Shown here piece by piece: positions 1 to 64,000 of a stretch of DNA of 64,000 bases. Positions within the stretch are counted from its first letter, which is position 1; the number at the start of each line of letters is the position of its first letter. The notes under the pieces are model-generated. The model was not told where the DNA came from. It did not search any database and worked only from the letters and a program-made list of their open reading frames with translations. A program made the position numbers and the translations under genes. The stretch lies in the sequence record OQ921725.1; one strand, written 5' to 3'.

Positions 1-77
1 CGAAGGGCGAACTCGAACGTCGGCTGTACGAGAAGGCCGAGAAGGTTCCTCGCCGGATGCTGTACGACATCTGGTGA
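1..77 (+). CDS. partial CDS, 3' end (..KGELERRLYEKAEKVPRRMLYDIW*)
   Basis: Open frame from base 3 to TGA at 75-77 with GC3-biased codons. Confidence 0.6.
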   Translation, partial: KGELERRLYEKAEKVPRRMLYDIW

Positions 78-86
78 GAGAGGAAA

Positions 87-159
87 GCTCCTGTAGCTCA
101 GGGGATAGAGCGCCGGATTCCGGATCCGGATGTCGCAGGTTCAATTCCTGCCAGGAGCA
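87..159 (+). tRNA. tRNA-Arg (anticodon CCG)
   Basis: Cloverleaf: acceptor GCTCCTG/CAGGAGC, D stem GCTC/GAGC, anticodon stem CCGGA/TCCGG with loop TTCCGGA, T arm GCAGG-TTCAATT-CCTGC; CCA not encoded. Confidence 0.93.
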
Positions 160-303
160 CGGCGGTGCCTGCGGAAATCCTTACTCCGCTTGGGCAGGGT
201 GAGGCCAACTCCAGTGATCTGCGTGGCAGCTCTCCTGGTGAAAGATCCCCTGCGGTCGTAGTAGGCGACCCCCGCATTCTCGTATCGGAGAGGAAAAGGA
301 AAA

Positions 304-621
304 GTGGACCACGAGATCGACGAGATCACAGTGATTGAGCTGCCGAAGCGGACCGGCATGTCATCCGGCTGGCCCCAGCAATACCGGATCATGATCACCC
401 CTTCGGCGCCCGGCCAGACGGTGCCCAGCCTCCCCTTCCTGCACAAGGGTGACGGATTCACCACGCTGGAGGGGCAGACGTACTGGGTCGAGAGCGCCAA
501 GCAGGTGCCCGTGCAGAAGGGGTACGTCTACTGGACGTGGGTCTACACGGCTACGCGCGACACGTCGGACGACCCGGAGCCGTGGGACGACACGCCTTTC
601 GACTCGCAGTTCGGTCGGTGA
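304..621 (+). CDS. hypothetical protein
   Basis: ORF with GAGAGGAAAAGG RBS; GTGA overlap with next gene. Confidence 0.75.
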   Translation: MDHEIDEITVIELPKRTGMSSGWPQQYRIMITPSAPGQTVPSLPFLHKGDGFTTLEGQTYWVESAKQVPVQKGYVYWTWVYTATRDTSDDPEPWDDTPFDSQFGR

Positions 622-1145
622 GCGGCGTGGCGGAGTACAAGGCAGGGGTCATCAAGCACGCTGGGGCCTGGTTCAAGCTGCGCGTGAACGACGACGGTGA
701 CTGGCTGACCGAGGTGGACGGCCGCGACCTGAAGCAGCCCACCAGGGCCAAGCTGGTCGCCGATATCGACCGCGTGATGCGCGTGAAGAAGAAGGCCGTC
801 AACATCCCCATCACGGTGGTCGAGAGCAAGAACAACGGCTACCTCAAGGTGAAGCACGGCGTCGTCACCGGCATCCACAGCGGGACCGGAAACCTGATGA
901 TCGCCTGGGACAGCGTGTCGGGTGGCGGCAACGGTCAGCTCACCGTCAGCACCACGGGCTACAGCAGCGACGAGGTGCTGCGCCGCCTGACGCCCAGCGA
1001 GGAGCAGGAGCTGGCCCGAGCGGTCAAGGAGGCGTACGACGCGGGCGAGTACATGCGGAACTACGTCAACCGCCTGCATGTCTACAAGGGCACCAAGGGT
1101 CTCGCCGACCAGGTTCAGGCCGAGCTGGAGAAGGGTGAGAAGTGA
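618..1145 (+). CDS. hypothetical protein
   Basis: Start moved to GTG at 618 (overlaps upstream stop); normal composition from VAEYKAG onward. Confidence 0.75.
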   Translation: MSGVAEYKAGVIKHAGAWFKLRVNDDGDWLTEVDGRDLKQPTRAKLVADIDRVMRVKKKAVNIPITVVESKNNGYLKVKHGVVTGIHSGTGNLMIAWDSVSGGGNGQLTVSTTGYSSDEVLRRLTPSEEQELARAVKEAYDAGEYMRNYVNRLHVYKGTKGLADQVQAELEKGEK

Positions 1146-1432
1146 TGACCTGGCAGGAGAAGAACCTGACGCGGGTCGAGGGCGCGACCGAGTTCCGCGA
1201 CATCGTCATGACGTTGGACCGGGAGGGGTACGGCAACGGCCGCATCTACGTGCGCCGGGTCGGCACCGATCAGGTCTACCGGATCATCCCCCGCCATACC
1301 GACCCGTTCCAGAAGATCACCTTCAGCGAGCTTTTCCTGTCCAACCATCCGCCGATCTACATGGAGGACTTCGCTCAGGCCATGATCGACGACAAGGACC
1401 GCAGCTTCCTCCTTGAGGTCTTCACCCGGTAG
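1145..1432 (+). CDS. hypothetical protein
   Basis: TGATG coupling to upstream gene. Confidence 0.75.
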   Translation: MTWQEKNLTRVEGATEFRDIVMTLDREGYGNGRIYVRRVGTDQVYRIIPRHTDPFQKITFSELFLSNHPPIYMEDFAQAMIDDKDRSFLLEVFTR

Positions 1433-1441
1433 GGAGGGGTC

Positions 1442-1666
1442 ATGTACGGCGAGTACTACGACGGAAGGCGCAAGCACCGGCCGATCAAGCGGCAGCCGCC
1501 GGGTCCCGAGGACATGCCGGACGAGGCGACGGCCGCACTGATCCGAGAGGCGATCGGCCGGTACCCGAAGGCGACGGCCGAAGAAGTGCGGATCTTCGTG
1601 AAGGAACTGGATCGCGGCCCCGAGTTCGACGTGAAGGCGATTCGCGCGGTCATGCACTTCGGGTAG
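1442..1666 (+). CDS. hypothetical protein
   Basis: GGAGGGG RBS, GC3 bias. Confidence 0.7.
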   Translation: MYGEYYDGRRKHRPIKRQPPGPEDMPDEATAALIREAIGRYPKATAEEVRIFVKELDRGPEFDVKAIRAVMHFG

Positions 1667-1669
1667 TAG

Positions 1670-1710
1670 TCAACTCAGCTACAGTTCGGTACAGTTGAAG
1701 AATCGCAACC
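1670..1710 (+). promoter_or_regulatory. putative promoter with TCAACT-N17-AGTTGA inverted repeat
   Basis: TCAACT 1670-1675, AGTTGA 1693-1698, -10-like TACAGT; near-copy at 15060-15100 on the minus strand. Confidence 0.55.
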
Positions 1711-1766
1711 CACGGAACCCCCGGTCTGGCGATCGGGGGTTCCGTCATCGGACGAGGAGAGAAGCG

Positions 1767-1979
1767 ATGGGCACGTACGACGGCGGGCAGGCGCCCGTGG
1801 ACAGCTCGACCTGGAAGCAGCCGACCAGCGGCAAGGGCGGCGAGACGCACCCGGCCCCGGCGCCGATGGTGCGCGACGAGACCACCGGCACCATGAAGCG
1901 GGCTGTCACCCCGGACCCGTACGCGAACGGCGGCAACGGCCACACCCTGCGCAACTTCGGCCACGGCGGTGGCCAGTGA
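1767..1979 (+). CDS. hypothetical Gly/Thr/Pro-rich protein
   Basis: GAGGAGAG RBS before ATG 1767; GTGA overlap downstream. Confidence 0.7.
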   Translation: MGTYDGGQAPVDSSTWKQPTSGKGGETHPAPAPMVRDETTGTMKRAVTPDPYANGGNGHTLRNFGHGGGQ

Positions 1980-2407
1980 CGACGAAGATCGAGAGCGAGT
2001 ACGACGTCGCCACCATCCTCGGATCGCTCGACACCGCCCGTTGGGGCGAGGTGCGTGAAGCCATCCGCAAGGGCGGTACCGGCTACGCGTTCGGGCCCGA
2101 CCTGGACTTCGGCGAGGCGCCCGAAGGCGGCGACAGCGAGGCCGAGTACATCTTCAACGAGGCCACCGAGATCGCCGGGACGAACCGGCTCATGCGTCAG
2201 GCCGCGCGCAGCCTGCACGGCAACCTGGACGAGGCGCTGCGCCGGATCAAGTCGGCCCAGCGCAACATCCAGGAGCTGCGCGACCTCGGCGACATCGAGT
2301 TCCTGGAGGGCAACGGTGACGTCGAGCAGTTCCTGAAGGACGCCGCCCGTGCGCTGCGCGCCGCCCAGGAGATGAAGCCCACCGACGAGACGGGGGAGAT
2401 GAAGTGA
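1976..2407 (+). CDS. hypothetical coiled-coil protein
   Basis: ORF, coupled overlaps on both sides. Confidence 0.75.
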   Translation: MTTKIESEYDVATILGSLDTARWGEVREAIRKGGTGYAFGPDLDFGEAPEGGDSEAEYIFNEATEIAGTNRLMRQAARSLHGNLDEALRRIKSAQRNIQELRDLGDIEFLEGNGDVEQFLKDAARALRAAQEMKPTDETGEMK

Positions 2408-2646
2408 CCGGATCCGGCTGGGACAGCCACGGCCATGTCAGCGACCGTGGCCGGTCCGGAACGGCATGCCGGAACCGAAAGCAGCACTTCGGCCACTGGG
2501 TGGTGACGGTCAGGAAGGCGAACTACTCCGCCTTCAACGGCTACCACCGCACCCCCAGCGACTACTCCGAGATCCGGTGCACGGCATGCCCGACGCGCTG
2601 GCGCTCGAAGGCCGCCTACGTGGACCAGCTTCCCGACGAGAAGTGA
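2404..2646 (+). CDS. hypothetical Cys/His (zinc-binding) protein
   Basis: WVV..R.ANYSAFNGYH.TPSDYS.I.C..C...WR motif. Confidence 0.7.
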   Translation: MTGSGWDSHGHVSDRGRSGTACRNRKQHFGHWVVTVRKANYSAFNGYHRTPSDYSEIRCTACPTRWRSKAAYVDQLPDEK

Positions 2647-2714
2647 CCCCACCACGGGCCGAGAAAACAGGGTAGATTTCCTCCGGCAAGACAGCAGAGA
2701 GACCGGAGAGAAAC

Positions 2715-2921
2715 ATGCCTGCTGGCACCGTGAAGTGGTTCAACGCCGAAAAGGGCTTCGGCTTCATCGCCCAGGACGGCGGTGGCCCCGACGTCTTCGT
2801 GCACTACTCGCAGATCAACGCCCAGGGCTACCGCAGCCTGGAGGAGGGTCAGCGGGTGGTCTTCGAGACCCAGCAGGGCAAGAAGGGGATCGAGGCGCAG
2901 GGCGTCACGGTCACTTCGTGA
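2715..2921 (+). CDS. cspA: cold-shock domain protein
   Basis: [15 protein letters not shown] (RNP1) and DVFVHYS (RNP2), 68 aa; resembles Streptomyces CspA. Confidence 0.95.
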
Positions 2922-3430
2922 GAACGGCGGAGCGCCCCGACTGGGACGCCTGGGCCCTCGGCATCGCCGAGGCCGTCTCCCTCCGGGGTGACTGCACCAG
3001 GCGACAGGTCGGGGCCGTTCTGCTGGATGAGGCTCATCGGGTCATCGGCTGCGGCTACAACGGCGGCCCGCGCGGTGGCGAGAGCTGCCTGGCCGGTGAG
3101 TGCCCGCGCGGCAGGCACTACGAGATCTCGCGGTGCCCTGGGCCGCCACACCCGCCGGACTGCAAGTGCCGGGTTTTCACCGGCCAGTGCGCCTGCGGCG
3201 AGATGTGGCCCTGCACCTGGTCGGTGGCCCCCGGGAGTTCGTACGACACCGGGCCCGGCACGTGCATCGCGGTGCACGCCGAGATGAACGCCCTGCTGGA
3301 TGTCTCGGATCGCAGCCGCCTGGTCGGTGCCACGATGTACATCACCGAGCAGCCCTGCGCAGGGTGCTTGAAGATCTTGAAGAACACCGAGATCAAAACG
3401 TTCGTCTGGCCGGGCGGCCGGATCGGCTGA
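2918..3430 (+). CDS. dCMP/cytidine deaminase family protein with Cys-rich insertion
   Basis: [13 protein letters not shown]...GYNG, HAEMNAL and PCAGCLK zinc motifs; start GTG 2918. Confidence 0.9.
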
Positions 3431-3435
3431 GTGAC

Positions 3436-3459
3436 GGGCCTCTCCTGACGGAGGGGCCC
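3436..3459 (+). terminator. hairpin terminator
   Basis: GGGCCTCTCC-TGAC-GGAGGGGCCC just after the deaminase stop. Confidence 0.65.
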
Positions 3460-3475
3460 GTTCTCGTATCCTCAA

Positions 3476-3487
3476 TGGCCTGGGCCA
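3476..3487. promoter_or_regulatory. variant palindromic operator TGGCCTGGGCCA
   Basis: One mismatch to YGRCCTAGGYCR; next to TAGAAT -10-like hexamer at 3491-3496. Confidence 0.5.
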
Positions 3488-3545
3488 TGTTAGAATCGAA
3501 GGACCAACTTGCCTTACTGGCAAGGAACTTCGGAGAGGGAAGAAC

Positions 3546-3989
3546 ATGGGACAGGTTGCCCCGTACCACCTGCTCGGCGATGCCAGCCAACCGGCTCTGG
3601 TCCTGATGGCCGGGCCGGACTACAGCCGGATCCGCGAGATCGTCTCGAAGGCGGGCATCGCCTTCGACATGCGGCACTTCAGCGGCGACGTGGATGTGGA
3701 CGCACTGAAGGCGGAGGTCGCCCGCGAAGGGCGCCCCATCGTCGTCTTCGCCTCCATGGCCGAGGTCGAGGGGCGGCTGGACCGCAGCGCCTTCGACGGC
3801 CGCCTCACCGATCTCGCGTACGCCGCCGACCGGATCGTCTACGTCGGCACGACCGGTGCCGCCCTCGTCCACCCGTGCTCGCCCGGTACCCGCCAGGAGA
3901 TCCGCAACGGCCACCTGACGGTGATCCAGAAGCTGGACGTCGTGGCGGCCGGTGAGACGGTCGTCGGCCTGACGGCGGACCGGCTGTGA
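3546..3989 (+). CDS. hypothetical protein
   Basis: GGAGAGGGAAG RBS. Confidence 0.75.
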   Translation: MGQVAPYHLLGDASQPALVLMAGPDYSRIREIVSKAGIAFDMRHFSGDVDVDALKAEVAREGRPIVVFASMAEVEGRLDRSAFDGRLTDLAYAADRIVYVGTTGAALVHPCSPGTRQEIRNGHLTVIQKLDVVAAGETVVGLTADRL

Positions 3990-4249
3990 ACACCGGACCC
4001 GACGACGGGTGGCCCGTGATTAAGCTGCTCGGGACGATCACGGACGAGGTCCGGAAGATCTACCCCGGGCTCAGCGACGAGGAAGCGCTGGAGCTGGTCA
4101 CCGTGGCGATCGAGCTGCTGGACAACCGGCCGGAAGGCGCGAGTCTCGGCGAAGCCTTCTCCGATCGGATGCACCGGGAGATCGTGCCGGGCCGCAGGAA
4201 CTGGGCCTCCCAGGCGCGTCTCGCGATCATGAACCGGAGGGACACGTGA
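3986..4249 (+). CDS. hypothetical protein
   Basis: GTGA coupling. Confidence 0.7.
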   Translation: MNTGPDDGWPVIKLLGTITDEVRKIYPGLSDEEALELVTVAIELLDNRPEGASLGEAFSDRMHREIVPGRRNWASQARLAIMNRRDT

Positions 4250-4773
4250 CCGACATCAACGATCTCGACCAGTACCTCGGCAAGTACGTGGAGCTGATCG
4301 ACCCGGATGGTGAGAGCGCGGCCGGTTTCCTCGTGAAGATCCACGACGAGATCGACTACATCCCGTACCCGGTGCGCACCGTGCTGCTCGACTGGGGCCA
4401 GGGCTGGCGCATCGGCGAGTCGACCGAGGTGAACATCCTCCCGGCACCCGACGGCCAGAAGGCCCCGCAGATCATCAGCGGGATCGACATCCTGCACAAC
4501 TTCGCGCACGACGGCGGCTGCCCGGACATGAACTGCCGGACGCGGGCTCGCATTCAGCTCCGCGCGCTGCGCGAGTGGCGCATGAAGCAGGAGAGCGCCT
4601 ACTGGCAGCACCGCTTCGTGCGCCGGGTGCGGGAGAACCGGGAGGACCCGGCCGCCGTGGCGTATGTGATCCGCCAGGCCGAGGAGGAAGGTGCCCCGCA
4701 GGACATCCTGGACCACCTCCAGATCCTGGCCGAGCGCGCCTACAGGGCCGTGGCCATGGGGGAGAAGCAGTGA
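4246..4773 (+). CDS. hypothetical protein
   Basis: GTGA coupling, GC3 bias. Confidence 0.75.
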   Translation: MTDINDLDQYLGKYVELIDPDGESAAGFLVKIHDEIDYIPYPVRTVLLDWGQGWRIGESTEVNILPAPDGQKAPQIISGIDILHNFAHDGGCPDMNCRTRARIQLRALREWRMKQESAYWQHRFVRRVRENREDPAAVAYVIRQAEEEGAPQDILDHLQILAERAYRAVAMGEKQ

Positions 4774-4970
4774 ACCCCACGCCGTGCCCCTGCTGCGGGG
4801 CGGAACGCAGGCGCAGGCAGTACCTGTGCACCTCCTGCTGGGACCAGCTCCGGGTCTGGGTGAAGAACGCCCTGAAGAAGACCGACGACCTGGCGGCCGA
4901 GCGCCTGCGTGAGCTGTACGACCAGATCCACGACCACCGGCTGCTGAACGAGATCGAGGTGACACCGTGA
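4770..4970 (+). CDS. small zinc-ribbon protein
   Basis: CPCC..(x9)..CTSCW; GTG 4770 overlaps upstream stop. Confidence 0.7.
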   Translation: MNPTPCPCCGAERRRRQYLCTSCWDQLRVWVKNALKKTDDLAAERLRELYDQIHDHRLLNEIEVTP

Positions 4971-5257
4971 GCGAACGTGTCAGCATGGTCCGCCTGCTGC
5001 ACGGGCTGATGTACCCGACGATCGCCCGCTGCCAGAACAAGAGCTGCTTCCTCGGGCGCACGCTGCCCGGGGTCCGGCTGGAGACCGGGGCGGTCATGGA
5101 GTTCGCCGTGGCCGACGACGCCATGCACGCGCTGCGCTCGCGCCTCGACGAGAAGAGGCAGCGGGACGACCTGATGGAGGCCATGCGGGCGGGCGGCCGG
5201 AACGTCGTGCGTTTCGATGCCCGGGGCGTCATGGTCGTCACCCGGCGGGAGGAGTGA
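4967..5257 (+). CDS. hypothetical protein
   Basis: GTGA coupling. Confidence 0.7.
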   Translation: MSERVSMVRLLHGLMYPTIARCQNKSCFLGRTLPGVRLETGAVMEFAVADDAMHALRSRLDEKRQRDDLMEAMRAGGRNVVRFDARGVMVVTRREE

Positions 5258-5427
5258 TGGACGCGGGGCGGATCCTCGGTGTCGGTATGGCGGGCGCGGC
5301 GATCCTGTCGGGCCTGCTCGTCGGCTCGGCCGAGCTGTACAGAAGACTGACCCAGCTCGGCATGAAGCCGGAGCAGGGGCCGGTGAAGACGAGCCTGTCG
5401 AAGGAGCCCGGCGATGAGGAAGGGTGA
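5257..5427 (+). CDS. small membrane protein (not in ORF track)
   Basis: TGATG coupling; MDAGRILGVGMAGAAILSGLLVGSAELY hydrophobic helix. Confidence 0.6.
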   Translation: MDAGRILGVGMAGAAILSGLLVGSAELYRRLTQLGMKPEQGPVKTSLSKEPGDEEG

Positions 5428-5884
5428 ACCGACACGCGCTGACCTGGCGCTGGGTGCACTGGCTGACGTGCGCAAGGTGCTCGACGAGTGGACCGGGACG
5501 GACTGGAGCCACACGAACCCGGCTCAGGAGATCGATCACATCGTGCACCTCGCGTACGCGAAGCTCCGCATGGAGTCCATGCGCCGCGAGCGCCGGTCGG
5601 CCACGTGGCTGGGTCAGGTGATCAGCGCCGTCTTCCCTCGCGAACTCGCCTGGTACCGGGAGCGGGAACCCGACACGGCGCTCTGCTTCGAGGTGCGCAT
5701 CACGGACGGAACGAAGGATGCGGTCGGCCGGAAGGTGGAGATCCGCCTGTCGGCCAACGACGCCGACTTCCTGGCCATGTCGATGAAGGGGATGGCCGAG
5801 TGGGGCAAGGGCAAGCCGGGCCCCGCCGACCGACTGGGGGAGCTGCTGCCCGGCGGCTCCGTGAGTGAGGAGGATCGGACATGA
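5414..5884 (+). CDS. hypothetical protein
   Basis: AAGGAG RBS, GC3 bias. Confidence 0.7.
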   Translation: MRKGEPTRADLALGALADVRKVLDEWTGTDWSHTNPAQEIDHIVHLAYAKLRMESMRRERRSATWLGQVISAVFPRELAWYREREPDTALCFEVRITDGTKDAVGRKVEIRLSANDADFLAMSMKGMAEWGKGKPGPADRLGELLPGGSVSEEDRT

Positions 5885-6294
5885 GCTACCCGACGCTGTT
5901 CTCGGTGCCCGGCATGAAGGACTTCGCCGAGAAGGTGGACGACGAGCGCGCCCGCCAGCTCAAGAAGTGGGGCGACCAGATCCACCCGGACATCGACCCT
6001 CGCGACATCGCGTTCGTGACGCACCACCACTACGAGTACAAGGCCCAGATCATGAAGGGGGTCAACGACGAACGTGAGACCCCCAGCCGGACCGTAGGCC
6101 GGTGCAGCAAGTGCCCGCCCGAGGGTGATCACAAGCACGTGGCCTGGGACTTCATACTCCTGGAGGAGGTCTACGAGGCGCTGGCCGAAGCCGCTGCCGG
6201 AGACCTGGAGAAGCTGGAGACCGAGCTGATCCAGACGGCCGCCGTCGTGGCGGCGTGGATCTACGACATCCGGCGCAGGAAGGGACTCGTCTGA
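5881..6294 (+). CDS. MazG-like nucleotide pyrophosphohydrolase
   Basis: ERARQ..KWG.Q.HP ... LLEEVYEA ... ELIQTAAV..AWI pattern typical of phage MazG-like proteins. Confidence 0.75.
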   Translation: MSYPTLFSVPGMKDFAEKVDDERARQLKKWGDQIHPDIDPRDIAFVTHHHYEYKAQIMKGVNDERETPSRTVGRCSKCPPEGDHKHVAWDFILLEEVYEALAEAAAGDLEKLETELIQTAAVVAAWIYDIRRRKGLV

Positions 6295-6818
6295 TGGACG
6301 GCATGGGCACCGCGCACTACGTGCGCGGGTCCGGCGATCAGCTCGACCGGCACGAGGGGCCCGTCGAGAAGTGCGGCGATCCGGGGTGCGCGTGGCCGAG
6401 GATCGGAGGCATGGTCACCGTGACCTCCAAGGGGCGTCAGGTGACCGGCTCGCTGCTGAACAAGGGCGACGACCGCGTTCAGGTGAAGACGCCCGACGGC
6501 AAGATTCATCCTGCCCCCATGGTCACGGTGCGGAAGGTCGAGTGGGGCGTCTACTGCCCTCACGGAACGAAGCTGATCGAGTCGGAGAACGCCGAGCACA
6601 CCTGTCACCTGCCGAAGGAATTCTGCGAGCGCAGCGGTGACCTCGGGCATCTCTGCATCGATCACCAGCCGTGGTGCCGGGGGTGCTATCCCGACGGGCA
6701 GAAGATCCATCCGTGGCCCTGCGGGGAAGAGGGCTGCACGGAGGCCGACTTCGACCGCGAGCAGCAGGAGGCGGAGGAGGCGCACTACGAGGAGTTGCGG
6801 CAGTCGTACTACCGCTGA
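6294..6818 (+). CDS. hypothetical Cys/His-rich protein
   Basis: TGATG coupling; multiple Cys. Confidence 0.7.
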   Translation: MDGMGTAHYVRGSGDQLDRHEGPVEKCGDPGCAWPRIGGMVTVTSKGRQVTGSLLNKGDDRVQVKTPDGKIHPAPMVTVRKVEWGVYCPHGTKLIESENAEHTCHLPKEFCERSGDLGHLCIDHQPWCRGCYPDGQKIHPWPCGEEGCTEADFDREQQEAEEAHYEELRQSYYR

Positions 6819-6837
6819 ACCGGAAAGGGTGAAGGAC

Positions 6838-7545
6838 GTGGAACGGCCCAAGAAGTCGAACGTCAGACACGGCATGGCTTCCTGCGGCCGGTACGGCTGC
6901 GAGAGGACCGAGTGCAAGGAGGCGTACTACCGGTCCCAGAAGCTCAGCCGGATCGGGCAGGAGCGAGGCGAGAGTGCACGGGTTCCGGCCGACGAGGCGC
7001 GAGCCCACGGGAAGCTGCTGACCGAAGCGGGCATGTTCGTGACGGACATCGCCCGGCTGGCCGGAGTCTCCCGCTCGATCGTCGGTCAGGTGATCTCCGG
7101 CCGGGTGGCCCGGATTCACCGCGACACGGCCGCCGCCATCCTCGGAGTGCCCGTTCCCCGCAAGGAGTTCGTCGGGTGTGACGGCATCGTTCCGGCCCTG
7201 ACGGCGCAGCGCAGAATCAGGGCTCTGAGCAGGCGAGGCTTCTCGCTGAAGGTCATGGCGCGCGAGATGAACGCCAGCGTCTTCACCATCGACAGCATCC
7301 GCAACGGCAACAGGGTGCGCATCCGCGCCTCCATGGATCAGGCGATCCACGCCGCTTACAACCGGCTGTGGAACGTGGATCCGCTGAGCCTCGGGGTGAC
7401 GCCAGGTGGGGTGACGCAGGCCAGGAACTGGGCGATCGAGCAGGAGTGGCCGCCCCCGGCCGCCTGGGACGACGACACGATCGGCGACCCGAAGGCGAAG
7501 CCGAAGGGCATGCTGCCCAAGGACAGGGACGAGATAGGCGCCTAG
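6838..7545 (+). CDS. helix-turn-helix DNA-binding protein
   Basis: N-terminal HG..SC.RYGC....C, HTH IARLAGVSRSIVGQV, second RRIRAL..RG.S..MA motif, C-terminal WPPPAAWDDD typical of actinophage HTH proteins. Confidence 0.75.
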   Translation: MERPKKSNVRHGMASCGRYGCERTECKEAYYRSQKLSRIGQERGESARVPADEARAHGKLLTEAGMFVTDIARLAGVSRSIVGQVISGRVARIHRDTAAAILGVPVPRKEFVGCDGIVPALTAQRRIRALSRRGFSLKVMAREMNASVFTIDSIRNGNRVRIRASMDQAIHAAYNRLWNVDPLSLGVTPGGVTQARNWAIEQEWPPPAAWDDDTIGDPKAKPKGMLPKDRDEIGA

Positions 7546-7566
7546 CGCCGGGAGAGGGGAAGCGTG

Positions 7567-8388
7567 ATGGCCACGCCGAACGGCATGACCACGGCCGAGC
7601 TGGACGACAAGCTCCGCCAGCACTTCATCAGCGACAAAGATCAGCTCGACCTTGCCGGGGCCGGAGCCGTGTACCTGACCGAGGTCACCGCGCCCGGCCA
7701 CTCCGGGCGCCGGGCCGACGCCGTGCACATCGGACTGTGGGCTTCGCGCGGCGCCGGGATCGTCGAGGTCTGCGAGCTGAAGGTGAGCCGCGCCGACTGG
7801 CTCCGGGAGCTGAAAGAGCCGAAGAAGGCCGAGGCGTGGTGGCCATACTGCAACATCTTCTGGCTGGTCGTGCCGCACGAGGGGATCGTGCAGGACGACG
7901 AGCTGCCCAAGGGCTGGGGCCTGATGATGCCCGGCACGCGGGGGCGCCGGTTCAAAGTGCTCGTGAAGCCGGAGGAGCGGGAGGCGCAGATCACGCCGGG
8001 CCTGCTCATCACCCTGCTGAAGAACACCGAGACCACCCGGACGAACGCGCTCCAGAGGCAGGAGCGGGAGCTGCGGCAGAAGTTCCACGACCAGGAGCGG
8101 CAGGCGCAGCGCCAGCGGGGCACCTTCAACGAGAAGGACCGGCGGCGCCTCGAACTCATGGACCGCCTGGAGGCCGCTCTGGGGGTCGGCCTGGCCGAGT
8201 ACTCCTGGGAGGACAAGCTGGAGCCGGAGGGGGCTGCTGAAGCCCTTCAGGCCCTCGTCCAGGGGCGCCTCCGCCTGGACAGGGCGAAGGATCGGGCAGA
8301 GTCTGCCGTCAGGGAGTTGGACCGGGCCGCCAGGACGGCGCAGGAGACGGCCGACAGGCTGCGCAAAGAGATGGGGATCAAGCGATGA
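7567..8388 (+). CDS. MmcB-like PD-(D/E)XK nuclease with C-terminal coiled coil
   Basis: E..(x9)..RADAV....VCELKVSRADWLREL..P.K...W..YC..FWLV motif. Confidence 0.7.
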   Translation: MATPNGMTTAELDDKLRQHFISDKDQLDLAGAGAVYLTEVTAPGHSGRRADAVHIGLWASRGAGIVEVCELKVSRADWLRELKEPKKAEAWWPYCNIFWLVVPHEGIVQDDELPKGWGLMMPGTRGRRFKVLVKPEEREAQITPGLLITLLKNTETTRTNALQRQERELRQKFHDQERQAQRQRGTFNEKDRRRLELMDRLEAALGVGLAEYSWEDKLEPEGAAEALQALVQGRLRLDRAKDRAESAVRELDRAARTAQETADRLRKEMGIKR

Positions 8389-8705
8389 AGGAGAAGAGCG
8401 TGCGGCGGATGTTCCGGTACGAGGTTCCGGTCGACGACCAGGAGCACCGGCACGTGGTCCACGGCGTCGTGAAGAAGGTGGCCACCCAGGAGTGGGTGCC
8501 CGGCAAGATGCCGGTCGTGGAGTTCTGGGCCGAGGACATCACCCCAGCGCCGAACGGCACGCTGCTTCAGCGCACCTTCCAAGTGTTCGGGACCGGTCAG
8601 CCGCTCCCGGAGAAGGCGAAGTGGCGCGGTACCACAGACCGGGACCCGGCCGGTCTGGTCTGGCACCTGTACGAGATGGTCGCGGAAGGGGAGGGCGATG
8701 ACTGA
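8385..8705 (+). CDS. hypothetical protein
   Basis: MFRYEVPVDD...RTFQVFGTGQP...W.GT....LVWHLYE, a recurrent phage unknown. Confidence 0.75.
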   Translation: MKEKSVRRMFRYEVPVDDQEHRHVVHGVVKKVATQEWVPGKMPVVEFWAEDITPAPNGTLLQRTFQVFGTGQPLPEKAKWRGTTDRDPAGLVWHLYEMVAEGEGDD

Positions 8706-9486
8706 CCCCTGCCAGACGACCCGGCACTGCGCGGACCACGGCTGGTGCCACCGCTGCGACCCGGCACTCGCCGCCCTCATGAGCGAGGTCAACCGGCTGG
8801 TGCACGAGGCCACCACGGACAGCTCGGTGCGCAGCGCGCTGTACGAGAAGATCGGCGCCCTGCTGCACACCGGGGACCCGGTGCGGGCGGCGGCAGAGCT
8901 GGCCGAGGCCCGGCAGACGATCCAGAAGCTGAACCGGCGAGCCCAGGCGGCGGAGTCCGTGGCCGAACGGTACGCTCGGGCGATCCGCGACTGGCGGATC
9001 AGCGAGAAGGGCACGTATGTGCCCTACGAGAGTCTGAAGGAGATCGGCGCCCTGGCCGGGGTCGAGATCCTTCCCCACGTCCGGTACATGCAGCGCTTCG
9101 AGAACGCCCAGAGGGCCGAAGAGTTCATCGAGCAGATCTACGCCCTGCTGGAGTACTGGAACACCCTCACGGCACCCTTCGGGCCGCCGCAGTCGTGGTG
9201 GTGGGAAGAGCGCCGGGCGGAACTGTCGGACGTCCTCGCCGGGCGCGGTCAGCCCGGCGCCCGGGACAGCATGCGGGCCCAGGTGAAGGCGGCCGTCGAG
9301 GCGTCCCACCTGAACGACGCCGACGTGGCCCGGCACCTCGGACTGAGCACCAAGCACGTGAGCCAGATGCTCACGGGGCAGGCGACGCTCACCATCGGGT
9401 GGGCGGAGAAGATCCTGGCCCTCTGCGGTCAGCGGCTGGAGATCAGAGCGGTCTCCGCCATCCCTTCGGAAGGGGAGAGTTCGTGA
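8698..9486 (+). CDS. XRE-family HTH-containing protein
   Basis: C-terminal LNDADVARHLGLSTKHVSQMLTGQATLT..WAEKIL; N-terminal HC..HGWC.RC. Confidence 0.75.
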   Translation: MTDPCQTTRHCADHGWCHRCDPALAALMSEVNRLVHEATTDSSVRSALYEKIGALLHTGDPVRAAAELAEARQTIQKLNRRAQAAESVAERYARAIRDWRISEKGTYVPYESLKEIGALAGVEILPHVRYMQRFENAQRAEEFIEQIYALLEYWNTLTAPFGPPQSWWWEERRAELSDVLAGRGQPGARDSMRAQVKAAVEASHLNDADVARHLGLSTKHVSQMLTGQATLTIGWAEKILALCGQRLEIRAVSAIPSEGESS

Positions 9487-9749
9487 GCGACGAGAATTAC
9501 CGGGTCGAGAAGGGCAACATCTACGAGTCGGCCGATCCGCGTGACGGCGGGCGTCAGATCCTGGTCACCTCGTACGTGCCGGGCTACCTGAAGGCCAACA
9601 TCGTCAGCCACCCGAGCGGGAAGAACCACCGCAACGTCGGCGTGAAGTACCTGCACAAGGACCGCAACACCGGCAAGGGGACGCCGCGCAAGAACGGCTA
9701 CTTCTTCGTCGGCAAGAAGCAGGAGGACACCGCCGAGGCCACGGCCTGA
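9483..9749 (+). CDS. hypothetical protein
   Basis: GTG 9483 coupled to upstream stop. Confidence 0.7.
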   Translation: MSDENYRVEKGNIYESADPRDGGRQILVTSYVPGYLKANIVSHPSGKNHRNVGVKYLHKDRNTGKGTPRKNGYFFVGKKQEDTAEATA

Positions 9750-9760
9750 CGCAGACGCCG

Positions 9761-9809
9761 GAAGGAGCTGCACCTGATCCGCCACGCAAGCGGAAGGTGC
9801 AGCTCCTTC
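9761..9809. terminator. strong (probably bidirectional) hairpin between convergent operons
   Basis: 15-bp stem GAAGGAGCTGCACCT / AGGTGCAGCTCCTTC. Confidence 0.75.
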
Positions 9810-9907
9810 GTCGTTGAGCCATCGGTGTACTCGATCTCGATCGTGTCCTCACCCGGTTCGGGCTCGGCCCAGGACGGGGGCCGGAACTTCGCCACCCGGC
9901 AAGGGTG

Positions 9908-10357
9908 TCAGGTCCGCGACCACTCCACCTGCTGGGTGGCGGCCTGGTTCTTCTCGGCCTGCTCGGCTTCCTGCATCCTGACCTGGTTGCGGAGCAGGCT
10001 GTTGACGACGGGCTCGCTCACGCCCAGCTCCTCGGCATGTGCACGCACCTGCTGGGCGCACTCGTTGAACCCGTCCACCCAGCGCTGATCAGCCTCGTTC
10101 TTGATCCGGTTGATGCCGTCGTGCATCTCCCTGACGACCTTCTCCAGCGAGACGATCTCCTTGACCAGGCGGTTCCGGCTGGTGCAGATGCGTTCCAGCA
10201 GGCCCTCGGGCGCCCCCGCCGGGAAGAACTCGTCCAGCAGCAGGCGGGTGGCGCGCTCACCGTCGAGACGCATCCGCTCGTCCATCTGCTGGAAGTGCCG
10301 TCGCCGGGCCCGGCTCGCCTCCCGCTCACGCCGGGCCTGCTCCTGATAGTCAGTCAC
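9908..10357 (-). CDS. hypothetical coiled-coil protein
   Basis: ORF, GC3 bias. Confidence 0.75.
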   Translation of the reverse strand: MTDYQEQARREREASRARRRHFQQMDERMRLDGERATRLLLDEFFPAGAPEGLLERICTSRNRLVKEIVSLEKVVREMHDGINRIKNEADQRWVDGFNECAQQVRAHAEELGVSEPVVNSLLRNQVRMQEAEQAEKNQAATQQVEWSRT

Positions 10358-11108
10358 CGCTCGCCTCCGCCGCCAGCTCGGCCTGCTTCACGGCGGCCCG
10401 CTCGATCTGGAACTTCATCTCCGGCACCGCCTTGCGCTTCTTGGCCAGCGCCTCGGGCAGCCCCGGGTGGCGGGGCTCGTCACGCAGCCACTTCTCGTAC
10501 AGGCGGATCCTGCCCTCCAGCACGGCGAGCCGGGCCTGAGCCTGCTCGACGAGCGTGCCGGAGAAGTCGCCGCTCTCGATCCGGATCTGCTCCTCACGCA
10601 GCCGCGTCGCCTCCGGCAGGACGTAGTCCGGAGTGCGGGGGCTGACGGCCAGGCCGGTCTCCACCCGGCGTTCCTTCAGTACCCACGGAGGAGTGCCGCC
10701 CCGCTTGCCCTGCGGTGGCTTGCTGCGGGTCTCGGGACGCCGGGATGCGGCGGGCGCACTGCGCGGCGCCGGGATGGAGCGCTGAGGTGCCGGACGCCGG
10801 TCGTCGAACTTGCGGGGCACCCGGGGCACGAAGCCGCCGAGCCGCACCGACATGGGGCGCTCGTTGCCCATGCCGTACACCGACACGATCTTCAGGTCAC
10901 CGAGCTGGCGCACGATGTCCCTCGCCTCGGCCTGGCCCAGCTTCTTGCCGTCGCGGTCTTCGAGGTTGGCTACGTCGAGCGACGTCACGGGCCTGTTGGC
11001 GGCGGTCGACCAGGAGAGCAGGGCCAGGACCGCCATCTCTTCGTAGTCGAGCTGACCGAGAACCGTCGGCGACGGGGCGATACCCGTCCAGGGCTGCTTC
11101 TCGTTCAC
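10350..11108 (-). CDS. putative winged-helix DNA-binding protein
   Basis: Start reset to GTG 11108 after GGAAGGGAGAG RBS; wHTH-like N terminus, Pro/Arg linker, helical C terminus. Confidence 0.65.
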   Translation of the reverse strand: MNEKQPWTGIAPSPTVLGQLDYEEMAVLALLSWSTAANRPVTSLDVANLEDRDGKKLGQAEARDIVRQLGDLKIVSVYGMGNERPMSVRLGGFVPRVPRKFDDRRPAPQRSIPAPRSAPAASRRPETRSKPPQGKRGGTPPWVLKERRVETGLAVSPRTPDYVLPEATRLREEQIRIESGDFSGTLVEQAQARLAVLEGRIRLYEKWLRDEPRHPGLPEALAKKRKAVPEMKFQIERAAVKQAELAAEASGD

Positions 11109-11253
11109 GTTCTCTCCCTTCCTTGTCCCCGGAGCACGGGGATCATGATAGGCATCATATCGCCGTTGACCTGCACGTGTCACTCTCGGTTCATCGTTCA
11201 CCGAATGACGTGAAACCATAGAACTCTCTGTGATGCAGATCGCCAAGACGAGC

Positions 11254-11294
11254 TTGCGGCAAACATGTTGATGTGGATAGACTGGCCTAGGCAG
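11254..11294 (+). promoter_or_regulatory. sigma70-type promoter plus palindromic operator
   Basis: TTGCGG-N18-TAGACT running directly into TGGCCTAGGCAG (11283-11294). Confidence 0.7.
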
Positions 11295-11335
11295 CAACGG
11301 AAAAACGGCAGAATAAGCCGAGGAAAGGGAAGAGC

Positions 11336-11491
11336 GTGACGCTCGAATTCCAGAACGGAAGTGGCAGCTCCGGCGGTTCCGGATCCAGCGGGTCCGGCAA
11401 CGGCAGCAGCGGTATCCCGGCGGGTGACCGGGGCAAGGGGCCCGACAACGACGGCACCCTGAACGGTTTCCGGGTCGGGAGGACCAAGTAA
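11336..11491 (+). CDS. 51-aa Gly/Ser-rich peptide (not in ORF track)
   Basis: AGGAAAGGGAAG RBS; TAA overlaps the TerD ATG (TAATG). Confidence 0.6.
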   Translation: MTLEFQNGSGSSGGSGSSGSGNGSSGIPAGDRGKGPDNDGTLNGFRVGRTK

Positions 11492-12207
11492 TGGCGGACA
11501 TGACCAAGGAAACCCTGTCGGACGCGCAGCTCGCCCCGGCGGGACTGCCCGTACTGGGCATGGACGACGTCGCCCAGGTCACCGGAACCATCTCGGTCGG
11601 CGCCGCGTGGGACGCCAGCACCAAGGGCCGTGGAGGCATCTTCGGCCGAGCCTCGAAGAAGGCGGGCGCGGACCTCGACGCCGCCGCCGTCCTCTTCCAG
11701 GACAACGACCCGGTCACCCTCTGCGTCGGCTGGGACGAGAACTACAAGAACCCCCTGCACGGCCAGCCCGGCGACGGCTCGGTGCGGCACACGGGTGACG
11801 CCATCACCGGGGCCGAGGCCCAGGACGGCGACGACGAGGCCGTGATCCTGCACCTCGACCAGATCCCCGCCGAGTTCCACCGCATCGTGGTCCAGGTCGC
11901 CGCGTTCAAGAAGAAGAACAAGGCGATGAAGGACCAGGGCTTCCAGGGCGCGAGCAACGTCCTGTTCACCGTCTACGACGGCGAGCCCACGGCCAACAAC
12001 AAGCAGTTCTGCATCCGCCCCTCGCTGGTCGGCCGCGAGAACTGCGTGATCGTCTGCGTCCTCGACCGAGTCCTCGACGGCTCCGGCCGCCCGACCACCA
12101 CGTGGGAGCTGCGCAAGCGCAAGGCCCGCGTGAACGTCGAGCACGGCAACGTGGAGGCGTTCATCAACGCCGCCGTCGCTGCCGGGAACGCCGCGCAGAA
12201 CGCCTGA
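11491..12207 (+). CDS. TerD-family stress protein
   Basis: ISVGAAWD...ADLDAAAV...SVRHTGDAITG...DGDDE.V.L.LDQIP. Confidence 0.85.
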   Translation: MADMTKETLSDAQLAPAGLPVLGMDDVAQVTGTISVGAAWDASTKGRGGIFGRASKKAGADLDAAAVLFQDNDPVTLCVGWDENYKNPLHGQPGDGSVRHTGDAITGAEAQDGDDEAVILHLDQIPAEFHRIVVQVAAFKKKNKAMKDQGFQGASNVLFTVYDGEPTANNKQFCIRPSLVGRENCVIVCVLDRVLDGSGRPTTTWELRKRKARVNVEHGNVEAFINAAVAAGNAAQNA

Positions 12208-12225
12208 CCTACACCGCGCAGGACA

Positions 12226-12264
12226 GAACGGCCCGTCTCCCCAGACCCTGGAGGCGGGCCGTTC
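12226..12264 (+). terminator. hairpin terminator
   Basis: GAACGGCCCG..CTCC / GGAGGCGGGCCGTTC after the TerD stop. Confidence 0.6.
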
Positions 12265-12322
12265 GCCGTTCCCACGGATACGCTCTTGCTGATACGGGCA
12301 CGCCCGGAAATGAGGTGGAGCA

Positions 12323-13087
12323 GTGGCCAACGGATACGACAGTCACAGCCTGAAGACGACCGGCCTGAGCGAGGCGGCCAGTTCGGACATGCCGATGGGT
12401 CTGCGCACGGCGGTGAAGGACAAGAGGTTCACCCGAAACGGCATCGGCTTCCGGACCCAGCAGGAGGCCGACTACCCCGGCGGCACGGCCAACCGCAAGC
12501 GCGGCATGGACGAGTCGCAGCGGCCCTGGGAGACGGCACAGGAGGCGACGAGCCCGCAGATCCGGCCGCGCGCCACCCTGGAGAAGTCCGGGCTGCTCGA
12601 AGCGCTGCCCCCGTGGCTCCAGAAGAAGGGCGAGGGCGACGAGGAGGAGCAGAAGGAGGCAGCCGCCGAGTTCGTGCGCGAGAACATGAGCGCCTTCCCC
12701 TGCGAGGAGGACGCGCGCATGGCGCTCGCCGTGCTGAGCCAGTTCGTGGACGGCGACACCCTCGACGACCTCCAGCAGGCGATCGAGGACCAATACGGCG
12801 ACCCCATGGAGGCGCCGCAGGTCGACGACTACGAGTACGGCGACCCCGACGAGGACGAGTACAGCTACATGGGGGAGGGCGATCTCCAGGAGGCGCCGCT
12901 GAACGCCGACAAGCGCAACAAGCTGCCGGACTCCGCCTTCGCCCTGCCCGGCCGGAAGTACCCCATCGACACCCCGGCTCGGGCCCGCAGTGCCCTGTCC
13001 CGGGTCGAGCAGTTCGGCTCCGACGAGGACAAGCGCAAGGTGCGCGCGGCCGTGAAGAAGCGATACCCGAACATGGACGTGAGCTGA
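12323..13087 (+). CDS. acidic protein with C-terminal DUF6582-like domain
   Basis: LNADKRNKLPDSAFALPGRKYPIDTPARARSALSRVEQ motif; acidic middle. Confidence 0.7.
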   Translation: MANGYDSHSLKTTGLSEAASSDMPMGLRTAVKDKRFTRNGIGFRTQQEADYPGGTANRKRGMDESQRPWETAQEATSPQIRPRATLEKSGLLEALPPWLQKKGEGDEEEQKEAAAEFVRENMSAFPCEEDARMALAVLSQFVDGDTLDDLQQAIEDQYGDPMEAPQVDDYEYGDPDEDEYSYMGEGDLQEAPLNADKRNKLPDSAFALPGRKYPIDTPARARSALSRVEQFGSDEDKRKVRAAVKKRYPNMDVS

Positions 13088-13253
13088 GATGGGCGAACCC
13101 CGCTGCCGGTGAAGTCGGCCGGGCAAGGCCGGGCAGCGGGGTTCTGGAGGGGCCGTCCGGGTCACCGCAGGCGCCTCGTGAGCAGGTCCATCATTGCGCC
13201 CGTCCGGCTTGCCGGGCAAGGGATTCGAAAGGGTCCGAACGACCGGAAAGAAC

Positions 13254-13772
13254 TCAGGGGTTCTGGTCGGCCGTGTGGTAGAGCATGCCGGTCGGCAGGG
13301 CGATGAGCGAGCAGTTCGCCCAGCGGCAGATGTCCTGCGGCTCCGGGCCGTACTGCACGTAGGCGCCCTCTTCAGTGATCCGGTCGGTGTCGGCCAGGGT
13401 GTAGCCCTCCGCCTCCGCCTCGGCCTGGTACTCCCGCCACTTCTCGTCGGTGCAGGCCCACTCGGTGCGCTGGCCCAGCAGGATGCCGAAGCAGGTGACC
13501 GCCCGTGCATCGCCGTCGGAGTCCCGGCCGAGCGGCGTTCGCATGCCGACGGTCTCGGCCACGAGGTCACCCATCCGGGGGTTCGCCATCCGCTCGTACA
13601 GCTCTCGGCCGCTCTCAGTGTGGGCGCCGTTCAGCGCCGCTCTCCACAGCTCGGTGGCGATCTGGAGGATCACCACCCGCCGCTGCATGGCGGCCTCGTC
13701 GAGGGCGAGCAGATCGTCCCGGGTCCGCTTGATTCCGGCGACGCCCTCGTGAGGCTGAGGCCACTTCGACAT
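13254..13772 (-). CDS. hypothetical protein
   Basis: GAGAAGAGGG RBS, GC3 bias. Confidence 0.75.
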   Translation of the reverse strand: MSKWPQPHEGVAGIKRTRDDLLALDEAAMQRRVVILQIATELWRAALNGAHTESGRELYERMANPRMGDLVAETVGMRTPLGRDSDGDARAVTCFGILLGQRTEWACTDEKWREYQAEAEAEGYTLADTDRITEEGAYVQYGPEPQDICRWANCSLIALPTGMLYHTADQNP

Positions 13773-13826
13773 TTCCCGGTCCCCTCTTCTCCGTTTTCCT
13801 GGAGAAATTCTACCGGGAAAGAGACG

Positions 13827-14003
13827 TCAGAGTCGCCACATCAGAGCGGTGCGGTTCCGCTCGCTGATGAAGTCGGTCCTCGGGGTCATGTCGTGATCCG
13901 ACCAGTAGTTCCGCACCGGTTCGCGGGTGACGCGGCCGGTGAGGGATCCACGAATCCCGGTCGTGGTGCTGCTGCACCCGCTGGAACTGGCTTGCGTGGT
14001 CAT
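13827..14003 (-). CDS. 58-aa hypothetical protein (not in ORF track)
   Basis: GAAGGGGAGG RBS; MTTQASSSGC...ALMWRL*. Confidence 0.5.
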   Translation of the reverse strand: MTTQASSSGCSSTTTGIRGSLTGRVTREPVRNYWSDHDMTPRTDFISERNRTALMWRL

Positions 14004-14037
14004 CTCGACCTCCCCTTCGGTTCGTACGGGCAGTGTC

Positions 14038-14283
14038 TCAGGGATGCTCCGCGAGCGCCCCCAACCACTGGATGATCTGGTAGAAGTCGTAGATCATGAC
14101 GGCCGCCTCGACGCATACGTACAGGGAGACGGCGAGGAGGGTGGCGATGGTGGCATACAGGAGGGCGCGCAGGGGCGACGGCATGGGCACGTGGGGATCC
14201 TGAAGAAGGGTGCCGGTCTGGGGAACTGCCACCATCATCGCAGCCCCTTCGAACTCCTGCTCCACCACGTTCAGCGGTTGCAA
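14038..14283 (-). CDS. possible small membrane protein
   Basis: Hydrophobic stretch LLYATIATLLAVSLYVCVEAAVMIY; start uncertain. Confidence 0.4.
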   Translation of the reverse strand: MQPLNVVEQEFEGAAMMVAVPQTGTLLQDPHVPMPSPLRALLYATIATLLAVSLYVCVEAAVMIYDFYQIIQWLGALAEHP

Positions 14284-14363
14284 CTTGAACCTCTTCTATC
14301 GCTCTGACCAGGGGATAGGAGTAGAATACAGGCAGGAAAAGAGGAGAAACGAGGGGGTAAAAA

Positions 14364-14654
14364 GTGGACTCGGATACGCGGATAAGCCTCAGCCGGGATG
14401 CAGTCGGCCGCGCCCTGACCTTCGCCAACCTGACATGGCGCGGGCTGAAGCGGGGGCCACACCCCGACAACGGGACGGACTGCCTCTACCTGGAGGCTGA
14501 CGTCCGGGAGTACAGCGCCTTCCTGGTGGCGCTGGCCGTGCAGTACCGGCACGCGGACGATCTGCTGATACTGGCCGACCGCGTGCAGCTCCAGCACACC
14601 GAGGCGGGGGACACCCGCTTCTGGGTTCCCGGCCTGTCGGTGCACGGCGTCTGA
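14364..14654 (+). CDS. hypothetical protein
   Basis: Preceded by AT-rich region with TAGAAT -10-like hexamer. Confidence 0.7.
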   Translation: MDSDTRISLSRDAVGRALTFANLTWRGLKRGPHPDNGTDCLYLEADVREYSAFLVALAVQYRHADDLLILADRVQLQHTEAGDTRFWVPGLSVHGV

Positions 14655-14670
14655 GCGGAGCCGGAACGCA

Positions 14671-14704
14671 GAGAAGGGGCGTCCCGCAAGGGACGCCCCT
14701 TCTC
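14671..14704. terminator. bidirectional hairpin terminator
   Basis: GAGAAGGGGCGTCCC-GCAA-GGGACGCCCCTTCTC, 15-bp perfect stem between convergent genes. Confidence 0.8.
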
Positions 14705-14720
14705 AGTGCCTGCTGGCCGG

Positions 14721-15044
14721 TCAGCTTGGGCCGTTGCCGTTCTCGCCGCGCTGGTCGTCCTGGACCGAGCGCTCCTTCATCTTCGTCTTGCAGAACTCGT
14801 CCCAGCTCTCGATGGGCATGAGGGACGTGTAGTCGCGCGTGGTCGAGGCGAAGCCGACGCCCCGGATGCAGAGCAGGACCACGTTCGGGCGGCCGTCGGT
14901 GTTGTTGTAGACCTCGATGTAGTCGGGGTCCATCGACTTCACGCCCTCGATGTCGCGCTTGTCGTTGGAGCCGCAGCCCGTCAGCAGGGCCAGGGCAAGG
15001 GCTGCCGAGCCGGTGACCGTAGCGATCTTCTTCATGCCGTTCAC
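14721..15044 (-). CDS. putative lipoprotein
   Basis: MKK + hydrophobic core + lipobox LLTGC. Confidence 0.75.
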   Translation of the reverse strand: MNGMKKIATVTGSAALALALLTGCGSNDKRDIEGVKSMDPDYIEVYNNTDGRPNVVLLCIRGVGFASTTRDYTSLMPIESWDEFCKTKMKERSVQDDQRGENGNGPS

Positions 15045-15059
15045 GTTCTTCTCTCTTCC

Positions 15060-15100
15060 CGTTGGCGTTCTTCAACTCTACTGCGATGAGGCGAAGTTGA
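15060..15100 (-). promoter_or_regulatory. putative promoter with TCAACT-N17-AGTTGA inverted repeat
   Basis: TCAACT 15072-15077, AGTTGA 15095-15100; minus strand reads TAGAGTTGAAGAACGCCAAC. Confidence 0.55.
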
Positions 15101-15126
15101 ACCTCATGTCTAGCTCAGAACTTCCC

Positions 15127-15636
15127 TCACTCGACCTCAGTCCGGGTCACCTTGCCGCCCAGCAGGCTGAGCGGCTTGTCGGTGTCGAGATCGATCCGCC
15201 GCATCACCCAGCCGTACTCGTCCTCGAACCAGTCCCACGGGACATCCGGACCGGGCTCGGCCGACAGGTGCCGGGCACAGGCGGACATCGCCGCCTCGGC
15301 ACTCACGTGGACGCTGGCTGGCTGGCCGTCGTACTCCGCGACGAACACCTCACGACCGCTCTCGTCGGCCGCCAGGAGCCCCCTCAGCAGCTTCTCCGCC
15401 TGGTTCCGGCGCGAGACCGGGATCAGGCCCAGCAGGGCTCGGTGCATGCGCACGGGCGACATCTCTTCTTCCTCTCCGTGGATCTTCCTTTTCACCCAGT
15501 GGGCCAGGTCGTAGACGGTCAGCAGGATCCGGCCCACGACCAGAACGGCCAGCAGCAGGAGCAGCAGAATGAAGAAGATCACCCCGATCCTCAGCCAGAA
15601 CTCGTGCCATCCCAGCTCGTGAGGATCGAGGCTCAC
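15127..15636 (-). CDS. membrane-anchored hypothetical protein
   Basis: N-terminal TM helix IGVIFFILLLLLLAVLVVG. Confidence 0.7.
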   Translation of the reverse strand: MSLDPHELGWHEFWLRIGVIFFILLLLLLAVLVVGRILLTVYDLAHWVKRKIHGEEEEMSPVRMHRALLGLIPVSRRNQAEKLLRGLLAADESGREVFVAEYDGQPASVHVSAEAAMSACARHLSAEPGPDVPWDWFEDEYGWVMRRIDLDTDKPLSLLGGKVTRTEVE

Positions 15637-15797
15637 TTCTCCACCTCAACCGCCAGGACCGTCACATCCCAGCCGGTTCCCTGCGCCACCCGCTCGCCGA
15701 TTCCGTTGATCAGCCCGACATCCTCGGGGCTAAGATCCGCGATCAGCTCGATCGTCTTCTCGGTCAGGTTGTCCCTGATCACGACGCGCGTTTCCAC
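15633..15797 (-). CDS. 54-aa hypothetical protein (not in ORF track)
   Basis: GGAAGGGAGA RBS; GTGA coupling to next gene. Confidence 0.6.
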   Translation of the reverse strand: METRVVIRDNLTEKTIELIADLSPEDVGLINGIGERVAQGTGWDVTVLAVEVEK

Positions 15798-15839
15798 CCT
15801 GTCTCCCTTCCATGGCGGGGCCGTGCGAGGCCCCGCCCT

Positions 15840-16310
15840 TCAGCTCTTCTTGCGCTTCCGGCTGCCCGGAGCGCTCACCACTTCTTCCCAGCCCTCGGGC
15901 ACGTTCGGGTGGATGCCGATCAGCAACACCCACCCGCCGGTCTCGACGTCCTCTTCCTTCAGGACCGTCTCCAGGGAGCCGACGGATTCCCCGGTGCTCC
16001 CGATGACCTCGCCCTCCTTGACGAAGCCGATGACCTCGACCGGGCCGTCACCGTCCTCGTCCCGGCGTACGCGCAGGACGACATCCTGCGCGTAGTCCCA
16101 GATCGCGAAGAACTGCCCCGGCGACCAGTCGCCACGGCCTCCCGAGTTCACCCGGAAGGCCGCGTTCCTGACCGACTCGACCTTGTTCTTCGGGAAGGCC
16201 GCATCCGGCACGACCAGGGTGGGCGAAGCGGCCAGTGCCGCTTCCTTCGAGGTGTAGGACGATGGACCCTTCGGAGGCTTCCTCAGATACACACCGTGAA
16301 CGCGTGCCAT
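15840..16310 (-). CDS. hypothetical protein
   Basis: GAGGGAG RBS. Confidence 0.7.
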   Translation of the reverse strand: MARVHGVYLRKPPKGPSSYTSKEAALAASPTLVVPDAAFPKNKVESVRNAAFRVNSGGRGDWSPGQFFAIWDYAQDVVLRVRRDEDGDGPVEVIGFVKEGEVIGSTGESVGSLETVLKEEDVETGGWVLLIGIHPNVPEGWEEVVSAPGSRKRKKS

Positions 16311-16378
16311 TGCTCAACTCCCTCACTGCCGGAAACAGTGCAGGATGTTACCCGCGTTGACCTGCACCTGCACCCAGC

Positions 16379-16666
16379 CTATGCCGCGATGAGATCGCCG
16401 GAAAATTCCGGAACGAAAAGCGGCTGGCGCAGGAAGAAGATGTCCTTGAAAGATCCGACCGGATTGGCCGGAACCGTCGTGTCCCCGGCCGGGTACATGA
16501 ACCCCTCGGCCGCGTCCCATGCCTCCTCCGGAGTGGAGAAGAGGACCCCGCCCTCCTCGCGCACGCGCCGTGCCGTCAGCGGGCTGACGAACAGCGGCTC
16601 CAGCCCTCGCCGGAAGCGGGGGAAGCACTCGATCGTCCAGAGGTTGTGCCTGACCAGGGTGTACAC
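16379..16666 (-). CDS. hypothetical protein
   Basis: GAAGGAG RBS. Confidence 0.65.
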   Translation of the reverse strand: MYTLVRHNLWTIECFPRFRRGLEPLFVSPLTARRVREEGGVLFSTPEEAWDAAEGFMYPAGDTTVPANPVGSFKDIFFLRQPLFVPEFSGDLIAA

Positions 16667-16677
16667 GACGGTCTCCT

Positions 16678-16878
16678 TCAGATGGTGATCTTCTCGATGC
16701 TGCGGGTCGGACCCTCTTCGGGCGGGACGAAGTCGTACTCGATGTGGCTCCAGAGTTTCCTCCGGAGATCGTCCATCGCTTCTTCCTTGGTGTCACCCTC
16801 ACCAGAGAGCCCCGTGCGGGGCTCCTTCACCGTGCAGCCATACCGTCCGTAGTCGAATACCTCGACCGTGAACTCCAC
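16678..16878 (-). CDS. HicB-like antitoxin-fold protein (orphan)
   Basis: FTVEVFDYGRYGCTVKEPRTGLSGEGDTKEEAMDDL matches the HicB N-terminal G.T.EEA..N/DL pattern. Confidence 0.6.
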   Translation of the reverse strand: MEFTVEVFDYGRYGCTVKEPRTGLSGEGDTKEEAMDDLRRKLWSHIEYDFVPPEEGPTRSIEKITI

Positions 16879-16913
16879 GGTATTCTCCTTCCCTTGAGCA
16901 ATACGGTACCACG

Positions 16914-16940
16914 AAAAGAGGGCCCCGGAGGGCCCTCTCT
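16914..16940 (-). terminator. hairpin terminator with U tract
   Basis: Minus strand GAGAGGGCCC-TCCG-GGGCCCCTC followed by TTTT. Confidence 0.7.
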
Positions 16941-16982
16941 CGCTGCTCGCCAGCCACCGAAAAGCGGCCGGATTCTGTGGTG

Positions 16983-17393
16983 TTATTCGACCTGGTCCAG
17001 GAACTCGATGTCGGACTTCAGGGTCTTCGCCTGGCGCTGGTACTTGGCCAGGTCGCGCTTCGCCTTGTCGAGGTCACGCTGCCGGTCGGCGACCCGCTCC
17101 ATCGTGTCCTCGATCGCGTTCTGGACCCGGGCCAGTTCGGCGCGGCGGACGTCGGCCTCGGAGCGGGTGCCACTGTTGGTCTCGATCCAGGCCACGAACT
17201 CGTCGAGTTCGGCGGCGACGAAGTACTTCAGCTTGCCGTTGCGCTTGACCAGCTTCGGGAGACGGTCGGCGTAGTTGGAGAACCTGGAGGACAGGGACTG
17301 TGCCGAGATGCCGGTCCGCTTCTCGAAGTCGGTCCGGGTCTCCAGCTCGTTCTCGCGCCCCTGGAACTCGGGACGCAGCCAGATCTCGGCCAT
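16983..17393 (-). CDS. putative HTH plus coiled-coil protein
   Basis: N-terminal FEKRTGISAQSLSSRF...LPK..KYF..AEL (AlpA/MerR-like); C-terminal heptads. Confidence 0.65.
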   Translation of the reverse strand: MAEIWLRPEFQGRENELETRTDFEKRTGISAQSLSSRFSNYADRLPKLVKRNGKLKYFVAAELDEFVAWIETNSGTRSEADVRRAELARVQNAIEDTMERVADRQRDLDKAKRDLAKYQRQAKTLKSDIEFLDQVE

Positions 17394-17395
17394 GT

Positions 17396-18508
17396 TCAGG
17401 AAACCCTCTCGCTGTGGAACTGACGAACGGCGTCGGCGTGCCAGACCTCGGGCAGGTCGGCGTTCTCGGCGGCGGCCTGGAGCTTCAGCAGCTCGACGAC
17501 CTTCGCCTTCGGGTCACCCTCCTCGTGGGCCCGCCACTCCAGCCAGACGTCCATCGCCTTGCGGACGTGGCTGACCTGGTCGCGGCGGTCCTTGTCGGTG
17601 GGCTTCCGGTTGCCCTTGTTCATGTACTGGCGGCGCAGCAGGTGACGCGGGTCCTCGCCCTTGGGCCCGATCCGGGGGAAGCCGTCCCGGTAGCCCGGCT
17701 TCAGGCCGTTCAGGAACTCCTGGACGTGCGAGGCGTTCGCACCGGCCGCCAGCGCCATCATGACGGAAGCCGCCAGGGCGCTCGGCGGGATCCGGCTTGC
17801 CGCCGCCTGGAGCACGTGCTTCATCCAGGAGCCGGAGCCCTCCCACGTCTCGTGGAAGAAGGGCCAGCCGTGGACCAGCTCGTAGATCTCCTGGTTGCTG
17901 GCGTCGGCGACGGTCCACTCGGTGCGCTCGGTGCCCCGGATGACCGGGAGGATGAGCTTGGCGGCGGCGGCCGACTGGTCCGGGTAGGGGATGTCACCGA
18001 GGAGCTGACCGGCGTTGCGGCCACGACCCGTGTCGAGCACGGAGAAGGTGCCCCACTGGCCGTTCGTGGTGACCGGGACCTCGATCGTCTTACCCGACAG
18101 GGCGCAGGCGGCGAACCGGTGCTGGCCGTCGAGCAGGAAGCCGTCCTCCGTGAAGACCACGGAGGTGGAGATCCGGTCGTCCCAGCCGCCGTCGGCGACG
18201 ATGGAGACGAGACCCTTGTTCTTCTTGGTGCCGTTGAGCGTCGTGATGAGGAAGCGGCGGTTGGCCGTGACCTCGGGGTGCCGCAGTTCGCGCGGCATCC
18301 GCTCGACGCGGATCACCCGGTACTTGAGGACGTCGCGCGCCATCTCGGGGGTGATCTTCATGGACGGGTGCGGGTAGGGCCGCTCGGGGTTCTTCTTCAG
18401 GTACTCCTGCGGCGTCTCCGGGATCGGGAACCGCGCCTTGCGGGGGTCCGAGACGAACTCGAATCCCAGCATCCTCTCGATGGTCGAAAGGTTCTCTTCT
18501 CGCGCCAC
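17396..18508 (-). CDS. ParB/Srx-like N-terminal domain protein
   Basis: ITPEMA..L...NRR...G.W....LLDGQHRFAA...SG.TI.V.V...LDTGRGR. Confidence 0.75.
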   Translation of the reverse strand: MAREENLSTIERMLGFEFVSDPRKARFPIPETPQEYLKKNPERPYPHPSMKITPEMARDVLKYRVIRVERMPRELRHPEVTANRRFLITTLNGTKKNKGLVSIVADGGWDDRISTSVVFTEDGFLLDGQHRFAACALSGKTIEVPVTTNGQWGTFSVLDTGRGRNAGQLLGDIPYPDQSAAAAKLILPVIRGTERTEWTVADASNQEIYELVHGWPFFHETWEGSGSWMKHVLQAAASRIPPSALAASVMMALAAGANASHVQEFLNGLKPGYRDGFPRIGPKGEDPRHLLRRQYMNKGNRKPTDKDRRDQVSHVRKAMDVWLEWRAHEEGDPKAKVVELLKLQAAAENADLPEVWHADAVRQFHSERVS

Positions 18509-18608
18509 TTTTCTCTCACCTTTCCGGGTGTGTGACTACATAGAACACGATCGAGGTGGCGGCCGTCAAGACGATGGTCGAGACGGCCGCCACCCGGATG
18601 TTCTCCGG

Positions 18609-19034
18609 CTAGTTGCCGGAGAAGGCGTCGCCGACGGCTTCCCCGATGGCCTTGAAGACCTTGCCGATTCCCTCGGCGCAGTCCTCGACGATGTCGCCGA
18701 CCGCCTCGCCGAACCCGCGTGAGCCGCTGGAACTCCGGCCGCCCCCGGCCGTAACGGGGGCGGAAGAAGAGCCTGCGGTCACGGAGTCGTGCACCACCCG
18801 GCAATGACCGATGATCATCTGGCGGGCTGTGTACTCGCCGATGTGCATCGGTGCACCGCACAGGACGCAGCACCACATCAGGTCGTCCTCGTTCCAGCGG
18901 ATCATGTTCGCCGGGTTGTTCCGCTGCGGCGTGTGGTCCTTCTCGTGCGCCGCGATGGCAAAATCGAAGAGCCGGTCGCTCTTGTCGAACGGCTTTCCGC
19001 AGGTCGGGCAGAGGTAGGTGTCGTCGGTGCTCAC
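18609..19034 (-). CDS. zinc-finger protein with Gly-rich helical tail
   Basis: CPTC..H.H and CVLC..HC motifs. Confidence 0.65.
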   Translation of the reverse strand: MSTDDTYLCPTCGKPFDKSDRLFDFAIAAHEKDHTPQRNNPANMIRWNEDDLMWCCVLCGAPMHIGEYTARQMIIGHCRVVHDSVTAGSSSAPVTAGGGRSSSGSRGFGEAVGDIVEDCAEGIGKVFKAIGEAVGDAFSGN

Positions 19035-19522
19035 CCTCGGGCCTCCTCTTCCAGGGTGGACTGGATAAATCCGACGGCCGCGCACATGGCGGCGCCGACG
19101 GTGAACGCCAGGGCTTTCTCCTCGCCCAGGCTGGCCAGCATGGCGAACGGGATCGTCCAGGCACCCTCGTCCTTCTCCTCGGCCCGGCTGGCGATGGGGA
19201 GCATCTTCAGCAGCCCCACCGTGCCGTCGGAGAGCTGGAGGTTCACCGGCACCATGTCCTCGTGGTACCGGTGCGCGAACTGCCAGCAGAGAGTGGCGAC
19301 CACCGGGTACCAGCCGTGCCGGTCCACCTTCTGCTGGAGTTCGGCCAGAACGGTGTCGACGGACTCCTCGCCGCCCTGCTCCGACTCGATCAGCCGGTTC
19401 AACAGGGCGGGTTCGAACTCCTGGAGGTCGTTGATCTGCTCCTGGGTGATGTCAGGGAACTCCTGCTGCGGGAGCGGCTTGCCCTCGGCCATGAGGGTCA
19501 GCACGTCGGTGACGGAGAGCAT
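19031..19522 (-). CDS. hypothetical protein
   Basis: Coupled overlaps. Confidence 0.7.
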   Translation of the reverse strand: MLSVTDVLTLMAEGKPLPQQEFPDITQEQINDLQEFEPALLNRLIESEQGGEESVDTVLAELQQKVDRHGWYPVVATLCWQFAHRYHEDMVPVNLQLSDGTVGLLKMLPIASRAEEKDEGAWTIPFAMLASLGEEKALAFTVGAAMCAAVGFIQSTLEEEARG

Positions 19523-19788
19523 CAGACGGCATCCTTCGGGTCGGCCGGGCGGCACAGGTAGACGTGGACGTACCGGACGGAGTGGGCGGGCCTGGATTCC
19601 TGGACGGTGCGGGGGACGACGATCTCGTAGGCGTTGCCGTCCTTGTCCTGGAAGATGTGCCCCTCCGGGAGGACGGGGCCGGTAGGCCAGACGTCCCAGT
19701 CGTAGGGCTCGTGGCGGATCTCGGTCGCCTCGAACTCGCCGTCGAAGTAGTCGGGCCGCTTGCCCAGCGGCTTGATCTTGATGGTCAC
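19522..19788 (-). CDS. hypothetical protein
   Basis: GGAAAGGGAGAG RBS. Confidence 0.7.
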   Translation of the reverse strand: MTIKIKPLGKRPDYFDGEFEATEIRHEPYDWDVWPTGPVLPEGHIFQDKDGNAYEIVVPRTVQESRPAHSVRYVHVYLCRPADPKDAV

Positions 19789-20318
19789 TTCTCTCCCTTT
19801 CCGATGCGGTCAGACTCCCTGACCACGGTCAGGCCGTCCTGCGGCAGCAGGAGGCCGGTGAACTGATCGTCCCAGCCGGGCACGATCTTGGTCTCGATCC
19901 CCTCGTCCTCCCAGACCTCGATCACGGCCGGATTGTCGTCGTGCGCCTTCACCACGACGAATCCGTTGGCCCGGATCTTCGCCAGGATCTCCCGCTTCAC
20001 GATCGCGTCCTTGCGGAAGTCGTCGTTCGCCCGCGTCCAGATGCTGTCGAACGGGATCTGGCAGCTCTCCAGCCACTTCCGGGTGAGGGTCCGGTACCGG
20101 GCCATGCGGGCGGTCACCACGAGGACGGCCCGGCCTTTCGCCTTGGCCTCGTGCACCCGCTCGACGACCTCGGGGTGCGGCGGGCAGAAGGCGGAAGCCA
20201 TGTGGAAGGAGTGGAAGTCGCGGTTCGGAGGAGTGACGTAGTGACGCACGCTGCTGACGTTGCACAGAGTGCCGTCAACGTCGAATATCTCCGCTTCCTG
20301 CTGTTGTGTCTGGTTCAT
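19785..20318 (-). CDS. HAD-family polynucleotide 3'-phosphatase (PNK phosphatase-like)
   Basis: IFDVDGTL motif I, VVTAR, R...D.RKD.IVK.E, DDNP.V..VW. Confidence 0.85.
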   Translation of the reverse strand: MNQTQQQEAEIFDVDGTLCNVSSVRHYVTPPNRDFHSFHMASAFCPPHPEVVERVHEAKAKGRAVLVVTARMARYRTLTRKWLESCQIPFDSIWTRANDDFRKDAIVKREILAKIRANGFVVVKAHDDNPAVIEVWEDEGIETKIVPGWDDQFTGLLLPQDGLTVVRESDRIGKGEK

Positions 20319-20330
20319 GTCGATTCACCC

Positions 20331-20816
20331 CTATCGGAAGCACTCGGAGCAGGGGGTCGAGCCCCTGCCGCCGTTGACCAGGTTGGTCACACCGCACTCG
20401 GCGATGTACACGTTCAGATCCCACGATCCGCCGTAGTGCTGGACGCGGGCGGCCCGGTGGAAGGTCCGACTTCCGGCGGCCTCGTGGAGGTTGATCACCC
20501 CGCACACCAGACGGTGCCCCACCGGCTCGTAGATGCTGGCCCGGGAGTCGAAGCAGACCTTGCAGACGTAGACCAGCAGCGCCTGGCCAGCCCACCGTTC
20601 ACCGCTGTTGGCCAACATCCGCAGCTCGCGGGAGATGTCCGTGCGGATCTGCTCGTGGTCCACGGGGTAGGTCTGCGCGACGCGTCCGTAGTTCGACAGC
20701 ACCACCTCGGCCACCTTCAGCCGGTCCTCGAACGGCATGTTCGGGAGCAGCTTCTCGCCCAGCCTCTCCGCCTCGCGAATGCGGGTGGGATGCGTGACGT
20801 TGTCCATGTTCGTCAC
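20331..20816 (-). CDS. hypothetical Cys-containing protein
   Basis: CKVC and CSEC motifs. Confidence 0.7.
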   Translation of the reverse strand: MTNMDNVTHPTRIREAERLGEKLLPNMPFEDRLKVAEVVLSNYGRVAQTYPVDHEQIRTDISRELRMLANSGERWAGQALLVYVCKVCFDSRASIYEPVGHRLVCGVINLHEAAGSRTFHRAARVQHYGGSWDLNVYIAECGVTNLVNGGRGSTPCSECFR

Positions 20817-20819
20817 GAT

Positions 20820-21296
20820 TCAGAACCCCTTGGACTCCCAGCGCACGCCGTACAGGCCGAGGCGGGGGTCGTTGGTCTGGGAGACGAGGGAGACCGTGTA
20901 GTGCCAGCCGCACTGCGTGCAGGTCTCGCTCCAGCCGCCGGTCCTCTTGGCCAGGTCGGAGCTGACGTCTGCGTAGTTGAGGTGCCGGGCGTTCAGGGTG
21001 CAGCAGGGAGAGGTGGTGATGACCTTCTCCGTGCTGCCCCTCTGGTAGACGGCGGGCCGGATCACGGCGACACCCGTGCGCGAGGAGCGGTAGTTCTCGT
21101 AGGGCTCGCCGATCAGGTAGGTACGGGGCGAATCGGTGCGAACCCACACCCCGTCGCCGTTCTTCTCGTACTCGTTGATCGAGATCCAGGCGCCCATCCC
21201 CAGGTGGGTGCCGTGATCCTCGTCGAACCCCTCGATCGTGCGGAGCTGCCCCTGGTAGACGACCTTGTCGCCACGCTTCGGTTCCATGGGTTCCAT
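20820..21296 (-). CDS. hypothetical protein with C-terminal zinc ribbon
   Basis: SPCC...CTQCGW. Confidence 0.7.
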   Translation of the reverse strand: MEPMEPKRGDKVVYQGQLRTIEGFDEDHGTHLGMGAWISINEYEKNGDGVWVRTDSPRTYLIGEPYENYRSSRTGVAVIRPAVYQRGSTEKVITTSPCCTLNARHLNYADVSSDLAKRTGGWSETCTQCGWHYTVSLVSQTNDPRLGLYGVRWESKGF

Positions 21297-21356
21297 GCCT
21301 CTTCCTCGTCCCTTCCGAATCAGTTCGCCCGGCTTCCGGACACCTTCCGAGCTGCT

Positions 21357-21551
21357 TCAGTCCCCGTCGATGAGCGGGAAGCCCGTCTTCTTCGTCGCCA
21401 CCAGGCGGCGCCAGCGCGCAGCGGCCAACCTGAGAAGCCTGTCGTGACCGTCGAGCCCGACATGGCTCACCGCGAAGGCGTCGGGTGCCGGTACATCATG
21501 ACGGGCGGCCCAGTCGTAGACCGAGTCCACCGTCTTCTGTCGCTTCGCCAT
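21357..21551 (-). CDS. hypothetical protein
   Basis: GAGAGGAAGGG RBS before ATG 21551. Confidence 0.6.
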   Translation of the reverse strand: MAKRQKTVDSVYDWAARHDVPAPDAFAVSHVGLDGHDRLLRLAAARWRRLVATKKTGFPLIDGD

Positions 21552-21638
21552 CACCCTTCCTCTCTCACTGACGGCCATCGTCAGGTGCAGTCTCACTGCA
21601 CGACCGGGCTGGCTGCCCGGTTTCGGCCTCGGGTCAGA

Positions 21639-21887
21639 TCACGTGCTGGGCTGGCGGTCCCGCCAGGTACCGAACGGCTCCGCCAGCGGGCCGTCTTTGA
21701 CGTAGTCCGGGTCCATCCAGTTCGCCGCCTGGATCGCTCCGCAGGCGCCGCACTCGCCGCCGTCGGAGTGGTTGTGGTACTTCCCGAACTCCTCCCGGAT
21801 GTGCCGAGCCCAGCGGCGCCGGGTCTCCAGCTCGTCGTCGTGCAGCCGGGCCACGGCTCGCATGAGCTGCCCGTCCATTCCCTTCAT
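21639..21887 (-). CDS. hypothetical protein
   Basis: ATG 21887 coupled; H.H....C.AC motif. Confidence 0.65.
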   Translation of the reverse strand: MKGMDGQLMRAVARLHDDELETRRRWARHIREEFGKYHNHSDGGECGACGAIQAANWMDPDYVKDGPLAEPFGTWRDRQPST

Positions 21888-22165
21888 CCCTCTTCCCCTT
21901 CCGTCGGCAGGCCGGGCGGCCTCGGTGACAACCTCGTGGCCATCAGCCAGCCGGTGACCCGGCGCCCCTGGTGCAGCTCCTCTGCCAGCATGCTGACGAT
22001 CTGGCGGGCAAAGTACTCCTGCCACCACCTCGTGAACCCTTCCGGATCCTCGTCGTACGCTCCGACCTGGTGAACCGAGCTGGCCAGTGGGACGCCGAAC
22101 AGCTCGACGATGATCACCGGCTGGCCGTTCTCCTCGGTCTTCCCGATCCGGATGGCGTCCATCAC
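21884..22165 (-). CDS. hypothetical protein (paralog of 22162-22464)
   Basis: Similar pattern to neighbour. Confidence 0.7.
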   Translation of the reverse strand: MMDAIRIGKTEENGQPVIIVELFGVPLASSVHQVGAYDEDPEGFTRWWQEYFARQIVSMLAEELHQGRRVTGWLMATRLSPRPPGLPTEGEEG

Positions 22166-22464
22166 GACTCCCCGAAGGGGCCGAGGCGGTACACGTCACG
22201 GCCGGTCGGCGATTCGGTGCGCCACTTCACGAAGTCGTGGTCGTAGCCCTCCGTCAGCACCTTGGCCAGCATCCGGGCCAGTCGCGTCTCGAAGGTTTCC
22301 TGCCAGTCCTCGGCGTCCTGGTGGCCCGCCTCGAACTCGTGGGCGTCGGCGTACAGAACCGGGATCCCCAGGATCTCCAGCACGTAGACCTCGTTGCCCT
22401 TCTGGTCCGTGGCCAGACCGACCCGGAAGAGGCCCTGGACCTCGTTCACATCGATCTTCGCCAT
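22162..22464 (-). CDS. hypothetical protein (paralog of 21884-22165)
   Basis: GGAGAAGAG RBS. Confidence 0.7.
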   Translation of the reverse strand: MAKIDVNEVQGLFRVGLATDQKGNEVYVLEILGIPVLYADAHEFEAGHQDAEDWQETFETRLARMLAKVLTEGYDHDFVKWRTESPTGRDVYRLGPFGES

Positions 22465-22479
22465 GCTCTTCTCCGTTCC

Positions 22480-22809
22480 TCAGTGTCGGTAGCGGGGGGC
22501 GTTCTTCTCCAGGTGGTAGATCCAGGATCCGGGGCTCTCGCCCTCGCCCTCGTTCAGGTAGAGCTGACGCCGGGCCGCGAACTCGGCGCGCTCCTCGTGC
22601 GTCTCGCCCAGGTACTTCTTCACGTCCTGCGGGGCGCCCCAGGTCGTCACACCCTGGAGGCAGTCGCAGATGATGCCGCTGCCCTGCCGGGACAGGCAGT
22701 TCGTGCCGTGCTCGGGAGGCGGAATCTCCTTGAAGCCCATCTCCTCCAGGATCAGGATCTTCTGCTGCGGGGTGAGCCCGGCGTAGTCGATGGCGAATTC
22801 GTGCTTCAC
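22480..22809 (-). CDS. hypothetical protein
   Basis: ORF, RBS. Confidence 0.7.
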   Translation of the reverse strand: MKHEFAIDYAGLTPQQKILILEEMGFKEIPPPEHGTNCLSRQGSGIICDCLQGVTTWGAPQDVKKYLGETHEERAEFAARRQLYLNEGEGESPGSWIYHLEKNAPRYRH

Positions 22810-22827
22810 GTCTCTTCTCGCTTTCCG

Positions 22828-23256
22828 TCAGCCCCGGCTGCGGGGCTCGAAGTGGGGGTGCAGCAGACCGCCGAACACGGCCACCTGGAGAACTTGGTCC
22901 AGCGTGTGGGGGTCAAACATGCCAAGTTCGTCCGAGTAGACCCACATCTCGCAGGCCCGAACGGTCTCGGCGTCCACCGGGTGGAACGGTTTCTCGGTGT
23001 CGACCTTGTCCCCGCTGATCATCTCGGCGGTGCTGTAGAGGATCGAGTACGTGATGATCCGATCCATCAGGCGTTCACAGTTGAGAGGATCGGTGATCCG
23101 GATCTTGTAGGCCCAGATGTCGGGTGCTTCACCGCGCGCCCACTCGCCGTGCGGCTGGAACTGCGGGCCCGGCGAGTACTCCGACTGCCAGTGCGGGTAC
23201 AGCTCCTGGACTCCGGTCCCGAAGAACAGCGCTTCCGCTTCCTGCCGCAGACCCAT
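22828..23256 (-). CDS. hypothetical protein
   Basis: GGAGAGGGAGAG RBS before ATG 23256. Confidence 0.7.
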   Translation of the reverse strand: MGLRQEAEALFFGTGVQELYPHWQSEYSPGPQFQPHGEWARGEAPDIWAYKIRITDPLNCERLMDRIITYSILYSTAEMISGDKVDTEKPFHPVDAETVRACEMWVYSDELGMFDPHTLDQVLQVAVFGGLLHPHFEPRSRG

Positions 23257-23474
23257 CAGCTCTCCCTCTCCTTCGGCCACGCGATGGCCCGGCCCTGCCG
23301 GATGCCCGGCGGGAAGTGGAAGGCCACGGTGTAGCGCCTGCCGCCCGCCTGGACGGTCCGGGACACCCGCAGGCGCCCCTCCTCCGGCTGGTCGCTGACG
23401 ATCCGTGCCACCTTGCGGTTCGGGCCGACGCCCGGGAAGCGCTCCACCAGGAAGTCACCGACCGCCGAGATCAT
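23256..23474 (-). CDS. hypothetical protein
   Basis: Coupled overlaps. Confidence 0.6.
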   Translation of the reverse strand: MISAVGDFLVERFPGVGPNRKVARIVSDQPEEGRLRVSRTVQAGGRRYTVAFHFPPGIRQGRAIAWPKERES

Positions 23475-23986
23475 CGGGCCACCGCCAGCAGACCCCGCTC
23501 CTCGGCCGCCTGGACGGTCAGCTCAGTGTCGCCGTGAAGCACCGTGATGCCGCCGTGCGAGCGGATCTCGAAGGTGCACAGCGGGGGAGCGGTCAGGTGT
23601 ACGCCGATCTCCGGCAGCCTCTGCTCCACGCCGTCCACTGTCACCTTCGCACCCCGGCCGGTGGCGCAGTTGACGATGCTCCCTCCGGCCGCGACCGAAC
23701 CCCGCCCGGACGACACGACCGAACCCCCGCCGGAGACCGAGGTCCCCATGCGCAGGCCCAGCTTGTCGCGCAGGGTGTTGATCAGGCTGGGCCTGCCGAC
23801 CTCGACGCCGAAGGAGACTCCTCCCGGGCCAATGGGCCCCGCCCAGGCGGCCAGCCCCCGGTCGGCCATGACATCGACCGATCGATACTCGGCCCGCTCG
23901 TCGACCGTGATGGTGACGGGGAGGTCTCCGGCCATGACGATCACGCGGCCGGGGCCACCCAGGTCGTGCTGGTGCACGAGTCGCAC
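23471..23986 (-). CDS. hypothetical protein with Gly/Ser/Val-rich beta segment
   Basis: GGGSVVSSGRGSVAAGGSIVNCATG. Confidence 0.7.
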   Translation of the reverse strand: MRLVHQHDLGGPGRVIVMAGDLPVTITVDERAEYRSVDVMADRGLAAWAGPIGPGGVSFGVEVGRPSLINTLRDKLGLRMGTSVSGGGSVVSSGRGSVAAGGSIVNCATGRGAKVTVDGVEQRLPEIGVHLTAPPLCTFEIRSHGGITVLHGDTELTVQAAEERGLLAVAR

Positions 23987-24007
23987 TGTTCTTCTCCCTC
24001 TCCGGTC

Positions 24008-24358
24008 CTACTGGTCGTTGCCGAGTGCTTCCCGGCATCCCTTGGTGAAGATCTCCCGGGCCCTGTTGACCTCCTGCTCTCCGCCTTCGCCCCGGGAGGC
24101 GTCGAGGACGGCGTCCCGGAAGTCGTTCATCCGGGAGAGGAGTTCGTCGTTGCAGTACAGCGATGCGATCTGGACGGCGTTCGTCAGCTCGGTCGCCGGG
24201 TCGGTGTAGCTGGTTCCCAGGCGCCCGGGGATCTGTACGTCGAGCGCCCGCTGGAGCACGGTCACGAAAGCGTTCTTGGCCCCCGCGCTGTACACCGGCC
24301 GCGTCTCGCCTGAGAGTCGGGGCTTCGGGCCAGGACTGTCCTTGTCGAACAGCTTCAT
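24008..24358 (-). CDS. hypothetical protein
   Basis: ATGA coupling. Confidence 0.7.
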   Translation of the reverse strand: MKLFDKDSPGPKPRLSGETRPVYSAGAKNAFVTVLQRALDVQIPGRLGTSYTDPATELTNAVQIASLYCNDELLSRMNDFRDAVLDASRGEGGEQEVNRAREIFTKGCREALGNDQ

Positions 24359-24852
24359 CGGTCTTCGTCCCCCAGGAAGGTGATCAGTACGGGCGGCCGT
24401 ACGAAGCAGGTGTGAATCTGGTGCAGGTGCAAGATCCCGGACGGCGTCAGGTCTTCCCACCGGGCCTGCCAGTACTCGCCGGTCTTCGTGCTGCGCAAGG
24501 TGCGCGCGGTCGAGCCCATGTGAGTGGCCTGGACGACCTCGACCGACAGGTCCGTGGTGGGGAACTGGGCCCGTATCGTTGCGGCTTTGGCCCGCTCCCC
24601 CTTCTCCTCGAAGAGCCGGGCCGCTTCCTCCAGGAGGCTGGCGTCGTAGTTCCGGCTCTCCTCCGTCGGCCACAGCGGGTCGACCGGGGTGAGCAGACGC
24701 CCCTGGGGGCGCAGCATGAGAATGGCGGCACCCACGGCACACTGATCAGGCTCGGCCTTCCGGGGGAGAACCGCCAGCACGTACATGCCGGGTCCCGGTA
24801 CCTCTTCCCAGTGGTCCCCGGCCTCCGGGAACTTGACCAAGTCGTTTGCCAT
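24355..24852 (-). CDS. hypothetical protein
   Basis: GGAAGGGAGAGG RBS. Confidence 0.75.
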   Translation of the reverse strand: MANDLVKFPEAGDHWEEVPGPGMYVLAVLPRKAEPDQCAVGAAILMLRPQGRLLTPVDPLWPTEESRNYDASLLEEAARLFEEKGERAKAATIRAQFPTTDLSVEVVQATHMGSTARTLRSTKTGEYWQARWEDLTPSGILHLHQIHTCFVRPPVLITFLGDEDR

Positions 24853-24888
24853 TTCCTCTCCTTCCGCGCACGGGAGTCTATCATCAAT

Positions 24889-24900
24889 CGGCCTAGGTCA
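24889..24900. promoter_or_regulatory. palindromic operator CGGCCTAGGTCA
   Basis: Intergenic, just upstream of minus-strand TAGACT -10-like hexamer. Confidence 0.7.
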
Positions 24901-24917
24901 GGCTGGAAACACAGCGA

Positions 24918-24947
24918 AGGGGCGACCCCGATCCGGGGCCGCCCCTC
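24918..24947 (-). terminator. hairpin
   Basis: AGGGGCG.CCCCG / CGGGGCCGCCCCT. Confidence 0.55.
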
Positions 24948-24954
24948 GGGTGGC

Positions 24955-25242
24955 TCAGTCGAGCTGACGCTTGCCGTTCACGACCACGTACTCGTACGCG
25001 TAACGGTACGGCAGCTCGTCTCCACTGCCTTGATCCACCTCGGCCAGAACGGCAGCCTGAAGGACAGTCCAGACCTCTTGCTGGTGGTCCATGAAGAAGT
25101 GGCCACGGGACAGCAGGGGCATCTCCGGCTTCCGGCCACCGTCCGGACGCGGTCGTACAGTGATGACGGCGAAGGCGCCCCAGATGTCGGGAAACAGTTC
25201 GAGCTTCTGCCCGATCGGCAGATTGTCGAAGAGGTCGATCAC
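24955..25242 (-). CDS. hypothetical protein
   Basis: GTGA coupling. Confidence 0.7.
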   Translation of the reverse strand: MIDLFDNLPIGQKLELFPDIWGAFAVITVRPRPDGGRKPEMPLLSRGHFFMDHQQEVWTVLQAAVLAEVDQGSGDELPYRYAYEYVVVNGKRQLD

Positions 25243-25673
25243 CGGAAGACCCCCTCCAGGACGGCCTTGTCGAACAGCCAGATGCCGTACGGGTTGTCGA
25301 CCACGACGTGCTCCGCCTTCTTGCCCTCCAGGAACTGGCGGACCAGGTGGCGCTTCATCTCCTCCAGCAGCGAGGAGGGGAAGTTGTGGGTGTCGGTCGC
25401 GTCCCAGTACTCCTCGAACTCAGTGGAGACCAGGTGTCCTTCGTCGTCCCAGCGCTGCTTCTGCGCCAGCAGGGCCGTGGTGACGGTCGGCTCGTCCAGG
25501 GGCAGGTCCCGCAGCATGACCCAGCCGCGCACGTGGGTGCCGAGCTGGATGGCGGTCAGTCGCAGGGCTTCGGCCGTGGCGAGGATGTCGTACTTGCTCA
25601 GGGCCTGGAGCTGCGGGTAGCGGGAGTAGTCGGTGTCGGCCGCAGCCGTGCTGAACTTCTCGGGGAACTCCAT
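25239..25673 (-). CDS. hypothetical protein
   Basis: AGGAGAAGG RBS. Confidence 0.75.
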   Translation of the reverse strand: MEFPEKFSTAAADTDYSRYPQLQALSKYDILATAEALRLTAIQLGTHVRGWVMLRDLPLDEPTVTTALLAQKQRWDDEGHLVSTEFEEYWDATDTHNFPSSLLEEMKRHLVRQFLEGKKAEHVVVDNPYGIWLFDKAVLEGVFR

Positions 25674-25708
25674 GAATCCTTCTCCTGTTCCGGTTTCTGT
25701 GATGCCAG

Positions 25709-25733
25709 AAGGGGCGCCCGTGGGCGCCCCTTG
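25709..25733 (-). terminator. hairpin terminator
   Basis: AAGGGGCGCCC-GTG-GGCGCCCCTT. Confidence 0.6.
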
Positions 25734-25737
25734 GTGT

Positions 25738-25815
25738 TCAGCGCTGGCCCTCCTCGCGCTCGCGCGCCTCCTTGAGGGCCTTGCCCGGCTCGCGCTGGGG
25801 CAGCTTCTCCGCCAT
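25738..25815 (-). CDS. 25-aa peptide MAEKLPQREPGKALKEAREREEGQR (not in ORF track)
   Basis: Strong GGAAGGAGG RBS, own promoter/operator upstream and hairpin downstream. Confidence 0.6.
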   Translation of the reverse strand: MAEKLPQREPGKALKEAREREEGQR

Positions 25816-25831
25816 GTCTTTCCTCCTTCCC

Positions 25832-25848
25832 TGACCTAGGCCACACTA
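25832..25848 (-). promoter_or_regulatory. -10 TAGTGT plus operator TGGCCTAGGTCA
   Basis: TGACCTAGGCCA 25832-25843 abutting ACACTA. Confidence 0.7.
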
Positions 25849-25868
25849 TCTGATCGAACTCGCCCTGG

Positions 25869-26144
25869 CTACTTGGGCTTTGCCATCTGTTCCTGGATGA
25901 GCTTCACGGCCACGATGTCACCGATCTGCTCGGCCAGGCACAGCAGAGCCTGAACCGCCTGCGTCTCGGTGAGGGCCACGATCATTCCCTCCGGCGAGTC
26001 CTCCGCCGGAACCAGAACGTCGGTGCCGTCGACCATGACGAAGCTCTCCACCAGCACCGGCCGGTACCCGTACCGGTCGTCCTCGTCCAGGTCAGCCAGG
26101 GCATCCGTCACCTTGGCCTTGTGATCGATCTCGCTGTGGTGCAT
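25869..26144 (-). CDS. hypothetical acidic protein
   Basis: GGAGGAGAA RBS before ATG 26144. Confidence 0.7.
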   Translation of the reverse strand: MHHSEIDHKAKVTDALADLDEDDRYGYRPVLVESFVMVDGTDVLVPAEDSPEGMIVALTETQAVQALLCLAEQIGDIVAVKLIQEQMAKPK

Positions 26145-26210
26145 TTCTCCTCCAGTTCCGTGAGGTCCCACGGCGAAGGCCCGGCCGCAGCCGGACCCCA
26201 CCGAAGCGCC

Positions 26211-26600
26211 TCATGCAGTTCCGCTGATCTTCGCCTTCTTCACCGGGTCACACACGTGCGCCGCCGCCGCCTCGATCAGTGAGTACAGCCGGGGATCCTG
26301 ATCCCCCCAGGTGATGTTCGTGTCGCACGCCTCGCACACCGTGGACGCGTCGGCCGTGTAGATCTGGAAGTTCGGCAGGTTCTGCACGAGCTTCAGCACG
26401 GCTTCCAGGTCCCGGCGGTCCACGGCGTACATCCGGTACGGCCAGCCCGGGGAGACGAACTCCTGTGAGCTTCCGATCTGGCTCGCCACGCTCACGTCGT
26501 CCGGGTACTGCTCCAGCCAGAGCTGCATGCGCCGAACCGCAGCCTGAATGTCCTTGCCCGGCCAGAAGTCCGGGTTCTTGCTGTCAGGGTCGTCGCTCAC
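26211..26600 (-). CDS. hypothetical protein
   Basis: GTG 26600 coupled; CEAC motif. Confidence 0.7.
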   Translation of the reverse strand: MSDDPDSKNPDFWPGKDIQAAVRRMQLWLEQYPDDVSVASQIGSSQEFVSPGWPYRMYAVDRRDLEAVLKLVQNLPNFQIYTADASTVCEACDTNITWGDQDPRLYSLIEAAAAHVCDPVKKAKISGTA

Positions 26601-26917
26601 TTGTCCACCTTCTCCTCTTCCCGAAGCGGCCGGATCTCCGAGTGGAGCGCCGCCTGTCGGACCAGCATCGCCAACGGCTGAACTCCCGCCGTGGCCAGGC
26701 CCATCAAGTTCGTGGCGTACCGGTGCTCGAAACCCCGGCCGAGCAGCTTCGTCAGCACCTCCGAGCGCACCGCCGGGGCGGCTCCGGGGAGCCGCCGCAG
26801 CAAGGCGTACAGGTGAAGGAACTCGTCCCACTCCAGGCAGGACTGCGGCGGGCACTGGCCGGTCGTCAGCTCGATCCGCAGCAGCTCCATGCGGGGTGTG
26901 TTGCTGACCAGCTTCAC
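26597..26917 (-). CDS. hypothetical protein
   Basis: GTG 26917 coupled. Confidence 0.65.
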   Translation of the reverse strand: MKLVSNTPRMELLRIELTTGQCPPQSCLEWDEFLHLYALLRRLPGAAPAVRSEVLTKLLGRGFEHRYATNLMGLATAGVQPLAMLVRQAALHSEIRPLREEEKVDK

Positions 26918-27519
26918 TCCTGCTCGTCCTTCCCGTTGTCGATCACCAGAACGTTCGGGTCCCAGCCGCCGTCGTTGCGGTCGACGTAGCAGGCGACCGA
27001 GGTGACGGACTGCCCGCGCGTCACGACCCGGGCCGGAGCCAGCACTGAACCGACGTAGTAGCCCTTCCGGGCATCGTTGCGGATCTTCACCTTGTCGTTC
27101 TGAGCCTTCGACTCGTTGAAGGTCTCGCCCGTGCGGTTCCCGTCGGCGTCCAGCAGGGACCAGAAGGACCCGTACTGGCCGTACACCTCCCGCGCCGGAA
27201 TCAGGTTGCCCTCCAGGTCGAAGAGGGCCGCGAAGACCCACATGCCGCCGTTCTCGGCGATGTCGGCCTGGATCCGGTACTTGTCGGCGTTGATCCCGCT
27301 CGCCCACTGCGAAAGGGCACCGTCGGTGTCGCACCGGTCGAACGAGTCGCGCGACTCCTGCTCCCGCTTGCGGGCCAGGTCTCGCAGCTCCTCGGCCTTC
27401 TGCCGGGCGGCCTTCACGTCGTATTCGAAGCCCACCTGAGCGGCGTACGGCAGGTTCAGGCCCATCTCCTCGGCCATCTCCTTCGCCAGCGCCGTCTCCT
27501 CTTCGCGGGTCATTGCCAT
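26914..27519 (-). CDS. conserved actinophage-type hypothetical protein
   Basis: ES.DSFDRCDTDG.LSQWASG motif. Confidence 0.75.
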   Translation of the reverse strand: MAMTREEETALAKEMAEEMGLNLPYAAQVGFEYDVKAARQKAEELRDLARKREQESRDSFDRCDTDGALSQWASGINADKYRIQADIAENGGMWVFAALFDLEGNLIPAREVYGQYGSFWSLLDADGNRTGETFNESKAQNDKVKIRNDARKGYYVGSVLAPARVVTRGQSVTSVACYVDRNDGGWDPNVLVIDNGKDEQE

Positions 27520-27539
27520 GTCTTCTCCAGTTCCGGTGA

Positions 27540-27737
27540 TCAGTTGATCGTGAAAGACCCGAGGGTGACGGACTTCGCTCCCTTGTCGGCGAGCGTTTCC
27601 ACCACCAGGTCGGGGTTCTTGGCGAAGTTCTCCCGGTCGATCTCCGCCCGCTCCCCAGGCGTGTTCGCCCCGGGGTACAGGTCCGGGTCGACCTCGTACT
27701 CGAAGACGACGGTGACCCGGATGATCTCCTTGCTCAT
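27540..27737 (-). CDS. hypothetical protein
   Basis: ATG 27737 coupled. Confidence 0.65.
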   Translation of the reverse strand: MSKEIIRVTVVFEYEVDPDLYPGANTPGERAEIDRENFAKNPDLVVETLADKGAKSVTLGSFTIN

Positions 27738-28195
27738 ACCGTCGCCTCCGGCGCATCGAGTCCGTAGGCGTAGACCACGGAGAAGTTGTCGGCCAGCCAG
27801 AACTTCACCCGGCTGGCCACCAGCGCCTTCGGCAGGCCGCCGAGCCCGCAACCGAGTGCGGGCAGTGCGACCGAGATCAGGCCCGTGGTGTCCAGGTACG
27901 TGGCCAGTCCCGAGAGGCCGAGATCGATGTCTTCGATCCGGGAGTTGTCCCGCCAGTGCCGCTTGGTTGCGATGCTCAGGATCCGGCGGCCGTCCGGAAG
28001 GACTGCGTCGTGCACCAGGCCGGGCTTCATGCGGCCCTCCCGGCAGAAGGTGACGTACTCCCCGACCTGCGCGGGCCAGCGGTCCCGGAACTGCCGGGCC
28101 AGCCCGGCGCCCGGCACCCCGACGCAGTTGACCGGGTTGACCAGCCCCTGAGCCTGCGAATCCAGCAAGTTCCCCTGCGTCCAGATCAGTGGCAT
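27734..28195 (-). CDS. macrodomain ADP-ribosylhydrolase (DarG/TARG1-like)
   Basis: GNLLD..AQGLVNPVNCVGV.GAGLA.QF...P...IATK.HWR..S..E.I..GL...ALPALGCGLGGL. Confidence 0.9.
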   Translation of the reverse strand: MPLIWTQGNLLDSQAQGLVNPVNCVGVPGAGLARQFRDRWPAQVGEYVTFCREGRMKPGLVHDAVLPDGRRILSIATKRHWRDNSRIEDIDLGLSGLATYLDTTGLISVALPALGCGLGGLPKALVASRVKFWLADNFSVVYAYGLDAPEATV

Positions 28196-28196
28196 G

Positions 28197-28397
28197 TCAC
28201 TTCTCCGTGATGCGCAGGAGACGCCGGGCCGGGATCTTCCGGAGCCTCCCGGCGCCGAAGTCCAGCACGATCATGCCGTCTTCACCGAACCGGTACCCCT
28301 CCAGGCTGCCGTACCCGAAGGCGGTCCCCAGGTGCTCCGGGGGGCCGCCGGTCTCGTATGCCTCGCCGTCCTCGAACTCAATCCGAACTTCCGCCAT
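28197..28397 (-). CDS. hypothetical protein
   Basis: TGATG coupling. Confidence 0.65.
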   Translation of the reverse strand: MAEVRIEFEDGEAYETGGPPEHLGTAFGYGSLEGYRFGEDGMIVLDFGAGRLRKIPARRLLRITEK

Positions 28398-28717
28398 CAG
28401 GCATCCACCTTCCATGTGTCGACGCTGGCCTCGCTCAGCATCTCCATCCAGTCGCCGATCACGATCATCCAGTGACCCTCGATCGTCAGGCCCGGGTCCT
28501 CGGCGTGAAGACCGAAGCCCTTGTTCCGGGGCGCCCTCACCATCGGGCCCATCCGGTACGAGGCGACTGGCCGTAGGCCGTGCGGCGTGTGCCGCTGCAC
28601 GTCGACCAGGCTGGAGTACGTGAATCGCCCGGTGTCGGACTCCCGGTGGAGGGTGATGTGCAGCAGCGTCCCGTCCTGTGCCGGTACGTCGATCGCTGCG
28701 TTGTCGGGGTGGTTCAC
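28397..28717 (-). CDS. hypothetical protein
   Basis: GTG 28717 coupled. Confidence 0.65.
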   Translation of the reverse strand: MNHPDNAAIDVPAQDGTLLHITLHRESDTGRFTYSSLVDVQRHTPHGLRPVASYRMGPMVRAPRNKGFGLHAEDPGLTIEGHWMIVIGDWMEMLSEASVDTWKVDA

Positions 28718-28998
28718 GAGGGCTCCATCCTCTTCGTCTCCATGCGGCCCGACGCCAGGCTGCGCTCCAGGATCACGGCGTACCGGATCCGGTCGTCCTG
28801 CCTGCGGCCGTACGTGGTGGCGATCAGCGCCGCCTGCTTGCTGGTGTGCTGCTCCAGGAGGAGTCGGTGATCGCCGTCCCAGCGCAAGCACAGGGACTTG
28901 TCCGTCAGCTCCTCGCGAAGACTGTCCCAGCGTTCGCGGTCGCCGCTCCATGAAGCCCGTAACTCATCGGCCAGGGCTTCGAATTCGTCCTCGCTCAC
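28714..28998 (-). CDS. hypothetical protein
   Basis: GGGAGAG RBS before GTG 28998. Confidence 0.65.
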   Translation of the reverse strand: MSEDEFEALADELRASWSGDRERWDSLREELTDKSLCLRWDGDHRLLLEQHTSKQAALIATTYGRRQDDRIRYAVILERSLASGRMETKRMEPS

Positions 28999-29014
28999 GT
29001 CTCTCCCATCCGAA

Positions 29015-29058
29015 TGGCCTAGGTCAAAGACGATACGCAGAAGGGGCCCCGGCCGCAA
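29015..29058 (-). promoter_or_regulatory. promoter TTGCGG-N17-TATCGT plus operator
   Basis: TGGCCTAGGTCA at 29015-29026, 3 nt downstream of the -10. Confidence 0.65.
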
Positions 29059-29071
29059 CCGGAGCCCCTTC
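29040..29071 (-). terminator. hairpin overlapping the downstream promoter
   Basis: GAAGGGGC.CCGG / CCGG.GCCCCTTC. Confidence 0.65.
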
Positions 29072-29086
29072 TCTGTGACCTGTGGG

Positions 29087-29308
29087 TCAGACGGCCTTGA
29101 GCGCGGCCAGGGCCACGCTGATCGCGGGCTCCTCACCGGCCCGGATGGCGCGCTCCATCTCGCGGTGGAACTCGGCGTCGGCCGTCTCGGGGTCGGCCTC
29201 GATCTTGTCGGAGAGCATGCCCGACACCCAGCTCAGGCTGCTCTCGGGCAGTCCCGGGAACTTCGAGCTGATCTGGCTGCGGACTTCGGCACGGCTGGGA
29301 AGCAGCAT
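29087..29308 (-). CDS. hypothetical protein (paralog of 29407-29649)
   Basis: AGGAGAAG RBS. Confidence 0.7.
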   Translation of the reverse strand: MLLPSRAEVRSQISSKFPGLPESSLSWVSGMLSDKIEADPETADAEFHREMERAIRAGEEPAISVALAALKAV

Positions 29309-29406
29309 GGTGTGTTCTTCTCCTGTTCCGGATCTTTCTGACGGCCATCGTCAGGCGGGACTTCCACTCGTCCCACGACCCCCTCTCAGGGGTTTCGGCC
29401 TCGGAG

Positions 29407-29649
29407 TCAGATCTTGAACCCTCGCCGGGCGGCGGCGACGACCATGCGGATGGCGTCCTCGTTGCCCGCCCGGACCTCCTTGTCGAGCGCGTTGAAGAGC
29501 AGGTCGTCGGAACGGTCCGGCGCCTCGTGCCAGGTGCGCACCATCAGCTCGGACATCCACGTGATGGTGCTCTGCGGGAGGTCCGAGAAGATGATCGCCA
29601 GACCCACGGCGATGTTCTCGGCGACGGGAACCTCGGTCTCTGCGTTCAC
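29407..29649 (-). CDS. hypothetical protein (paralog of 29087-29308)
   Basis: GTG 29649 coupled. Confidence 0.7.
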   Translation of the reverse strand: MNAETEVPVAENIAVGLAIIFSDLPQSTITWMSELMVRTWHEAPDRSDDLLFNALDKEVRAGNEDAIRMVVAAARRGFKI

Positions 29650-30128
29650 TTCTTCTCCTGTTCCTGGTGCCACTTCTTGCGGGCCTCGTTGACCCGCTCT
29701 TCCGCCTCCGCCAGCTCGGCGGCCAGGCGGTAGATGTCGGCCAGTCCCTCGCTGTTGAGGGAGCTGTGGCCGATCAGGCTCCGAACCGCCATGTAGGCGG
29801 CCGTCACCGAGAAGCATCCCGGGCTACGGGTGCACGGCTTGTGCGTGCCCCGGTCGAGCTGGCCGAGGTCCCGGCGCAGTTCCTCCGACAGCTTCAGCCG
29901 GTACCGGGCCTTCCGTTCCGGGGTGGCGCGCTCCTGGAGCACTTCGGCGTGGGGGTGGTTCGGGTCGATGACCCAGCCCCTGCGCTCGATGTACTCCCGC
30001 TGGCTCTCGATGTACCGGGTGATGATCTGCCGCATCGCCGGGTAGGCCCGGTTCCACAGGTCGGCCAGGTGCTCGGCGTCGGCATAGCTGAAGTGTCCCG
30101 TCTCGTGGACGAGGTCGGCGTCCAGCAT
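29646..30128 (-). CDS. hypothetical protein
   Basis: ORF, GC3 bias. Confidence 0.7.
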   Translation of the reverse strand: MLDADLVHETGHFSYADAEHLADLWNRAYPAMRQIITRYIESQREYIERRGWVIDPNHPHAEVLQERATPERKARYRLKLSEELRRDLGQLDRGTHKPCTRSPGCFSVTAAYMAVRSLIGHSSLNSEGLADIYRLAAELAEAEERVNEARKKWHQEQEKK

Positions 30129-30129
30129 G

Positions 30130-30960
30130 TCAGTAGACGTTCAGGCTGCCGGAGGACTTCTTCGTCCTGATGTCCAGGTCGGTGCGCCCCCGCGTTCCGC
30201 TGATGTTGGCCGACCCGGAGGAGACCCGGACGTCGATGGTGCCGCTGGCGGCCCGGCCGACGTTCAGGTTCATGCTGCCGGAGGAGACTCGCAGCTTGGC
30301 GTGGGAACCGGTGTACTCGCCGATGTTCAGGCTGCCGGACGACGCCTTGGCCTCGATTCCCTCCGTCACCCGGCCGATCCCGAACGAGCCCGAAGACAGT
30401 TCGACGAGGGCCTTGCCGACCGAACCGTGCACGTCGATCGAACCGGAGGACAGGTCACCCTCGATGCCGACGAGGTCGCCGTGCACGTCGAGCAGACCGG
30501 AGCCCAGGTCGGCCCGGATGCCGGACTGCCGGGGCAGCGTGACCTCGACCCGGACCATGTCCTCCCCGGAGCCGGAGCCGCCGATCACCGTGGCCCCCCT
30601 GCCGACCGACACGAAGGAGACGCTGCCGGAGAAGACCATCCGGCTGTTGCCGCCCTGGATCACGGTCGGCGGGACCTGGAAGTCCGGCACCTTCACGGTC
30701 AGTGTGCTGCCGGACAGGTAGATCTTCGTCTTGCGGACGGCGTCGATCACCGACTGCACCGTGGACCGGGTGTAGACCCGGACCGAGGCGAAGTCGACGG
30801 CGTCCACCGTCACGGTGCCGTGGATCGAGTCACCCGAGATGTCCAGCAGGACCGGGCCGGAGTGCTGACCCTTCCCGGAGAACGACTGGTCCGGCAGGCC
30901 GTCCCGCTTGCTCAGCTCCGCTCCGGAGCCGCCGCCCTCGTACTTGCTGATCTCGCCCAT
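30130..30960 (-). CDS. DUF4097-like beta-strand-repeat protein
   Basis: Repeated ..SSGS(I/L/M/F).(I/V) units, VRVEVTLPRQSG. Confidence 0.75.
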   Translation of the reverse strand: MGEISKYEGGGSGAELSKRDGLPDQSFSGKGQHSGPVLLDISGDSIHGTVTVDAVDFASVRVYTRSTVQSVIDAVRKTKIYLSGSTLTVKVPDFQVPPTVIQGGNSRMVFSGSVSFVSVGRGATVIGGSGSGEDMVRVEVTLPRQSGIRADLGSGLLDVHGDLVGIEGDLSSGSIDVHGSVGKALVELSSGSFGIGRVTEGIEAKASSGSLNIGEYTGSHAKLRVSSGSMNLNVGRAASGTIDVRVSSGSANISGTRGRTDLDIRTKKSSGSLNVY

Positions 30961-30992
30961 GTTCTTCCTCTCCCTCTCCGTGTCTTCCGGTC

Positions 30993-31289
30993 TCAGATCT
31001 CGTCGTAGCGGCGTTCGTAGGCGATGGCGTTGTCCAGCGCCTCCTGCGGGTCCATGCCCGAGGTGACGCCCTCGTAGAAGCCGTCCTTGTTCTCGGTGCC
31101 GAGCTTCTTCAGCACGGCCACCAGCGCCTCGTTCACGTGGTGGTACGGGGTGCCGCCATTGCGGCCGTCCTGGATGACCAGGTCGTACTCGTCGATCACG
31201 TTCCACTTGTAGAGCAGGTCGGCCAGTTCCTTGGCCGCCGCCAGCAGGTGGATCGTGCGCATGTTCAGCTTCTCGTCCTGGGTGGTCAT
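30993..31289 (-). CDS. hypothetical protein
   Basis: GGAAAGGGGAAG RBS. Confidence 0.7.
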   Translation of the reverse strand: MTTQDEKLNMRTIHLLAAAKELADLLYKWNVIDEYDLVIQDGRNGGTPYHHVNEALVAVLKKLGTENKDGFYEGVTSGMDPQEALDNAIAYERRYDEI

Positions 31290-31390
31290 GCCGTCTTCCC
31301 CTTTCCGGCCGCCCTCCGGCGGTCGATCTCGGTCTTCTTCATGGCGATCAGCGCCACGACCCCGGCGAACGCCCGGATCACTTCAGGCAT
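31286..31390 (-). CDS. 34-aa peptide (not in ORF track)
   Basis: MPEVIRAFAGVVALIAMKKTEIDRRRAAGKGKTA; coupled on both sides. Confidence 0.5.
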   Translation of the reverse strand: MPEVIRAFAGVVALIAMKKTEIDRRRAAGKGKTA

Positions 31391-31709
31391 GCGCCACACC
31401 CTTCTTGCCCTGCTCGATGATCTGCTGCATCAGCTCCAGCCCGGTCCGCTCGCCCGCCGTGCTGGGGTTCATTGCCCGGCCGAAGCGGGCCGCCTCGTAG
31501 AACGACTCCAGCGCCCGCCACTCGACGGTCACCGTGATCAGGCATGAGCCGTCACACTCCGGCCAGGTGCAGTGCCTGCCGTGCGCCCCCGGCGACCGCC
31601 GGGGGTACGGCTCCTGCTCTTCCGGCTCGGGCGGCGGCGGGCAGGTGCAGGGGTCGCTCCCGATCCCCGTGCAGCAGGTGCCGCCGCAGCCCCGGCATCC
31701 GTAGCTCAC
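31383..31709 (-). CDS. Cys-rich hypothetical protein
   Basis: CRGCGGTCC....CTC and HC..PEC..SC. Confidence 0.7.
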   Translation of the reverse strand: MSYGCRGCGGTCCTGIGSDPCTCPPPPEPEEQEPYPRRSPGAHGRHCTWPECDGSCLITVTVEWRALESFYEAARFGRAMNPSTAGERTGLELMQQIIEQGKKGVAHA

Positions 31710-32131
31710 TGGACACGCGCCGGTTCGTGAGCCCGGCACCATGGGACGCCGGGGCAGGCCGAGAAGGCGATCCCCTTGCCGAACCTCGGCTTCACGGGGC
31801 TGTCGTGCTCGGAGCAGAGCATGACCGGCGGGAAGAAGCCGTCCCACTCGTCGCTCTCCGGGTCGAAGCCGTCCAGGACGCCGTTCACGGCCGCCAGGAT
31901 CGCCTTACCGGCGTCACTGTCGGCGCTCAGGCCCTTCTTGGCCATCGCCCTGCGCCAGGCCGCCACGGCTTCCCTCATGGCCGCCTCGGCGATCCTGCGC
32001 TGGTACTCCAGGATGCTGTCGTGACAGAACAGCTCCCGGATCACCGCGTTCATCTCCCGGGGGTCGGCGAACGAGCCCGGAGTCCGGACCTTCACCTCTC
32101 CCCAGCCGTCGGTGTTCAGCGGCTCGCCCAT
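31706..32131 (-). CDS. hypothetical protein
   Basis: C-terminal C..H....C.G..WC. Confidence 0.7.
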   Translation of the reverse strand: MGEPLNTDGWGEVKVRTPGSFADPREMNAVIRELFCHDSILEYQRRIAEAAMREAVAAWRRAMAKKGLSADSDAGKAILAAVNGVLDGFDPESDEWDGFFPPVMLCSEHDSPVKPRFGKGIAFSACPGVPWCRAHEPARVQ

Positions 32132-32151
32132 CACTCTTCCCCTCTCCTGGT

Positions 32152-32487
32152 CTACAGCGCCGACTTGGCGACGCGGATCATGCGGTCGAACGATTCCGGG
32201 GTCATGAGCCCAGCGTTCGTCCAGAGCACCGGGTGACCGGCCATCGCCTCGGTGATGACCTGGCGAGTGATCGGAACACGCTTGCCGGTCCCGATCTCCA
32301 GCAGGTCGATCCCGCCGATGTACGTGTCGTACAGATCGGCCCGACGTACGAACTCGTCGATCGTCTCGTCGTCGATCCGGCGGATGCCGGTTCCACCCGT
32401 GAGGTACACGATGGCCGACTGCTCGGGGCTCATCGGATCCGGCAGCGGGATCGTCTCGCCGTTGCTGGTCTCGAAGTACGCTCGCAT
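32152..32487 (-). CDS. hypothetical protein (paralog of 40229-40582)
   Basis: DEFVRRADLY motif; GGAAGGGGAAG RBS. Confidence 0.75.
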   Translation of the reverse strand: MRAYFETSNGETIPLPDPMSPEQSAIVYLTGGTGIRRIDDETIDEFVRRADLYDTYIGGIDLLEIGTGKRVPITRQVITEAMAGHPVLWTNAGLMTPESFDRMIRVAKSAL

Positions 32488-32570
32488 CTCTTCCCCTTCC
32501 GATTCCCTGCCCGGCGGCAGTACGGCAGACGCACGGACCAGAGCCCGTGCGCCGCCGAGCCGAAGCCGGA

Positions 32571-32948
32571 TCAGCCCTGCTGTACCTCCCGGCGAACCCG
32601 CATGCGGTCCCGCCGGATCTCCTGGTAGTGCGCCGCCAGGAGTTCGCTCATGAAGACCAGGCAGTGCGAGACCATCCGGGACTTCTCGGTGAACTCGCCG
32701 TCTCGGTCGGCGCTCCAGTAGGTGGCGCCGCCCAGCTCGTCGAGCAGGTGGTCCAGGTACCGCCTTGTGACCATGTACCGGCACCAGTCCCGGCTGCCGC
32801 CGTTGCAGACCAGCTCCTCGGTCGGAGCCCCGGGGATGTCGGCCCAGCCGTCCCAGGTGCCGGGGTGGCCGGACCACTCCTCGACCCGGCCGACGTTCGT
32901 CCCCGAGCGCGGGATCTGCACCGTGCCCGGATCGCTGACCATCACCAT
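32571..32948 (-). CDS. hypothetical protein
   Basis: ORF, RBS. Confidence 0.7.
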   Translation of the reverse strand: MVMVSDPGTVQIPRSGTNVGRVEEWSGHPGTWDGWADIPGAPTEELVCNGGSRDWCRYMVTRRYLDHLLDELGGATYWSADRDGEFTEKSRMVSHCLVFMSELLAAHYQEIRRDRMRVRREVQQG

Positions 32949-32952
32949 CGGA

Positions 32953-33495
32953 TCACTTCCCCTGGGCTTCCCAGTGGGCGTTCTCGGCGGCGTGGATCTG
33001 GTCGCCGAACGCCTTGCCGACGGCCCACGCCTCGTCGTACCGGTTGTTGAAGTAGTGGTCGGCGACCTGCGAGGCGATGTGCACCGTGGCGACCGTGAGC
33101 GAGGACCAGTTGAAGGCCCAGAAGGCGCCGCCCTGGTGCGGCAGCAGCTTCTCGTTCGTGGTGTAGCCGAGGGAGCAGAACGTGGTGGCGAACCGCTCGC
33201 ACTGGTTGCTGTCGTCGACCTGGTAGAAGGGGCGGGTCGCGATCTTCTTGCCCCAGATCGAGCCGTTGTCGATGTGCAGGATCTGGCGCTTGCTGGTGTG
33301 GTCCTCCATCGGGACCGGGAAGTCGGTCCCCTCCGGGTAGAACGTGACCAGCCCGCTCAGTTCCGGCTCGATGGACATCGCCAGGATCCAGCCGCCCTTA
33401 CGGGCACGGGGCTTCTTGCTCTGCGGCATCTCCGCGTACGGCCACGCTGACGTCTTCCGGACTCCCTTGAGCGGGGTCGTGATGCGTGCACCCAT
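32953..33495 (-). CDS. hypothetical protein
   Basis: AAGGAGAAG RBS before ATG 33495. Confidence 0.75.
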   Translation of the reverse strand: MGARITTPLKGVRKTSAWPYAEMPQSKKPRARKGGWILAMSIEPELSGLVTFYPEGTDFPVPMEDHTSKRQILHIDNGSIWGKKIATRPFYQVDDSNQCERFATTFCSLGYTTNEKLLPHQGGAFWAFNWSSLTVATVHIASQVADHYFNNRYDEAWAVGKAFGDQIHAAENAHWEAQGK

Positions 33496-33606
33496 CGTGA
33501 TCTTCTCCTTGTTCCCGGTCCCGTGCGTTGCGGTAGTCGTCACCCCAGCGGCCCGCCAGGCGGCCCGAGAGGGTGGTCGTGCGGCTCCCGGCGTTCAGCC
33601 AGGAGG

Positions 33607-33834
33607 TCAGCCAGGATGCCTCGAACTCGTCGGCGAGGCGTACAGCCCGGTCCTCGTCCGGTTCTCGGCGGTGGGATCCTCGTCCCCGTACCGGTCCATC
33701 TCGGTCCGGAACTCCGACGACATCACCTGCTGCTCGATCAGGCTCAGGTCGTTCCAGTCCGGTCTTCGCCCAGCTCGGGCGATGGATTCCCGCCACAGCG
33801 CATCGAACTCCTTCGCCCTGTCGGCGGAGTTCAC
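33607..33834 (-). CDS. hypothetical protein
   Basis: GTGA coupling. Confidence 0.65.
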   Translation of the reverse strand: MNSADRAKEFDALWRESIARAGRRPDWNDLSLIEQQVMSSEFRTEMDRYGDEDPTAENRTRTGLYASPTSSRHPG

Positions 33835-33977
33835 GACTGCGGGTGCGGCTTGGAGCCGTCCTTGCGCTTTTCCAGTGGGCGGGTGTGCTTGGCGTCGTCG
33901 CTGCTGCTCATCTCGTGCCTCCTCGGCGGCTTGCTGCGGTCGGTGGGATCCCTCTCGGGCATCCTCTCCTCGTTCAC
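33831..33977 (-). CDS. possible small basic protein (not in ORF track)
   Basis: Fills the gap with GTGA overlaps on both sides. Confidence 0.4.
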   Translation of the reverse strand: MNEERMPERDPTDRSKPPRRHEMSSSDDAKHTRPLEKRKDGSKPHPQS

Positions 33978-34282
33978 GGGCGCTGCACCAGCATGAGCGA
34001 GACGAACATGCTGGCCGTCACATTGGGAACCAGCTCACCGTCGTCGGCCAGCACCTCCCATCCGCCCTTGGTGCCGACCTCGGTGATCCGGCCCCGGTAG
34101 AAGGTGCCGTGCTCCTCGCGGACCGCGACCCTCACGATCCGGTCCGAGTAGTCGTTGGCAGCCGCCCAGACGGCCGAGACGACCTCCTGGTTGACGGGGG
34201 AGCGGAACTCCTCGAACTGCTCCAGGGTGTCGGCAGCCTGCTTCAACTCGGTGGCCAGGCGGCCGATGTGGGTCTGCGTCAT
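33974..34282 (-). CDS. hypothetical protein
   Basis: GAGAAGG RBS before ATG 34282. Confidence 0.7.
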   Translation of the reverse strand: MTQTHIGRLATELKQAADTLEQFEEFRSPVNQEVVSAVWAAANDYSDRIVRVAVREEHGTFYRGRITEVGTKGGWEVLADDGELVPNVTASMFVSLMLVQRP

Positions 34283-34403
34283 CAGTCCTTCTCGCTTTCC
34301 GTCTTCTCTTTCGGCTCGATCCAGAACGGATCGGCCTCCGTACCGCAGATACATGCTCCCGGTGGGCAGTAGCACCCCTCTTCCCACCAGCGGCGCTGCT
34401 CCG

Positions 34404-34754
34404 TCACGACGTCCTCTTGTGCCGGACGATCAGACAGTTCCACTGGTCCGGGCCGTCCTCGTCGTTGCGGCTCACGTCGTACCGGGCCTTCAGGTTCCGC
34501 TCGTAGTCCGCGAGCACCTTCTGTGTGTACTTCAGCAGGCCCTCGGCGTCCCCGCCGAACCTGAACCGGGCCATCGTGTGATAGCCGGGCTCGAACTCGA
34601 CGACCACCCAGTCCGTCGGCCGCAGTCCCTCACCCAGGGCCCGGCGTACCGTGAACCCGGCCGTGATGCCGGTCGGCCCGGGACCCACACGCTGGGACCG
34701 GTTGAAGCGCTCCCCCAGGAAGCGACTGACGGCTGCTGCGGACGGGGCGCTCAT
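34404..34754 (-). CDS. hypothetical protein
   Basis: ATGA coupling. Confidence 0.7.
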   Translation of the reverse strand: MSAPSAAAVSRFLGERFNRSQRVGPGPTGITAGFTVRRALGEGLRPTDWVVVEFEPGYHTMARFRFGGDAEGLLKYTQKVLADYERNLKARYDVSRNDEDGPDQWNCLIVRHKRTS

Positions 34755-35116
34755 ACCTGGTACCCCTGCATCTCCGGAAAGGCGGCCAGGACGATATCCA
34801 TGAGCCAGCCCCGGGCCGTCTTCGCCTCGTCGGCGCTCAGGCCCTCGGACCAGGTGCCCAGGTTGGTGCCCCAGTACATCAGCTCGTCCTTGTAGATGCG
34901 GACGATCTCCTGCTGAGTCAGGGAGTCCGGGAGGTTGGCCGGTCGCTCGTTCCAGTCGACGTCGGTCTCGTTGCGCAGGAAGTTCTCGCCGAGTCCGTCG
35001 ACCAGCTCGTGAGCTTCAAGCTGGAGCGGAACCGACACCTCGATCCATGCCGACGGCCGCTCCCTGGGGGTCCCCTTGGCGTAGATCCCCTTGTGCACCC
35101 TGATGTCCCTGCCCAC
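34751..35116 (-). CDS. hypothetical acidic protein
   Basis: GAAGGAGAAG RBS. Confidence 0.75.
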   Translation of the reverse strand: MGRDIRVHKGIYAKGTPRERPSAWIEVSVPLQLEAHELVDGLGENFLRNETDVDWNERPANLPDSLTQQEIVRIYKDELMYWGTNLGTWSEGLSADEAKTARGWLMDIVLAAFPEMQGYQV

Positions 35117-35131
35117 CCGTCTTCTCCTTCT

Positions 35132-35590
35132 TCAGACCGCGTTGCGCATGCGGTACTTGTTGTCCCGGTTCGGTTCCTCTCCGGGCTCCAGAATCCACAG
35201 GGCCTGGATGAACACCCGGCCCCCGCTGTACAGGTCGAGCCGCAGGCCGTAGCGGATGCCCCGGTCCCGGGTCTCGCTGTACCGGACGATCTCGCTGATG
35301 TGCTCACCGAGGTTCTGGCCGATCCAGCAGGCGATGGACGCCTCGACGTCGGCGCAGACGAGCCTGTCGGGAGCGGCGGCCACGGCCGATGGGTAGGCGG
35401 CAGGGTTTCCGGTACCGGCCATCAGGCCGTCCTCCTGCGTGGCCACCTGCCAGGCGATGCGGGCGCCATGCTGGCCCGTGACGATGAAGCCGTGCTCCAC
35501 ACCGGAACCCGGCTTGCCCTCGGCCGGTTTCACCGAGGCGCCTTCGATCTTCAACTCCCGGAGCGCATCCGGGAATTCGCTGGCCTTCAC
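35132..35590 (-). CDS. hypothetical protein
   Basis: GGAAAGGGAGAAG RBS before GTG 35590. Confidence 0.75.
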   Translation of the reverse strand: MKASEFPDALRELKIEGASVKPAEGKPGSGVEHGFIVTGQHGARIAWQVATQEDGLMAGTGNPAAYPSAVAAAPDRLVCADVEASIACWIGQNLGEHISEIVRYSETRDRGIRYGLRLDLYSGGRVFIQALWILEPGEEPNRDNKYRMRNAV

Positions 35591-35605
35591 GCTTCTCCCT
35601 TTCCT

Positions 35606-35652
35606 TGACCTAGGCCATCGTACAGCGAAGGGGCCCGCCGTCAAGCGGGCCC
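35606..35652 (-). promoter_or_regulatory. promoter TTGACG-N16-TACGAT plus operator TGGCCTAGGTCA; -35 lies in a hairpin loop
   Basis: TGACCTAGGCCA 35606-35617; GGGCCCGC-CGTCAA-GCGGGCCC 35631-35652. Confidence 0.75.
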
Positions 35653-35679
35653 CTCGGTATCCGGCCAGCCTCGGCCGGA

Positions 35680-35907
35680 TCAGTCCTTCTCTTCCCCAGT
35701 CAGTGAGTCGATCAGGAAGTCGGCGGCGAAGATCTTCTCCCGGGTGATGCGGACCTGGCCGGTCAGCTTCGCCTCGATCTCGTCCTCGCTCTGTGCCATC
35801 TCGTAACTGGTCGAGCTGTACTCGATCTCGACCGCCAGTCCCGGAACCAGGTTGATCCAGCTCCGGTCCTTGCCGCCGACCTCGTCGGCGTCGTCACCCC
35901 ATCTCAC
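35680..35907 (-). CDS. hypothetical acidic protein
   Basis: GTG 35907 coupled to upstream stop. Confidence 0.6.
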   Translation of the reverse strand: MRWGDDADEVGGKDRSWINLVPGLAVEIEYSSTSYEMAQSEDEIEAKLTGQVRITREKIFAADFLIDSLTGEEKD

Positions 35908-36263
35908 TTGCACTCCCCGAGGTGGTTGAGGTGCCTCGGGCAGCGGCTCCCGGACTCGGTGCGGCCCTCGCAGTACCGGTCCGGGTCCTCCGGGAGGTCG
36001 TCCGAGGTGATGTGCAGCACCTTCGTGGCGCTGAGGATCTGCTGGTACTCCAGCGGGGGCGTGGTGTGGTTCATGCGGCGCTGCTCGCACTGCTCGTGCG
36101 CCCGCTCCCGGACCGACCGTGCAAACGTGTCGGCCATCCGGGAATCGGTGCCCTCCGCCATGAGGGCGCCCGCGACGGCCGCCATCAGGGCCTCGGTGCT
36201 GTGCACCCGGTATCCCGGATCACCCTGCTTGACCCGGACCGTCCAGCTCCAGTGGTGCGTCAC
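35904..36263 (-). CDS. hypothetical protein with C-terminal Cys/His motif
   Basis: C.....SGSRCPRH..H.G.C. Confidence 0.7.
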   Translation of the reverse strand: MTHHWSWTVRVKQGDPGYRVHSTEALMAAVAGALMAEGTDSRMADTFARSVRERAHEQCEQRRMNHTTPPLEYQQILSATKVLHITSDDLPEDPDRYCEGRTESGSRCPRHLNHLGECK

Positions 36264-36748
36264 TTCTCGTCCTCCCACCAGGCCAGCAGGTCGCTGCCGT
36301 CCTTCAGCTCCGTGATGACCCGGTCGGGGTAGCTGCCGCCCTCCGAGAGGCAGTGCGCCACGCCCTCAGCGAGCGCGGCTGAGCGCTCCAGGCCGATCCC
36401 CTCACTGCCGACCAGGATGCCCATCAGGTAGGCCACCAGCGGCGCCTCGCTCGTCGCCCGGAAGGCGGGACCGGGATCCCCGGCCTTCTTCACGAGGTAG
36501 GCCCGGCCCGGCACTTGGCGTCCGCGCTCCCGCCAGACCAGCATCTCGCCGATGCTGGCCAACTTCACGCCCTGCACCTCGTCGGAGGGCAGGGCGTCGG
36601 CCCGGCGCAGCACCTCGTCCGCCTTCTCCTGCACGGAGACCGGCTCGTTGAACCCGGCGGCCAGCAGGACGCCGATGATGAGGCCCTTCACCTCTTCCGT
36701 GTTCCCGCTCAGCACCCGGCCGTTGTTCACCGTCAGCCCGTACCTCAT
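36260..36748 (-). CDS. hypothetical protein with internal duplication
   Basis: Two similar halves (L.VNNG...LIIGVLLAAG / LVKKAG...YLMGILVGSEG). Confidence 0.7.
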   Translation of the reverse strand: MRYGLTVNNGRVLSGNTEEVKGLIIGVLLAAGFNEPVSVQEKADEVLRRADALPSDEVQGVKLASIGEMLVWRERGRQVPGRAYLVKKAGDPGPAFRATSEAPLVAYLMGILVGSEGIGLERSAALAEGVAHCLSEGGSYPDRVITELKDGSDLLAWWEDEK

Positions 36749-37047
36749 GCCTTGACCTCCTCGGCCAGCAGCCAGCGGCCCGGTGTGGGCAGCGTCGTCC
36801 GATAGGAACCCCGCAGCAGTGCGTCGGTGACCTTGCTGCGGATGATCGCCAGCTCGTCCTGGTCGGCGACCCCGTGCTGCTCGAAGACCGTCATGATCTG
36901 GTCAATGGTCACGGCCAGCCCTTCGGTCTCCCGCCCCGGGTGCAGCAGGTCGGCGGGCACGGGGTCGTCCGGCTTCGGGGCGGCCGGATTCCCGGCCTGC
37001 GCACCGAGCGGGGGCGGGTCCTGGAACACCCAGAATCTGTACTTCAT
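36745..37047 (-). CDS. hypothetical protein
   Basis: GGAGGAG RBS before ATG 37047. Confidence 0.7.
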   Translation of the reverse strand: MKYRFWVFQDPPPLGAQAGNPAAPKPDDPVPADLLHPGRETEGLAVTIDQIMTVFEQHGVADQDELAIIRSKVTDALLRGSYRTTLPTPGRWLLAEEVKA

Positions 37048-37122
37048 GATCTTTTCTCCTCCGTTCCGATGATCCACCGAGGGGCACGGACCGAAGTCCG
37101 TGCTCCCCGGAAGCCGACCGGC

Positions 37123-37458
37123 TCAGATCTTGCAGGTGTACAGGGTGTTCGACTCCAGGGCCGTCGGCCGCAGGGCCTCGACCTCCATCTCCGGGCCGTC
37201 CTCCCCGTCCGCCACGACCAGCGTGCAGCGGATCAGCTCCCGGCTGCCCGGCAGCAGGACGTAGAGGTCGTGAGCCATCTCCCGCAGGGGGGCCCCGTCC
37301 TCCCGCATGGCCCGCGCCCACGCCTTCACGGCGTCCAGGTAGATGATCCCGTGGAAGCCGTCGTTCTGGGTGAAGTGGAACACCGGCTCCCGGGTGGGCG
37401 CCTGCATGTGCAGGCCGTTCCCGCAGGTGACGTTGGGGATGTCGATCATCTTGGCCAC
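37123..37458 (-). CDS. hypothetical protein
   Basis: GAGGAGAAG RBS. Confidence 0.7.
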   Translation of the reverse strand: MAKMIDIPNVTCGNGLHMQAPTREPVFHFTQNDGFHGIIYLDAVKAWARAMREDGAPLREMAHDLYVLLPGSRELIRCTLVVADGEDGPEMEVEALRPTALESNTLYTCKI

Positions 37459-37773
37459 TTACTTCTCCTCTTCCGGATGGGACTCGCGCGCCCACGGCCT
37501 GCCCCAGTTGTCCAGCAGGTACGTGAGCGTGTCCCGCAGCTCGGTCATGCGCTGCTTGTCCAGGGCCAGGTCGTCGCAGCCGTCCCTCAGTTCCCACGGC
37601 TGCGGGTCCTGGCGCGGGTCGACGAAGTACAGGTTGTCGGACCCGTCCGCCTGGTACATGTCGAAGGTGTACTCGCTGTGGCCGTAAGGCCCCAGGTACG
37701 TCCACTTCAGGTCGAGCGCGCCCGGCTCGGGCCGCTTGCCGACCTCCTCGGGCTTCCTGCCGAAGGCGCTCAC
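37459..37773 (-). CDS. hypothetical protein
   Basis: GTG 37773 coupled. Confidence 0.7.
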   Translation of the reverse strand: MSAFGRKPEEVGKRPEPGALDLKWTYLGPYGHSEYTFDMYQADGSDNLYFVDPRQDPQPWELRDGCDDLALDKQRMTELRDTLTYLLDNWGRPWARESHPEEEK

Positions 37774-38099
37774 TCGTCCACGCCCCTGATCCGGTACACG
37801 ACCTGGCCCTTGACGACGATCTCGGCGCCGCCGCCCGTACCGGTCAGCCTGCGCACGTGGCAGTGCTGGGGGAACGGCATCTTCTCGGTCTTCACCTGGA
37901 TGAAGTCCCACGCCTCCTCGATCCGGAGGTCACCCTGCTCGATGTCGTACAGCGTCGAGCCGATGTAGTCCGGGTGCGCGAGTGCCATCGCCCCGGACTT
38001 CACGATCACGAAGATCACCGGCACTTCGTCCGGGTCGACCCACACCGTCGGGTGCAGGACGTTCGTGCCGTCGCGGTCGGTGATGCGGATGCCTGCCAT
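37770..38099 (-). CDS. hypothetical protein
   Basis: GGGGAGG RBS before ATG 38099. Confidence 0.7.
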   Translation of the reverse strand: MAGIRITDRDGTNVLHPTVWVDPDEVPVIFVIVKSGAMALAHPDYIGSTLYDIEQGDLRIEEAWDFIQVKTEKMPFPQHCHVRRLTGTGGGAEIVVKGQVVYRIRGVDE

Positions 38100-38101
38100 G
38101 C

Positions 38102-38422
38102 TCAGATCCTCCCCGGCCGGATGGCCAGCTTGTCGTGCTCGTTGAACGCGACCTCGGCCTCGCTCCAGAACAGGCCCCGGCGGCTGTCGATACGCAGCCA
38201 CCGGCCGTCGAGCGACGTGGCCCGCATCAGGTGGACGTTGTAGGCGTCCGGGTCGCCGTTGTGCTCGGGGCTGGTGTCGTACGTGATGACGAAGGCGAAG
38301 TAGCCCGGCGTCTTCGCCAGAACCAGGTTCGGCTGCCACCCCAGGAAGCTGCCCTTGATCACGGGCATCCCTTCCACCCGGGTCGGTGCCTCCTTGACGC
38401 GCAGCTTGTCCTCGTTGCCCAT
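38102..38422 (-). CDS. hypothetical protein
   Basis: GGGGAG RBS. Confidence 0.7.
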   Translation of the reverse strand: MGNEDKLRVKEAPTRVEGMPVIKGSFLGWQPNLVLAKTPGYFAFVITYDTSPEHNGDPDAYNVHLMRATSLDGRWLRIDSRRGLFWSEAEVAFNEHDKLAIRPGRI

Positions 38423-38425
38423 GCC

Positions 38426-38770
38426 CTACTCCCCGTCCCATCCGAAGGTGATCGACGACCAGTCCACGCCGCCGAAGTGGAAGCTGCCGGTCTTCAGCTC
38501 GTCGTGCTCCCAGGCCGACTTGATCCAGTCCCGAATCGCTTCCTTCAGGTTCTCCTGGCACTTGGCCGGGTCCGCCTCGCAGTCGTGGTCCGGGTCCAGG
38601 ACGCAGCCGCCCTCCTCCCAGCCCTCCATCCCGCTCGGCTCTTTCCCGGTGCGGTCCATCTCGCCCTCGACGGCCTGCCAGATGCCCTCCCAGGAGGGTG
38701 CGTTGAACTCCTCGCTGCTCTCCAGTCTGTGATCGACGCCGTACCGCTCGACCTTGATCCGGTGACCCAT
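38426..38770 (-). CDS. hypothetical acidic protein
   Basis: ATG 38770 coupled; C...DH.C....C motif. Confidence 0.7.
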   Translation of the reverse strand: MGHRIKVERYGVDHRLESSEEFNAPSWEGIWQAVEGEMDRTGKEPSGMEGWEEGGCVLDPDHDCEADPAKCQENLKEAIRDWIKSAWEHDELKTGSFHFGGVDWSSITFGWDGE

Positions 38771-38979
38771 CAGTCCGTCTCCTCCAGGTACACGTAGACC
38801 GTGTTGCTCAGGGTGGCCTCGTCGGCGTCCTGACCGACGTGGTGCACCGTCCATGTACCGGAGTGCAGGCCCGTCGTGTTGATCGTGGACCCGATCTGCG
38901 GCACGTGACCGGCGGTCACCGAGTTCTGCGACCGAGGCCGATTCCCCTGCCTCGGGAAGCACAGCACCAGCGTGAACAT
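38770..38979 (-). CDS. hypothetical protein
   Basis: GGAAGGGAGAAG RBS before ATG 38979. Confidence 0.65.
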   Translation of the reverse strand: MFTLVLCFPRQGNRPRSQNSVTAGHVPQIGSTINTTGLHSGTWTVHHVGQDADEATLSNTVYVYLEETD

Positions 38980-39054
38980 CCTCTTCTCCCTTCCGTTTCC
39001 ACCGGGCTGACCCGGACTCCACGGGGCCCCCATCGGAGGCCCCGCAGGGCTCGC

Positions 39055-39462
39055 TCAGAACGGCGCCGTGATGCGCGGGATGGCGAACTCGCTGTCCCGT
39101 TCCGTCTCGACGGTGACCCCGAAGCTGCGCAGCGCCCGGACCGACTCGATGGCCAGCTCCTTCGCCTGCGCGTCGGTCACGTCCTCCCGGTCGATGCGGC
39201 CCTGCGGCAGGTCGCCCCAGTCCACGCCCCGGATGAAGCGCTCGGCGCTCACCAGGTCCGTGAGGTCCCGGTCGACGGGCACCACCCGGACGATGACGAA
39301 CTGCCAGTCCCCGCCGTCGAACGCGGCCAGGTCTTCCTCGCTGTACCCCTCCAGCAGGACCGGGCTGGCCACCCCGTCCCGCTTCAGCTCGACCTTGAAG
39401 TCCATGTTCCGGACGCCCCACCGGGCACCCGGAACCGTCCACCAGTCCAGCAGGTCGTTCAC
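39055..39462 (-). CDS. hypothetical acidic protein
   Basis: Y.EED..AF.GG.W.FV.V.V motif. Confidence 0.7.
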   Translation of the reverse strand: MNDLLDWWTVPGARWGVRNMDFKVELKRDGVASPVLLEGYSEEDLAAFDGGDWQFVIVRVVPVDRDLTDLVSAERFIRGVDWGDLPQGRIDREDVTDAQAKELAIESVRALRSFGVTVETERDSEFAIPRITAPF

Positions 39463-39466
39463 TTGA

Positions 39467-39913
39467 TCAGCTCCCGAAGATGAACGTGCCGGACTCGCCC
39501 GCCGGGACCGGCATCACGACGAAGTGCAGGCCGATCGTCGGGGTCATGCCGTCGTCGGCGTACGAGCCCCAGTCGAAGCGGTCCACGCCGCCCGCCTTGT
39601 CGAGCGCGTTGTACAGGCGGCCCAGCTCGGTGTGGTCCCCGGCGTCCTTGGCGTAGGTCTCCAGCGCGTGGCCGACGGTGGCCCCGGAGTGCAGGTAGTT
39701 CTCCTCCATGAACTCCATGACCTTGTCGGCCGGGACGTCCTCGAAGGTGTCCGGGTCGTCCTTGATCAGCTCGGCGGCGGCGAGCACCGCCCACTTGCCG
39801 TACTTCCCGATCGCCTCGACCACGTGATCGGCCGCCGGGTTGGCGCCCGCCCGGTAGGTCCCGCTCTCGTGCGCCGTCACCACGTCGGCGGCCACGTTCC
39901 TGAAGCTGTCCAC
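39467..39913 (-). CDS. ArdA-like antirestriction (DNA-mimic) protein, tentative
   Basis: Acidic; F.E.Y....  ...RFDW.SYA.D ... G.FIF resembles the ArdA C-terminal YFDYEAYARD...GYVF pattern. Confidence 0.45.
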   Translation of the reverse strand: MDSFRNVAADVVTAHESGTYRAGANPAADHVVEAIGKYGKWAVLAAAELIKDDPDTFEDVPADKVMEFMEENYLHSGATVGHALETYAKDAGDHTELGRLYNALDKAGGVDRFDWGSYADDGMTPTIGLHFVVMPVPAGESGTFIFGS

Positions 39914-39916
39914 GTT

Positions 39917-40219
39917 CTACTTCCCCTCGCTCCGAAGGCGCCCGGCGTTCCGCGCCTGCGCCATCATGTCCTCGAACACCTCGTCGGCGTTCAGGTTGTT
40001 GTGCCGGAGCCGCATCTCCTCGACGGACTCCATCAGCACTCGGGCCTTCTCCGGGCCCGGCATCTTCTGCGCCAGCTCCCGACCGGCCAGCCGGACGATC
40101 TCCGAGGCAGTCGCCTCGATGCTCGACAGCTTCCCGCCGTTCTGCATGTACGTGAGGACGCCGATGGCGTAGCCGATCGCCGTCTCCTCGTACTCGTCAC
40201 CCTTCTCGTCCGCCACCAC
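39917..40219 (-). CDS. hypothetical protein
   Basis: GAGGGA RBS. Confidence 0.7.
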   Translation of the reverse strand: MVADEKGDEYEETAIGYAIGVLTYMQNGGKLSSIEATASEIVRLAGRELAQKMPGPEKARVLMESVEEMRLRHNNLNADEVFEDMMAQARNAGRLRSEGK

Positions 40220-40228
40220 AGGCGTCCC

Positions 40229-40582
40229 TCACTTCCGACTGTCGACGCTGTTCCAGTACGCGTCGATCTCCTTCTTCATGGCCTGGTCGAAGTCCCGCTT
40301 GCTGCGGGCCGTCCAGTTCGTCCGGGCGCCGGGCAGTAGCTCGGTGAAGTCCGCCCGGGTGAAGATCCGGGGCGTTCCGTCACCGTTGCGCCACACGATG
40401 CCGACGTACGCCTGCAACAGGTCCGCCCGGCGCACGAACTCGTCCAGCGTGGAGCGGTCGAGCCGGGGGATCCCGATTCCCATCTCGTTCAGCACCAGGA
40501 ACGCCTGCTGCACCGGGCTCAGGTCGGCGGCCGGGTCCTGGTCGATCCCGTCGGGCTTCTTGAAGGCGTAGCTCACCGGCAT
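40229..40582 (-). CDS. hypothetical protein (paralog of 32152-32487)
   Basis: DEFVRRADLL motif; GAAGGAGAAG RBS. Confidence 0.75.
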   Translation of the reverse strand: MPVSYAFKKPDGIDQDPAADLSPVQQAFLVLNEMGIGIPRLDRSTLDEFVRRADLLQAYVGIVWRNGDGTPRIFTRADFTELLPGARTNWTARSKRDFDQAMKKEIDAYWNSVDSRK

Positions 40583-40673
40583 GTTCTTCTCCTTCTCCGT
40601 ACTGACGGGACTCGTCAGGGCGGTCCTGTTCCGCCTACCGGGAGCCCTTCCCAGGGGCCCGGTTTCGTCCGTG

Positions 40674-40982
40674 TCAGACCGTCCAGTCCAGGTCGTCGAA
40701 CAGGCCCCGGAGGACGTCCTGCGCATGCTCGGGAACGTGAGTGTCACCGAACACCGGGTAGTCCACGACCGGGATCACGGCGAGGATCCGGGAAGCGTCG
40801 TCCCGAGCCGTGACGAAGGCCCGGCGCCGCCCCTTCAGTTCCTCGTGCGCGGCCTTGACCGCCCGCTCCAGGGCGTGCGGCCCGGAGATCGGTGCCGATG
40901 TACCGAAGGTGGAGTTCGGTCCCGGGTCGACGACCGTGGAGTGGACGATGTAGTGCGTGGTGTCGCGGGTCAGCTCGGCCAT
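40674..40982 (-). CDS. hypothetical protein
   Basis: GAGGAG RBS. Confidence 0.7.
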   Translation of the reverse strand: MAELTRDTTHYIVHSTVVDPGPNSTFGTSAPISGPHALERAVKAAHEELKGRRRAFVTARDDASRILAVIPVVDYPVFGDTHVPEHAQDVLRGLFDDLDWTV

Positions 40983-40993
40983 CCCGGATCTCC

Positions 40994-41341
40994 TCAGAAG
41001 TCGTGCGGGTAGTCGGTCGGCATCGGGTCACCGGGGCCGATCAGCTTGGGCGGGTGCACGTAGGACAGGCCCGCCTGGTTGTACCGGTACAGCTCGACCT
41101 TCTCGGCCCGGTCGTACTCCTCCCGGCGCTGGTTCCAGTCGGGCCGCTCCAGCTCCAGATCGGCCTTCGGAATCTTCATCGCTTCGCGCAGGGACTCGTT
41201 GTAAGCGTTGCGGTACTCCACCGCCCGGCCGTGCCCCTCCTCCGTGTTCGGGAAGCGGTACACCGTGTGCACCTGGCCCGGCTCACCGGCCACCACGTCC
41301 ACAAACTCGGCCGTGCGCCGGTACTCGTCCATCTGCTGCAT
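40994..41341 (-). CDS. hypothetical protein
   Basis: GGAGGAGG RBS. Confidence 0.75.
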   Translation of the reverse strand: MQQMDEYRRTAEFVDVVAGEPGQVHTVYRFPNTEEGHGRAVEYRNAYNESLREAMKIPKADLELERPDWNQRREEYDRAEKVELYRYNQAGLSYVHPPKLIGPGDPMPTDYPHDF

Positions 41342-41390
41342 GCCGTTCCTCCTCCGGCCCCGGGGTTCTCCCGGGGCCCTCGAATCCTAC

Positions 41391-41402
41391 TGACCTAGGC
41401 CG
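41391..41402. promoter_or_regulatory. palindromic operator TGACCTAGGCCG
   Basis: Intergenic, immediately upstream of minus-strand TAGGAT. Confidence 0.7.
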
Positions 41403-41417
41403 TGAAGTTCCAGTTCT

Positions 41418-41762
41418 TCAGGACTGTTTGCCGAAGAGTCCGCCCCATGGGCCGTGCTTCTCGTGCAGCTCCCGGTCCAGTGCGTCGGATGCGAACTCCC
41501 ACGCACTCAGGAAGTTCTTGATCCAGCCCTCGGTACGGCCGGACTCCTGCGCCATCAGCCGCTCGGTCTCCCCGCCCTCCGGGTCCCGCTCGTCATCGGG
41601 GATGTCGAGCGCGAGGTCGAGCGCCCGGTCCAGCAGATCCAGCAGGGCGTGAACCTCGGGAACTGTGAGGCTGAAGAGCGGGGCCAGCCGCTGCTCGATG
41701 ATCTCCTGCCGGGTCCCGGCGACCGATTCGCCGGGATCACAGGTGCAGCTCAGCTCAGCCAC
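41418..41762 (-). CDS. hypothetical acidic protein
   Basis: ORF, overlap with upstream gene. Confidence 0.7.
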   Translation of the reverse strand: MAELSCTCDPGESVAGTRQEIIEQRLAPLFSLTVPEVHALLDLLDRALDLALDIPDDERDPEGGETERLMAQESGRTEGWIKNFLSAWEFASDALDRELHEKHGPWGGLFGKQS

Positions 41763-42291
41763 GCTGGACCACCGTGCACCCGCACGGCGAGACCGTCGGG
41801 TTCGTGCAGACCTGGCGGTCCTTCTCGGCCAGGCCCCACGCGCCGGAGGCCGCCGTCCAGCCCCGCTCGTACACGGTCCCGGAGTCGTGCACCCGGTACA
41901 TGTTGTTCGGGTGGTACGGCTTGACCAGGGAGTGGACGTAGATGTCCGACCCTCCCTTGTGTCCCAGCAGGGCGTCCCGGATCAGGCCGATGTCCATCTC
42001 GTCGAGCCACTTCAGCCGGTCGGCGGGCGACTTGCGGCCCTCGGTCAGCGTCTCGTACAGCTCGGTCACCCGGGCCTCGTCGCCGTCGATGTCGATCCAC
42101 GCCTTGATCCCCCGGCTGCGGTCCTCCGGGAAGACGAAGTCGGAGATCCAGCAGGCGAGCTGGTCGTCGCCGTACTCGAACGCCTCGTGGTGCGGCGGGA
42201 TCTTCTCCCCCTCGGCGATGCCGCGCAGGAAGTCGGCCAGCCGGGGCTCGCCCCAGATCCAGTGGATGATCCGTACCGTCGTCTCGTTCAT
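41755..42291 (-). CDS. hypothetical protein
   Basis: GGAGAGGGAGAAG RBS before ATG 42291. Confidence 0.7.
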   Translation of the reverse strand: MNETTVRIIHWIWGEPRLADFLRGIAEGEKIPPHHEAFEYGDDQLACWISDFVFPEDRSRGIKAWIDIDGDEARVTELYETLTEGRKSPADRLKWLDEMDIGLIRDALLGHKGGSDIYVHSLVKPYHPNNMYRVHDSGTVYERGWTAASGAWGLAEKDRQVCTNPTVSPCGCTVVQRG

Positions 42292-42305
42292 CTTCTCCCT
42301 CTCCT

Positions 42306-43277
42306 TCAGCCCTCGGCTCGGGCCTTGTCGACTTCCTTCACGGCCTTGTCCCGCAGCGGGACGATCACCGCTTCGATCTGCTCGGCGGTCGGTTCGGTAC
42401 CGACCTCCAAACCGTTCTCCTTCCAGGCCACGGCCCGGCCCAGATGCTGGATGTTCCGCTCGTGGGCGCCGTCGTCGTCGCCCCAGGCGTATGCGTACCA
42501 GCACTCCCGCTTCAGCTCGGAGCGGGCGGTGCGCAAGGTCTTCACGACCGAGCCCTTCTGCTTGCCGTCGCGGCCCATCTCGTCCCGCAGGGGCGTGCCG
42601 TCGGGCTGCGTGATCGCGTTCAGCGCGGCCTTGGCCTTCTTCTCCGCCCGGCGCTTGGCCTCCGCCTCCCTGGCCTCGGCCCGCTCGATCTCCTCGGAGG
42701 TCAGCATCACCGACTTGGGCACGGCCACGTTCTCGCCCTTGTCCCGCCGGGCAACCGGTGCGTCCGGGTAGCAGATGGTGCAGGCCCGCTCCCCGGCGGC
42801 CTCGACGATCTCGGCCATGATCTTCCCGGAGTAGTCGATCATCCAGGAGAACCGGGTCGGGAACTCCCCCCGGTTGCACGACGAGCAGTTCATCGAGCTG
42901 TGCACGTGCCCGTCGGTGACCAGGTAGGCCCGGGACCATCCGCCCCGGCGGCCGAACTCGTTCTCCAGCTTGGCCAGTACGGTGCCGTCCAGTTCGGCAA
43001 CTGCACCCTTCGCCCGGTTCACCCGGTCGAGCGCCTTGCGTCCCCGCTCGGTCCCGGCCGCCTTGTCCTGCACCTCCTGGTGACCCAGGCGCCACGTCTG
43101 TGCGCTGACCCGGCGGTCGCCCACGGCGTAGTGCACCTCGTTCCAGGCGGCGTACACGTCCTCCAGCAGCTCGTACCGCCGGTCCCAGACGGCGGCGAAC
43201 AGCTCGTCCACCTCCGGCGGGGTCATGCCCTTGAGCTGCTGCGGGGTGGTCTGTTCGGCGTCCCTGATCGTCTTCAC
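42306..43277 (-). CDS. conserved actinophage-type Cys/His protein
   Basis: GGWSR.YLV..GHVH..M.C.SC....T.F.W...SG....IV...G..AC..CYPDAPV. Confidence 0.8.
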   Translation of the reverse strand: MKTIRDAEQTTPQQLKGMTPPEVDELFAAVWDRRYELLEDVYAAWNEVHYAVGDRRVSAQTWRLGHQEVQDKAAGTERGRKALDRVNRAKGAVAELDGTVLAKLENEFGRRGGWSRAYLVTDGHVHSSMNCSSCNRGEFPTRFSWMIDYSGKIMAEIVEAAGERACTICYPDAPVARRDKGENVAVPKSVMLTSEEIERAEAREAEAKRRAEKKAKAALNAITQPDGTPLRDEMGRDGKQKGSVVKTLRTARSELKRECWYAYAWGDDDGAHERNIQHLGRAVAWKENGLEVGTEPTAEQIEAVIVPLRDKAVKEVDKARAEG

Positions 43278-43302
43278 GCTTCTCTCTCCTTCCGTCCGGT
43301 GT

Positions 43303-43344
43303 GCACTGGGCGCCGGGAACCCGTGGACCCCCGGCGCCTCGAAC
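43303..43344 (-). repeat. family-1 intergenic hairpin
   Basis: GCACTGG-GCGCCGGG..CCCGGCGC-CTCGAAC. Confidence 0.6.
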
Positions 43345-43352
43345 GCACCGGC

Positions 43353-43796
43353 TCAGAACCGCTTGCCGTCCCAGTCGATGAACTTCTTCGGGTCGTACGA
43401 CCGGATCCAGGCGAGTGCCGCCGCCTCGGCCACGGCCACGCGCTGCTCGTCCGTCCCGGGCCCGATGAACGAGTCCAGCGACTCGTACTTGATCTCCGAC
43501 CAGGTCGGGTCCCACTCGTCGGCATCCCCGGCGGCGTCGTCGTCGATCTCGAACCAGACCTGCGACTCGATCCCGAGGTTGCCCAGGTCCGGGCCGTAGC
43601 CCATGTGGACCTCGATCGATCCGACCTTCGCCTCGATCGGCCGCTCGGGGGCGTGGGCGTAGGCGTACACCGTGACCCGGGCGCCGGGGTAGTCCGGGTT
43701 CACGAACCGGACGCTGGCCGCCTTCCCGATCTGCGTGTCACCGCCCACGTCGCCGTCGTCCGACCAGACCTGACCGTGCTGCGTCCACTCACCCAT
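43353..43796 (-). CDS. hypothetical acidic protein
   Basis: GGAGAGG RBS. Confidence 0.75.
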   Translation of the reverse strand: MGEWTQHGQVWSDDGDVGGDTQIGKAASVRFVNPDYPGARVTVYAYAHAPERPIEAKVGSIEVHMGYGPDLGNLGIESQVWFEIDDDAAGDADEWDPTWSEIKYESLDSFIGPGTDEQRVAVAEAAALAWIRSYDPKKFIDWDGKRF

Positions 43797-43824
43797 GATC
43801 TTCTGCCTCTCCGTCGTCCTGGTC

Positions 43825-44046
43825 TCAGTCCCGGGGGCCCGGCTGCTGCGGGACCTTCGGCGTCTGCGGCGGGGGCGTCTGGGGCCCCGGCTGCTGCGGG
43901 ATGCGGCCCGTGACGACGGGCGTGGCCAGCCGGTTCACGGTGCACGGGTTCGAGCACTGCGACGTGCACGAGTGGTTCCATTCGGCGCGGATCTCGATCG
44001 TCCCGTTCAGCTCCGGCGCCCGTTCCTTCGTGAGCGTGAGGGTCAC
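43825..44046 (-). CDS. small protein with Cys motif and Pro/Gln repeat tail
   Basis: HSC..QC..PC; PQQPGP repeated. Confidence 0.65.
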   Translation of the reverse strand: MTLTLTKERAPELNGTIEIRAEWNHSCTSQCSNPCTVNRLATPVVTGRIPQQPGPQTPPPQTPKVPQQPGPRD

Positions 44047-44062
44047 GTCCCACTCCCTTCTC

Positions 44063-44431
44063 TCAGTGCCTGACGGCCTCGGTCCAGCTCTCCCGGGTGC
44101 GGATCAGCGTCCCCTCCCGGTCGAACTGAAGAATGTCCACTTGGTTCTCGTTGAGGAACTTCCCGTCCAGGGAGTCCCGTACGGCGGTCGCCTTCCCGGC
44201 GACGATCTCCTCGCCGTCCTTCATGCGGATGGCCTCAACGAGGTACCGCATGGGGTAGTTCTCGGCAGCACCCGGAACCCCGCACATCCAGGTCCAGTGC
44301 AGCAGCGCCGCATGTGCGGCCCATGTCCCACTGGCCCCGTACCGGAAGGTGATCAGCCCTTCCAGGGTCTGTGACCACGCCTCCCCGTGCCTCCGGGTGA
44401 ACCGCACCCGCCAGACGTCCTGTTCGTGCAT
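44063..44431 (-). CDS. hypothetical protein
   Basis: GGAAGGGAGAG RBS. Confidence 0.7.
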   Translation of the reverse strand: MHEQDVWRVRFTRRHGEAWSQTLEGLITFRYGASGTWAAHAALLHWTWMCGVPGAAENYPMRYLVEAIRMKDGEEIVAGKATAVRDSLDGKFLNENQVDILQFDREGTLIRTRESWTEAVRH

Positions 44432-44491
44432 GTCTCTCCCTTCCGGGGGGCGACCGGTCTCCCGGCCGCCCCGAGCGGCGCCGTCGGCCCG

Positions 44492-44617
44492 CTACTTCTT
44501 GTCGGCGTCCATCTTCTGCGCGTTCTCCGGGGTGACCGCGATGGCCTCCGGCGGCGGCTGGTCGGCCGGGACCGGAACGTTGATCATGTCCGGCACCTCG
44601 GGCTTCTCCTGCGTCAT
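44492..44617 (-). CDS. 41-aa Pro-rich peptide (not in ORF track)
   Basis: GGAAGAGGGAGAAG RBS; MTQEKPEVPDMINVPVPADQPPP... Confidence 0.6.
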   Translation of the reverse strand: MTQEKPEVPDMINVPVPADQPPPEAIAVTPENAQKMDADKK

Positions 44618-44678
44618 GCTCTTCTCCCTCTTCCGAGTGCAGTTCTCTGTCATCGGGATCGTGCTGTCGCTCGGCAGG

Positions 44679-44747
44679 TCAGCCGTTCAGCCTCCGCAGG
44701 ATCTCGTCGGCCTCGCGGCCCGCCTTCTCCCACTCGTCCTCGCTCAT
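44679..44747 (-). CDS. 22-aa peptide MSEDEWEKAGREADEILRRLNG (not in ORF track)
   Basis: GGAAGGGAGG RBS. Confidence 0.5.
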   Translation of the reverse strand: MSEDEWEKAGREADEILRRLNG

Positions 44748-44780
44748 CACGATCACCTCCCTTCCGCTCACACCGCCCAC

Positions 44781-44833
44781 GAGCGGCGCTCTCGGGCCCC
44801 CGGCCGAAGCCGGTTGCCCTGGGGCGCATCCCG
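44781..44833 (-). repeat. family-2 intergenic hairpin (variant)
   Basis: GAGCGGCGCTCTCGGG..hairpin..CCCTGGGGCGCATCCCG. Confidence 0.65.
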
Positions 44834-45181
44834 TCAGGCCGGAGCGGAACCGCTGCGGATCAGGCTGGACACGAAGTCCAGCAGCTCGGCCGCGTCGGTC
44901 GGCAGCTCACCGCCCGGGGCCAGCTTCTTCAGCAGCTCGACCGCCAGGTGCTCGGCCTGGTCCCGGCGCAGGGCGGTCACCGGGGCCGTGGTCCCGTAGT
45001 AGCCGGGGTACGGGAACGCGAAGTCCCCACTCCGGCACAGGCCGCCGATGATGATGTCGAAGCTGTGTCCCTGCATGCTCCGCTCGTTGCGCTGCCGGAC
45101 GTGCCGCTCCGCCGCGTTCAGGTACTCCTCCGGCGTGGCCACCCACGCACGTCCCTCTTTCAGGCCCTCACTCGTCAGCAT
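44834..45181 (-). CDS. hypothetical protein
   Basis: GGAGAGGGAGAAG RBS before ATG 45181. Confidence 0.7.
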   Translation of the reverse strand: MLTSEGLKEGRAWVATPEEYLNAAERHVRQRNERSMQGHSFDIIIGGLCRSGDFAFPYPGYYGTTAPVTALRRDQAEHLAVELLKKLAPGGELPTDAAELLDFVSSLIRSGSAPA

Positions 45182-45207
45182 CTTCTCCCTCTCCGTCCCA
45201 CTCGATC

Positions 45208-45260
45208 GAGCGGCACTCCCGGGTGACCGGCCGGAGCCGGTCACCCTAGGGCGCATCCCG
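45208..45260 (-). repeat. family-2 intergenic hairpin
   Basis: GAGCGGCACTCCC-GGGTGACCGGC-CGGA-GCCGGTCACCC-TAGGGCGCATCCCG. Confidence 0.75.
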
Positions 45261-45261
45261 T

Positions 45262-45585
45262 TCAGAGGTTCGCACCGCACAGGTGGCACGCCTTGCCGTC
45301 ACCGTGCGCACCCCGGCCGTGGCCGATCCCGAACCGGCTGACCGTCTTCTTCAGCCGTTCCTCCTTCACGCCGACCAGCGGGTTGTTCCCGACGCTGTAC
45401 AGCGTGTACGCCACCAGGGCCGGGCCGCCGTCCTCGATCACGGCGTCGTACCCCCGCACGTAGCCGCTCAGGAACGGCAGGCGCAGGGCCGACGGAGATC
45501 CGGGGTCGATGTCGATCGTGACGTGGTCGCCGTCCTGGTAGGCCAGCTCCGTACCGTCCGGCAGAGTCCAGTTGTTGCCGCTCAC
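45262..45585 (-). CDS. hypothetical protein
   Basis: GGAGGAGG RBS; C-terminal CHLC. Confidence 0.7.
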   Translation of the reverse strand: MSGNNWTLPDGTELAYQDGDHVTIDIDPGSPSALRLPFLSGYVRGYDAVIEDGGPALVAYTLYSVGNNPLVGVKEERLKKTVSRFGIGHGRGAHGDGKACHLCGANL

Positions 45586-45890
45586 AGGGGGTCCTCCTCC
45601 ACCGAAAGGCTGGTACCGAAGCTGATCGTGCACTCGTACGTGCCGGGGTCGCTCCAGTTCCCGGACTGCTCGAACTGGAGCACCAGGCCCGGCGCGTTCA
45701 CCTCCTGACACAGGGCCTTCGCGTCGGCCATCGCCAGGGCACGGGCGCGAACGGTCACGTACGTCCCCTCGTTCGGGCCGGTCACCTTGATGTCGAAGCC
45801 GAACCAGTACGGTCCGACGTGACCCGGCGGCCTGCCCCGCAGGACCCGGGTCACCGTGAGCGGGGCGATCTCCCGCGTTTCCCGCTTCAC
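45582..45890 (-). CDS. hypothetical protein
   Basis: GTG 45890 coupled. Confidence 0.65.
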   Translation of the reverse strand: MKRETREIAPLTVTRVLRGRPPGHVGPYWFGFDIKVTGPNEGTYVTVRARALAMADAKALCQEVNAPGLVLQFEQSGNWSDPGTYECTISFGTSLSVEEDPL

Positions 45891-46477
45891 GCCTTGGCCT
45901 CCTCGGCGTACGGCTCGAACGCCTCGCGGGCCATCTCCTCGGCCGACTCCCGGCCGATGTAGCCCCAGCACGAGTCGACGTGCTCCCACTCGCGGGTCTC
46001 GTCGTCCAGCTCCGGGTCGTCGCGGTCCTCGGCATCCCGGGGGATGCGGGTCACGTCCTTCTCGACGATGTGCCCGTACACCTCACCCTCGGCCCACTGC
46101 TGGTACTCGTTCTGCTCCACCTCGATGAGCTGGGCGGCCGACAGTGCCGTCTCGGCCAGCTTGTCGGGCATCACGTACCACAGCGACCAGGCGCCGTTGT
46201 GCGGCCGGTGCTCGACGACGGTGGCACCGTGGAAGATCCGGGCCCACCGGGTGAAGACCGGGACCGCGTCCACGTACCGGTCCTCGATCCGCTCCCAGCC
46301 CTCGGCCAGCGGGCCGCCGTCCTTGTCGACGTCGATGTACCGCTGACCCTTCGGCGTGATCACGTTCGTCAGGTTGCAGTCCTGCTCGGTACGCGGGTTG
46401 CAGTCCTGCGAGTCCTGCTGAACAACCAGGCGCACCCGGTACCGGCCCGCCGTCTCCAGCACGTCCATCTCGGTCAT
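45887..46477 (-). CDS. conserved acidic hypothetical protein
   Basis: Y..W..GEVYG.I.E......DSCWGY.G motif recurrent in mobile elements. Confidence 0.75.
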   Translation of the reverse strand: MTEMDVLETAGRYRVRLVVQQDSQDCNPRTEQDCNLTNVITPKGQRYIDVDKDGGPLAEGWERIEDRYVDAVPVFTRWARIFHGATVVEHRPHNGAWSLWYVMPDKLAETALSAAQLIEVEQNEYQQWAEGEVYGHIVEKDVTRIPRDAEDRDDPELDDETREWEHVDSCWGYIGRESAEEMAREAFEPYAEEAKA

Positions 46478-46512
46478 CCCGTTCTCCTTCTCCGTTCCGG
46501 CATCGCCCGATC

Positions 46513-46564
46513 AGCGACACTCCCGGGTTCCCGGCGCTCGGCCGGGAACCCTAGGGCGTCTCCG
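46513..46564 (-). repeat. family-2 intergenic hairpin
   Basis: AGCGACACTCCC-GGGTTCCCGG..CCGGGAACCC-TAGGGCGTCTCCG. Confidence 0.75.
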
Positions 46565-46565
46565 C

Positions 46566-47123
46566 TCAGTTGAAGGGCGTCAGCTCCAGTCGCCCGTTCT
46601 CCACGACCAGGGGGCGCATCGGCTCCCGGTCGGCCTCGGGGTTGTGCCCCCGGTCCTCGCACTCGCAGCCCTCGCCGTGCGCGAGGAAGTCGCCGCACCC
46701 GTAGCACCAGATGCAGGACGACGGGTCGTCCAGCGGCTTGACTGTGATCCGGACCGGCTCACCCTCGACCTCGACCACGAACCGGTCCCCGGCGAACACC
46801 TCGTCCCGGAGGATGCCGAGACCGAGGTTCAGGATGCGCTCCCGGCACTCGTCGAACCCGCAGCACTCGTACAGCGTGTGCGTGGAGCCGTTCGAGTAGA
46901 TCTCGATCTGCACCTCTTCGCCGTTCTCGGTCTGCCGGGTCAGCTTCACGCCGTCCCGCCCGACCGGCACGGCGTCGTGCGGGTGCCGTCCCCGGCTCCC
47001 GTCCGGGTGCACGTGGACGACCTCGCCGCCCATGTCGTGCTCGACCGTGGCCAGTTCACCGTCCCCGATCTCGACCCGGTCACCCCGGTCGAACATCTGG
47101 ATTCCGCGCAGCACCTGAGCCAT
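46566..47123 (-). CDS. hypothetical protein with SH3-like start and Cys motifs
   Basis: FDRGDRVEI....ATV; CC..C; CIWC..C...H..C.C. Confidence 0.75.
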   Translation of the reverse strand: MAQVLRGIQMFDRGDRVEIGDGELATVEHDMGGEVVHVHPDGSRGRHPHDAVPVGRDGVKLTRQTENGEEVQIEIYSNGSTHTLYECCGFDECRERILNLGLGILRDEVFAGDRFVVEVEGEPVRITVKPLDDPSSCIWCYGCGDFLAHGEGCECEDRGHNPEADREPMRPLVVENGRLELTPFN

Positions 47124-47124
47124 G

Positions 47125-47577
47125 TCACTTCTCCTCTTCCGTCACGTCCCACGTGAGTAGGAACGTTGCGAACCGGGGGTTATCCGGTCCCTCGTACCGA
47201 GCGTTCTCCTTGTTCGCCCATCCGGTGCGCTCCACGGCGGCCGGTGCGTCCCGGAAGGACCACACCCCGTCGTACTCGCTCCCGCCCACGTCGTTGACCG
47301 TGGGCTTGGTCCAGATGGTGTACTCCGTGGCCGAACTGCACACGAAGGCGTAGGCCCCGGCGTCCGGGGCCCCGGTGCTCTCGTCGGCGGGGCGGATCTG
47401 CCGGGTGACCCGGTACAGCGTGTCCCCGGCGCGCTTGTCGCCCGCCACGGCCGCCTCCCGGCTCTCGTACACGAACGGGCCGATCATGTCGCCGTCCCGC
47501 CCCTGTGACAGGTGGACCAGACCCCAGGCCATCCCGGGGTTCGGGGCCCACGTGTACCGGATCAGTTCCCCTTGCAT
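47125..47577 (-). CDS. hypothetical protein
   Basis: ORF, RBS. Confidence 0.7.
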   Translation of the reverse strand: MQGELIRYTWAPNPGMAWGLVHLSQGRDGDMIGPFVYESREAAVAGDKRAGDTLYRVTRQIRPADESTGAPDAGAYAFVCSSATEYTIWTKPTVNDVGGSEYDGVWSFRDAPAAVERTGWANKENARYEGPDNPRFATFLLTWDVTEEEK

Positions 47578-47590
47578 CCCGCCGCTCCCG

Positions 47591-47941
47591 TCAGTAGCTG
47601 TAGCCCTCGATGGTGGCCCGCTCGTACGCGCCGCCGTCCGACCTGGTCCACGAGGACAGCTCGTCGGCGACGTACTCCGAGGCGTCGTTGAAGTTCTTCG
47701 GGAACCCCTCGCCGTCCAGGTCGCCGTTCGTGCTGATCACCGCGACGCTGCCGTTGTTGCCGCTCTCGTCGGTGAAGTCCCGGCCCTTCTCGGCCGCCGC
47801 CTTGATCTCGTCGGCGTGCTCGTCCCAGAAGTCGCGCCGGATGACCTCGATGTACTCCGTGTCGACGGTCCACACGGCCGCCCACGACTCCGTCAGGGCA
47901 ACGCCGATCTCGTTCTCACCGTCGGTGACGTACGTCCCCAT
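47591..47941 (-). CDS. highly acidic small protein
   Basis: About 26 D/E versus 8 K/R in 116 aa; GGAGAGGGAGAAG RBS. Confidence 0.75.
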   Translation of the reverse strand: MGTYVTDGENEIGVALTESWAAVWTVDTEYIEVIRRDFWDEHADEIKAAAEKGRDFTDESGNNGSVAVISTNGDLDGEGFPKNFNDASEYVADELSSWTRSDGGAYERATIEGYSY

Positions 47942-47987
47942 GCTCTTCTCCCTCTCCGATTCAACTCACCGTCCGACACGGCACGTC

Positions 47988-48043
47988 AGCGGCCGATCCC
48001 GGAGGACCGGCCGCTCCCGAACCCGTCGGCCTAGGCCAGACTA
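47988..48043 (-). promoter_or_regulatory. -10 TAGTCT plus operator plus family-1-like hairpin
   Basis: CGGCCTAGGCCA 48027-48038 abuts AGACTA; hairpin ends in CTCCCGAAC. Confidence 0.7.
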
Positions 48044-48074
48044 GCGGCACCGTGCACGGGCCGCCACCCGGACA

Positions 48075-48347
48075 TCAGTTCCGTCCGGACTCGTACCACC
48101 CGAGCACCGTACGACTGCCGTCGTCCTGCTCGGTCTGACTCCACACGATCGACACGGCGCCGATCTCCCGGCCGCTCGAACCGTCGGGGAGCTGCGCCCG
48201 CAGCGGACCGCCGCGCACGGTCATCCCGGCGCTCACGCACGGGGCCAGCTCCGAGGCGATGCGGATCTGCGTGATCGGCTCCGCCCGCACCTCCCACTCC
48301 TCGTTCAGCTTGTCGTACGACGTCGCCGGGTATCGCCCTGTGGTCAT
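48075..48347 (-). CDS. hypothetical protein
   Basis: ATG 48347 coupled. Confidence 0.65.
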   Translation of the reverse strand: MTTGRYPATSYDKLNEEWEVRAEPITQIRIASELAPCVSAGMTVRGGPLRAQLPDGSSGREIGAVSIVWSQTEQDDGSRTVLGWYESGRN

Positions 48348-48673
48348 CGGCCCCTCTTCTCGTTCAGCCATGCGGCGGGCGGCTGGAAGGTGTACGTGCG
48401 GCTGACGTACCGCACGCCCGCCGTGGTGCGGCTCGTCGTCCCGGTCGGCACGGTGTACCGCCGGGCGGTGAGCCCGTCGATCTCCATGCCGTCCCAGTTC
48501 AGGCGCATGGTCGGGAAGCTGCGCCCCTGACTGGACCACGGGCGCTTCGGCCGCAGGACCAGGCCGTCGGCGTCGATCTTCTCGATCTTGACGATGTCCC
48601 GGCTCTCCGAAGAGTGCATGTGGTCGGTGATGACCACGTTCCAGTCCTCGGCGACGTCCTCGGGCAGGTTCAC
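48344..48673 (-). CDS. hypothetical protein
   Basis: GTG 48673 coupled. Confidence 0.65.
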   Translation of the reverse strand: MNLPEDVAEDWNVVITDHMHSSESRDIVKIEKIDADGLVLRPKRPWSSQGRSFPTMRLNWDGMEIDGLTARRYTVPTGTTSRTTAGVRYVSRTYTFQPPAAWLNEKRGR

Positions 48674-49227
48674 GCCTTGTCTCCCTTCAGCACGTCGCGC
48701 TCGGCGACGTGGGCGTACGTGATGGCCGGGGGCTTGGCGTTGAAGTGGCGGAACAGGTGGTCGTTCGACCGGGCGATGTACGCGTTCAGCGCCCGCTGCT
48801 CGTCGAAGGTGTACGTCCCGTTGCCCACCTCGCCGTACGGGTCGATGGTGTAGACCACGTACTCCCGCTTGTGGTCGGTCCACGCCAGGGCCGTGCCGAT
48901 GCGGTGCTCCCCGCTGCCCCCACCGTGGGCGTACTGCACGGCCAGCACGATGGAGCCGACGCCGACGATGTCGCCGCACTTGACCGTGCGGTATCCGCGC
49001 TGCGAGTCGAGCACGGCGATCAGCTCGTCCCGCTCTTCGTCGTTCAGCACCACGTGCTCGGTCTGCGTCCACGACGGGTGGCCCTCGTCGGGCACGGTCG
49101 CCTTGCCGATACGCAGCACGGCGTTCCCGGTGTTCGACTGCTCCACCGAACCGATCACGCTCGGGTTCGGCGCGTACTCCGACGGCCCCAGGGCCAGCCC
49201 CAGGATCCTCTTCAGCTTCTTGATCAC
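48670..49227 (-). CDS. hypothetical protein
   Basis: GGAAGGGA RBS before GTG 49227. Confidence 0.7.
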   Translation of the reverse strand: MIKKLKRILGLALGPSEYAPNPSVIGSVEQSNTGNAVLRIGKATVPDEGHPSWTQTEHVVLNDEERDELIAVLDSQRGYRTVKCGDIVGVGSIVLAVQYAHGGGSGEHRIGTALAWTDHKREYVVYTIDPYGEVGNGTYTFDEQRALNAYIARSNDHLFRHFNAKPPAITYAHVAERDVLKGDKA

Positions 49228-49314
49228 GTCTTCGTCCCTTCCGTCCGTCACGTCCCACCGTGGGACACAGGCGCGCACGAGCCCCCTCCCGTGCGCCCCT
49301 GAATCACGCGGTGA

Positions 49315-49554
49315 TCAGCCCTCCGGGATCTCGATCCCGTGCTCCGTCAGCAGCGCCTCAAGGGTGGCGATCCGCGTGCGCGCGTTGCGCTCCCGGCGCC
49401 CGGCGTTGTCCCGGGCGTACGACTCGGCCACCAGCACGGCCACCTCGGGGTCGCAGTCCTCCAGGTCACCGGCCGTCAGGCCGACCTCCCGCTCGTACCC
49501 CGGGTTCTCCTCCCGGTACTTCATGTCCATCATGTCGTCGTAGCTGCCGTGCAC
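49315..49554 (-). CDS. hypothetical acidic protein
   Basis: GGGAGG RBS; GTG 49554. Confidence 0.65.
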   Translation of the reverse strand: MHGSYDDMMDMKYREENPGYEREVGLTAGDLEDCDPEVAVLVAESYARDNAGRRERNARTRIATLEALLTEHGIEIPEG

Positions 49555-49555
49555 G

Positions 49556-49915
49556 TCACGCCTCCCATTCCGAACGGTCCAGCTCCCGCAGCACCCGGAG
49601 CGGATGCGCGCTCTTGTACTCGGTCCCGGAGTAGCCCATCCGGAAGTCGCCCGTCGGCTCGACCTCGAACACCCGGCCGCCCGTCTGCCGGGCGTACTGC
49701 GCCGCGCCGTCCAGGTCCGTGGTGAAGTGGATGAACTGGGACCGCTCACCCTCGTCGCCCCACGGATTCGTCGGCATCCCGGCCCGCAGGTCGCCGCCCC
49801 GGTACCGTCGTCCGCCGCCGTGGTAGAGCGGTCCCGTCACCGTGTACTCCCGGTCGACGTACCCGCCGTTCTCCCCGTACGCCTGGCCCATCCACGTGTA
49901 CGTCTTCGGCGCCAT
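49556..49915 (-). CDS. Arr-like ADP-ribosyltransferase (rifampin ART family fold)
   Basis: LYHG....GDL.AG...N.....FIHFTT.LDGAAQYA....GRVFEVEPTG.F.....YKS.HPLRV..E aligns by eye with the Arr signature. Confidence 0.75.
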   Translation of the reverse strand: MAPKTYTWMGQAYGENGGYVDREYTVTGPLYHGGGRRYRGGDLRAGMPTNPWGDEGERSQFIHFTTDLDGAAQYARQTGGRVFEVEPTGDFRMGYSGTEYKSAHPLRVLRELDRSEWEA

Positions 49916-50172
49916 CACGCACGGCCCGTGTTGAGCACGTCGATCAGGCGCTCGGGGCTGAACTCGCCCTCCCCGTTCTCCGTGAGCCGGTCGAACGCAG
50001 CGGTGATCAGTTCCGGGTCCCGGCCCACCTTGTCGTGATCGATGACCTGGTCGGCGATCCACTGTGCGAGCGGGCCGTGCCGCTCTCCCGAGTCGGTCGG
50101 GCAGAACTCCCACAGTTCGGCCGCTTCCAGCGCACCATCCCACTCGTCCCTGCTGTACCGGACATTGCTCAT
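49915..50172 (-). CDS. hypothetical acidic protein
   Basis: GGAAGGGAGAA RBS; TGATG coupling to the Arr-like gene. Confidence 0.7.
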   Translation of the reverse strand: MSNVRYSRDEWDGALEAAELWEFCPTDSGERHGPLAQWIADQVIDHDKVGRDPELITAAFDRLTENGEGEFSPERLIDVLNTGRA

Positions 50173-50246
50173 CTTCCCGTTCTCCCTTCCGTGGTCCACG
50201 GTGGGGCACCCGGCCTCCCGGATGCCCGCCCGAAGCACGCGGATGG

Positions 50247-50765
50247 TCAGCGGCGGACGCACGACCCGTCGCAGTAGACCGTCTCCCCGATGCCCGCACC
50301 GGAGGTCAGCACGTCGTCCGTGTCGGCGTGACCCTCGCACGGGTTGTGATCGGCGCACCGCCTGACCAGGACGATGTTCCCGGCCGCGTCCGTGTCGACC
50401 TCGCACCCGTTGCCCTCGGCGGAGCACTCCATCCAGTCCCGCATGACGATGTACTCGCCCATGTCGACGTTGAGCACCCAGCCGTCGGGAAGCTGCTCAC
50501 CCAGGTACTCGATCGCCTTGTCGGTGATGCCACCCTGGCCCGTCATGGCCTCCAGCTTGTCCAGCTCGGCGTCCGACGCGCCGGAGTCGGACTCTCCCGA
50601 TGTGCGGTACCACTCGACGACCGCCGCGTCCTCGGCGTCCAGCTCCATCCCGTGGTGCACAGCGGTGTCGACGATGCGGTACGAGTTCGTCCACCCGGCC
50701 GCCCCGTCCAGCCAGCACCCGGCCTCGACCTGGTTGCCGTTCTCCAGTGTGATGATCTCCGTCAT
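50247..50765 (-). CDS. highly acidic protein with Cys-rich C terminus
   Basis: GGAAGAGGAGAAG RBS; ends PCEGH....IGETVYCDGSC. Confidence 0.75.
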   Translation of the reverse strand: MTEIITLENGNQVEAGCWLDGAAGWTNSYRIVDTAVHHGMELDAEDAAVVEWYRTSGESDSGASDAELDKLEAMTGQGGITDKAIEYLGEQLPDGWVLNVDMGEYIVMRDWMECSAEGNGCEVDTDAAGNIVLVRRCADHNPCEGHADTDDVLTSGAGIGETVYCDGSCVRR

Positions 50766-50806
50766 GCCCTTCTCCTCTTCCGTCGTGATCCGTCGTGTAC
50801 CGCTGG

Positions 50807-51214
50807 TCAGTTCCGCGCGTCGCCCTCGGCGGCGTTGATCAGTTCCTGAGCGCGGTCCCCGCCCCGCATCTCCCACTCGTGGTAGTCGATGCGCTCCCGG
50901 GCCGTCGCTCCGTAGCGGGAGTACGCCACCTGCACGGCCAGCAGGAACTCGCCGTCGTCCCCTTCGGGCTCGATGCCCATCAGGTGCAGGTACCGCATCG
51001 CGGCGGCCGTGTAGAACGCGCACGCCTGCCGGGCTCCCTGCGGTCCGTACCACACCCGGTCGTCCCGGGCGTCGGCGTACGACGTCCCGTGCTCCGGGTG
51101 CGAGCCGACCGGCCCCAGCTTGAACATGCCGCCCGTGATCTTCTCGACCCGGGCCGCGACCTCTTCGACGAACGCCCCCGTGAACTTCATTCGCGCAGCT
51201 TCCACCGTTTCCAT
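50807..51214 (-). CDS. hypothetical protein
   Basis: ORF; start uncertain (51205-51232). Confidence 0.7.
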   Translation of the reverse strand: METVEAARMKFTGAFVEEVAARVEKITGGMFKLGPVGSHPEHGTSYADARDDRVWYGPQGARQACAFYTAAAMRYLHLMGIEPEGDDGEFLLAVQVAYSRYGATARERIDYHEWEMRGGDRAQELINAAEGDARN

Positions 51215-51255
51215 CCTTTCCGTCCGGTTCATGACCATTCGACCGATCAGGAACA

Positions 51256-51305
51256 CACTGGAAGACTCGGAACCGGGCCCGAACCCGGCCCCGAATCCTC
51301 CCGAA
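51256..51305 (-). repeat. family-1 intergenic hairpin
   Basis: CACTGGAA...CTCCCGAA. Confidence 0.7.
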
Positions 51306-51314
51306 TGCCTCAGA

Positions 51315-51425
51315 TCACCCGGCCTTGCCGTCTCTGATCTTGCGTAGTCCCGCCCACAGGTACCGCAGGCCCATGCAGGCCAGCCCGCACCCGAAGTACA
51401 GGACGAACACGAGACCGAAGATCAT
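51315..51425 (-). CDS. 36-aa membrane peptide
   Basis: MIFGLVFVLYFGCGLACMGLRYLW; ATGA coupling. Confidence 0.6.
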   Translation of the reverse strand: MIFGLVFVLYFGCGLACMGLRYLWAGLRKIRDGKAG

Positions 51426-51688
51426 GCACCCGCCACCGTGAAGACGTACGTCTCCGGGGTGTCCCGGCTCCACAGCAGCCGCGCGCCGTCCGGCAGCAGC
51501 TTCCCGGCGACGATCTCCGCCGCCTCCCGGCCCTCCGTGAACCGGTCGCCGTCCTTGATCGGGGACGGAAGCCAGATGTGCGCTCCCGTCTGCCTGTCCG
51601 TGGCACCGAGGCCCATCGTCGGCGACCCGTTCGCCGTGTGCTGCTTGCGCCGTACGACGATCTCCCGGGGCCCGTTTCCGCTGCTCAT
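51422..51688 (-). CDS. hypothetical protein
   Basis: AAGGGAGAGG RBS before ATG 51688. Confidence 0.7.
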   Translation of the reverse strand: MSSGNGPREIVVRRKQHTANGSPTMGLGATDRQTGAHIWLPSPIKDGDRFTEGREAAEIVAGKLLPDGARLLWSRDTPETYVFTVAGA

Positions 51689-51714
51689 GCGTCCCTCTCC
51701 CTTGCCTGATCCGA

Positions 51715-52344
51715 TCACGAACAACCACACCGCGCGTACGCGGATACCGCCTTGCCGCACCCCGGGCACTCCTCCCATCCGTCCCGGGTCGGCCGTTGCA
51801 TCTCCATCACCAGGTCAGCGCCCGAATCCGGACACCCGCACCCGGCCGTGGGGTGCTTGACCTGAAAGCAGCTCCCGCATACCGGCCGGGGCGCCACCAC
51901 CAGAGGCGTACGAACCGCCGTGGTCCGGCTCCGTGGCGCCGGAGCCGGAACCGTACCGGACGGCAGGATGCGCAAGCCGTCCTTGACCAGCCGGACCACT
52001 TCGCCGTCGGCCGCCTCCCACGGGAGCCGGACCACGACCCCGCGCTTGCCTCCCGGGTTGACCAGCCACTCCTCATGAGGCGTGTCCAGTGGCCGGGGAA
52101 CCGGCTCCGTAGCCTTGCGCAGGAACACCCGCATGTAGCCGGTCTCGTCCGCGTCCGGCCACTCCCGGACCGGCCGATGCGCTCCGTACCGGGACGGCTC
52201 GTCTCCCAGGAACCAGGTCCGCCCGGCCCCAAGTTGGTTGCGTTCGAGCAGACATCGGCCCGCTTGCTCCCGTGACGGCAGACGCTCGACTTCCAGACCG
52301 GACGTCGGGGTGCGCGCGGTCGGAACGTAGATCGCGTACAGCAC
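51715..52344 (-). CDS. hypothetical protein with C-terminal zinc ribbons
   Basis: CGSC...H...GC.C and CPGC...RC.C. Confidence 0.7.
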   Translation of the reverse strand: MLYAIYVPTARTPTSGLEVERLPSREQAGRCLLERNQLGAGRTWFLGDEPSRYGAHRPVREWPDADETGYMRVFLRKATEPVPRPLDTPHEEWLVNPGGKRGVVVRLPWEAADGEVVRLVKDGLRILPSGTVPAPAPRSRTTAVRTPLVVAPRPVCGSCFQVKHPTAGCGCPDSGADLVMEMQRPTRDGWEECPGCGKAVSAYARCGCS

Positions 52345-52350
52345 TCCCGG

Positions 52351-52842
52351 TCAGCCCTCCTGCGGCTCACGGTGGACCAGGGCCCACCCGTACGCCTGAG
52401 ACTCGGGGTCGTAGTCGGCGTGTTCGCACCGCTCGTGCTCGTTCCACTCCGAGCACGGCATGCCGTCGTCCCCGGCGCCGCACGTGGGCGGGTGCATCTC
52501 GACCGAGACGATCGCCCACAGTCCGGGCGTCTCCCGCATGTGCTCTTCCAGGTCGCTCCCGAAGTGCTGCCGGTTCGACTCGAACACGAACAGCGAACCG
52601 GGGTCACCCCACCCCGTGAGAACCGACCAGCCACCCTCGACCGATTCGATGGCCGCCCGCTCGTGCTCTTCTAGCACGTCCGGCATGTCCCAGTCGCCCG
52701 ACCAGTCGATGTCGATCGACTCCGGCGCGTACTCGGCCAGCGTGGGCGGCGGGTACGCGGCCGTCTCGAACGTCCCGTCGGCCTTGACCAGCACGGGGAG
52801 CGCACTCGGGCCGTGCAGCAATTCGTCCAGCGTCTTGCCCAT
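52351..52842 (-). CDS. highly acidic hypothetical protein
   Basis: GGAAGGGAGA RBS before ATG 52842. Confidence 0.75.
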   Translation of the reverse strand: MGKTLDELLHGPSALPVLVKADGTFETAAYPPPTLAEYAPESIDIDWSGDWDMPDVLEEHERAAIESVEGGWSVLTGWGDPGSLFVFESNRQHFGSDLEEHMRETPGLWAIVSVEMHPPTCGAGDDGMPCSEWNEHERCEHADYDPESQAYGWALVHREPQEG

Positions 52843-52928
52843 GATCAAATCTCCCTTCCGTCCGGACCGTCCGGCACCACGGACCCGCACGGAGTTGCCC
52901 CCGTGCAGGCCCGAAGTACTGCGCTCCC

Positions 52929-53387
52929 TCACATCCACACCGGTACGATCCGGTGCCCCTGGTTGGCGTCCAGGAATTCCATCCGTTCCGCCCGGCCGCT
53001 CATCCCCTCCGCGTCCGTCGGCCGGTTCAGGGTCATGCGCAGCCGGGACAACGTGGTCCCTTCCAGAACCGGCGCGTCCCACGTCCACAGGGTGACCAGC
53101 CGAACCGTCTCGGTCGCTTCCGCCTCCCGGCTCTGCGAGACCTCACAGAACGAGCCCGGGATCATGTAGTGCTTGCCGATGCACACGCGCGGCTCGTCCT
53201 CGACCGCCTTGTGCAACAGGTCTTGCATGTGACCGAGGTGATTCGACAGGCCGATGTACCCCTGCCAGTCCGGATCCGTCCCGTCGCCCGTCTCGGGGGA
53301 CAGGAACAGGTCGGCCGCGCCCGCACGTCCCGCCGTCCACAGCCACCGCTTGCCCTCCGGGAGCCGGTACAGATACGTGTGCTTCAT
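52929..53387 (-). CDS. hypothetical protein
   Basis: ATGA coupling. Confidence 0.7.
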   Translation of the reverse strand: MKHTYLYRLPEGKRWLWTAGRAGAADLFLSPETGDGTDPDWQGYIGLSNHLGHMQDLLHKAVEDEPRVCIGKHYMIPGSFCEVSQSREAEATETVRLVTLWTWDAPVLEGTTLSRLRMTLNRPTDAEGMSGRAERMEFLDANQGHRIVPVWM

Positions 53388-53692
53388 ACCGGCGTCCTCT
53401 CGTCCATGCCCGGCTCCCGTACGCTCTCCGTGACCCGCGCCAGGAACGCGGCACTCGCCGCCGGGAAGTCGCCCGTCGCCATCGTGGCCCGGATCTCCCC
53501 GTCGTCCTTGACCACCCATACGCCGTAGCGCGGGCGGCCGTTCTCTCCCGTGCGCAGGGTCAGCAGCACACCCGCGAACCCGTAGCCACCGTGGAACACC
53601 TTGAACACGTGATGCACGTCGGCCCGCGCGTCCGCGATCTCGTCACCCGGCTGGATGAACGCTCGCACCCGCTCCGTCGTCGTCGCTCGCAT
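53384..53692 (-). CDS. hypothetical protein
   Basis: GGAAGGGGAAG RBS before ATG 53692. Confidence 0.7.
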   Translation of the reverse strand: MRATTTERVRAFIQPGDEIADARADVHHVFKVFHGGYGFAGVLLTLRTGENGRPRYGVWVVKDDGEIRATMATGDFPAASAAFLARVTESVREPGMDERTPV

Positions 53693-53778
53693 CTCTTCCC
53701 CTTCCCGTGGACCGTCACCACACGGACGGATGCGGGACCGTGGCCCCGCGCCCGCCCGAACAGCGGCGCTCCCTGATC

Positions 53779-54402
53779 TCAGACCGTCGGCCGGTTCGCC
53801 GTGATCAGGTCGAACAGCGGGTGCGGCTCCCACTTCCGGTTGCCGTCGGCGTCCACGCCCGGCGAGACGGGACGCTCACCCTTGCACTCCCGCAGCGTGC
53901 GGCGCAGGGTCGCAATGTCGACGTCCGTGTACGCCCGGATCAGGGCCAGGTCGATCTCCGTTTCCAGCATGATCCGGCGCGTCGCTTCCTGGTTCCCGCT
54001 CCGCCGGGCCGACTCCGCGTGCTCGTCGTTCGTGACCGTGGACAGGGCCAGGCTGAACTCCCAGTACCGCACGGAGTCGTCCACGAGCATCGTGTCCATG
54101 TCGCCCCCGCGCTTCACCGCGCGCAGGATCCGGGACCGCTCGATGATCAGGGCCAGGAACTTCTCCCGGTCCATGCCGTCCTCCCACAGGTCCGACCACG
54201 TCGGCCGGATCCCGCGCACGTCGGCCCCGTTCGCGTAGCTGTGCGCCATGTGCGCCATGTGACGCCACATGGTCACGGCATCCTGCGACTCCTGCCCCAG
54301 GTAGCCGGGCTGTCCCGGACCGGGGCGCCCGTCGTGCTTCCGGCGCGTGTTGCTGAGCAGTTGGGCCAGCATCTCGTGGAACTCGGCAACCGTACGACCC
54401 AT
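53779..54402 (-). CDS. hypothetical protein
   Basis: GGAAGGGAGAA RBS before ATG 54402. Confidence 0.75.
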   Translation of the reverse strand: MGRTVAEFHEMLAQLLSNTRRKHDGRPGPGQPGYLGQESQDAVTMWRHMAHMAHSYANGADVRGIRPTWSDLWEDGMDREKFLALIIERSRILRAVKRGGDMDTMLVDDSVRYWEFSLALSTVTNDEHAESARRSGNQEATRRIMLETEIDLALIRAYTDVDIATLRRTLRECKGERPVSPGVDADGNRKWEPHPLFDLITANRPTV

Positions 54403-54465
54403 GATGTTCTCCCTTCCGGCCGGGCCCGTGTGGGCCCGGCGTCCGTCCATGACTTCCGTGCGTCG

Positions 54466-54747
54466 CTACGCGGCGAGACCCATCCGGTACGGGTCCGGCG
54501 ACCACTCCCGTGTCTGCCCGTCGTGGTGCTCGTACATCACGGTGACGTCGTGAAGCGTCAGCTTCCCGTTCTCCGTCGCGTACGTGGTCCGGATCTCCAG
54601 TTGGGTACCGGAGTTCAGGTTGTTGCGCAGCCTCCCCGCGATCAGGTCGGCCACCTGTTCGTCCGTGGCGTACCGCAGGGGCACGTACTCACCCGTGATG
54701 CACTCCGTGCACCCGCAGTCCCACGGGTCAACGGCGATCAACTTCAC
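54466..54747 (-). CDS. hypothetical protein with Cys motif
   Basis: DPWDCGCTEC; GTG 54747 coupled. Confidence 0.7.
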   Translation of the reverse strand: MKLIAVDPWDCGCTECITGEYVPLRYATDEQVADLIAGRLRNNLNSGTQLEIRTTYATENGKLTLHDVTVMYEHHDGQTREWSPDPYRMGLAA

Positions 54748-55016
54748 AGTCCCGCCTCCCGCCGCATGTGGTCGTACTGCTCCCCGTCGATCACGTTCCG
54801 GTCGAACAGTTCGTCGATCGCCCTCCCGGTGACCCAATCGGCGTTCGTCGGGCGGTCGCCGTCCTTGACCGTCTCCATGAACGCGTAGACCTCCCGGAAC
54901 TCCGGGGTCACGTGGTCCCGGTCCCGGGCGATCGTGCGCAGGACGTCATCCGTCAGCTCCCGCATGTGGAGCGTCCCGGCTTTCGCGCCGGGGGAGTAGT
55001 AGGCGAACTCGTCCAT
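54744..55016 (-). CDS. hypothetical acidic protein
   Basis: ATG 55016. Confidence 0.7.
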   Translation of the reverse strand: MDEFAYYSPGAKAGTLHMRELTDDVLRTIARDRDHVTPEFREVYAFMETVKDGDRPTNADWVTGRAIDELFDRNVIDGEQYDHMRREAGL

Positions 55017-55018
55017 GA

Positions 55019-55456
55019 TCAGATCCCGTTGCTCTCGCGCTTCGGGCCCATGTTGGCCAGCCCGATCATCCCTCGGCACACCCGGCACGTCACGCCCGTG
55101 AGCGCCGTCCCCGACGACCAGACCGACATGCGGTTCCCGAGGTTCCGGGACGCCGGGCACAGGCCCGCCGGAGGTTCGCCGGGCACCATGTTGAGCAGCG
55201 CGTGACCCTGCGTGTCCTTCCCGGGCACCTTGCCGTACTCCTGCGTGCGGAACGTGGCGATCCCGGTGATCAGGACCCCGTCCGCGTTCGGGAAGTGGCG
55301 CCCGCCGTCCGTGTCGTACAGGAACTGTTGCGGTTCCACCCGCCCGTCACCGCTCCCCGGCGTCCAGCCGTCCAGGTCGGCGATCACGAACCCTCCCGCC
55401 GTCTGAATCAGCGAACCCCGCGCGATGTCGTCGATCCTCTGTCGCGTCGTGTCCAT
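55019..55456 (-). CDS. hypothetical protein with C-terminal zinc finger
   Basis: H....LC....VTCRVC; GGAAGGGAGAA RBS. Confidence 0.75.
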   Translation of the reverse strand: MDTTRQRIDDIARGSLIQTAGGFVIADLDGWTPGSGDGRVEPQQFLYDTDGGRHFPNADGVLITGIATFRTQEYGKVPGKDTQGHALLNMVPGEPPAGLCPASRNLGNRMSVWSSGTALTGVTCRVCRGMIGLANMGPKRESNGI

Positions 55457-55480
55457 TCCGTTCTCCCTTCCGTCCGGTCA

Positions 55481-55527
55481 TGCACTGGAATGCCGGTCCC
55501 CCTCCGGCACTCCCGAACGCGACCGCG
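55481..55527 (-). repeat. family-1 intergenic hairpin
   Basis: TGCACTGGAATGCCGG-TCCCCT-CCGGCACTCCCGAACGCGACCGC. Confidence 0.8.
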
Positions 55528-55863
55528 TCAGATCGGGCGTTCGACACAGAGCAAGTCGACCTTGTGCAGGTAGACCGACTCTTCCGTGTCGTCGTCGTTC
55601 TTGAACGTGACCGTGATCGTCCCGGGGTCCGCGTCGCCGCCGGTCCTCTCGACCTTGACGATCTCCCGCATCTGGTCACGGCTCCCGTACGCACGCCACG
55701 TGTCCGTGGGCGGGTGCATGTACCCGGCCCGCGTCCGCGTGATCCGGGGCCGGATGTTCTCGGCGTCCATCCCGCGCAGCCCGATGATCTTCTCGAACTC
55801 CCGCGCGTGCTCACTCGCCCGCGCGAGTGCTTCCCCGGGCTTCAGGTAGTCGTACGTCGCCAT
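55528..55863 (-). CDS. hypothetical protein
   Basis: GGAAAGAGGGAAG RBS. Confidence 0.75.
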   Translation of the reverse strand: MATYDYLKPGEALARASEHAREFEKIIGLRGMDAENIRPRITRTRAGYMHPPTDTWRAYGSRDQMREIVKVERTGGDADPGTITVTFKNDDDTEESVYLHKVDLLCVERPI

Positions 55864-55890
55864 GCTCTTCCCTCTTTCCGTCGTCCGGTC

Positions 55891-55942
55891 GTGCACTGGA
55901 ACGGGCGGGGACGGATCCCCGCACGCTCCCGAACGCGACCGC
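55891..55942 (-). repeat. family-1 intergenic hairpin
   Basis: GTGCACTGGAACG..GCGGGGA..TCCCCGC..CGCTCCCGAACGCGACCGC. Confidence 0.8.
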
Positions 55943-55953
55943 GCTCCGTTGCG

Positions 55954-56331
55954 TCAGTGCCCCGGCGTCTCGGCGAACGAGATCCCGCGCACCTTCAGCG
56001 CCGCCCGGATCCGGTTCTGTGCGGCGGTCGTGGTGGCCGTGTGGCTCACGTTCGGCACCACCCACCCGAACATCGGGATGGTGTACGCGATGGGCGTGTT
56101 GTAGAAGTAGATGATCTTGTCGGCCCGCGCCACCGACTCGTCCCACTCCGAGCCCAGCCACGAACCGGTCCGGCTCCCGGTGCCCCCGTCGGGCGCGTCC
56201 TGCGGGATGACGTCGACCGCGTCCGCTCCGCGCGGGCGCCGTCCGCCACCGTTCAGCGCCTTCCCCTCCCGCAGGACCGTGATGAACGTCTGCCAGCTCG
56301 GAAGGCCCGTGTTGTAAGGGTCACTCGCCAT
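55954..56331 (-). CDS. hypothetical protein
   Basis: Y.IY.Y.TPIA......W.VP...HT.TT..AQ motif; GGAGAGGGAGAAG RBS. Confidence 0.75.
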   Translation of the reverse strand: MASDPYNTGLPSWQTFITVLREGKALNGGGRRPRGADAVDVIPQDAPDGGTGSRTGSWLGSEWDESVARADKIIYFYNTPIAYTIPMFGWVVPNVSHTATTTAAQNRIRAALKVRGISFAETPGH

Positions 56332-56358
56332 GATCTTCTCCCTCTCCGCGTTTCCGTT

Positions 56359-56420
56359 CGGCCTAGGCCGTTGCCCGATCATAGACCGGCTGGAACGCCC
56401 GGAGGACCCGGGCGCTCCCG
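56359..56420 (-). promoter_or_regulatory. family-1 hairpin, -10 TATGAT and operator CGGCCTAGGCCG
   Basis: Operator 56359-56370; GGCTGGAACGCCCGG..CCGGGCGCTCCCG 56388-56420. Confidence 0.7.
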
Positions 56421-56444
56421 TCTGCCTACATCGTGACCTGTTCG

Positions 56445-56978
56445 TTACTTCCGGGGCATGTCCGCGATGCGGGTCAGCATCTCCGATACGTCGCCGTCGG
56501 ATCCGTCCCCGACCGTCGTGCGCTCCGGGTAGTGCTGCGCCGTGTCGTCGAACACCCACCCGTGCCGGTCCGCCGCGTCCTCCCGGATCGCCGCGAACTC
56601 CGAGTGAATGAACCCGGATTCGTCCAGCTTCGACGAGACCGACACGCCGCGCCCGTTCGCGCACCACAGCTTCACGGCCGCGCCCCGTTCGCCGTTCCCG
56701 TCCACCCATGTGCGCGGGCCGTCCACGCTCACGCTGTGGCGCAGGGACATGCGGGCGCCCATGTTGATCAGCTCCCGCGCCATGTGGTCGGCCAGGGTCA
56801 TCCCGTCGGCCACGACGTCCACCTTCGACCGGTCGACGTCGTACCCCTCGACCATGAGCCACGAGCGCACGGCCGCGACCGCTTCCGCGCGTCCCGGCGC
56901 TTCGAACTCCCGCACGTGATACGCGCCGAACCCGGAGCCCTCCCGGTAGACCGTGATCTTGATTCCGTACGGCTTCAT
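56445..56978 (-). CDS. hypothetical protein
   Basis: GGATGGGAGAA RBS before MMKPYG. Confidence 0.75.
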   Translation of the reverse strand: MKPYGIKITVYREGSGFGAYHVREFEAPGRAEAVAAVRSWLMVEGYDVDRSKVDVVADGMTLADHMARELINMGARMSLRHSVSVDGPRTWVDGNGERGAAVKLWCANGRGVSVSSKLDESGFIHSEFAAIREDAADRHGWVFDDTAQHYPERTTVGDGSDGDVSEMLTRIADMPRK

Positions 56979-57015
56979 CATTCCCGTTTCTCCCATCCGT
57001 CGGTCCCGATAAGCA

Positions 57016-57052
57016 GGCTGGAACGCGCGGGCCCCCTTCCCGCGCGCTCCCG
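57016..57052 (-). repeat. family-1 intergenic hairpin
   Basis: GGCTGGAACGCGCGGG..CCCGCGCGCTCCCG. Confidence 0.75.
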
Positions 57053-57070
57053 TCCGCCGATCCGGCCGGA

Positions 57071-57475
57071 CTACTTCTTGATCTTCACCCCGAGCGCCTG
57101 GCAGTCCCACACGCCGACGGTCCCGGCGATCGAGAGCATGCGGGTGTGGTTGCGGTAGTTGTCGTACGCGACGTCGAACAGGCCGTCGATGATCCCGGCG
57201 CGGGTGTGGCCGGTGCTGGTCGCGTCCTTGCAGAACGCCTTGCGGTCGGCCTTGCTCACCGCGCCGCCGTCGATGTACCGGAACCACAGGTTGACCCCGT
57301 CCAGGACCGTCCCGGTCTTCAGGCACTTCGCGTCGTACGCCTTCTGTCCCCGGCTCCCGGTCTCGCAGATCGACTTGACGGCCGGACGCTTGACCGACGG
57401 GGCCGCTTCCGCGCTCCCGCTCAGCGAGAACAGGGCGACGAGACCGGCGAGGATTCCCGCGAATGCTGCACGCAT
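57071..57475 (-). CDS. secreted protein with three-plus Cys
   Basis: Signal peptide MRAAFAGILAGLVALFSLSGSAEA. Confidence 0.8.
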   Translation of the reverse strand: MRAAFAGILAGLVALFSLSGSAEAAPSVKRPAVKSICETGSRGQKAYDAKCLKTGTVLDGVNLWFRYIDGGAVSKADRKAFCKDATSTGHTRAGIIDGLFDVAYDNYRNHTRMLSIAGTVGVWDCQALGVKIKK

Positions 57476-57536
57476 GTTGATCTTCTCTCTTTCCGAACCA
57501 ATGGGCCCGATCCGATGTGACCGGGCCCGCAGTGCC

Positions 57537-57597
57537 GGGCGGCACTCCCGGCGCCCCGGTCCGTTCCCGGACCGGTTCGCCTAGGGCGTCTCCCCGA
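57537..57597 (-). repeat. family-2 intergenic hairpin
   Basis: GGCGGCACTCCCGG..CCGGTCCG/CGGACCGG..GCCTAGGGCGTCTCCCCG. Confidence 0.7.
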
Positions 57598-57599
57598 CG

Positions 57600-57983
57600 T
57601 CAGAGTTCGCTGATCATGTCCCCGTACCGCGCCACATCACCCGGCGCGATCCGGTGACCGTCGACCTCCCACTTGAGCAGACCGCGCGCCGCCTCATGGA
57701 ACGGCATGCGGGACAGGGAGGCGAGACGCGGGCGCGGGCGCCCGCTGTGGTCCCGGTCCGTCACGTGGCCGGGCTTGCGCACGGTGAAGGTGTAGACCCT
57801 CCCGTCGGTCATCTCCGCCACGCCCCGCGCGATGCAGTTCGGGTCACCCGGCATCATGTCGAACGTGATCTCCCGGGCCACCGTGTGGCCGGTCACGTCC
57901 TCCCCGCGCCCGTACTCGTACCCGTTCGGCCCGTACGGCGCCGCCGTGTCCCACCACACACCGCGCGTCATGGATTCCCGCAT
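57600..57983 (-). CDS. hypothetical protein
   Basis: GGAAGGGAGAA RBS. Confidence 0.75.
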   Translation of the reverse strand: MRESMTRGVWWDTAAPYGPNGYEYGRGEDVTGHTVAREITFDMMPGDPNCIARGVAEMTDGRVYTFTVRKPGHVTDRDHSGRPRPRLASLSRMPFHEAARGLLKWEVDGHRIAPGDVARYGDMISEL

Positions 57984-58015
57984 GATCCCGTTTCTCCCTT
58001 CCCGATGTTCCTGTC

Positions 58016-58055
58016 TGACCTAGGCCACGTACCGGATGCTAGCGCATCCGGGCAA
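58016..58055 (-). promoter_or_regulatory. promoter TTGCCC-N18-TACGTG plus operator TGGCCTAGGTCA
   Basis: TGACCTAGGCCA 58016-58027; inverted repeat CCGGATGC/GCATCCGG in the spacer. Confidence 0.7.
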
Positions 58056-58437
58056 CACGCTGGAACGTCCCCGACTCCACGGCCAGACGCAGCCACGCCA
58101 GACGGACCGATTCCATGTCACCGCGCGGGCCGGTCGCGTACTCGTCGCCGTCCGCCGTGATCACCACGCCCCGGTAGCTGGGCACGGTCTCGGCCGCGTC
58201 CCGGAATCCGTCGCGCTCCACGGCCACGGCCACGGCGCGCACCCGGCGGGGTCCCGGGACCTTGACCGACTCCGGCAGGTTGACGCGCATCCCGGCCACC
58301 AGGATCAGCGGGCCGTCAACCTTGCGCGTCGGGGTCCCGCCGATGAACTGGACCGCTCCCGCACCCGTGTTCATCCCGACCCCGGGGGAATCCTCCCGGA
58401 CGTCGCCCCCCAGCTTTTCCAGCGTGACAGCACTCAT
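58039..58437 (-). CDS. hypothetical protein
   Basis: GGAAGAGAGAGG RBS. Confidence 0.75.
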   Translation of the reverse strand: MSAVTLEKLGGDVREDSPGVGMNTGAGAVQFIGGTPTRKVDGPLILVAGMRVNLPESVKVPGPRRVRAVAVAVERDGFRDAAETVPSYRGVVITADGDEYATGPRGDMESVRLAWLRLAVESGTFQRVARMR

Positions 58438-58535
58438 GATCGTTTCCTCTCTCTTCCCGTGTCTCGTCCCTCACTCCCGGACGATTCGGCCGGAACCCCG
58501 CCGGGGCGGAGTCCGACCGGACCGCACGGCCGTGA

Positions 58536-59243
58536 TCAGCGGCAGAGTGCTTCCGTCGTACCGTCGTTCTTGACCTCCCACCAGCAGTCACCGGAGGGGA
58601 GTTCCGACAGGCTCACGGTCACGCGGTTCGGGTCGTCCTCCCGCTTGATCAGCGACCCGTCTTCCATGACCGTGATCCCGTACGGGTTGGCGTTCAGTTC
58701 CCGCAGCGCCACGTCACACGCGGCCGGACCGTTCCCGCACTCCGACCACGCCTGCCATGCGAGGTATCCGCCCTCGATGATCAGGTCACGCTCCCGGTCG
58801 TCCGTCGCCGAGACTCCGGCCGGGGGCGCGGGGGACTCCGCCGCGTTCGCGTCGCTCCCGCCGAACAGTCCCAGGGTCCACCCCATGACCAGCAGGACCA
58901 CCACGCACGCCGCGCCGACGAGCCCGTACACGATGCGCTCCGGCAGAGTCAGCCGCTCGCTCCCGTCGGTCGGCATGGTCGCCCACGGCTCACGCTCCGG
59001 GGCCGCCGGGATCTCCCGGGGGAAGGACGCCAGGGACCCGCGTGCGTCCCTCTCCAGCTCCCGCACGATGCCCGCGAACTCCCGGGCCGCCGCACCCTCC
59101 GAACGCGCCGCACGGTACCGCGCCGCCGCCGCGCCGAACGTCTCCCAGAAGTGCCCGCACATGTCCGAGCGGAGCCGGTCGAACTCCGGCGTCAGCCGCT
59201 CCCGCGCGTCCTCGATGTCCTGCGCAACCGTGATCGTGCTCAT
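58536..59243 (-). CDS. single-pass membrane protein
   Basis: TM IVYGLVGAACVVVLLVMGWTLGLF; Cys-containing C-terminal domain. Confidence 0.8.
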   Translation of the reverse strand: MSTITVAQDIEDARERLTPEFDRLRSDMCGHFWETFGAAAARYRAARSEGAAAREFAGIVRELERDARGSLASFPREIPAAPEREPWATMPTDGSERLTLPERIVYGLVGAACVVVLLVMGWTLGLFGGSDANAAESPAPPAGVSATDDRERDLIIEGGYLAWQAWSECGNGPAACDVALRELNANPYGITVMEDGSLIKREDDPNRVTVSLSELPSGDCWWEVKNDGTTEALCR

Positions 59244-59324
59244 GTCCCGTGTTCCCCTTCCCGATGGGCCCCGGGGATCTCCCGGGGCCCGTGATCCTGC
59301 GTGATCGATTCCGGACCGTGCGGA

Positions 59325-61088
59325 CTACTCCGCGCGACCGCTCCGGCGCGTGTGCTTGTTGCCGTTCGGGGCAGGCTTGCGCGTCCCCTTCGGCTCGAAC
59401 TCCGGGCGGAGCGCATGCGTCACGCTCCCGTTCACCGTGCCCTCACTGAACGATCCGACCGACGCGGCCTTACGCGCCTCCCGCTTGACCGACGCGGGCA
59501 GAATCTCGCCGCTCTCGATCTTCGCTTCCCGCACCGCGTCCCGCTTCGCCTTACGGTCCCGCAGCACCGCGCCGACCTTTGCCGAGTGGCGACGACGCCA
59601 CCCGCGCGACTTGCCCGCGTGAGCGATCTCCGGCAGTTCCTCGCAGATCACGCACTCACGGCCGGTCACCTCCGGGTCAATCCCGGGCCGGACCATGGCG
59701 GGAAGCGAACCGGTCCCGGCCACCCCCACCCATCCCTTGGGCTGCACGGGCGCCATGTTCTGACTCCCGGTCGTCGCGCTCCCGTCCACCGAACCGTGAC
59801 CCCGGGACAGTGCGAGCCGCGCACCCTTGCGCACCGTGGCGCCCGTGTCCGCCCCGCCCTTGAACTCCCGCGCGTCCGCGCCCCGCTCTTCGATCTCCGC
59901 CGCGCGCCGCTTGTCAGCGGAGGCAGGGTCACCGGGCACGCTCCCGTGTTCCACGGTCTCAATCGACTTGGACGACAGGCCCTTACCGGCCGGAGTCGCG
60001 ACCCCGCCCACGTTGTGCTTGCCGATCTTGTCGACGTCCGCGCCCGTGGCCTCCCGCACTTCCAAACCGTTGTGCTTGCGCATGCCGCCCTCACGGCTTA
60101 CCGCGATCACCCGGGCGCACTCCGGGCACTTGCCGGAGTGCTTGCCGCTGTAGTCGTCGGCGACGCTCACCGTGTGGTCATCCCGCATGACGCGCGTCCC
60201 GGGCGCCGGAGCCGAACCGGTCCCCTCGCACTTGATCTTGGACACCTTCGGGCCGGATTCCTTGCCTCCCGCACCCCCGGGCAGAAGCGGAATGTACGTC
60301 GTGCACTCCGGGCACTTCCCGTGCGTCCGCTCCGGGTTGACCGTGGAAACCTCACCCTTGAACGTGCAGACCAGAATTTCGGCCGCACTCCCGGAAACCG
60401 TCCCGCTTGCCAGGCTCACCGTTCCGGGCGCGGGCAGTGCCGCAATCTCCGGGGAGACCGCACCGCCGTTCGCGTAGAACGTCGCCGTTTCCTCCCGCAT
60501 CTGTGCGAGCGTCTTACCGGTCGACGCGATGATCTCCGGGCCGCTCCCGTCCGCCGGGGGGTCAACCGGGGCGGAGTCCTCCCGCTTGTCTGCCCCCTTG
60601 ACCTCCCGCGCCGCCGCCTGATCTGCGAGCCGCTTACGCTCCCGCGCCACGGCCGCGCCCCGCGTCGACTTGCGAACCGCGCCCTTGACGTCCGCCGGAG
60701 TGAGTTCCCGCACGGCCGGAGCGGAGTCCTCCCGCGTGTCCGTTCCGTTCACCTCCGCCACGCTGAACAGTTCGGCCATGTCATCGGCGCCGAACTCCCA
60801 CGCGTGACGCTCCGCACGGGCCGATTCGAGCGCAGCGCTCCCGTCCGCCGTGGCCAGCCACTCGACACACTTCGGGCACCGCTTGTCACCCTGAAACTTT
60901 TCCGTGGCCTTTTCCGTCGGGAGCGAACTCCCGCACGCCCGGACGATTCGCGCGCCGCTCCCGCCCAGCGGGTCACCCTGGCAACCGGCCGGAATGAACA
61001 CAGCGTGTCCCGCGCCCCGCTCCCCCTGTCCGTACATCCGGGCGAAACCGTCACCCGAAACCGCCAACACCTTGCCCGCAACGTTCAT
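59325..61088 (-). CDS. large Ala/Gly-rich protein with repeated CxxC zinc ribbons
   Basis: Start reset to ATG 61088 (GGAAAGCGGGAAG RBS); CPKC, HGKCPEC, HSGKCPEC, CVIC; basic C terminus. Confidence 0.8.
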   Translation of the reverse strand: MNVAGKVLAVSGDGFARMYGQGERGAGHAVFIPAGCQGDPLGGSGARIVRACGSSLPTEKATEKFQGDKRCPKCVEWLATADGSAALESARAERHAWEFGADDMAELFSVAEVNGTDTREDSAPAVRELTPADVKGAVRKSTRGAAVARERKRLADQAAAREVKGADKREDSAPVDPPADGSGPEIIASTGKTLAQMREETATFYANGGAVSPEIAALPAPGTVSLASGTVSGSAAEILVCTFKGEVSTVNPERTHGKCPECTTYIPLLPGGAGGKESGPKVSKIKCEGTGSAPAPGTRVMRDDHTVSVADDYSGKHSGKCPECARVIAVSREGGMRKHNGLEVREATGADVDKIGKHNVGGVATPAGKGLSSKSIETVEHGSVPGDPASADKRRAAEIEERGADAREFKGGADTGATVRKGARLALSRGHGSVDGSATTGSQNMAPVQPKGWVGVAGTGSLPAMVRPGIDPEVTGRECVICEELPEIAHAGKSRGWRRRHSAKVGAVLRDRKAKRDAVREAKIESGEILPASVKREARKAASVGSFSEGTVNGSVTHALRPEFEPKGTRKPAPNGNKHTRRSGRAE

Positions 61089-61146
61089 GATCTTCCCGCT
61101 TTCCGTTGTCCGTGCGCCCGCTTTCCGGGGCGCATCTGCCGACAGT

Positions 61147-61326
61147 TCACGCCTTACGCGACGTGAACAGAACTCCCGCATTCCCGTTCGCCAACGTGTC
61201 CAGCCAATCGGCCGTTTCGCTGTAACCCCCGGGGAGGGGGCGCCACTGAATCTCGCGCCCCCGGCGGTACGTGATCCCGCTTTCCGAGACCGTCACCGTT
61301 CCGCCGTTGTCAAGCCTGATTACCAT
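61147..61326 (-). CDS. 59-aa hypothetical protein
   Basis: GGGAAGGA RBS before MVIRLDNGG. Confidence 0.6.
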   Translation of the reverse strand: MVIRLDNGGTVTVSESGITYRRGREIQWRPLPGGYSETADWLDTLANGNAGVLFTSRKA

Positions 61327-62449
61327 TGCCGGAATCCTTCCCGAACCTCCGTGCGGAGGGAAGAACAGACAGGGTTCACCCGTAGTGAGTTGCCCGGTTC
61401 TAGACCGTTGCCCAATCGGACGTGAGTTGTGTTGTCTGTTCGTGCTCACCGCACGGTGAGTGTGGAACATCCCGGGGGAAACGGCGCCACATCGGAGCGC
61501 GTCCCGTACTTCCGTGCGGAAACCGGCGCGTCGCAACGTGTCGCGTCCGAATCCCCCGGGGGACGGGAGCGCTAAGCGTCTCCCGTCCGTCACGGGCAAG
61601 GGTTCCGACACCCCTGGTATCCCGCCGTACCGTCGCGCATCACCCTTGGGACCCCTCCCAAAAGAGCGCGTGATTGTCTATGCCGTACCCGCATAGTGCG
61701 TTTGGCTCGAACCAGTGGTGAAACGGGTTTTGCTGCGGACTGACTATTTCGACACGCTTTCCCCACCATTCCCCCGGTTTCCCCACGTCGATTGTGGTTG
61801 ACCTCCCGGACTAGAGGGCCGTACTTGCGTGCGCCGCAACTCGCGGGAACCGGACTAACGCTTTAACACGTTTCCTGTGACATTCCCGGATTCCCTGTCC
61901 GCTTAGGTCGCGGCTGTAAGGCATTCCGGCAAGTGGTCACGTACTCCGTGCGCCGTATTCCCGACTGGCAAAAGGGTGACCCCTCCCACCGGTTCGAGTG
62001 GCCACGCTTTCCGGCGCCCCCAAGGGGACCGCGTGGCTTGCCGTTTGCGCCGCTCCCGCACTCCCGGGTTACCGGGGATCGTGTGCGAGAGGGCTCCGAA
62101 GATCTCAAAGAGCCGCATTCGAAAGCCTCCCGCGCCATTACGGCTAGCGCGTTTCGCTCCCGTCCGCCTCACCCGGGGATCGTGCCTCCCGTTTCCCCTC
62201 CCGACGTCACTACCGCAAGCGGCACGCGTCACAGAGTTCGTGTGAGCCCTCCCCGGTCACCCCTCACGTGATGTGAAGGAACACCCGGGCGGGTTGTCCG
62301 GGGATGGAACCCGGACGCTTGCACTCGCCCCGCGCCGCGTCCCGCCGGAGCGGGCGCCGCGTCGTGGCGACAGGCCAAACACCACCACACTCATGGCTGC
62401 CATTGCAAGTGTGGGGTTGCTGACGGCGTGTCAGGTGATCAAGGAACGT

Positions 62450-63010
62450 GCAGGTCAGAGCGCTACCGCACTTCAAGACCGACATGGTGTGACGCAGGTC
62501 ACAATGTGCTCTGACCTGCGGAAACGGCGAGTTGAAGATTTTTCTCGAAAAAGGTTCTGTCAGCTCTTGTACCTGCGGAAACGTCGGAAGGTTTCTTGTT
62601 TGTGCAGGTCAGAGGCATGGAGAACCTACCGGACTTCACGACACGAAACGGACATGTACGACAGATGGGTCAAGAATTTGCGGTGAGCAAACGAGCGAGC
62701 AAATTGGTAGGTGTAACAAGCATCGATAAAAGTGTGACGCAGGTCACATGTACAAACTCGGACATAGCTACGCGAGACAGGCAGGGACGGGGAGGGTTTC
62801 GGGTGCGAGGAAGGTAACCCAACCTGTGCGCATAGCTCCCACATGTCCGGTTCATACACGTACGCGCACGTGAGCGCTGCGACCTGCGATGTATATACAG
62901 AGAGTGAGAAGCAAGTGAGGGAAGACCACTCTTAGTTACTTATATGGCTAGGGTCGCTCCGCTTTCTCACACTCGAAACCGGTACAACAGAATGTTGAAA
63001 CCGCAGGTCA
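62450..63010. repeat. GCAGGTCA/TGACCTGC iteron cluster including two TGTGACGCAGGTCACA boxes
   Basis: Copies at 62450, 62494, 62512 (inverted), 62604, 62739, 63003; variants near 62570 and 62880. Confidence 0.85.
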
Positions 63011-63099
63011 CAGCGTTGTCCCGAATGTCGGAGTTTGCAGTGATCATGCTGCTGAGCTGCGGAAACTCGGAATGCTCCCGGAGTGCAGCACGTCTAGCG

Positions 63100-64000
63100 C
63101 GCTCCCACATTGCAGGAACATGTGTGTAGGTATGTCTGATTTGAGAGGGAAGGGAAGGGTGTGGGAAGAATGCGAAGCTGAGGGGAAGTGATCAGCACAC
63201 ATGAGCACGTGAGTACACATGTGAGCAGTGAGCGGGAGCGCACGGGGGAGCACGTGAACGGGGAGGGATGCGGGAGCGCGCGGGAGCGGGAGCGTTCGCC
63301 CCGGAGAGACGCGCGCACGGTGTCTCTCGGGTGCCTGTCGGGTGTCTGGCCAGACTGCCCGGATCACTCGCACGGGAGCACGTGAGCAACGGGGATCACT
63401 CGGTATGCAGGGTGCGCATGATCATGTGTGTATCTGTGCAGGTGAGCGCACGTGAGCGGGAGCGGGAGCGCGCGGGAATTCAGGGGAATGCGGGAGCACT
63501 CGGAACGGGAATGCGCGGGTATCTCGATATCGGTATTTCGCATTCACGTCTGTACTGCTCACACCTATTACACACATACACATGAACCTATGCAGTGCAA
63601 GGAAAGCGGGAGGTGAGAGAAAAGGAAAGCGAGGGGAAACGGGGAGCGCATTCGGAATTGGTATAGCTGCTATCTCTCGCCACTCACACAACGAATGCGG
63701 GGAGGAATGCAACAGATGGAATGCAGGGGGAATGCGCAGCAATGGGAAGGATGGAAAGCAGGGGGGATTAAGAGCTAGCTAATGCAGGGATATCTAGGCT
63801 CTATTCACTAGCTCTATATCTCACGTCAATGCACACACATATGCACAATGAATACACATGGATATGCAAGGGAATGCGAGCGGGAGTGCGAGCGGTGCAG
63901 GTGGGAGAAAACCTGCGGGAAAATTCGCGGGAAATTCTGTCGGAATTCTCTCACGGTAGAAAACCAAATGCGGAATTGAATTTGAATTTGGGTCCCAGGT
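63100..64000. repeat. low-complexity, lower-GC terminal repeat tract (GGGAGC, GAATGC, CACATG, GAATT units)
   Basis: No convincing ORF; purine-rich plus strand; many short direct repeats. Confidence 0.75.

Follow-up and report, generated by a model that had tools for sequence, protein, structure and literature searches.

An Arr-fold ADP-ribosyltransferase-like protein with an altered active site in Streptomyces phage Frankenweenie

The protein gp344 of Streptomyces phage Frankenweenie (OQ921725.1), which is 119 aa long and was deposited as 'hypothetical', may be a functional, free-standing member of a phage-specific branch of the Arr family that has been re-targeted, i.e., an NAD-using transferase with a host macromolecule as its acceptor. 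We hold this reading tentatively, from sequence comparisons and a structure model. The gene is encoded on the minus strand at 49556-49915 of the window, by which we mean the whole stretch of 64,000 nucleotides that was analysed and to which all coordinates refer. The gene and the parts of its product that are discussed below are as follows.

49556..49915, minus strand: gp344 coding sequence (119 aa plus stop), Arr-fold ADP-ribosyltransferase-like protein
49835..49903, minus strand: family-specific N-terminal beta-hairpin, residues 5-27 (strands 5-13 and 19-27), from the AF2 secondary structure
49820..49822, minus strand: His32, counterpart of the NAD-binding His19 in Arr-ms (H-G-G in gp344, H-G-T in Arr)
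49748..49762, minus strand: W-G-D-E-G insert, residues 52-56, following the conserved Asn50, where Arr has S-N-[YF]
49727..49729, minus strand: His63, at the position of Arr Tyr49 in the alignment
49634..49636, minus strand: Gly94, aligned with the catalytic Asp84 of Arr
49619..49621, minus strand: Glu99, opening the strand E-Y-K-S and corresponding to Ser99 of Arr-ms in the alignment and AF2 secondary structure

The reading frame has the composition of a coding sequence, its GC3 being 0.93, versus 0.49 for the in-frame sequence that precedes the ATG. In GenBank (gene 344, WGV36015.1; 49556-49918), a GTG at 49918, one codon upstream of this ATG, is used as the start. The product is mildly acidic (pI 5.6, net charge of about -3). 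A scan around gp344 detected no promoter-like sites, and terminator-like sites were at chance level.

gp344 is a divergent homologue of Arr

The Pfam model PF12120 (Arr-ms) matched gp344 across model positions 2-96 of 99 with 23.3 bits (E 7.4e-5), below the gathering cut-off of 25 bits, and matched 13 of 14 close family members at E ≤ 0.01. A profile built from 14 family members retrieved Arr-2 (9iba, E 9.2e-8) and Arr-ms (2hw2, E 3.4e-5) from the PDB; the family profile was required, as the lone gp344 sequence searched against PDB sequences gave only noise. The AlphaFold (AF2) model of gp344 (pLDDT 90.5) was matched by Foldseek to two Arr structures in the PDB, 9iaf and 2hw2 (E 2e-4, probability 1.00), with a TM of 0.59-0.60 and an rmsd of 3.0 Å over about 101 columns, and besides Arr no match was below E 0.6. 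We conclude that gp344 is a genuine but divergent Arr homologue.

A first-pass annotation of this gene, made from the DNA sequence, had described an Arr-like protein of the ADP-ribosyltransferase (ART) fold with an altered active site, a description that homology, fold and alignment all bear out. It had proposed a structure search against Arr-ms as a check, and this search recovered the Arr/ART fold, with Arr as the only match below E 1e-3. The motifs it listed are present in gp344, i.e., LYHGGG, GGDLRAGMPTN, FTTDLDGA, GRVFEVEPTGDF, and YKSAHPLRVLRE, the one correction being trivial: in its 'GDL..G..N', three residues and not two separate the second G from the N.

Other resources added little to this assignment. 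The NCBIfam search of gp344 gave no match, PHROGs gave a weak match only (phrog_17296, a family of unknown function), and PADLOC had no match for gp344 or its neighbours gp343 and gp345. The ART-PolyVal model PF18760 did not match gp344 at E ≤ 1 or any of the 14 close members at E ≤ 0.01, and Pfam assigns the family to Arr-ms, not ART-PolyVal. Arr (Arr-ms 2HW2 and Arr-2 9IBA; PF12120) has the same fold and is the sole significant relative of gp344 by sequence and structure. The two share a G-P-[LF]-[YF]-H-G start, Asn50, F-T at 64-65, an E-V-E-P-T-G strand, Y-[KR]-[ST], P-L-R-V, and a C-terminal Trp.

The gp344 family is distinguishable from canonical Arr

The family HMM scored 87-217 bits on 68 domains versus 27-51 bits on canonical Arr, and the split between the family and Arr had 100% SH-aLRT support in the tree. 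The alignment of canonical Arr to the family HMM begins only at about position 27, and the N-terminal hairpin of gp344, which had not been picked up in the first pass, adds about 26 aa compared with canonical Arr. Within the insert that follows Asn50, W52, G53, and D54 are each found in at least 66 of the 68 family members, whereas positions 52-53 are gaps in all 70 Arr sequences. Judged by these sequence comparisons, the gp344 family is distinct from canonical Arr. The family is under purifying selection, with dN/dS values of 0.19-0.62 over 14 computable pairs, including 0.27-0.39 for gp344 against each other member.

The active site of gp344 looks remodelled rather than decayed

The NAD-binding His was correctly recognised as retained: His32 aligns with His19 of Arr-ms, and a His is present at this position in 67/68 family members and 70/70 Arr. 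Of the Arr H-G-T motif (His19-Gly20-Thr21), gp344 keeps His32 and Gly33 and has Gly34 in place of the Thr; this position is G or S in the family and T in 69/70 Arr. The invariant Y/F-E-V-E-P-T-G core strand is kept as well, as is Asn50. This Asn is the only conserved residue of the S-N-[YF] motif, defined as the active-site entrance of Arr (PMC6092378), which in gp344 reads T49-N50-P51 and then W-G-D-E-G.

The replacement by His of the Arr Tyr (in IYFT), as read from the sequence earlier, is supported by the alignment of His63 with Tyr49, a position that is Y in 70/70 Arr and Y (31), H (29), or F (8) in the 68 family domains. A second exchange had escaped notice, namely that the catalytic Asp84 corresponds to Gly94 in gp344 (D in 69/70 Arr; D in 42 and G in 26 of the 68 family domains). 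Asp84 is 100% conserved in published Arr sets (PMC6092378, PMC8492726), and mutagenesis has shown it to be catalytic in Arr. The triad of gp344 is thus H-H-G, which departs from that of the H-Y-[EDQ] clade of the ART superfamily, where a His in strand 1 and a Tyr in strand 2 go with an acidic or Gln catalytic residue at the canonical position.

Two covarying active-site states are found in the family, H-Y/F-D (H-Y-D in 31/68 and H-F-D in 8/68) and H-H-G with Glu99, and gp344 has the second. Gly94 occurs with His63 in 26/26 cases and with Glu99 in 25/26, and Asp94 occurs with Tyr or Phe at 63 in 39/42 (Fisher p 8e-16 and 3e-14, values that ignore phylogeny, the covariation resting on two well-supported independent contrasts, or five on the whole tree). 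At least two clades retain the H-H-G-E state, and it occurs among solo and giant members alike. Because Gly94, His63, and Glu99 covary and the state is kept in this way, the active site looks remodelled rather than decayed. On the alignment and the model, Glu99, five positions past Gly94, may be a candidate replacement for the lost catalytic acid.

Given that the catalytic Asp84 of Arr is a Gly here, gp344 could nevertheless be inactive. It would then be a pseudoenzyme or binder with a transferase-dead H-H-G-E site, acting as a 'sponge' for NAD+, ADP-ribose, or an NAD-derived immune signal, or docking on a host protein without modifying it. Such a role would fit the loss of both Asp84 and Tyr in a small, soluble-looking protein that is under purifying selection, and even mycobacterial Arr is reported to have non-catalytic roles (cited in PMC8120803). 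We consider it unlikely, however, as nearly all members retain the NAD-site His, as position 99 is acidic in 63 of the 68 and changes from D to E when Asp94 is lost, which looks like compensation, and as the H-H-G-E state is maintained inside multi-enzyme polyvalent proteins.

Rifampicin-binding elements of Arr are absent from gp344

Rifampicin is bound in Arr by site 1 (residues 87-95) and by site 2, the C-terminal helix alpha-2 (about 126-133) that caps the cleft (PMC6092378, PMC8492726, PMC8120803). Site 1 is absent from gp344, which has a short Y-S-G-T segment instead of D-P-N-[VL]...K-K-F-P-G-N-P; the deletion of 10 residues from the loop is visible in both the HMMER alignment to Arr-2 and the family alignment, in agreement with the earlier observation that RMGYSGTE stands in for the loop E-D-D-P-N-V-T-D-K-K-F-P-G-N-P-T. 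Site 2 is absent as well. The stretch behind the conserved Trp has a median length of 28 residues in Arr but comprises 2 in gp344 and 1-2 in most solo relatives, so a C-terminal helix of about 28 residues is missing, a loss that the first-pass annotation did not mention.

These observations bear on whether gp344 could be a classical rifamycin-inactivating Arr that shields the host RNA polymerase during infection. Streptomyces share their habitat with rifamycin producers, and the sub-threshold Pfam Arr-ms match would fit such a role, as would the name 'NAD(+)--rifampin ADP-ribosyltransferase' that NCBI gives to family homologues in Streptomyces assemblies. However, Tyr49, Asp84, and rifampicin sites 1 and 2, each at least 87-100% conserved in functional Arr (PMC6092378, PMC8492726), are all absent, and six sister phages of Frankenweenie lack the gene, making this role extremely improbable. 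The suggestion that a re-targeted function is likelier than rifamycin inactivation, put forward in the first pass, has thus gained ground from the exchange of Asp84 for Gly, the loss of both rifampicin elements, and the occurrence of the closest relatives as domains in giant phage polyvalent proteins.

A site that is open and has no Arr acceptor cleft could also belong to an NAD+ glycohydrolase without an acceptor site, which would alter the host NAD pool, and ART-fold NADases exist. Two points make this very improbable: the conserved family-specific hairpin and W-G-D-E-G loop suggest a specific partner, and it is usually the host that depletes NAD+, as a means of abortive infection against which phages act (PMC9503650).

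Relatives of gp344 are found in phage-like contexts and in giant polyvalent proteins

Searches by tblastn with gp344 and a basal family member matched Frankenweenie only among 50,697 phage records, and a tblastn search of 72,556 plasmids had no match. Eight IMG/VR viral contigs carry family matches, one of which is very probably the same as a Streptomyces sp. MH60 contig, as it is of equal length (156,949 bp) and the latter carries the same match. Family members lie in syntenic ORFan arrays on contigs of 80-157 kb, and one giant homologue adjoins a phage cement-protein gene. Among the loci that could be read, the gp344 family is confined to phage-like contexts, whereas Arr is chromosomal or carried by integrons. 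A search with a canonical Microbacterium Arr brought up three fragments only, from phages or metagenomes, and did not recover the Arr-family genes of Microbacterium and Gordonia phages that are discussed next.

Phage-borne members of the Arr family, as gp344 is, have been noted in Microbacterium, Gordonia, and Sinorhizobium PBC5 phages, where they were read as conferring antibiotic resistance on the host or as acting against diffusible anti-phage compounds (Iyer et al. 2022, PMC9503650). Because the tblastn search of the phage records matched Frankenweenie only, these versions are outside the gp344 subfamily or too distant to detect.

Of the 68 family domains, 44 are located inside proteins of 267-2,983 residues and the others are solo genes of about 120 aa, gp344 itself being a solo gene that is not embedded in a large multi-domain protein. 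The giant polyvalent members, of 500-3000 aa, have further ART domains beside the gp344-type domain, and some have a NUDIX or 2H-phosphoesterase domain; in a domain scan of 10 giants, NUDIX, 2H/LigT, and ART-PolyVal were each matched by one protein. In the giant relative P0015, ART-PolyVal (35.7 bits, residues 364-420) matched the same stretch as the gp344-type domain. ART-PolyVal domains (PF18760; Iyer et al. 2017, PMC5512222) are likewise parts of giant multi-domain proteins, and the triad described for them is H-Y-D, the ancestral triad of the gp344 family. They differ from gp344 in that the latter is a solo protein without a PF18760 match, and that work contains no description of an H-H-G-E state.

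Since Arr is a small-molecule enzyme, a small-molecule acceptor for gp344 is plausible, and gp344 might ADP-ribosylate a compound other than a rifamycin, i.e., a diffusible anti-phage compound of Streptomyces or a nucleotide second messenger used in defence. Arr is its only significant relative in both sequence and structure, Iyer et al. raised this option for phage Arr-family ARTs (PMC9503650), and NUDIX and 2H-phosphoesterase, typically enzymes of nucleotides and ADP-ribose derivatives, are found in the giants or neighbours. On the other hand, the two helices and loop of the deep Arr cleft (described in PMC8120803) are largely gone, leaving an open site, and there is no biosynthetic or transport context pointing to a compound. 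We regard such an acceptor as unlikely.

Neighbouring genes and the macrodomain protein gp287

The two genes flanking gp344 and a macrodomain gene elsewhere in the window were considered as potential partners.

49915..50238, minus strand: gp345 (hypothetical), whose stop overlaps the start of gp344 (GTGATG)
49315..49554, minus strand: gp343 (hypothetical), which starts 1 nt past the stop of gp344
27734..28195, minus strand: gp287, deposited as 'ADP-ribosyltransferase', a DarG-type macrodomain in a protein of its own (PADLOC and PDB matches)

Pfam gave no match for the neighbours gp342, gp343, gp345, and gp346. Phages that have no gp344 also conserve gp343, and gp345 is weakly homologous to the N-terminal part of a 175-aa gene that JustBecause and Kela have in the same slot. 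On these grounds, a dedicated partner or immunity gene was rejected, gp343 being kept without gp344 and gp345 only weakly resembling the longer gene of the slot. No gp344 homologue was found in the six sister phages, and the neighbour genes, flanks, and PADLOC revealed no partner gene or conserved neighbour hinting at the acceptor of gp344.

gp287 matched the macrodomain part, and only this part, of the PADLOC DarG model (E 2e-40, 137 bits) and the DarG macrodomains in the PDB (E 6e-23). The first-pass annotation had rightly placed a macrodomain at 27734, and its proposal that the macrodomain forms a writer/eraser pair with gp344 found no support: the two genes are 22 kb apart and gp287 is kept in six phages without gp344. 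Such a pair would resemble DarT-DarG, with gp287 reversing the ADP-ribosylation of DNA or protein on the phage's own molecules, and it would draw on the DarG-type nature of gp287 and the location of both genes on the same long leftward arm. The distance leaves them neither adjacent nor fused, however, and gp287 has orthologues of 84-89% identity in six related phages, none of which has a gp344 homologue. Moreover, neither the 71 further proteins of the representative search, among them the giants, nor the flanking 6-10 kb of the retrieved loci, 11 of which belong to the gp344 family, contained a gp287-type macrodomain, and gp344, an acidic protein, matched no DarT model in PADLOC. The pairing is very improbable; because gp287 is conserved in six related phages lacking gp344, the writer/eraser idea is unsupported, and we find gp287 to be independent of gp344.

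A possible mechanism and comparison with other ADP-ribosyltransferases

If gp344 is a re-targeted transferase, as we tentatively propose, it would still bind NAD+ and transfer ADP-ribose. In the remodelled centre, His63 would take over from the nicotinamide-stacking Tyr, and Glu99, with which the following strand begins, would point into the pocket that holds the acceptor in Arr (Ser99 of Arr-ms lies in the rifampicin pocket; PMC6092378) and replace the lost Asp as the acid, either stabilising the oxocarbenium or activating the acceptor. The opened rifamycin cleft, flanked by the N-terminal hairpin and the W-G-D-E-G loop, would accommodate a host macromolecule. A protein would be the more probable acceptor, a nucleic acid being disfavoured because gp344 is mildly acidic. 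Modification inside the infected Streptomyces cell might aid takeover or counter defence, roles that T4 Alt/Mod and AcrIF11 have been shown to play and that have been proposed for ART domains in polyvalent proteins. In a stricter form, which we judge somewhat unlikely, H-H-G-E would be a second working catalytic solution that emerged within an Arr-derived ART family confined to phages, with the acid moved from the Asp84 position to 99 and the Tyr exchanged for His, and gp344 would be a solo effector of counter-defence or takeover that ADP-ribosylates one specific Streptomyces protein in the manner of AcrIF11 or Alt.

AcrIF11, a mono-ART that serves a phage as an anti-CRISPR protein, has the triad H-H-D and inactivates a host immune complex by ADP-ribosylation (PMC8120803, Table 1). 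As it is a small phage ART with His as the second triad residue, it is, by analogy, the best functional precedent for gp344, a likeness of logic and not of membership: AcrIF11 was absent from the PDB profile matches at E < 1 and from the best 50 Foldseek matches. T4 Alt, ModA, and ModB, phage ARTs of the R-S-E clade (PMC8120803), modify proteins of the host at an early stage of infection; they differ from gp344 in having the R-S-E site and are unrelated in sequence.

Tpt1/KptA of the H-H-h clade has His at the second and a non-acidic residue at the third position, as does the H-H-G of gp344, and it binds nucleic acid and needs an R-H-R-R tetrad (PMC8120803). A Tpt1-like reading with a phosphate acceptor was set aside, as gp344 has no such tetrad (Tyr31 precedes His32), is acidic, and shows no similarity; no Tpt1 chain was among the PDB profile matches at E ≤ 1 or the best 50 Foldseek matches.

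Implications for annotation and for polyvalent proteins

The rifampin-transferase names on family members in Streptomyces assemblies are misleading, as these proteins have no drug-binding elements, have lost the catalytic Asp, and lie in phage-like arrays, and counts of resistance genes that include them would err. The coupled switch at three ART positions, from Tyr/Asp/Asp to His/Gly/Glu, would, if both states are active, constitute a natural experiment in the relocation of an acid and a change of acceptor. The gp344-type module is among the most recurrent recognisable domains of the 'dark' polyvalent proteins (1000-3000 aa) of large actinophages, and gp344, a small solo version in a cultured phage, offers a practical way into how these proteins act on Streptomyces. 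Among the 50,697 phage records, Frankenweenie is the only cultured phage that offers a test of the H-H-G-E reading, and if this is true, the target of gp344 would give a handle on many Arr-like domains of giant actinophage polyvalent proteins.

One further giant protein, P0040 (6310 aa), gave dozens of weak matches to residues 5-28 of gp344 and was rejected as an ART relative as it fails the family HMM; it carries a 49-aa tandem repeat that resembles the gp344 hairpin.

Genomic setting and reading frame of gene 344

Streptomyces phage Frankenweenie, isolated on S. scabiei RL-34, has a genome of 200,048 bp whose final 64,000 bases form the window, and subtracting 136,048 from a coordinate of OQ921725.1 gives the window coordinate. 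The gene analyzed here is:

49556-49915, minus strand: gp344 (WGV36015.1, deposited as 'hypothetical protein'), a 119-aa ORF

It sits within more than 110 small co-directional genes (gp251-gp366) that reach the right end of the genome and are nearly all annotated as 'hypothetical'. The stop of gp345 overlaps its start (GTGATG), and gp343 starts 1 nt past its stop. The GenBank start is a GTG one codon earlier than in the 119-aa reading, which we take as the coding one because GC3 drops from 0.93 inside the ORF to 0.49 upstream in the same frame.

The leftward arm formed by gp251-gp366 (window about 13250-64000, ~50 kb) is syntenic in parts with six Streptomyces phages (78-88% DNA identity) and shows gene-sized replacements, e.g., in the gp345/gp344 slot. 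Alignments of gp345 (window 49918-50238, minus strand) to homologues from JustBecause/Kela and related contigs begin only at residue ~18-28 of the annotated protein, and the gene has an ATG at codon 23, so its annotated GTG start may be too far upstream. The deposited record also annotates gp249 as a TerD-family 'tellurium resistance' protein (window 11491-12207, plus strand) and a tRNA-Arg(CCG) (window 87-160, plus strand).

gp344 has a predicted Arr fold and lacks rifamycin-related elements

All the motifs of Arr, the rifamycin ADP-ribosyltransferase, that the first-pass annotation had reported were found in gp344. The similarity is significant, though weak for a single sequence: gp344 matched Pfam PF12120 at E 7.4e-5 and 23.3 bits (cut-off 25; model positions 2-96 of 99), and a phmmer search of the PDB with gp344 alone returned no match. 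A profile of gp344 and 13 close homologues retrieved Arr-2 (9iba, E 9.2e-8) and Arr-ms (2hw2 and 9iaf, E 3.4e-5). An AlphaFold2 model based on this 14-sequence alignment (mean pLDDT 90.5, pTM 0.81) was compared with the PDB using Foldseek, and only two Arr entries fell below E 1e-3 (probability 1.00, TM ~0.6, rmsd 3.0 Å over ~101 columns), with the best match after them at E 0.6. The first-pass annotation had named a structure search without an ART fold as refuting its reading; the search did return the fold, that of Arr, and so does not refute it.

We aligned 68 gp344-type domains (hereafter, the gp344 family) with 70 canonical actinobacterial Arr proteins from genome loci. Near-invariant in both groups are G-P-[LF]-[YF]-H-G (gp344 His32 being Arr-ms His19), Gly40, Gly46 and Asn50, F-T at 64-65, Ala71/Ala75, the strand [YF]-E-V-E-P-T-G, Y-[KR]-[ST], P-L-R-V, and the C-terminal Trp. 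Rifamycin ADP-ribosyltransferases are defined by H-G-T, S-N-[YF], Tyr49, the catalytic Asp84, and two rifampicin sites, the first formed by residues 87-95 and the second in the cleft-capping C-terminal helix (PMC6092378, PMC8492726, PMC8120803). In gp344, H-G-T is H-G-G, and S-N-[YF] becomes T-N-P with a family-specific W-G-D-E-G insert after it. Tyr49 corresponds to His63 and Asp84 to Gly94. The protein lacks the 10-residue K-K-F-P-G-N-P-type loop and has only 2 residues after the conserved Trp (versus a median of 28 more in Arr). At its N-terminus it is extended by 26 residues that are modelled as a beta-hairpin (strands 5-13 and 19-27) and have no counterpart in Arr. The Tyr-to-His change and the shortened loop had been noticed at first pass and are both present in the alignment; the loss of the catalytic Asp and of the capping helix had been missed.

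The alignment shows the NAD-site His and the core to be conserved, whereas the Tyr and the catalytic Asp of Arr have been lost together with both rifamycin-binding elements. Classical rifamycin resistance is therefore extremely improbable, the lost Asp and the lost capping helix being the strongest arguments against it.

Two active-site states in the gp344 family

The Arr-like triad His32-Tyr/Phe63-Asp94 is present in 39 of the 68 domains, and position 99 is then usually Asp. Another 26, including gp344, have His63 and Gly94, with Glu99 in 25 of these, and three are intermediate (His63 with Asp94). Gly94 is associated with both His63 (Fisher p = 8e-16) and Glu99 (p = 3e-14), based on counts that are not phylogenetically independent. 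Placing the H-G state on the tree takes 5 changes, of which only 2 are forced by well-supported branches; the contrasts all agree, but there are not enough of them for a sign test. The H-H-G-E state is shared by the clade of solo (single-domain) phage proteins to which gp344 belongs and by a distinct clade of giant proteins. These patterns show that the active-site switch is coordinated.

Position 99, which is acidic in 63 of the 68 family members, lies directly before the Y-K-S strand and corresponds to Arr-ms Ser99 (S-Y-R), whose hydroxyl is in the rifampicin pocket beside the acetyl group neighbouring the acceptor hydroxyl (PMC6092378). We infer that the acid at this position belongs to the catalytic centre of the family, with the longer Glu probably taking over upon loss of Asp94.

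We tentatively favour a reading in which gp344 would still use NAD+, with Glu99 as its working acid and a host macromolecule, perhaps a protein, as the acceptor. A protein is preferred given the mild acidity of gp344 (pI 5.6, net charge ~-3), which sets it apart from nucleic-acid ARTs, and given the precedents of T4 Alt/Mod and of AcrIF11, a phage anti-CRISPR with H-H-D that ADP-ribosylates Cas8f. That gp344 is a non-catalytic NAD/ADP-ribose binder or decoy is possible but unlikely; that it is a plain NADase is highly improbable.

Solo and giant forms of the family

When 1.84 billion representative proteins were searched exhaustively with phmmer, only 72 matches reached E ≤ 1e-3, most of them internal domains of 500-3000-residue proteins, and the full 119-residue module including the hairpin is conserved inside the giant proteins. 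The family HMM scores 87-217 bits on gp344-type domains versus 27-51 bits on canonical Arr, which aligns to it only from position ~27, and a maximum-likelihood tree splits the two groups with 100% SH-aLRT support. Short, essentially single-domain proteins (98-157 aa) account for 24 of the 68 domains and larger multi-domain proteins (267-2,983 aa, most >700) for 44. In a Pfam scan of ten giants, eight matched only Arr-ms or nothing, four had two or three separate Arr-ms stretches, and NUDIX, 2H/LigT phosphoesterase and ART-PolyVal were each detected in one.

Three consecutive giant genes (1432, 1503 and 712 aa) on a 148-kb metagenomic contig (L094:5710-16773) carry several Arr-like ART domains, a NUDIX and a 2H/LigT phosphoesterase, the rest being Pfam-dark; in this large actinophage-like genome, the trio makes up a cluster of polyvalent-type effectors. 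On pRLB1-9.1, a 151-kb 'plasmid' of Streptomyces sp. cg35, a 1244-aa homologue (L004:8957-12691) contains an Arr-like module together with DUF7178 and regions of phage families (phrog_2774, phrog_18299), and a phage cement-protein gene (L004:14156-14716) follows closely downstream. The deposited 'plasmid' could be either a phage-plasmid or a linear prophage.

Polyvalent proteins, in which ART is the most frequent modifying domain, are predicted to be carried in the virion or co-transferred with the DNA and to function as invasion begins (Iyer et al. 2017; PMC5512222, PMC9503650). The giant genes with a gp344-type module fit this description. A small-molecule transferase with a new substrate, e.g., a chemical anti-phage compound or an immune signal, has been raised as an option for phage Arr-family genes (PMC9503650) and fits the NUDIX and 2H neighbours; for gp344 we consider it rather unlikely.

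One further protein, P0040 (6310 aa), has at least 56 tandem repeats of ~49 aa at residues about 3400-6100, the core of which (Y-T-W-N-G-Q-T-Y..S-G-x-Y......T-V-x-G) is similar to residues 5-28 of gp344, its N-terminal hairpin. P0040 was rejected as an ART relative, and the likeness may reflect either shared ancestry of a small beta-hairpin module or chance.

Distribution across phages, plasmids and genomes

Every placeable solo homologue belongs to a long run of small ORFan genes transcribed in one direction, as do the three 'Streptomyces genome' copies, and two metagenomic contigs (29 kb and 144 kb) share gene order with Frankenweenie around gp344. Eight IMG/VR contigs carry the module (four solo, four giant), and the Streptomyces sp. 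MH60 contig is very probably a listed IMG/VR viral genome (both 156,949 bp, same match). Across 185,579 species, one genome each, the gp344 type was detected at only three loci, the other matches all being ordinary Arr. No match was found in 72,556 plasmids, and Frankenweenie was the sole carrier among 50,697 phage records, whether the query was gp344 or a basal family member. These searches show a phage-only distribution, with most relatives embedded in polyvalent proteins.

gp344 is an accessory gene under purifying selection

The flanks of gp344 are 78-88% DNA-identical in six ~185-kb phages (JustBecause, Kela, Kradal, Quantum, EhyElimayoE and Satis). In the two annotations read (JustBecause and Kela), one 175-aa gene, with an N-terminus weakly like gp345 and no resemblance to gp344, replaces gp345 and gp344. 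The latter is an accessory gene in its own phage lineage. The downstream gp343 is conserved irrespective of whether gp344 is present and was therefore rejected as a dedicated partner, leaving gp344 without one. Across pairs drawn from six homologues, dN/dS was 0.19-0.62 (0.27-0.39 for gp344 versus each other one), indicating purifying selection on the protein.

The macrodomain gp287 is likely independent of gp344

The first-pass annotation had identified a macrodomain gene in the window and proposed that it may form a writer/eraser pair with gp344:

27734-28195, minus strand: gp287, deposited as 'ADP-ribosyltransferase'; Pfam Macro, 42.4 bits

The Pfam match bears out the macrodomain despite the deposited label, which is also on the orthologues in six ~185-kb Streptomyces phages. 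The PADLOC DarG model matched at E 2e-40 over its macrodomain part only (positions 4-135 of 329), and the best solved relatives (PDB 5m31/5m3e and 5m3i, E 6e-23) represent DarG macrodomains from Thermus aquaticus and M. tuberculosis. By sequence, gp287 is a stand-alone DarG-type macrodomain.

The proposed pairing was not supported. All six sister phages carry a gp287 orthologue (84-89% identical) and lack gp344, and no such macrodomain was detected in the 71 further proteins of the representative search, which include the giants, or in the 6-10 kb flanking the fetched loci (eleven gp344-family, the rest ordinary Arr). A gp344-gp287 pair is very unlikely. Host DarT-type DNA ADP-ribosylation is a defence described in work cited by PMC9503650, and in the simplest reading gp287 is likely an independent counter-measure (antidote) against it.

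Relation to published phage ARTs and to database names

Phage-borne Arr-family ARTs (PMC9503650) and ART domains in polyvalent proteins (PMC5512222) have been published, and the idea that phage Arr-family enzymes may not concern antibiotics is already in the literature. A full-text literature search returned only one unrelated paper, and we found no description of a subfamily with the N-terminal hairpin, the W-G-D-E-G insert and both rifamycin sites lost, of its membership in giant actinophage proteins, or of the covarying H-Y-D / H-H-G-E switch. As a cultured phage carries a small solo copy, gp344, a putative enzyme with a presumed host target, is a good experimental lead.

Calling gp344-type proteins rifampin ADP-ribosyltransferases is probably a systematic mis-annotation with consequences for resistome counts. 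Two proteins from Streptomyces assemblies, P0004 (L003/L087/L096) and P0013 (L005/L088), bear the NCBI name 'NAD(+)--rifampin ADP-ribosyltransferase'. Both lack the two rifampicin-binding elements and lie in phage-like ORFan arrays, and in P0004 a Gly replaces the catalytic Asp.
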